The notes under the pieces: model-generated
Told to the model about the DNA's origin: nothing
The model's database searches: none
Seen by the model: only the letters and a program-made list of their open reading frames with translations
Assembly (NCBI RefSeq): GCF_964030745.1
Contig: NZ_OZ034918.1
Coordinates: 600,001 to 632,000, forward strand
From: Candidatus Saccharimonadota bacterium
GTDB taxonomy: Bacteria; Bacteroidota; Bacteroidia; Cytophagales; Amoebophilaceae
Reading direction: 5' to 3'
DNA: 32,000 nt
Program-made: the position numbers and the translations under genes
Part shown: positions 1 through 32,000 of the stretch, in pieces
Numbering within the stretch: the stretch's first letter is position 1
Layout: every line of letters starts with the position of its first letter

Positions 1-8072: not shown

Positions 8073-8738
8073 ATGCTTATAGCCAAAGAAGTTTGTAAGT
8101 CTTACAATGGATATCAGATCCTAAACCAAATTAATATATCGATCCATACTGGAGAAATGGTAGCCATTATGGGCTCCTCCGGGGCTGGGAAAACCACGTT
8201 ATTACATCTTATATCTACACTAGATAAACCAGATAGTGGTTCCTTAACACTAGATGGAACAGATCTTCTAGGATTAGCAGGCAATGCACTGGCTACATTT
8301 AGGAATAAAAAAATAGGATTTGTTTTTCAGTTTCATAACCTGTTACCCGAATTTACGCTCTTTGAGAACATTTGTATGCCTGGTTATATTGGCTTATTTC
8401 CTCAAAAATCAGTAACACAAAGAGCCAATGAGCTGTTAGCCTTACTGGGCATTAGCCATCGCAAAAATCATCTGCCAGAGGCTGTTTCTGGCGGAGAACG
8501 ACAACGGGCGGCTATAGCTCGAGCATTGATCAATAGGCCATCAATTGTGTTTGCTGATGAACCAAGTGGTAATCTTGATGCCCAAAATGCTGAGGTGTTG
8601 CATGGGCTTTTTTTAGATCTCTCTAAGCGATTAAAGCAAACGGTTGTCTTGGTAACCCATAACCAGTCATTGGCAACTATTGCAGATAGGGTTTTCTTAC
8701 TAGAAGATGGTATATTGCAGCCAGCTAAAAGCTGGTAG
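8073..8738 (+). CDS. ABC transporter ATP-binding protein (LolD/MacB/FtsE-like subfamily)
   Basis: Starts at internal ATG 8073 (MLIAKEVCKSYNGYQIL), downstream of the tRNA. Walker A GSSGAGKTT, signature VSGGERQR, Walker B IVFADEPSGNLD, H-loop VTHN. Confidence 0.85.
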   Translation: MLIAKEVCKSYNGYQILNQINISIHTGEMVAIMGSSGAGKTTLLHLISTLDKPDSGSLTLDGTDLLGLAGNALATFRNKKIGFVFQFHNLLPEFTLFENICMPGYIGLFPQKSVTQRANELLALLGISHRKNHLPEAVSGGERQRAAIARALINRPSIVFADEPSGNLDAQNAEVLHGLFLDLSKRLKQTVVLVTHNQSLATIADRVFLLEDGILQPAKSW

Positions 8739-8833
8739 CCGTAAAGCACATAACTGCATTAATGTACTCATGATTTTTAACTGCGTGCCTAATTTTTAAT
8801 ATCGGTGGGCATAAACGGGGGCATACTAAGCCA

Positions 8834-8841
8834 TACATTTG
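8834..8841 (+). promoter_or_regulatory. candidate -7 promoter box (TAnnTTTG) upstream of holA
   Basis: An exact TAcaTTTG lies 20 nt upstream of ATG 8862. I saw no clear -33 TTTG. The box sits inside the GTG-extended ORF, which argues for the shorter start. Confidence 0.3.
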
Positions 8842-8861
8842 AAAACCAGCAACACCCTAAT

Positions 8862-9884
8862 ATGATGCAATCTGCACAAACTGTTCTACAAAACCTGAAA
8901 AAAGGTATATATGCTCCTATCTATTTTTTACAAGGAGAGGAAGCATACTATATTGATGCCATTACCCAATATATCGAAGAACAACTGCTTACACCAGCTG
9001 AAAGAACCTTTAACCTAACCATTACCTATGGTAAAGAATGCAGCATGGACACGCTGCTTACTCAAGCACGTCGTTTTCCAATGGCTGCTTCGCTACAAGT
9101 GGTTATTGTTAAAGAAGCGCAAGAGATGGCAGACTTAAAAAACACTAAGGGGCAACAGCTGCTGTTGCATTACTTACAGCGCCCACAGCCTACCACCCTA
9201 TTGGTTTTTGCATACAAATATAAAACAATAGATGGTCGCAGTACTTTTGGCAAAGCATTAAGCAAACAAAATGTGCTGGTTACCTCTAAAAAATTATATG
9301 ATCAACAGCTACCTGGCTTTATCAAATCCTTTGTACAAAACCTGGAGTTGTCTATAACAGAAAAAGCCCTCTACTTAGTAGAGGCTTATATTGGAAACGA
9401 CCTAGCAAGAATCGCTAGTGAACTCCATAAATTACGTATTAACCTTACACCAGGAAGCACTATTACCGATCACATTGTAGAAACCTATATAGGGCTACAT
9501 AGGCCTTTTAATCTATTTGCACTACAAAAGGCCATGATGCAAAAAGATTACCCGAAAAGTTACCAAATTATCAGTGTTTGCGCATCCAATGCAAAAGAGC
9601 ATGCTGCACTACCCATTGTAACCATTTTATATAATCTTTTCTCTAAATTACTTGTATTGCATCAAACAAAAGAAAGCACCCCTGCTAAAATTGCACAACA
9701 AATTGATGTACACCCTTATTTTATACAAGGATATCTTGATGCAGTGCAAAACTATACACTAAAGCAAACCATGAAAAATATCACCTATCTCCATCAAGCA
9801 GACCTTCAATTAAAGGGAATAAGTGCCAATACCAGTGATTATCAGATTATGAAAGAATTAATCTTTAAATTGATGCACCCCTAG
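8862..9884 (+). CDS. holA: DNA polymerase III subunit delta
   Basis: The N-terminus MMQSAQTVLQNLKKGIYAPIYFLQGEEAYYIDAITQYIEE fits the Bacteroidota HolA pattern, and the length is right (about 340 aa from ATG 8862). The ORF track start 8805 is GTG. Confidence 0.75.
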   Translation: MMQSAQTVLQNLKKGIYAPIYFLQGEEAYYIDAITQYIEEQLLTPAERTFNLTITYGKECSMDTLLTQARRFPMAASLQVVIVKEAQEMADLKNTKGQQLLLHYLQRPQPTTLLVFAYKYKTIDGRSTFGKALSKQNVLVTSKKLYDQQLPGFIKSFVQNLELSITEKALYLVEAYIGNDLARIASELHKLRINLTPGSTITDHIVETYIGLHRPFNLFALQKAMMQKDYPKSYQIISVCASNAKEHAALPIVTILYNLFSKLLVLHQTKESTPAKIAQQIDVHPYFIQGYLDAVQNYTLKQTMKNITYLHQADLQLKGISANTSDYQIMKELIFKLMHP

Positions 9885-10037
9885 AATAAAAAGAATTGTA
9901 AAATAATGGTAAGCTATAAGGAATTTAATAGAAAGCAGCTTTATGAAAAAGGTGCATACTAGCCCTAGTAAGATAAATTAGAAATCCATATTTTGGTTAT
10001 ATGGAGCTTTTCCAATCATTTGAATTTAGTATACCCC

Positions 10038-13000
10038 ATGATACAATCAATATATACCGTTATCGTAATGGCTATTTTTTTAATAGCCACCCCTTATAAG
10101 GGCTTCTCTGCAGCCAACCACCAACCCAGTTCATTTCCGGAAGCCATTTTGCATGAAGGGGTAGTACTTTTTGATCAACATCAATATGCAATGGCCCAAA
10201 AGTACTTCGAAACCTATTTAAGCAGTCAGAAAAAAAAGTATCAACAAGATGAGGCTGCTTATTATGCGGTACGTTCTGCTTTAAAAAATAAAGATCCGCA
10301 TGTCGACATCCTTTTGCAATACTTTATAGTAAGGTATCCTACCAGCACACATGCAGAAACCATGCGTTATCATTTAGCAAAATGTTTTTTTGAAACAGGT
10401 TTGTTTGATAAAAGTCTTGCGCTATATCGAAATATTGAAGCAGCTTGCTTGTTGCCTAAGGAGCGAGCAGCCCTTCCATATGAGGTGGGCGTTACTTGTT
10501 TACAACTAAAACGTTGGGAAGATGCAAAAAAATGGTTTGGCGCTATTCAAAACAAAGATCATGCTTATTATTATCCTGCACAATTACAGATGAGCTATAT
10601 AGCTTTTGAGCAAGGAGATTATGATGGTGCGCTGGCAGCACTTAAAAAAGCCAGTAAAAAATATCCCCTAGAAACCCAACAATTAACATTAAAAGTATAC
10701 CATAAAGCGGAGCAATTTGAACCATTGCTTGCCTATGTGCAAAGCTGTGCTGCCTCCTCTTTTACCAAACAAGATCGGTTGCTTATTGCTGATGCTTATT
10801 TTTTCCTTAAGCAATATCCAAACGCCATTATCCACTATCAGGCTGCATTAGATGATGAGACAGACAGCATAACCCGGGCTAAGCTGGGCCATGCTTTATA
10901 TGAAACGGAACAGTATGATCAAGCGATGGCTTGCTTTGAGCAATTGTTGTATACGCCTAGCCCTCTTTCGAAAGCGATTGGTGGTACGCAAATTTTAGGA
11001 GAAGCGCAGTCGAGCACTGCAGCATGCTCAGATGTGTTTGAGGAGCATAGACAAGCTTCGACACCAAAACTACCATCAGAAATTGAGCTTCAAAAGAGGT
11101 CTAATGATCGTGCCAGTCAAATTGCTGCCTACTATAGTGGTCTTATCTATGAAAAAGATGGTGCCATTCCATCCGCCATAGCTGCTTTTGCTCAAGCTGA
11201 ACGGCTAAAGTCTGATACAGAAATAGGCGATTTGGCTGCTATCAAGCTTGCAGGTTTGCGTTATCAACAAGGGGCCCTTACAGAGGTTATAGAATCGATG
11301 ACTGCTTTTATAGCAGCCCACCAAGAAAGCAAGCATCTTTCCACTGCACAAGCCTTACTGATGCAGTGCTACTATAAAACAAAAGCTTACCAACTAGCTA
11401 TAGATTATATAGCAACGCTACCCTATAAAACTGAATCACTCTTAAGATTATACCAAAAAGTACTGTTTTATAGAGGGTTAGAAGCCTACAATATGGTTAC
11501 GTTAGATGTTGCTGTTCAATACTTGAAGCAATCGTTGCTTTTCCCTTTTAAGCCATCTTTAGTGCTACAAGCCCAGTTTTGGCTGGGAGAAACCTTTTCT
11601 GCGCTGGGGAAATATGATAAAGCATTAAAGTTTTATACAAAATATATGCAAGAAGGCAGTTTAAATACACTCTATTATGAGAAAAACCTATATGGACTAG
11701 CCTATGGTTATTTTAACACGGGTCATTACACCACTGCAGCCAAAACCTTTGAGCAATATATAGCGATTACGGAAAAACAACCTGCTGCTACCCACTATGA
11801 TGCAATCCTTCGGTTGGCTGATTGTTATTATGTAAAGAAAAACTACGAAGCAGCACTTAAGTTATATGCACGTGTGTATACCTATAATCCAGCCCATGTT
11901 CGCTACCAAGAAGCACTCATTTATCAGGCATTAGGAGACAATGCTCGTTCAGAACGTTGCCTCCAGGAAGTACTCACCAACCATACAGAAACTAAATATT
12001 ATGAAAAAGCATGCTATCATAAGGCTTGTACCGTATTCAATGCAGGCAATTATGCAGCAGCCATTCAATCATTTAGCTACCTGATTGAAAGGGACCCAGC
12101 TAGTGCCCTATATCCAGATTTATTAATGAAACGGGCTATTGCTTATGAAAACCTTCAAAAATATGAGGCCGCTGCTGCCGATTATATGGCCATTTTAGAT
12201 CAATACCCTACACATCTCCATGCAGAAAGTGCTTTAATGGCCTTATCGAACCTATCTGCTGGCACTCCTGAAAAAATGGATGTCTATTTAGAAAAGTATG
12301 CCCATATCGCCCAAAAAATGGCCAGCCATTCCGACGAGCGTGCCATTGATGGAGCCAGACAGCTCTTTTATAGTCAAGCTTACGATAAGGTATTGCAACA
12401 ACTTACTGGTTTCGATAAGAAACATCCACGTAGTCAGCTGCTTTCAGAGGCTTATTTTTTAATGGCAGAAAGCTATTATAGGCTCCAAAAGTACACTCAG
12501 GCTATAGGCTATTATAAAAAGGTAGCAGCTAGCCGTCAAGTTACCTTTCATAAAAAAGCATGGTTAAGAATGGCTGATCTGGCCTACCAAGGCAAGCGTT
12601 TTCAAGAGGCGGTCACCCATTACCAAAAACTCCAGCATATGCAACTAACCGATAAAGAATACCACCATGTCTTAACTGGGCTTATAAAGGCTAGTTTTCT
12701 TCTAAAGCAATATCAAGTTACAACACCGGCTTGTTTACAATTATTAAATAGTCCTAAAGATGCACCTATTGAAATCATTCAACAGGCTTCTCTTTATCTA
12801 GGAAAGGTAATGATGCAACGATCAGAATACCAACGTGCTAGAAGCCATTTTTTAAAGGCTAGTACTCCACAACATACTGTTACTGCAGCAGAAGCACAAT
12901 ATCTCTTGGCCCATACAGCATTTAAGCTAAAAGCCTACAAGGCCTCTTTAAATAATTTATTTGACCTTGTAGAAAAATTTACACACAACAATCATTATAT

Positions 13001-13169
13001 AGACGATGCCTTTTTACTTATGGCAGATAACTATACAATGATGGGTAATCTTACACAAGCCAAAGCCACCTTGGACTCTATGATTGGTCAATCCAAAAAT
13101 AAAAAGAAGATTGGCCTGGCCAAGCAAAAAAGAGCCGCAGTGGTTGCTAAAATTAAAAAGCAACAATAG
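10038..13169 (+). CDS. large secreted/periplasmic tetratricopeptide-repeat (TPR) protein
   Basis: ATG 10038 gives a signal-like N-terminus, MIQSIYTVIVMAIFLIATPYKGFSAA. The protein has many 34-aa TPR-like units (A..Y....Y..A...F......P). It carries a 48-codon non-TPR insert at 10959-11102. Confidence 0.8.
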   Translation: MIQSIYTVIVMAIFLIATPYKGFSAANHQPSSFPEAILHEGVVLFDQHQYAMAQKYFETYLSSQKKKYQQDEAAYYAVRSALKNKDPHVDILLQYFIVRYPTSTHAETMRYHLAKCFFETGLFDKSLALYRNIEAACLLPKERAALPYEVGVTCLQLKRWEDAKKWFGAIQNKDHAYYYPAQLQMSYIAFEQGDYDGALAALKKASKKYPLETQQLTLKVYHKAEQFEPLLAYVQSCAASSFTKQDRLLIADAYFFLKQYPNAIIHYQAALDDETDSITRAKLGHALYETEQYDQAMACFEQLLYTPSPLSKAIGGTQILGEAQSSTAACSDVFEEHRQASTPKLPSEIELQKRSNDRASQIAAYYSGLIYEKDGAIPSAIAAFAQAERLKSDTEIGDLAAIKLAGLRYQQGALTEVIESMTAFIAAHQESKHLSTAQALLMQCYYKTKAYQLAIDYIATLPYKTESLLRLYQKVLFYRGLEAYNMVTLDVAVQYLKQSLLFPFKPSLVLQAQFWLGETFSALGKYDKALKFYTKYMQEGSLNTLYYEKNLYGLAYGYFNTGHYTTAAKTFEQYIAITEKQPAATHYDAILRLADCYYVKKNYEAALKLYARVYTYNPAHVRYQEALIYQALGDNARSERCLQEVLTNHTETKYYEKACYHKACTVFNAGNYAAAIQSFSYLIERDPASALYPDLLMKRAIAYENLQKYEAAAADYMAILDQYPTHLHAESALMALSNLSAGTPEKMDVYLEKYAHIAQKMASHSDERAIDGARQLFYSQAYDKVLQQLTGFDKKHPRSQLLSEAYFLMAESYYRLQKYTQAIGYYKKVAASRQVTFHKKAWLRMADLAYQGKRFQEAVTHYQKLQHMQLTDKEYHHVLTGLIKASFLLKQYQVTTPACLQLLNSPKDAPIEIIQQASLYLGKVMMQRSEYQRARSHFLKASTPQHTVTAAEAQYLLAHTAFKLKAYKASLNNLFDLVEKFTHNNHYIDDAFLLMADNYTMMGNLTQAKATLDSMIGQSKNKKKIGLAKQKRAAVVAKIKKQQ
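10959..11102 (+). repeat. family-A palindromic element, copy A1, in-frame inside the TPR CDS
   Basis: 144 nt align end to end with 24038-24183 and with the reverse complement of 27985-28126. One conserved block is ttaggagaagcgcagtcgagcac...gatgtgtttgaggagcatagacaagcttcgacaccaaaa. The termini are degenerate (agccctctttcgaaagcgat / gagcttcaaaagaggtct). Confidence 0.8.
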
Positions 13170-13171
13170 TT

Positions 13172-14857
13172 TTATTTTTCAACCATCTGCTTGCTAAGCG
13201 CTTCTCTGTTTACGGTTTCATATGCCCAACTATCTATCATTCTAGTCTCCTCATTAAAGTTAAGACCTAAAAGTATAAGGGCTTTTTGTCTGAGTAAGTA
13301 AGGCTTATAATACCCGTTTGCTTTGATTTGGTCTAAGGCTATTTGACCAGTGGATTTATACTTAAGCTCTATAATATAGATGGCTGTGCCTAATTCTAAA
13401 ACAATATCTGACCTGCCTTGGCTGGAAGCGGATTCACTATACATCTGCATTCTCCTACCACCTAAAAATCCTAATCCTTGTAGCAGCATATGTAAATTGC
13501 TATGGTATTGTTTTTCTTGTTTGGTATCTAGGTAATAAGGAAGTGTAGCAAAAACTGTATTGATGTGATCTATAAAAGCTTCAATTTTTTTATTGGATAA
13601 GGCATTTCTGATGGTATCCCGTTCTTGAATAAAATAATCCTTTACGTTTTTTTCCAAACTAGACTGTATACTTTTCTGGAAAGACGCTGCTATTTCTTTA
13701 TTGGGAAATTTTAATCTATATAGACTGGTAGATTCATCATAGTGGTCAATGGTCAGATAGCCGGTTTGAAACATCAGAGACTTTAAACTAATCTCATTTC
13801 TGCTTTCTGTATAGATTAACTCTTCTCTAACGGCCTCTATTTGTAGGTTTTCCATATTCATATCAAACCTATCAGGATCTGCTAGCATCTGATTAATAAG
13901 TAAGCTTGGACTACCTGACTCGTACCAGTAGTTGGCTAGTTCGCCAGAGTCTAAAAATCGTAGCGTAGACCACGGATTGTATACACTTAGACCATTCTGA
14001 TGAAATCTATACCCATTGTAATAAGCTGCAATACGCTGCATTACTTCTGATTCAGTGACTTTTTTGTTTTCTTTTTCGCTCCATTTTTTAGCAATATCTT
14101 GCAAATTGTTTGAAAATATGGTTAGCATTTCTTCTTGTGTATAGCCAAACATCGCATCTGCAGATGCATCAATGGTAATGTCTTTTAAATGATTGGCTCC
14201 TGAAAATACATCAGATAAACTGAATTTACTTACGCCAGTGATAAAAGTGAGTTGAAAGTAGTCATTTAGTGACTTTAAAGTCATAAAGAAATCTTTCATG
14301 ACTTTGATATTGGCTTTTTCCAGATCGGAGCCTTTGGTTAGATGAACAATAGGGGCATCATATTCGTCTATCAATACTACTATTTTAGATTCATAATTAC
14401 ATGACCGGATATCTTTGTTGGAACTAATGCGATTTAAGTTTACTAACTGCAAGACTAAATCCTCTAAACTCTCCTTGATCGTGGCGTTCTCTATTACTAA
14501 TCCATATAGCCATGCTATTTTTTTTAGAGCGCTTTTGATGGAGTTTTTTAATTCATCTGGTGTGTCATTGGTCAACCTAGATAGGTCCAGTCTAATAATA
14601 GGATATTTCTTCCATGCATATCCGTTTTCTGGCTTACCTATATGATAGTCTTTAAATACTTCTTGCTCACCGTTGCATATGGTAGTTAGTGTATTGATAA
14701 ATAAAGACTTGCCAAATCTCCTAGGACGGGCTATAAATACAGGATTTTCTTTTTCTATTAATTCTTGTGCATACCGGGTTTTATCTACATAATAGCCTGT
14801 TCTGATCACCCTTTCAACATCTGAATAACCAATAGGCAGTGCATCTATCTTACGCAT
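13172..14857 (-). CDS. AAA-ATPase-like protein with C-terminal PD-(D/E)XK nuclease domain (Pfam AAA-ATPase_like + PDDEXK_9 architecture)
   Basis: 561 aa. N-terminus LPIGYSDVERVIRTGYYVDKTRY, P-loop-like RPRRFGKS, Walker-B-like VVLIDEYD, C-terminal GRSDIVLE...IYIIELKYK (D...E.K). Confidence 0.8.
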   Translation of the reverse strand: MRKIDALPIGYSDVERVIRTGYYVDKTRYAQELIEKENPVFIARPRRFGKSLFINTLTTICNGEQEVFKDYHIGKPENGYAWKKYPIIRLDLSRLTNDTPDELKNSIKSALKKIAWLYGLVIENATIKESLEDLVLQLVNLNRISSNKDIRSCNYESKIVVLIDEYDAPIVHLTKGSDLEKANIKVMKDFFMTLKSLNDYFQLTFITGVSKFSLSDVFSGANHLKDITIDASADAMFGYTQEEMLTIFSNNLQDIAKKWSEKENKKVTESEVMQRIAAYYNGYRFHQNGLSVYNPWSTLRFLDSGELANYWYESGSPSLLINQMLADPDRFDMNMENLQIEAVREELIYTESRNEISLKSLMFQTGYLTIDHYDESTSLYRLKFPNKEIAASFQKSIQSSLEKNVKDYFIQERDTIRNALSNKKIEAFIDHINTVFATLPYYLDTKQEKQYHSNLHMLLQGLGFLGGRRMQMYSESASSQGRSDIVLELGTAIYIIELKYKSTGQIALDQIKANGYYKPYLLRQKALILLGLNFNEETRMIDSWAYETVNREALSKQMVEK

Positions 14858-15360
14858 AATTTTATCTCTTTATATTGATCATTTGTTATAAAACAAACTA
14901 TACCAAGACGAATATAGGGTAAAATTTAGATCTATGAATTTTTAGATCGGTATATCTTATTGATAGAGGAACTAGTAAAGGATAGGAAGGTACGGGATCT
15001 AGTTGATAAACACCCAATGCCGTCAATCTAAGGAAAGTTTTAAACTAGCCAATATTATTTATATAGCTGAAAATCAATTGTATAATATATTGTTTTTAGG
15101 TTGATAGCATTGAGTGAACGGTAGTTTAGGAATATGGAAACAACAAAATATATTTACATACTTATATCAAAAAACCCCACAGTTTAGTGAACGCTTCCCT
15201 ATCATAATTTTATCTATATCCCAAACATACCTACTCAATTTCTACCCACTTGCATCTAGAATTCACTATTTCTATTCACTTGAAAGAAAAGTTTCAATAC
15301 AATCTAACATGTACATAATTTTCCCAAAAACCACGCACCATAGGTTATCTAGTAATTATC

Positions 15361-17133
15361 CTATTCCTCCCATTCCTCCTGGCTATATCTACTCGTTAAA
15401 TTAACTGAACCGGCTTTTTTAACAACTAAATCATAAGTAGCATAAGCGGCTAATACAGCCTTGCCTGAAAAAGCAATACCCACTTCCACTACTTCCTTTA
15501 CATGAGGATGCTGCAATAATTCGGTATGGTAAGATTGATCTTGAATTTGTTTTAGCGCAACTTTTGCTACATTTTCTAGTTCTTCTTCCTTACGTAGATG
15601 CTTAAATTCCAATAGAAGTGCTTTTGAACCTGTTTGTTTAGGAATCAATAGCACATCATAACGGCCAAAGCCACTTTCCCTATTGGAACGTATATAGTAT
15701 CGATCACTGATGCTAGCCAACATAGCTAAAACAAAACCATGATAAAAGCTTTCGCCTTGTTTAGCAGCATGCACATCAAAAAAGCTAGCACTTTGTAAGA
15801 GATAGGCGTTTAAATCTCGTGTAAATTCATTTATTTTACCAGAAAGTAAATGATTCAAAAAAGTATCATACCTATGCTGACTAGGAAATTTACTAAGCAA
15901 CCATTCTTCAAAAAATCTATTATAGAGCCTGCGTACTTCATTATTAGGAATCTTAACTGAGCAATCATATAAATCACTATGCTTACTTAAAATACTTTTT
16001 TCAAAAGTTAAATAGCCAGCAAATAAAAGCAAACTCCATAAAGCATTTTCGCTGGTACCTAACAAATCAAAAGAAATATGCCTATCAATGAACACTTTTA
16101 AAACTTCTCCCTGCATCAATTGTTCGAATTGCTCTTTAATGCTATTGTTAGAGTTAAGAATCAGTTGCTTAATTAAATCATTATTTCCAGTATTAACCCA
16201 GTATACATCAAAACGACCCGATCTATTGACACAGGAAATAATAGACCAAGGATTATACATAACTAGCTTGCCTACCTTGTAACCATTGTACCAATTTCTT
16301 ACTGATTCTATGGAAGTATTCAAACCATTTGCCTTAAATAAAGATGCAACTTCATTCTCACTAAAGCCAAAGCAACTGCTATATGGCTCATCTAGCATGG
16401 TATAGGTTTCTAAGTTATTCAATCCAGATAGGATACTATCCTTAGAAACACGCAATATGCCTGTTAAAACGCCCCTGGCTAATGCATCATTATCTTTTAA
16501 AGCAGCACTAAAGAGATTGCGCATAAATGCGACCATAGTATTCAAATATTCCTTATTGCCATAAGCTTTGTTTAATGGGGTGTCGTATTCATCTATGAGA
16601 ATATAGACCTTTTGACCATGGTGTTGGTAGAGACATTGACTTAACAACTTTAGAGAATCTTCTAAAGCCTCTTGACCGGCAGATTGATTAATAATATCTT
16701 TAAAAGTTTTTAACTGTGCCGTATTGAGCTTTGAGCCCTTTAATAAATATTCAAATGAACTAAATAGGAAAGCTATCTGTTTACTGATTTTATTGTACGC
16801 TCTTTCAAAGTTATCCGAATGCACATCCTTAAAACTTATCATAATAACGGGATACTTTCCTTGATACTGCTGAATGTATCCGCCGCCATTTAACTTACCA
16901 ATCATTAAATCATCAAATAAACCTTGTGTTTTTACCCCATTCACCTCTGAGGCAAAAAAATGGTGCAACATAGACATATTCAGCGTTTTACCCCAGCGAC
17001 GGGGACGGGTAATTAAAGTAACCTCCTCACCTTCACGCAATAGATCCGCTATCATAGCTGTTTTATCACAAAAAAGGTAATCGTTAGCTACCAACTTATG
17101 GAAGTTACTAACCCCAATCGGTAATTTGCTCAT
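15361..17133 (-). CDS. AAA-ATPase-like protein with C-terminal PD-(D/E)XK nuclease domain, divergent paralog
   Basis: 590 aa. N-terminus MSKLPIGVSNFHKLVANDYLFCDKT, RPRRWGKT, YILIDEYD, C-terminal GRYDVLLIP...ALLLEFKHL. Confidence 0.8.
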   Translation of the reverse strand: MSKLPIGVSNFHKLVANDYLFCDKTAMIADLLREGEEVTLITRPRRWGKTLNMSMLHHFFASEVNGVKTQGLFDDLMIGKLNGGGYIQQYQGKYPVIMISFKDVHSDNFERAYNKISKQIAFLFSSFEYLLKGSKLNTAQLKTFKDIINQSAGQEALEDSLKLLSQCLYQHHGQKVYILIDEYDTPLNKAYGNKEYLNTMVAFMRNLFSAALKDNDALARGVLTGILRVSKDSILSGLNNLETYTMLDEPYSSCFGFSENEVASLFKANGLNTSIESVRNWYNGYKVGKLVMYNPWSIISCVNRSGRFDVYWVNTGNNDLIKQLILNSNNSIKEQFEQLMQGEVLKVFIDRHISFDLLGTSENALWSLLLFAGYLTFEKSILSKHSDLYDCSVKIPNNEVRRLYNRFFEEWLLSKFPSQHRYDTFLNHLLSGKINEFTRDLNAYLLQSASFFDVHAAKQGESFYHGFVLAMLASISDRYYIRSNRESGFGRYDVLLIPKQTGSKALLLEFKHLRKEEELENVAKVALKQIQDQSYHTELLQHPHVKEVVEVGIAFSGKAVLAAYATYDLVVKKAGSVNLTSRYSQEEWEE

Positions 17134-17335
17134 GACTAGACTAGAAGATTTTAAGTTTTACTAACAATGAACTTAAAAGTTAATTAAATTGATTTAAACT
17201 AAATTAAACTATAGTAGGCTAGTTTAAGTTTTTTTGCCTCTGATCGTAAAGATTTTAAAAGATAGTTGGCATAAATTATCTTTTTTAGTCTATTATAGAT
17301 TGGCAACTTGTCTTTTTATCTCGATTCTTTTTTGT

Positions 17336-17343
17336 TAAATTTG
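17336..17343 (+). promoter_or_regulatory. candidate -7 promoter box (TAnnTTTG) for rplY-pth
   Basis: An exact TAaaTTTG lies 101 nt upstream of the rplY ATG. A 9-bp hairpin (17356-17385) sits in the predicted leader. Confidence 0.3.
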
Positions 17344-17444
17344 GTTCTCCTTGAAGTAGTATGCACTATGGTAGTGGCATGCTACATTCCAGGTAGGTGC
17401 TAATCGGAAAGGTTTTATTTTTTAATTGATCACAAACAAAAGAT

Positions 17445-18032
17445 ATGAAAGTAATAGAGATTCTAGGGTATAAAAGAGCAAATCTCGGTAAAGCTGAGTC
17501 TAAGAAACTAAGAGTAGCTGCACAGGTTCCAGGTGTATTATATGGCGGAGCAGAACAAATACATTTTTATGTACCTATGGTTTTCTTACGTGATTTGGTC
17601 TACACACCTCATGCCCATTTTGTAGATTTAAATATCGAAGGCGCTGTATACAGATGTATTCTGCAGGAAATGCAATTCCACCCTGTAAGTGAAATGATGT
17701 TGCACGTAGACTTTTTACAAATCTTTGATGATAAGAAAATTAAAATGCAGATTCCTACTGCATTTGTTGGTAAAGCCGTAGGTGTGGCCAAAGGAGGGGT
17801 GCTCTCTAAAAAGCAAAGGAAACTAACGATTGCTGCCTACCCTAAGGATATGCCGTCGATGATCGATATCGATGTTGCTGATCTTGATTTAGGGCAAATC
17901 GTACGTGTCCACCAAATACCGGTAGGAAACTATACAATTTTAGCATTGCCTAATACACCAGTGGCCTCTATTGAAATTCCAAGGGCATTGCGTAGTGCAG
18001 CTAGTAAAGAGGAAAAAAAAGGTAAGCAATAG
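17445..18032 (+). CDS. rplY: 50S ribosomal protein L25, Ctc (long) form
   Basis: 195 aa; R.NLGKAESKKLRVAAQVPGVLYGG...HF is a typical L25/Ctc N-terminus. It lies immediately upstream of pth, the conserved gene order. Confidence 0.9.
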   Translation: MKVIEILGYKRANLGKAESKKLRVAAQVPGVLYGGAEQIHFYVPMVFLRDLVYTPHAHFVDLNIEGAVYRCILQEMQFHPVSEMMLHVDFLQIFDDKKIKMQIPTAFVGKAVGVAKGGVLSKKQRKLTIAAYPKDMPSMIDIDVADLDLGQIVRVHQIPVGNYTILALPNTPVASIEIPRALRSAASKEEKKGKQ

Positions 18033-18075
18033 TAGGCGCAAGAGTAGTATATCCCCTTAGCGTCTCACATAGGCT

Positions 18076-18648
18076 ATGAAGTTATTATTGATTGGGTTAG
18101 GTAATATTGGTGTAGAATATGTGCATACTAGGCATAATGTTGGTTTTTTGATAGTTGACTATCTAGCCGCTCAGCAAAAAGCTTCATTTCGATTAGGCCG
18201 CTTGGCCACTACTGCTGCTTTCACCTACAACAATCATCAAGTCTATATGGTTAAGCCTACAACCTATATGAATGATAGTGGAAAGTCGGTTCGGTATTGG
18301 TTACATCATTTAAAAATACCAGTCGAACAAAGCCTGACAATTGTAGATGACATTACACTTCCTTTCGGTAAGATGCGTCTGCGTCCCAAAGGGGCTGATG
18401 CAGGCCATAATGGTCTAAAAAGCATTGCCCATGCTTTGCATTCAGATCACTATCCACGTCTTCGAGTGGGTATTGGGAATGACTTTCCTAAAGGAGGGTT
18501 GTCAGATTTTGTATTAAGCGATTTTAATACAAAAGAACTACAAGAGCTAGGGGGTCACTTAGATAGGGCGTGTCAAATATTGATGGCTTGGTGCAGGGGG
18601 GGTATTGTGCATGCTATGAACCAGTTTAACGCAAAAGAGGTTGAATGA
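18076..18648 (+). CDS. pth: peptidyl-tRNA hydrolase
   Basis: 190 aa; LIGLGNIG.EY..TRHNVGF, YMNDSGKSV, DDI.LPFGKMRLRPKG...GHNGLKSI. Confidence 0.93.
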   Translation: MKLLLIGLGNIGVEYVHTRHNVGFLIVDYLAAQQKASFRLGRLATTAAFTYNNHQVYMVKPTTYMNDSGKSVRYWLHHLKIPVEQSLTIVDDITLPFGKMRLRPKGADAGHNGLKSIAHALHSDHYPRLRVGIGNDFPKGGLSDFVLSDFNTKELQELGGHLDRACQILMAWCRGGIVHAMNQFNAKEVE

Positions 18649-18659
18649 TCAAGGAATGC

Positions 18660-18989
18660 GGCCACAATAGCTTTTCTGACCATTATCAGCCCTGCATCTC
18701 TTTCGATAAAAAAATGGTGCTCTAGTAAAACACTAACAGGTGAGCGATATGTTTTTTAGCTCCCACCCACACCGCGGGTTATACCCAACAGTGTGGGTTA
18801 TACCCAAAAAAGAAACTTCATAGAATATAGAGTGAAGTTTCTTAGAAGCGGATTAGAAAATCGTCTGTGTGAAGCACGCGTAGCGGGCTGAGTTCACGAT
18901 TTTCCCGCTGAAAAAGATATCGATTCAGCTATTTACTATCGGGCCAGACTTTTTATCGAAGGAGATAAGGGGGGGCAGCCACAGGCGTG
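18660..18989. repeat. family-B MITE-like element, copy B2 (left terminus degraded, 88-bp nested insertion at 18761-18848)
   Basis: It matches 29372-29642 across ...cattatcagcc...tcgataaaaaaatggtgctctagtaaaacactaaca...gcggattagaaaatcgtctgtgtgaagcacgcgtagcgggctgagttcacgattttcccgctgaaaaagatatcgattcagctatttactatcgggccagactttttatcgaaggagataagg...ccacaggcgtg. Confidence 0.75.
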
Positions 18990-19042
18990 TAATGAAGTTC
19001 CTTAAAAAACTAGAAAAAATGCGTTTTCAACCACAGTGCTGA

Positions 19043-19093
19043 GTAAAAAAATAAGATAAATTCCTTAAGTTGGCGCCATTGCTTGAACAGATA
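19043..19093. repeat. about 50-bp conserved module C (second copy at 29653-29702)
   Basis: gtaaaaaaataagataaattccttaagttggcgccattgcttgaacagata here, versus gtaaaaaataagacaaattccttaagttggcgccattgggtgaacggata at the other site. Both lie shortly after a family-B element. Confidence 0.7.
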
Positions 19094-19142
19094 TAGATGC
19101 TGTAGCAGGATCACAATAGACACGGCCATCTCTTTATTTGCT

Positions 19143-22100
19143 TTGAAAAAGATAGACAAAGTTTTTAATAAAATTAAAAAATGGTGTTTAAAACCATTGA
19201 GAAATGTACTCCTCTCCCTGGCTATATTACTAGCGGTGATGCTGACTTTGCTGCACCTACCTCCAGTACAGCAACAGCTGCTTCGTAGCATAAGCAATTA
19301 TTTGTGCCAAACAACCCATTACCACATTAAATGTGATGCACTCCGGATTACTTGGTTGCGTCACATTGCATTGGAGGGGCTAACCGTTACAGATCCTCAA
19401 GATAAGCCGCTATTTACCATTCATGCATGTAAAAGTAGGCTGAATCTATTGAGTTTACTTTTGCTAAAGCGTAATATGATCGATTCTGTTTCAGTTACTG
19501 GAGGAGCATTGTACCTGGAAAAAGATAAGGAACAGGCTTTTAATATGGCCACTTTCTATGCTAAGGCGATTTTACCCTTTGTACCAGAGGCAGATTCAGA
19601 TCTATATATCAACAAGATTCAACTGCATGGCATCAACCTATGTTACCATGATCCAATAAATAGACAAGCGGTCAAAATAGAAAACATACATCTATCTATA
19701 AGCCATTTCTTATCCTCTTCGGGGCGTTATGCAGGCCACCTCACCAACTGCTCTTACCAAGAAACAAGTGCCCTACCGCTGGTATGGAAAAACCTGATCA
19801 CCCAGTTTAGTATTACATCGCATAGTATAATGCTCAAAGATTGTCATTTGATTACAAATCATAGCAACCTGCAAGGTGATTTCATACTAAAAAACACCAA
19901 ACAACTTCCCCTTGTTGCTAGTAAAGAAAACATTCTATTGGAAGCAATATTTCGCAAAACAGTACTATCATCAATTGAATTAACTAAGTTTTTAGATTTT
20001 TTTAAAGGATCCCATGCGTTATATAAACTAGACGGTGCAGTTTCTTTAACCCCTCATGCGGTGGCATGGAAAAACTGTACACTAGCTTTTGGAGATAGCT
20101 ACCTTGAGGGTACAGGCTGCTATAATGGTGTCGATGCCGATATTTTGGTAAAGACTGGTAAAGTCTATATGCAGGACCTGGAGCAAAAGCCAGCAATATG
20201 CCCAACGCAATTGCAATACATCGGCATAACAAATAGTACATTTGTTGGTAATATCCAAAAAGCCAAATTAATAGGGGATATTACGACTAATATAGGTGAT
20301 ATACAAACAGATCTGGTGTTACGTGATGTAGGGAAGCCCACACAAGATTTAACCGGTACCCTAACCTTGCATAAACTGACTATGGATGCTGTGTTGCCAG
20401 CTCTTCCCATTAAATCCCTTTCGGGAAAAGTTGTGATCAAGAAAGCACAAGGCTGCCACTTGAATACCCTGGATGCAGTAGCCCATCTAACAGAAATCGC
20501 AACCAACCATTATAACTATAAACAGGTAGAAGCTTCCTGTATGGCTGCTAATGCAATAGTTGGCTTTAAGCTAAATAGTAAAGATCCTAGTGCAAAGTTA
20601 GCTATAGCCGGCAGTTATCATATGGCTAAAGGGTTACAGGCAGATGGCATCATAGAAAAGATCTGCCTAGAAAAACTTGGTTTTGTGCGGGAACCCTTAT
20701 CGGTGAATACAAAATTTTCATTAAAAATCAGAGATATATTCAATAAACGTCCGCGAGGAGAAGTGGTTTTAAACCAATGCACCATTCAAGGAGTGGAAAA
20801 AACAATAACCTGTAAACAGATCGCACTACATGCTATAGAACATGCAAACAAAGATATACTAACCCTTACCTCTCCACTGATAGACTGTAGGTTGCAAGGA
20901 GTATTTACCCTACACGACTTAGTCCATCACATTAAGCATCTCATTGCACGGTTTAAAAATCCAGTAGGTGGTTGGGCCACTTCCCCTGCTAGGTTGCATC
21001 TAGACTATGCCATTAACTGCAAAAAGATAGATTCAATATCTAATTGGTTTTTAGATGATTTATATATACCCCCTGCTACAACCTTTTCGGGCCATTTTGC
21101 CTATAATAGAGACTATGATTTTTCCTTTCATCTACCTGTCACATCAACTGTCCGTTTTAAGAAGTTTAGATTGGATAAGATCAAAATGGACTTGAATGTA
21201 GGTCATCTCATGAATGAAAAACAGCGATTGATTCGGTTATATATTGCTTCAGATCATCAAGATTGGCACCAAACATTTCAAACAGATCACTTATACCTTC
21301 AGTTGCTTATGGATAAAGATAAGTTTACCATTTCCAACAAGGTAGCTCATCATGATGGTGATCTCTCTCTAGCGTGTTCTGGCACCCTTATTGATGATGT
21401 GATGCGGGTTGATCTGCTCCCTTCTAAGCTAACGATCAAAGAGAAAGTATGGACCATACAAACAGAGCGTAGTAGTTTTATGTCCAAGTCGGAAATAGCC
21501 ATTGGGAATTTATCTATAAAGAGCGGGCAAGAGGCTATTTGTGTAGGGGGGCACCTTACGCAATCGGCAACAAAAAATCCCTTGAAATGCACCATACGCC
21601 ACCTTGCATTAAACTATCCTTCAACAGTAGGGCCCATTAAAGGTATACTAGACACGAAACTAATAGTCCACCGTCAAAAAGATCAGTTCATAGCAACCGG
21701 TAGGTTAAGTCTACAAGAAGCTACCATTCAGGACTATGCTGTAGGTACCTTGTCTACAAAGGTAGGCTGGAATCTATTAGAAAATAAATTGGTTTTAAAA
21801 GGAATGCTGCAAAAGGAGGGTAAGCAATTGCTCCAAATAGATGGCTGTTATCATCTCTTCAAATCTTCTGATAACCTATCCCTTACCACTACATTTGACC
21901 AAATGGATTTGGACTTATTAAATCCTTTATTTGCAGCTGTTTGTTCGGATATACATGGAAAGCTAAGCGGCCAATTTCACTTAACAGGCAAGCTCACTGC
22001 ACCTAAGCTAAATGGCAAGGGCGTAATAGATCAAGGAACATTTAAAATTAACTATTTAAACACCGCTTACCAAGTGGCTGGAGCCATTAAAATCCGAGAT

Positions 22101-23393
22101 AATCGTTTATATGTGCACCAGCTTGCGCTTCGTGATGAGGCAGCCGGCCATGCCACTTTATCTGGCCATATGGTGTTGCAAAATGACTTCCCTCTAATGG
22201 TTACAGGGCATATGGAAACATTCCACCTATTGCACACTACTCGAATGGACAACCCAGACTTCTATGGCGATGTATACGCCACTGGGGCTTTGCAAATGCA
22301 AGGGTCTATCTATGACCTGCTCCTTAAAATGAAAGTCACAACTGATAAAGGAACTTTTACCATTGTTGCGCATGATAAAGAAGATATAGAGAACGCTACA
22401 AAATTGGTAGAATTTGTTTATAACAAAGCAAAAAAGCAACCAGATAATATCCCTGAACATGAAGATAAATCAGCCATTAAACTGATCCTTGACTTAACCA
22501 TACAACCTACCATAAAGGCGCAGGTATTATTTGGCTCTTATAATAATAAAGATGATGTTTTAGAAGGCCAAGGGACGGGAGCAATCCAAATAGAAGTAGG
22601 CACCAATCGAAAGCCATATGTAATGGGGGGCTATCTCTTTCAAAGTGGTACCTACACCGTTTCTGTATATAATTTAATTCAAAAAACATTTACCATTTCA
22701 CCTAATAGCCAGGTCAATTTTAACGGTTACCCCCAAGAAGGGATTGCACATATTGACGCCTCGTATAAACAGACTGCTTCTATATCAGAACTCTATCCCC
22801 AAAGTAATGATAAACGACCGATTCCAGTAGAAATTGCCCTTTCTGCATATGGCAGCTTAGCCCATCCACATATTGCTTATCAGCTTTTTTTTCCCGTAAA
22901 AAGCATGGACTTTGACCTGAATACTGCTTTAGAGGAATGTGCCTCGAAAGCGGTATTAGACAAAGTCTACCTCAATAAGCAGATTCTAAGCTTATTAATA
23001 GCTAAAAAAGTCTATAATGAGAAACAAATAGATGGGTGGGATGCATTAAGGAATAGTCTAAATGATTTTCTTTCTCAAAGCATACAAAACTGGGTATCTA
23101 AAATAGATGATCACCTAGAAGTAGAAACCGATTTAGGAATCAATCAGTCTGAACGTCAGAAAGAAAATATATTTCAAAAAACCAGCATTAAAGTAAGCTA
23201 TTTATTGCTATCCGAACGGCTTAAACTTTCCAGTACAGTGGGAGGGCGCTCCCGTTTTATCAATGATTGGGAAATTGCCTATCGGATTTCAAGAGCCCAT
23301 AATATGCATGCCAAGCTTTATCAGCAACCCTTTCATGGTACGTTGAGTCTAGCGCTTTTTGGTATAAGCTTTGCGTACACTAAGAAATTTTAG
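19143..23393 (+). CDS. tamB: TamB-like translocation and assembly module protein (AsmA/DUF490 family giant envelope protein); non-ATG start (TTG 19143 or TTG 19083)
   Basis: About 1416-1436 aa. A single N-terminal anchor helix (LRNVLLSLAILLAVMLTLLHLPPVQQQL, typical of the TamB N-terminus) is followed by a long beta-rich body. The C-terminal region (...KVSYLLLSERLKLSSTVGG...WEIAYRIS...) resembles DUF490. No in-frame ATG lies upstream of the helix. Confidence 0.65.
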   Translation: MKKIDKVFNKIKKWCLKPLRNVLLSLAILLAVMLTLLHLPPVQQQLLRSISNYLCQTTHYHIKCDALRITWLRHIALEGLTVTDPQDKPLFTIHACKSRLNLLSLLLLKRNMIDSVSVTGGALYLEKDKEQAFNMATFYAKAILPFVPEADSDLYINKIQLHGINLCYHDPINRQAVKIENIHLSISHFLSSSGRYAGHLTNCSYQETSALPLVWKNLITQFSITSHSIMLKDCHLITNHSNLQGDFILKNTKQLPLVASKENILLEAIFRKTVLSSIELTKFLDFFKGSHALYKLDGAVSLTPHAVAWKNCTLAFGDSYLEGTGCYNGVDADILVKTGKVYMQDLEQKPAICPTQLQYIGITNSTFVGNIQKAKLIGDITTNIGDIQTDLVLRDVGKPTQDLTGTLTLHKLTMDAVLPALPIKSLSGKVVIKKAQGCHLNTLDAVAHLTEIATNHYNYKQVEASCMAANAIVGFKLNSKDPSAKLAIAGSYHMAKGLQADGIIEKICLEKLGFVREPLSVNTKFSLKIRDIFNKRPRGEVVLNQCTIQGVEKTITCKQIALHAIEHANKDILTLTSPLIDCRLQGVFTLHDLVHHIKHLIARFKNPVGGWATSPARLHLDYAINCKKIDSISNWFLDDLYIPPATTFSGHFAYNRDYDFSFHLPVTSTVRFKKFRLDKIKMDLNVGHLMNEKQRLIRLYIASDHQDWHQTFQTDHLYLQLLMDKDKFTISNKVAHHDGDLSLACSGTLIDDVMRVDLLPSKLTIKEKVWTIQTERSSFMSKSEIAIGNLSIKSGQEAICVGGHLTQSATKNPLKCTIRHLALNYPSTVGPIKGILDTKLIVHRQKDQFIATGRLSLQEATIQDYAVGTLSTKVGWNLLENKLVLKGMLQKEGKQLLQIDGCYHLFKSSDNLSLTTTFDQMDLDLLNPLFAAVCSDIHGKLSGQFHLTGKLTAPKLNGKGVIDQGTFKINYLNTAYQVAGAIKIRDNRLYVHQLALRDEAAGHATLSGHMVLQNDFPLMVTGHMETFHLLHTTRMDNPDFYGDVYATGALQMQGSIYDLLLKMKVTTDKGTFTIVAHDKEDIENATKLVEFVYNKAKKQPDNIPEHEDKSAIKLILDLTIQPTIKAQVLFGSYNNKDDVLEGQGTGAIQIEVGTNRKPYVMGGYLFQSGTYTVSVYNLIQKTFTISPNSQVNFNGYPQEGIAHIDASYKQTASISELYPQSNDKRPIPVEIALSAYGSLAHPHIAYQLFFPVKSMDFDLNTALEECASKAVLDKVYLNKQILSLLIAKKVYNEKQIDGWDALRNSLNDFLSQSIQNWVSKIDDHLEVETDLGINQSERQKENIFQKTSIKVSYLLLSERLKLSSTVGGRSRFINDWEIAYRISRAHNMHAKLYQQPFHGTLSLALFGISFAYTKKF

Positions 23394-23396
23394 TAG

Positions 23397-24020
23397 TCAA
23401 TTGATCGTTGTATTGGTTGTGCTGCTTTTCGGATTTGCAACTGTTTGAATATATGCTAAGACCTCTTCTATGCCCAGTTTATTGTGTGCAGAAACACTAA
23501 AGATGGGTGGAAGCGTTGCCCAGTCTTGTTGCAGCATATGGGTTAGCGCCATATGGTGTTTTTGGGCCACCATTTTATGTTTTTTGTCTGCTTTTGTAAG
23601 TATAATAGCAAAAGGAACATGGTGTACACCCAACCAATGTATGCATGCAAGATCAATCGCTTGAGGTGGAATTTTTGCATCAAGCAATACAAAAACAGTA
23701 ACCATATTGGGCCTATGCAAAAGGTACTCCCGTAACATTTTTCCCCATTTTATTTTTGTTGCATGCCCTACTTGTGCCCATCCATATCCTGGGAGATCTA
23801 CAAAATAGATCTGGTTATTCACTAAAAAATGATGAATCAGTTGTGTTTTTCCAGGCATTTTGGATACCCTAGCCAATTGTTTCCGCTGCAAAAGTGCATT
23901 AATTAAGGAGGACTTGCCTACGTTAGAACGGCCTATAAAAGCCACTTCTGGTTTGGTATCATGGGGGCACATTTTATAGTGTGTGTTGCTGGATACCAGA
24001 GCAATAGAATGGATTTTCAT
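23397..24020 (-). CDS. engB: ribosome biogenesis GTP-binding protein YsxC/EngB
   Basis: 207 aa; EVAFIGRSNVGKSSLINALL (G1), DLPGYG (G3), LTKADK (G4). Confidence 0.88.
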   Translation of the reverse strand: MKIHSIALVSSNTHYKMCPHDTKPEVAFIGRSNVGKSSLINALLQRKQLARVSKMPGKTQLIHHFLVNNQIYFVDLPGYGWAQVGHATKIKWGKMLREYLLHRPNMVTVFVLLDAKIPPQAIDLACIHWLGVHHVPFAIILTKADKKHKMVAQKHHMALTHMLQQDWATLPPIFSVSAHNKLGIEEVLAYIQTVANPKSSTTNTTIN

Positions 24021-24037
24021 ATATAATTTCTATTATT

Positions 24038-24183
24038 AGACCTTCTGCAAAAGCTATTTGTGATCAGCATTTTTAGGAGCATCGCAGTCGAGCATCGCAG
24101 CATACTAATACTAGATGTATTTGAGGAGCATAGACAAGCTTCGATACCAAAATTGCCATTAGCATAGCTTTTGCAGAAGGTCT
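24038..24183. repeat. family-A palindromic MITE-like element, copy A2
   Basis: It has perfect 20-nt terminal inverted repeats, AGACCTTCTGCAAAAGCTAT ... ATAGCTTTTGCAGAAGGTCT. It is flanked by direct ATT (24035-24037 and 24184-24186) and lies 17 nt upstream of the engB start codon. Confidence 0.85.
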
Positions 24184-24189
24184 ATTAAC

Positions 24190-24824
24190 CATATCTCCTA
24201 TGGCGCAAGTTAATGAAAAGAATGTTGTTTCGTACATCGTGAGGCCGTTGTTATAGGCCTGTAGTATAATTTTCGTTATGCTTCTAGCGTAGTAGTTGAT
24301 ATTTAATCTGACATTTGTTAATTTGTGTTGATATAAATAACGACTACTATTATGGCTAGGGGCTTTTGTGGTACTGACGGCCAAGACTAACCCTTCTTTA
24401 CTTTCCACAAGGATGTGTCTTTTATATGGAAACGGTCTCATTTTGATCCTTAAGTGCGTTAATTTCATCTTTATGTACACTAACAACCTTGAATGGATCA
24501 AAGACTGTGGAGGCATTCTCTAAAAACTGACGTTGCCAATTTTAAAGAGTTTAGCAAGCGGCAGATATTAGAATTGTGTAAATTGAATTAATAGCCCAAA
24601 AATGTGTGTGTGATATAGGTCCTGTAGTATATCAGTACGCATAAAACATTGTCCTGCAACGTTGTTACATGAGACTTTCTTCCATGGCATTGCTTCTGTT
24701 CTACGATTTTTTCTCAAGATGGACCTAGCCTCTTAATGACTTCTTCGAATTCTGAAACTGTTAAACCTGCCAATTGCCTAAAAACATGTGGTGTTTTGGA
24801 CAATCCTTGGAAATCTATTGACAT
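24190..24824 (-). pseudogene. decayed DDE transposase (HTH_Tnp_4 + DDE_Tnp_4, IS5/Harbinger-like type)
   Basis: The minus-strand reading from ATG 24824 is MSIDFQGLSKTPHVFRQLAGLTVSEFEEVIKRLGPS*EKIVEQKQCHGRKSHVTTLQDNVLCVLIYYRTYITHTFLGY*FNLHNSNICRLLNSLKL. Another frame then gives RPFPYKRHILVESKEGLVLAVSTTKAPSH. These resemble the LTGL..EF, L.YLR.Y.T...LG and KKKRHT.K......G.I.....G..HD motifs, but there are in-frame stops, a frame change and a missing C-terminal half. Confidence 0.55.
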
Positions 24825-24881
24825 ATTTTATATTGTAAAGTATGTGTAATACAATTTTTATTATAATCATGCAACTAGTAC

Positions 24882-24902
24882 CTAGCTTTTCGCAGAGGGT
24901 CT
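24882..24902. repeat. solo family-A terminus (right-end orientation)
   Basis: ctagcttttcgcagagggtct compares with ATAGCTTTTGCAGAAGGTCT and is again followed by ATT. It lies 57 nt outside the transposase remnant start and 35 nt upstream of the ankyrin gene ATG. Confidence 0.65.
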
Positions 24903-24937
24903 ATTAATGTTTATTATGAAATTGATCCATACATTTC

Positions 24938-32000: not shown

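Follow-up and report, generated by a model that had tools for sequence, protein, structure and literature searches.

A probable RPE-1-family palindromic element in frame within a TPR protein gene of a Cardinium symbiont

Described palindromic elements and MITEs of intracellular bacteria

In-frame 'selfish DNA inside proteins' has hitherto been treated as a peculiarity of Rickettsia, and was later extended to Wolbachia. RPE-1 (Ogata et al. 2000, 2002), whose peptide is covered by the curated NCBIfam model TIGR01045 with a cut-off of 30 bits, is a palindromic repeat of about 100-150 bp with many dispersed copies. It is inserted in frame in unrelated genes, which stay intact, always in one frame of the element, and the encoded segment lies at the protein surface, off the fold core. 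I found that a repeat in Cardinium (Bacteroidota, Amoebophilaceae) shares with RPE-1 the length (144 nt, 48 aa), the reading frame and the RPLSK...FRKRS termini, and is likewise in frame in unrelated genes and dispersed in genic and intergenic DNA. As in Cardinium, a copy of RPE-1 in R. asiatica is flanked by a 3-bp repeat. The Cardinium element differs in that its host is a Bacteroidota symbiont and not a member of the Rickettsiales, in that most of its copies are derived and non-coding, and in that the copy inside the TPR gene studied here scores under the model cut-off. Since RPE-1 has already been extended to Wolbachia, which is included in the range of the RPE family (PMC3767692), and to Tisiphia (NCBI annotation), a Rickettsia host is a historical rather than a diagnostic feature.

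In Wolbachia, likewise an endosymbiont of arthropods, the palindromic repeats called WPEs (Ogata, Suhre & Claverie 2005, as cited in PMC3767692 and PMC4224334) are inserted in frame in housekeeping genes. Their host belongs to another phylum than Cardinium, and they were grouped with RPE-4/6/7, not with RPE-1 (PMC3767692). Nearest to the Cardinium element are the Wolbachia copies retrieved here (wCori, wCfeT and others), which may be distinct from the published WPE families; they have 58-71% peptide and 77-81% nucleotide identity to it.

Cardinium itself has MITEs. MITECca01/02 of Cardinium cOegib (Halter et al. 2022, PMC9769881) are mostly intergenic and are thought to owe their mobility to a resident IS. 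Unlike the element described here, they are about 240 bp in length, derive from ISCca4 (IS982 family), were reported as unique to cOegib, and are not described there as in-frame or RPE-related (PMC9769881). Thus, identity with MITECca01 was rejected on the grounds of its length, its IS982 origin and its restriction to one strain. In Orientia tsutsugamushi, which like Cardinium is obligate intracellular with an arthropod host, mISOt1 and other MITEs share termini with their cognate IS and are amplified in trans, ISOt1 being a member of the IS5 family (Nakayama et al. 2008, PMC2575882). In contrast to the Cardinium copies, no in-frame genic insertion is described for the Orientia MITEs in that paper, whose authors regard the Orientia repeats as unrelated to RPEs (PMC2575882).

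No report of RPEs in Cardinium was found in the searchable literature, nor a published answer to how RPE-1 spreads. To that extent, the view of the initial annotation that such insertions had not been described for Bacteroidota holds. However, the NCBI pipeline has already given some small ORFs of the home genome the automatic name 'palindromic element RPE1 domain-containing protein'.

The in-gene copy and its host protein

The window, the whole 32,000-nt stretch of DNA analysed here, has three copies of the element, one inside a gene and two (A2 and A3) between genes (Table 1). The three copies align end to end, with a mean column identity of 83% and lengths of 144, 146 and 142 nt. A profile made from them recovered each copy with an E value of 2e-47 to 3e-44 (nhmmer). 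In 100 shuffles of the window, 0.00 matches were expected for the 22-nt terminal repeat and also for the 22-nt core, while 4 and 3 matches, respectively, were observed.

Table 1. Features of the window that bear on the palindromic element
Feature	Position	Strand	Remarks
Host gene, 1043-aa TPR protein (YbgF/BamD-like TPR solenoid), intact	10038..13169	+	ORF, translation, Pfam
Extra codon CCT, Pro307	10956..10958	+	brings the insertion to 147 nt / 49 codons
In-gene RPE-1-family copy, 144-nt open-frame subfamily	10959..11102	+	predicted residues 308-355 of the TPR protein
Intergenic copy A2, 146 nt, non-coding subfamily	24038..24183	+	flanks ATT/ATT
Remnant of a different IS, ISCca7-like (IS5 group)	24241..24500	-	adjoins the 24501-24902 fragment; outside the element system
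IS5-family 5' fragment (HTH_Tnp_4 type), with stops and frameshifts	24501..24902	-	translations, Pfam PF13613
Intergenic copy A3, 142 nt, non-coding subfamily	27985..28126	-	flanks TTG/TTG

The in-gene copy is in the sense orientation relative to the TPR gene, and its frame +1 is free of stops. Since it begins 921 nt (3 x 307) after the first base of the start codon, its first base is at codon position 1 of residue 308. The initial annotation had read these points correctly, as well as the full-length alignment of the three copies and the encoded peptide (SPLSKAIGG...ELQKRS). Its count of 48 codons is true for the 144-nt element, while the insertion relative to the orthologs has 49 codons, consisting of the 144 nt and a 3-nt duplication. 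The additional CCT codon is probably a mutated copy of the target-site duplication, with the AAT at 11103-11105 as its partner; because these two flanks are no longer identical, I infer the duplication here rather than read it directly.

The TPR protein matches at 100% a protein annotated in the Cardinium endosymbiont of the beetle Philonthus spinipes. The orthologs span 994-1027 aa, and the nearest one has 78% identity across 100% of the length. A block of exactly 49 aa is missing in 16 of 16 Cardinium orthologs, leaving a 49-column gap in the alignment. Since all the sequenced Cardinium orthologs are without it, the insertion arose in the lineage that led to the Philonthus spinipes symbiont. 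Pfam TPR families flank the insert on either side. In an AlphaFold2 model of the protein (mean pLDDT 81), the insert lies between two helices (293-304 and 348-373) in the TPR solenoid, whose adjoining blocks have a pLDDT of about 90. Residues 306-351 are nearly all coil with a pLDDT below 50, a value that is in part to be expected, since no other sequence is present in the alignment at the insert position. Thus, the structure prediction suggested in the initial annotation gave a predicted disordered loop between two TPR helices, and the location agrees with the surface position known for RPE-1 segments, with the same reservation about the alignment effect. The added residues would be a tolerated passenger in the form of a disordered loop, not a functional domain.

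As a whole, the in-gene sequence is best explained as one copy of a miniature transposable element that is non-autonomous and belongs to the RPE-1 family, and I give this explanation a probability of about 0.88. The central proposal of the initial annotation, a mobile palindromic repeat that, like the Rickettsia RPEs, sits in frame within a gene, here one for a TPR protein, came through at each of the three points where it might have failed: the nucleotide similarity to the other copies is highly significant with 0 chance matches, none of the 16 orthologs has the block, and the open reading frame of the host gene is unbroken from start to stop.

Membership in the RPE-1 family and two subfamilies

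TIGR01045 gave 25.6 bits (E = 8.6e-6) for the in-gene copy, which is under the 30-bit cut-off, and 19.6 bits on the whole TPR protein. Sibling Cardinium copies are above the cut-off, namely P0040 (37.0 bits), P0046 (35.3), P0039 (35.0) and P0047 of the home genome (34.0). Since the TPR copy falls under the cut-off and has mismatched flanks, its membership comes partly through its identity to copies that pass. At the DNA level, it is 85-87% identical to the in-gene copies of BamA and GT39, 77% to the Wolbachia copy and 61% to the Rickettsia copy. A profile made from Cardinium copies only retrieved 107 cluster representatives, including named RPE1 proteins of Wolbachia, Tisiphia and Rickettsia; the R. 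asiatica, R. helvetica and Tisiphia proteins among them carry NCBI RPE1-domain names. The alignments with the Wolbachia and Rickettsia copies extend over 48 aa and 144 nt with no gaps. The Cardinium copies have 77-81% nucleotide identity to a copy of Wolbachia wCfeT (nhmmer E = 3e-28) and 61-65% to the R. asiatica copy (E = 5.5e-7). Judged by these comparisons, the element belongs to the RPE-1 family itself. The initial annotation was right about an in-frame, RPE-like insertion, but its term "analogous" has to give way to homology in view of the model hits, the reciprocal retrieval and the gap-free DNA alignment.

The element is 144 nt in length with terminal inverted repeats AGACCTCTTTCGAAA...TTTCGAAAGAGGTCT, which are translated in the sole open frame as RPLSK...FRKRS. 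It was found that the 144-nt subfamily is also in frame in a BamA/TamL gene and a GT39 glycosyltransferase gene of dust-mite Cardinium, always in frame +1 of the element as in the TPR gene. These two unrelated proteins, P0039 and P0040, thus have the same peptide in frame, and the protein annotated as LptE in the home genome has a more diverged in-frame match, at the peptide level only. The insert is also present in many proteins of Wolbachia, Tisiphia and Rickettsia, with the element frame unchanged in the host proteins of Wolbachia and Tisiphia. No Rfam RNA family was found to cover the element in an Rfam search.

The intergenic copies have the features of a MITE. They are short (127-146 nt, below 300 bp) and have no transposase gene, their frames encoding a short peptide at most. 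Their terminal inverted repeats are 25 nt with 96% complementarity in A2 and 22 nt with 100% complementarity in A3, and their target-site duplication is of a fixed length, exactly 3 bp. The hairpin z-scores of A2 and A3 (-6.1 and -9.3), together with lengths of 142-146 nt, match the dispersed palindromic repeat known as RPE-1, whereas the in-gene copy has a hairpin z-score of -0.98. A3 has stops in 6 of 6 frames. A2 is stop-free in the antisense frame -3 only, and when it is read in the phase of the coding copy, a stop is met after 12 codons (RPSAKAICDQHF*), as the initial annotation had noted.

From this stop it had been deduced that the coding copy was reshaped after the insertion. That deduction was not borne out, since the copy is a member of a pre-existing open-frame subfamily and it is the intergenic copies that are derived. 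All three in-gene Cardinium copies compared as DNA (TPR, BamA/TamL and GT39) make up one 144-nt open-frame subfamily, which on sequence comparison is the ancestral RPE-1 form, and by the same comparison the abundant intergenic copies are derived non-coding forms of 142 nt or shorter. Relative to the 144-nt form, the intergenic copies have lost two single bases and have altered termini. Most Cardinium copies are of this derived non-coding 142/127-nt form with the termini AGACCTTCTGCAAAA. The two subfamilies differ at the termini, and within each the change is present in both arms. The terminal variant AGACCTCTTTCGAAAG of the TPR copy is common to the other in-gene copies and to the Wolbachia and Rickettsia copies. 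Thus, what was first described as decayed termini is mainly another terminal-repeat variant, with some genuine decay reflected in the weak hairpin.

Besides the three copies of the window, there are about 16 copies in 44 kb of dust-mite Cardinium DNA, and copies exist in two further Cardinium genomes. A scan of a genome collection that does not contain the home genome, with the core 21-mer as the query, gave two loci only, in Cardinium cBcalN2 and in the Nabis limbatus Cardinium. The derived non-coding form (142 nt, with deletion variants of 127-137 nt) would have been amplified in the intergenic DNA of Cardinium. Inserts of this family lengthen conserved proteins (TPR, BamA/TamL and GT39) and give rise to small ORFs in Cardinium annotations that are spurious; masking the inserts is advisable in genome annotation and in comparative work.

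Insertion, spread and alternative explanations

A perfect 3-bp target-site duplication was found in 10 of 19 copies against a control rate of 3.2% (P = 7e-11), and the Rickettsia copy is among the ten. Since 144 nt and a 3-bp duplication add up to 147 nt or 49 codons per insertion, the downstream frame is never shifted. Insertions in the other five combinations of frame and orientation would meet stops and be purged, so that only about one in six genic insertions would survive. Such purging may account for the in-frame pattern of the genic copies: with a length of 3n, a 3-bp duplication and one stop-free frame, only sense insertions in phase 0 would persist. The differences between copies are spread evenly over codon positions 1/2/3 (e.g. 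5/8/8, 7/6/6 and 10/11/12), and the changed codons are mostly non-synonymous. As far as the sequences tell, the substitutions accumulate without protein-level selection, which is the pattern of DNA-level or neutral evolution.

This pattern bears on the idea that the RPE-1 peptide is useful to its host proteins, as a flexible linker or an interaction motif, and is kept by protein-level selection. The persistence of a 48-residue peptide in a constant frame in many unrelated proteins, from three genera belonging to two phyla, may be taken in this sense, and the reading frame is still open although enough time has passed for the TPR copy to lose its hairpin. However, the even and mostly non-synonymous changes speak against it, as do the predicted disorder of the insert and the fact that its conserved peptide ends are merely translated terminal repeats, and all the orthologs function without the insert; I consider such exaptation improbable. 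The open frame could also be a passing stage of a TPR gene that lost its function through the insertion and is effectively dead, on its way to a pseudogene. This is a common fate in endosymbiont genomes rich in ISs, and many mobile elements and pseudogenes occur in Cardinium genomes (PMC9769881). But the frame of 1043 codons is open throughout, the full-length identity of 78% to the nearest ortholog and the TPR repeats on both sides are conserved, and AlphaFold2 places the insertion in an inter-helix turn. Moreover, the divergence of the insert from its siblings and the loss of the hairpin imply time enough for stops to arise, and yet there are none, so that a dying gene is quite improbable, somewhat more so than exaptation. 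Bare similarity is all that would favour an ancestral 48-aa block, or a fortuitous resemblance, with the intergenic copies as gene fragments. Neither is credible to any real degree, given a block missing from all 16 orthologs, intergenic copies with perfect terminal inverted repeats and target-site duplications, the presence of the element in unrelated genes and in other phyla, and a chance expectation of 0. An inserted mobile element thus remains the preferred reading of the in-gene copy.

How the element moved is less certain. The IS5-family fragment of the window scores 36 bits with Pfam PF13613 (cut-off 27), and at 24883-24902, on its outer side, it has a sequence (reverse complement AGACCCTCTGCGAAAAGCTA) that agrees with the terminal repeat of the element and is followed by ATT. 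It lies 700 bp from A2, with the same ATT at both. The fragment is 55-62% identical to intact transposases of 275-277 aa (HTH_Tnp_4 + DDE_Tnp_4) at the loci L010 and L011, where the IS ends are AGACCCTCTGCAAAGC and AGACCCCCTGCGAAAAGC. It was revealed that IS5-family ISs from four independent sources end in AGACYYTCTGCRAAA, with 12-14 of 15 positions identical to the element copies and about 15-20 terminal nt shared. This IS type is therefore a candidate autonomous partner on sequence grounds, and the element may be, or may formerly have been, moved in trans by an IS5-family transposase with the HTH_Tnp_4 and DDE_Tnp_4 domains. Harbinger-like or IS5-subgroup transposases typically make 3-bp duplications.

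The nucleotide identity of 77-81% to Wolbachia copies across phyla points to horizontal transfer. The element may have reached Cardinium from, or along with, Rickettsiales symbionts in a shared host cell. The plasmid collection gave no match by blastn with the element or by tblastn with the peptide. Scans of viral sequences and JGI metagenomes with 17/23-mers common to Cardinium and Wolbachia gave 0 matches, with no sign of a phage vehicle. Taken together, RPE-1 might be a MITE of a Harbinger-like IS5-family IS that was transferred between Rickettsiales (Wolbachia, Rickettsia and Tisiphia) and Cardinium, where its termini then drifted towards the ends of the resident IS, a non-coding derivative being amplified to a high density, possibly hundreds of copies per genome. 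I regard this combined proposal as tentative and, on balance, doubtful. If it is true, the Cardinium data tell which enzyme moves RPEs, and the element termini and a P0182/P0197-type transposase make a tractable experimental pair.

Nearly even odds may be given to spread by another route, that is, by a different transposase or by recombination or gene conversion between palindromes, the likeness to the IS ends being coincidental or convergent. Only about 15-20 nt are shared with the IS, and two intact ISs lack a clean 3-bp duplication (ATA/ATG in one and none in the other). No intact HTH_Tnp_4 + DDE_Tnp_4 IS was seen in the Cardinium DNA examined, the home genome having decayed copies only, and the candidate transposase was not detected in dust-mite Cardinium, where the element is densest. 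Compared without gaps, the IS ends agree with the RPE-1-type terminus at 11/15 positions but with the derived intergenic type at 14/15. In contrast, exact 3-bp duplications are proof of a transposase-type insertion rather than recombination and are of the length typical for the transposases in question, AGACYYTCTGCRAAA is common to the element and to the IS ends of all four sources, and the same ATT follows the nearby IS fragment. The same element family, with about 80% nucleotide identity, is in genes of a symbiont from another phylum, which would directly demonstrate that non-autonomous elements of very small size pass between unrelated bacteria in a shared arthropod host cell. With clean terminal repeats, a firm 3-bp duplication and a candidate transposase, the movement of RPEs becomes testable.

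The neighbourhood of A2 has other features. The ISCca7-like remnant has a terminal repeat GAGGCCGTTGTTATAGG, which was compared with the ISCca7 ends in L007, and a transposase piece 70% identical to that of ISCca7. ISCca7 (IS5 group) was rejected as the partner IS, since its ends GAGACCGTTGCAATAGG are unlike those of the element and the remnant is merely adjacent. An ORF at 24073-24516 (147 aa) was rejected as a gene because it runs from the IS remnant into A2. On its other side, A2 is found upstream of a minus-strand EngB-like GTPase gene, at a distance of 18 nt from the start codon (24020).

Copies of the element and the insertion in the TPR gene

As proposed in the initial annotation, the three segments compared here are copies of one element. 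Aligned over their full length, they have a mean column identity of 83% and match a nucleotide profile with E = 2e-47 to 3e-44, and the number of chance matches expected from shuffled sequence is zero for the 22-nt terminus and for the 22-nt core, each. A2 and A3, the intergenic copies, have terminal inverted repeats of 22-25 nt (AGACCTTCTGCAAAAGCTATTT) and their DNA forms long hairpins (z = -6.1 and -9.3), a fold lost in the coding copy (z = -0.98).

Features of the window, with window positions
Feature	Position	Strand	Remarks
TPR protein gene	10038-13169		contains the coding copy
Coding copy	10959-11102	+	144 nt; flanking 3-mers CCT vs AAT, repeat lost
Intergenic copy A2	24038-24183	+	146 nt; flanking 3-mers ATT/ATT
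Intergenic copy A3	27985-28126	-	142 nt; flanking 3-mers TTG/TTG
EngB-like GTPase gene	23397-24020	-	
Spurious ORF	24073-24516	-	147 aa
ISCca7-like (IS5-group) remnant	end at 24241	-	end distinct from the element's
IS fragment	24501-24902	-	5' part of a different transposase; HTH_Tnp_4, 36 bits vs cut-off 27
Ankyrin-repeat protein gene	24938-26887	+	649 aa
Cys/Met-metabolism PLP enzyme ORF	28068-29369	+	overlapped by A3
Second repeat family	29367-29702, ~6225-6466, 18673-19093		~280-340 nt
Second repeat family, partial copy	7819-7943		inverted
Tandem small ORFs	3735-5908		222, 106, 100 and 116 aa
tRNA gene	7202-7275	+	Rfam, 68 bits
tRNA gene	7951-8024	-	Rfam, 68 bits

The TPR protein is 100% identical to one annotated in the Cardinium of Philonthus spinipes, strain icPhiSpin1 (assembly GCA_964030745.1; PMC12342168). 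The first base of the coding copy lies at a codon boundary, at residue 308, and the copy is open in the +1 and antisense -3 frames only. Translation gave exactly the peptide and the codon-boundary start reported before. The sense frame is closed in both intergenic copies; in A3 each of the six frames is interrupted by stops, and for A2 antisense -3 is the only open frame.

Is the inserted block present in orthologs? In an alignment of 16 Cardinium proteins of 994-1027 aa, spanning the whole TPR protein at an identity of 48-78% (BLASTP) or 51-81% (alignment), exactly 49 residues, bounded by '...QQLLH' and 'KNDHASQIAAYY...', are missing from all 16, which favours a lineage-specific insertion. 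The 16 include the dust-mite Cardinium ortholog, which lacks the block despite a genome otherwise full of the element. An AlphaFold2 model run on this alignment gave a confident TPR solenoid (mean pLDDT 81) with a low-confidence internal segment at residues 306-351 (block means 24-37), nearly all coil and flanked by helices 293-304 and 348-373, with adjacent blocks at about 90. The sole other internal low-confidence stretch is a short one at 758-764. The insert is therefore predicted to loop out of an inter-helix turn, with the low confidence partly expected from the single sequence at that position.

Only 18 nt separate the end of A2 from the start codon of the EngB-like GTPase gene downstream, so A2 must lie in the 5' leader or promoter region of that gene, where the strong hairpin could affect expression. 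The GTG start that would give the longest PLP enzyme ORF falls within A3; the true start is probably downstream of A3, e.g. the ATG near 28152. The 147-aa ORF was rejected as spurious; it runs from the ISCca7-like remnant through a 57-nt spacer into A2 and has no Pfam match.

Relationship to RPE-1 and the two forms of the element

RPEs are described as palindromic elements of 100-150 bp, first reported in Rickettsia by Ogata et al. in 2000 and known from Wolbachia too; in these accounts RPE-1, -2 and -3 often lie within ORFs at solvent-exposed sites, with the frame unbroken (PMC3767692, PMC4316617, PMC4224334, PMC10969869). The homolog search also gave two unrelated dust-mite Cardinium proteins, a GT39 glycosyltransferase and a BamA/TamL-type protein, whose matches are confined to an insert of about 50 residues in the same frame (identity 68-76%). 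With a peptide profile, a dozen small ORFs came up in Cardinium genomes, and NCBI has named two of them, one from the genome studied here, 'palindromic element RPE1 domain-containing protein'. Against TIGR01045, the curated RPE-1 peptide model with a cut-off of 30 bits (NCBIfam scan), the dust-mite in-gene copies P0040 and P0039 scored 37.0 and 35.0 bits, and the sibling copies P0046 and P0047 (the latter from the home genome) 35.3 and 34.0 bits. The coding copy of the window scored 25.6 bits (E = 8.6e-6), under the cut-off.

I also performed the reverse search, with a profile built from Cardinium copies only, against 1.84 billion representative proteins. The 107 matches include Wolbachia proteins (from the flea strains wCori and wCfeT and the Cantharis cryptica strain), proteins of Candidatus Tisiphia, and those of Rickettsia asiatica/helvetica, where NCBI uses the name RPE1. 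A more diverged in-frame match lies in LptE as annotated in the home genome, and another in proteins of other Cardinium MAGs. The peptides from the Cardinium TPR, BamA and GT39 proteins, Wolbachia, Tisiphia and Rickettsia align gap-free over 48 residues, and the conserved ends RPLSK and FRKRS are the translated arms of the terminal repeat. The DNA of the three in-gene Cardinium copies can likewise be aligned gap-free, over 144 nt, with one copy from Wolbachia wCfeT and one from R. asiatica; the Cardinium copies are 77-81% identical to the former and 61-65% to the latter. The likeness to Rickettsia palindromic elements seen earlier is thus real, but it was wrongly called analogy: the TIGR01045 scores of the sibling copies, the reciprocal search and the gap-free DNA alignment indicate homology, and by these comparisons the Cardinium element is RPE-1 itself, beyond RPE-like. 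An identity of 77-81% between Bacteroidota and Alphaproteobacteria genomes is not vertical, which points to horizontal transfer across phyla.

Two forms were distinguished among all copies in the window and in 44 kb of DNA from dust-mite Cardinium. All three copies inside real genes are 144 nt long with termini AGACCTCTTTCGAAAG.../...TTTCGAAAGAGGTCT and carry two single bases missing from the other copies. In intergenic DNA the copies measure 142 nt or, through internal deletions, 127-137 nt; they are closed in the sense frame and have termini altered on both arms (AGACCTTCTGCAAAA). Since the 144-nt form is also seen in Wolbachia and Rickettsia, it is ancestral and the intergenic form derived. 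Thus, against the first reading, the coding copy was not reshaped after insertion but belongs to a pre-existing open-frame subfamily. It differs from the dust-mite in-gene copies at 19-21 of 144 nt; with this divergence and the loss of the flanking repeat and hairpin, the insertion is relatively old. The copies differ about equally often at each codon position and the changed codons are mostly non-synonymous, giving no sign of selection on the peptide as a protein.

Literature searches found no paper tying RPEs to Cardinium or Amoebophilaceae, and both 'palindromic' and 'RPE' are absent from a 2025 review on Cardinium and from the paper on the dust-mite Cardinium genome. The sole Cardinium MITE paper found describes a different, strain-specific element of 240 bp derived from IS982 (PMC9769881). 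NCBI automatic annotation already puts the RPE1 name on some small Cardinium ORFs. This is RPE-1 in a new phylum; the initial observation is confirmed and its interpretation supported with corrections.

In the home genome, the annotated LptE (P0080, outside the window) has a more diverged in-frame RPE-1-type peptide at its N-terminal start (residues 6-61), which at the peptide level precedes an apparent hydrophobic signal segment. Either the element has entered a second gene of this genome, or the annotation places the start codon too far upstream. RPE-1 peptides of Wolbachia/Rickettsia type were also seen in insect-filed proteins of Cinara cedri (P0078, P0091, P0151) and Pseudolycoriella hygida (P0124), within bacterial-type domains (Mur ligase, riboflavin synthase-like, QueA); contamination of the insect assemblies by symbionts, or lateral transfer, is the probable cause.

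Target-site duplication and a candidate mobilising IS

Direct flanking repeats of exactly 3 bp were found at 10 of 19 copies, versus 3.2% in offset controls (P = 7e-11), including the GT39 copy (ATT/ATT) and the Rickettsia copy (AAT/AAT). The element's 144 nt plus a 3-bp duplication make 147 nt, or 49 codons, the same as the ortholog gap and one codon more than the 48 initially given. Every such insertion would leave the downstream frame unshifted, and would be harmless only in sense orientation and codon phase 0 because of stops in the element's other frames. Selection against the remaining insertions may then produce the in-frame pattern. A literature search for RPEs together with 'target site duplication' gave a general MITE review only.

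What mobilises the element? Two IS fragments lie on the minus strand between A2 and the ankyrin gene. The outer end of the one at 24501-24902 is AGACCCTCTGCGAAAAGCTA, nearly the element's terminus, followed by ATT. Its homologs all have HTH_Tnp_4, and the longer ones DDE_Tnp_4 as well; the home genome has one decayed homolog. I read the ends of this IS from four independent contigs: three copies on L008 (AGACCCTCTGCAAAGCTAC), one on L009 (AGACTTTCTGCGAAATTAG), and intact ISs of ~973 bp on L010 (AGACCCTCTGCAAAGC / AGATCCTCTGCAAAGC) and ~990 bp on L011 (AGACCCCCTGCGAAAAGC / AGACCCTCTGCGAATCG). The best ends are identical to the intergenic element's terminus at 14 of 15 positions and to the RPE-1-type terminus at 11 of 15, more with gaps. 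Harbinger-like IS5-family transposases typically give 3-bp duplications. This habit and the matching termini make a transposase of this class a candidate mobiliser, with about an even chance of being the right one. However, the likeness of the IS to the element is limited to the termini, a clean 3-bp repeat is absent at both intact ISs (ATA/ATG; none), and no copy of this transposase was detected in dust-mite Cardinium, which has the highest density of the element. Two new leads on the spread of RPE-1 emerge: the firm 3-bp duplication and the candidate IS partner.

Element density and other repeats

Two dust-mite Cardinium loci have about 10 copies in 22.5 kb (L003; CP101107.1, 459630-482125) and about 6 in 21.8 kb (L005), far above the density of the window. 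If this is typical, the 1.26-Mb chromosome would carry several hundred copies. Several small dust-mite Cardinium proteins annotated as 'hypothetical proteins' (within P0044-P0055) are mere translated copies.

A second, unrelated palindromic repeat family in the window has inverted ends of ~34 nt (GTATCTATTTACGCCTGTGACTGGGCCCC...). Its copies are all intergenic and share internal blocks at 90-96% identity; it looks like another MITE-type element. The four small ORFs follow one another in tandem at intervals of ~550-620 nt. Conserved among them are 85-120 nt of the 5' region, which take in the start and what is likely a signal/lipoprotein-type N-terminus; they look like a paralogous gene array. 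Units of 102 nt (34 codons) are repeated in tandem at least 15 times in the ankyrin gene, and some adjacent ones are up to 94% identical, which suggests recent repeat expansion. The two tRNA genes lie in a repeat-crowded region, and several of the mechanical ORFs near them (e.g. 7309-7773 and 7781-8047) probably do not represent genes.
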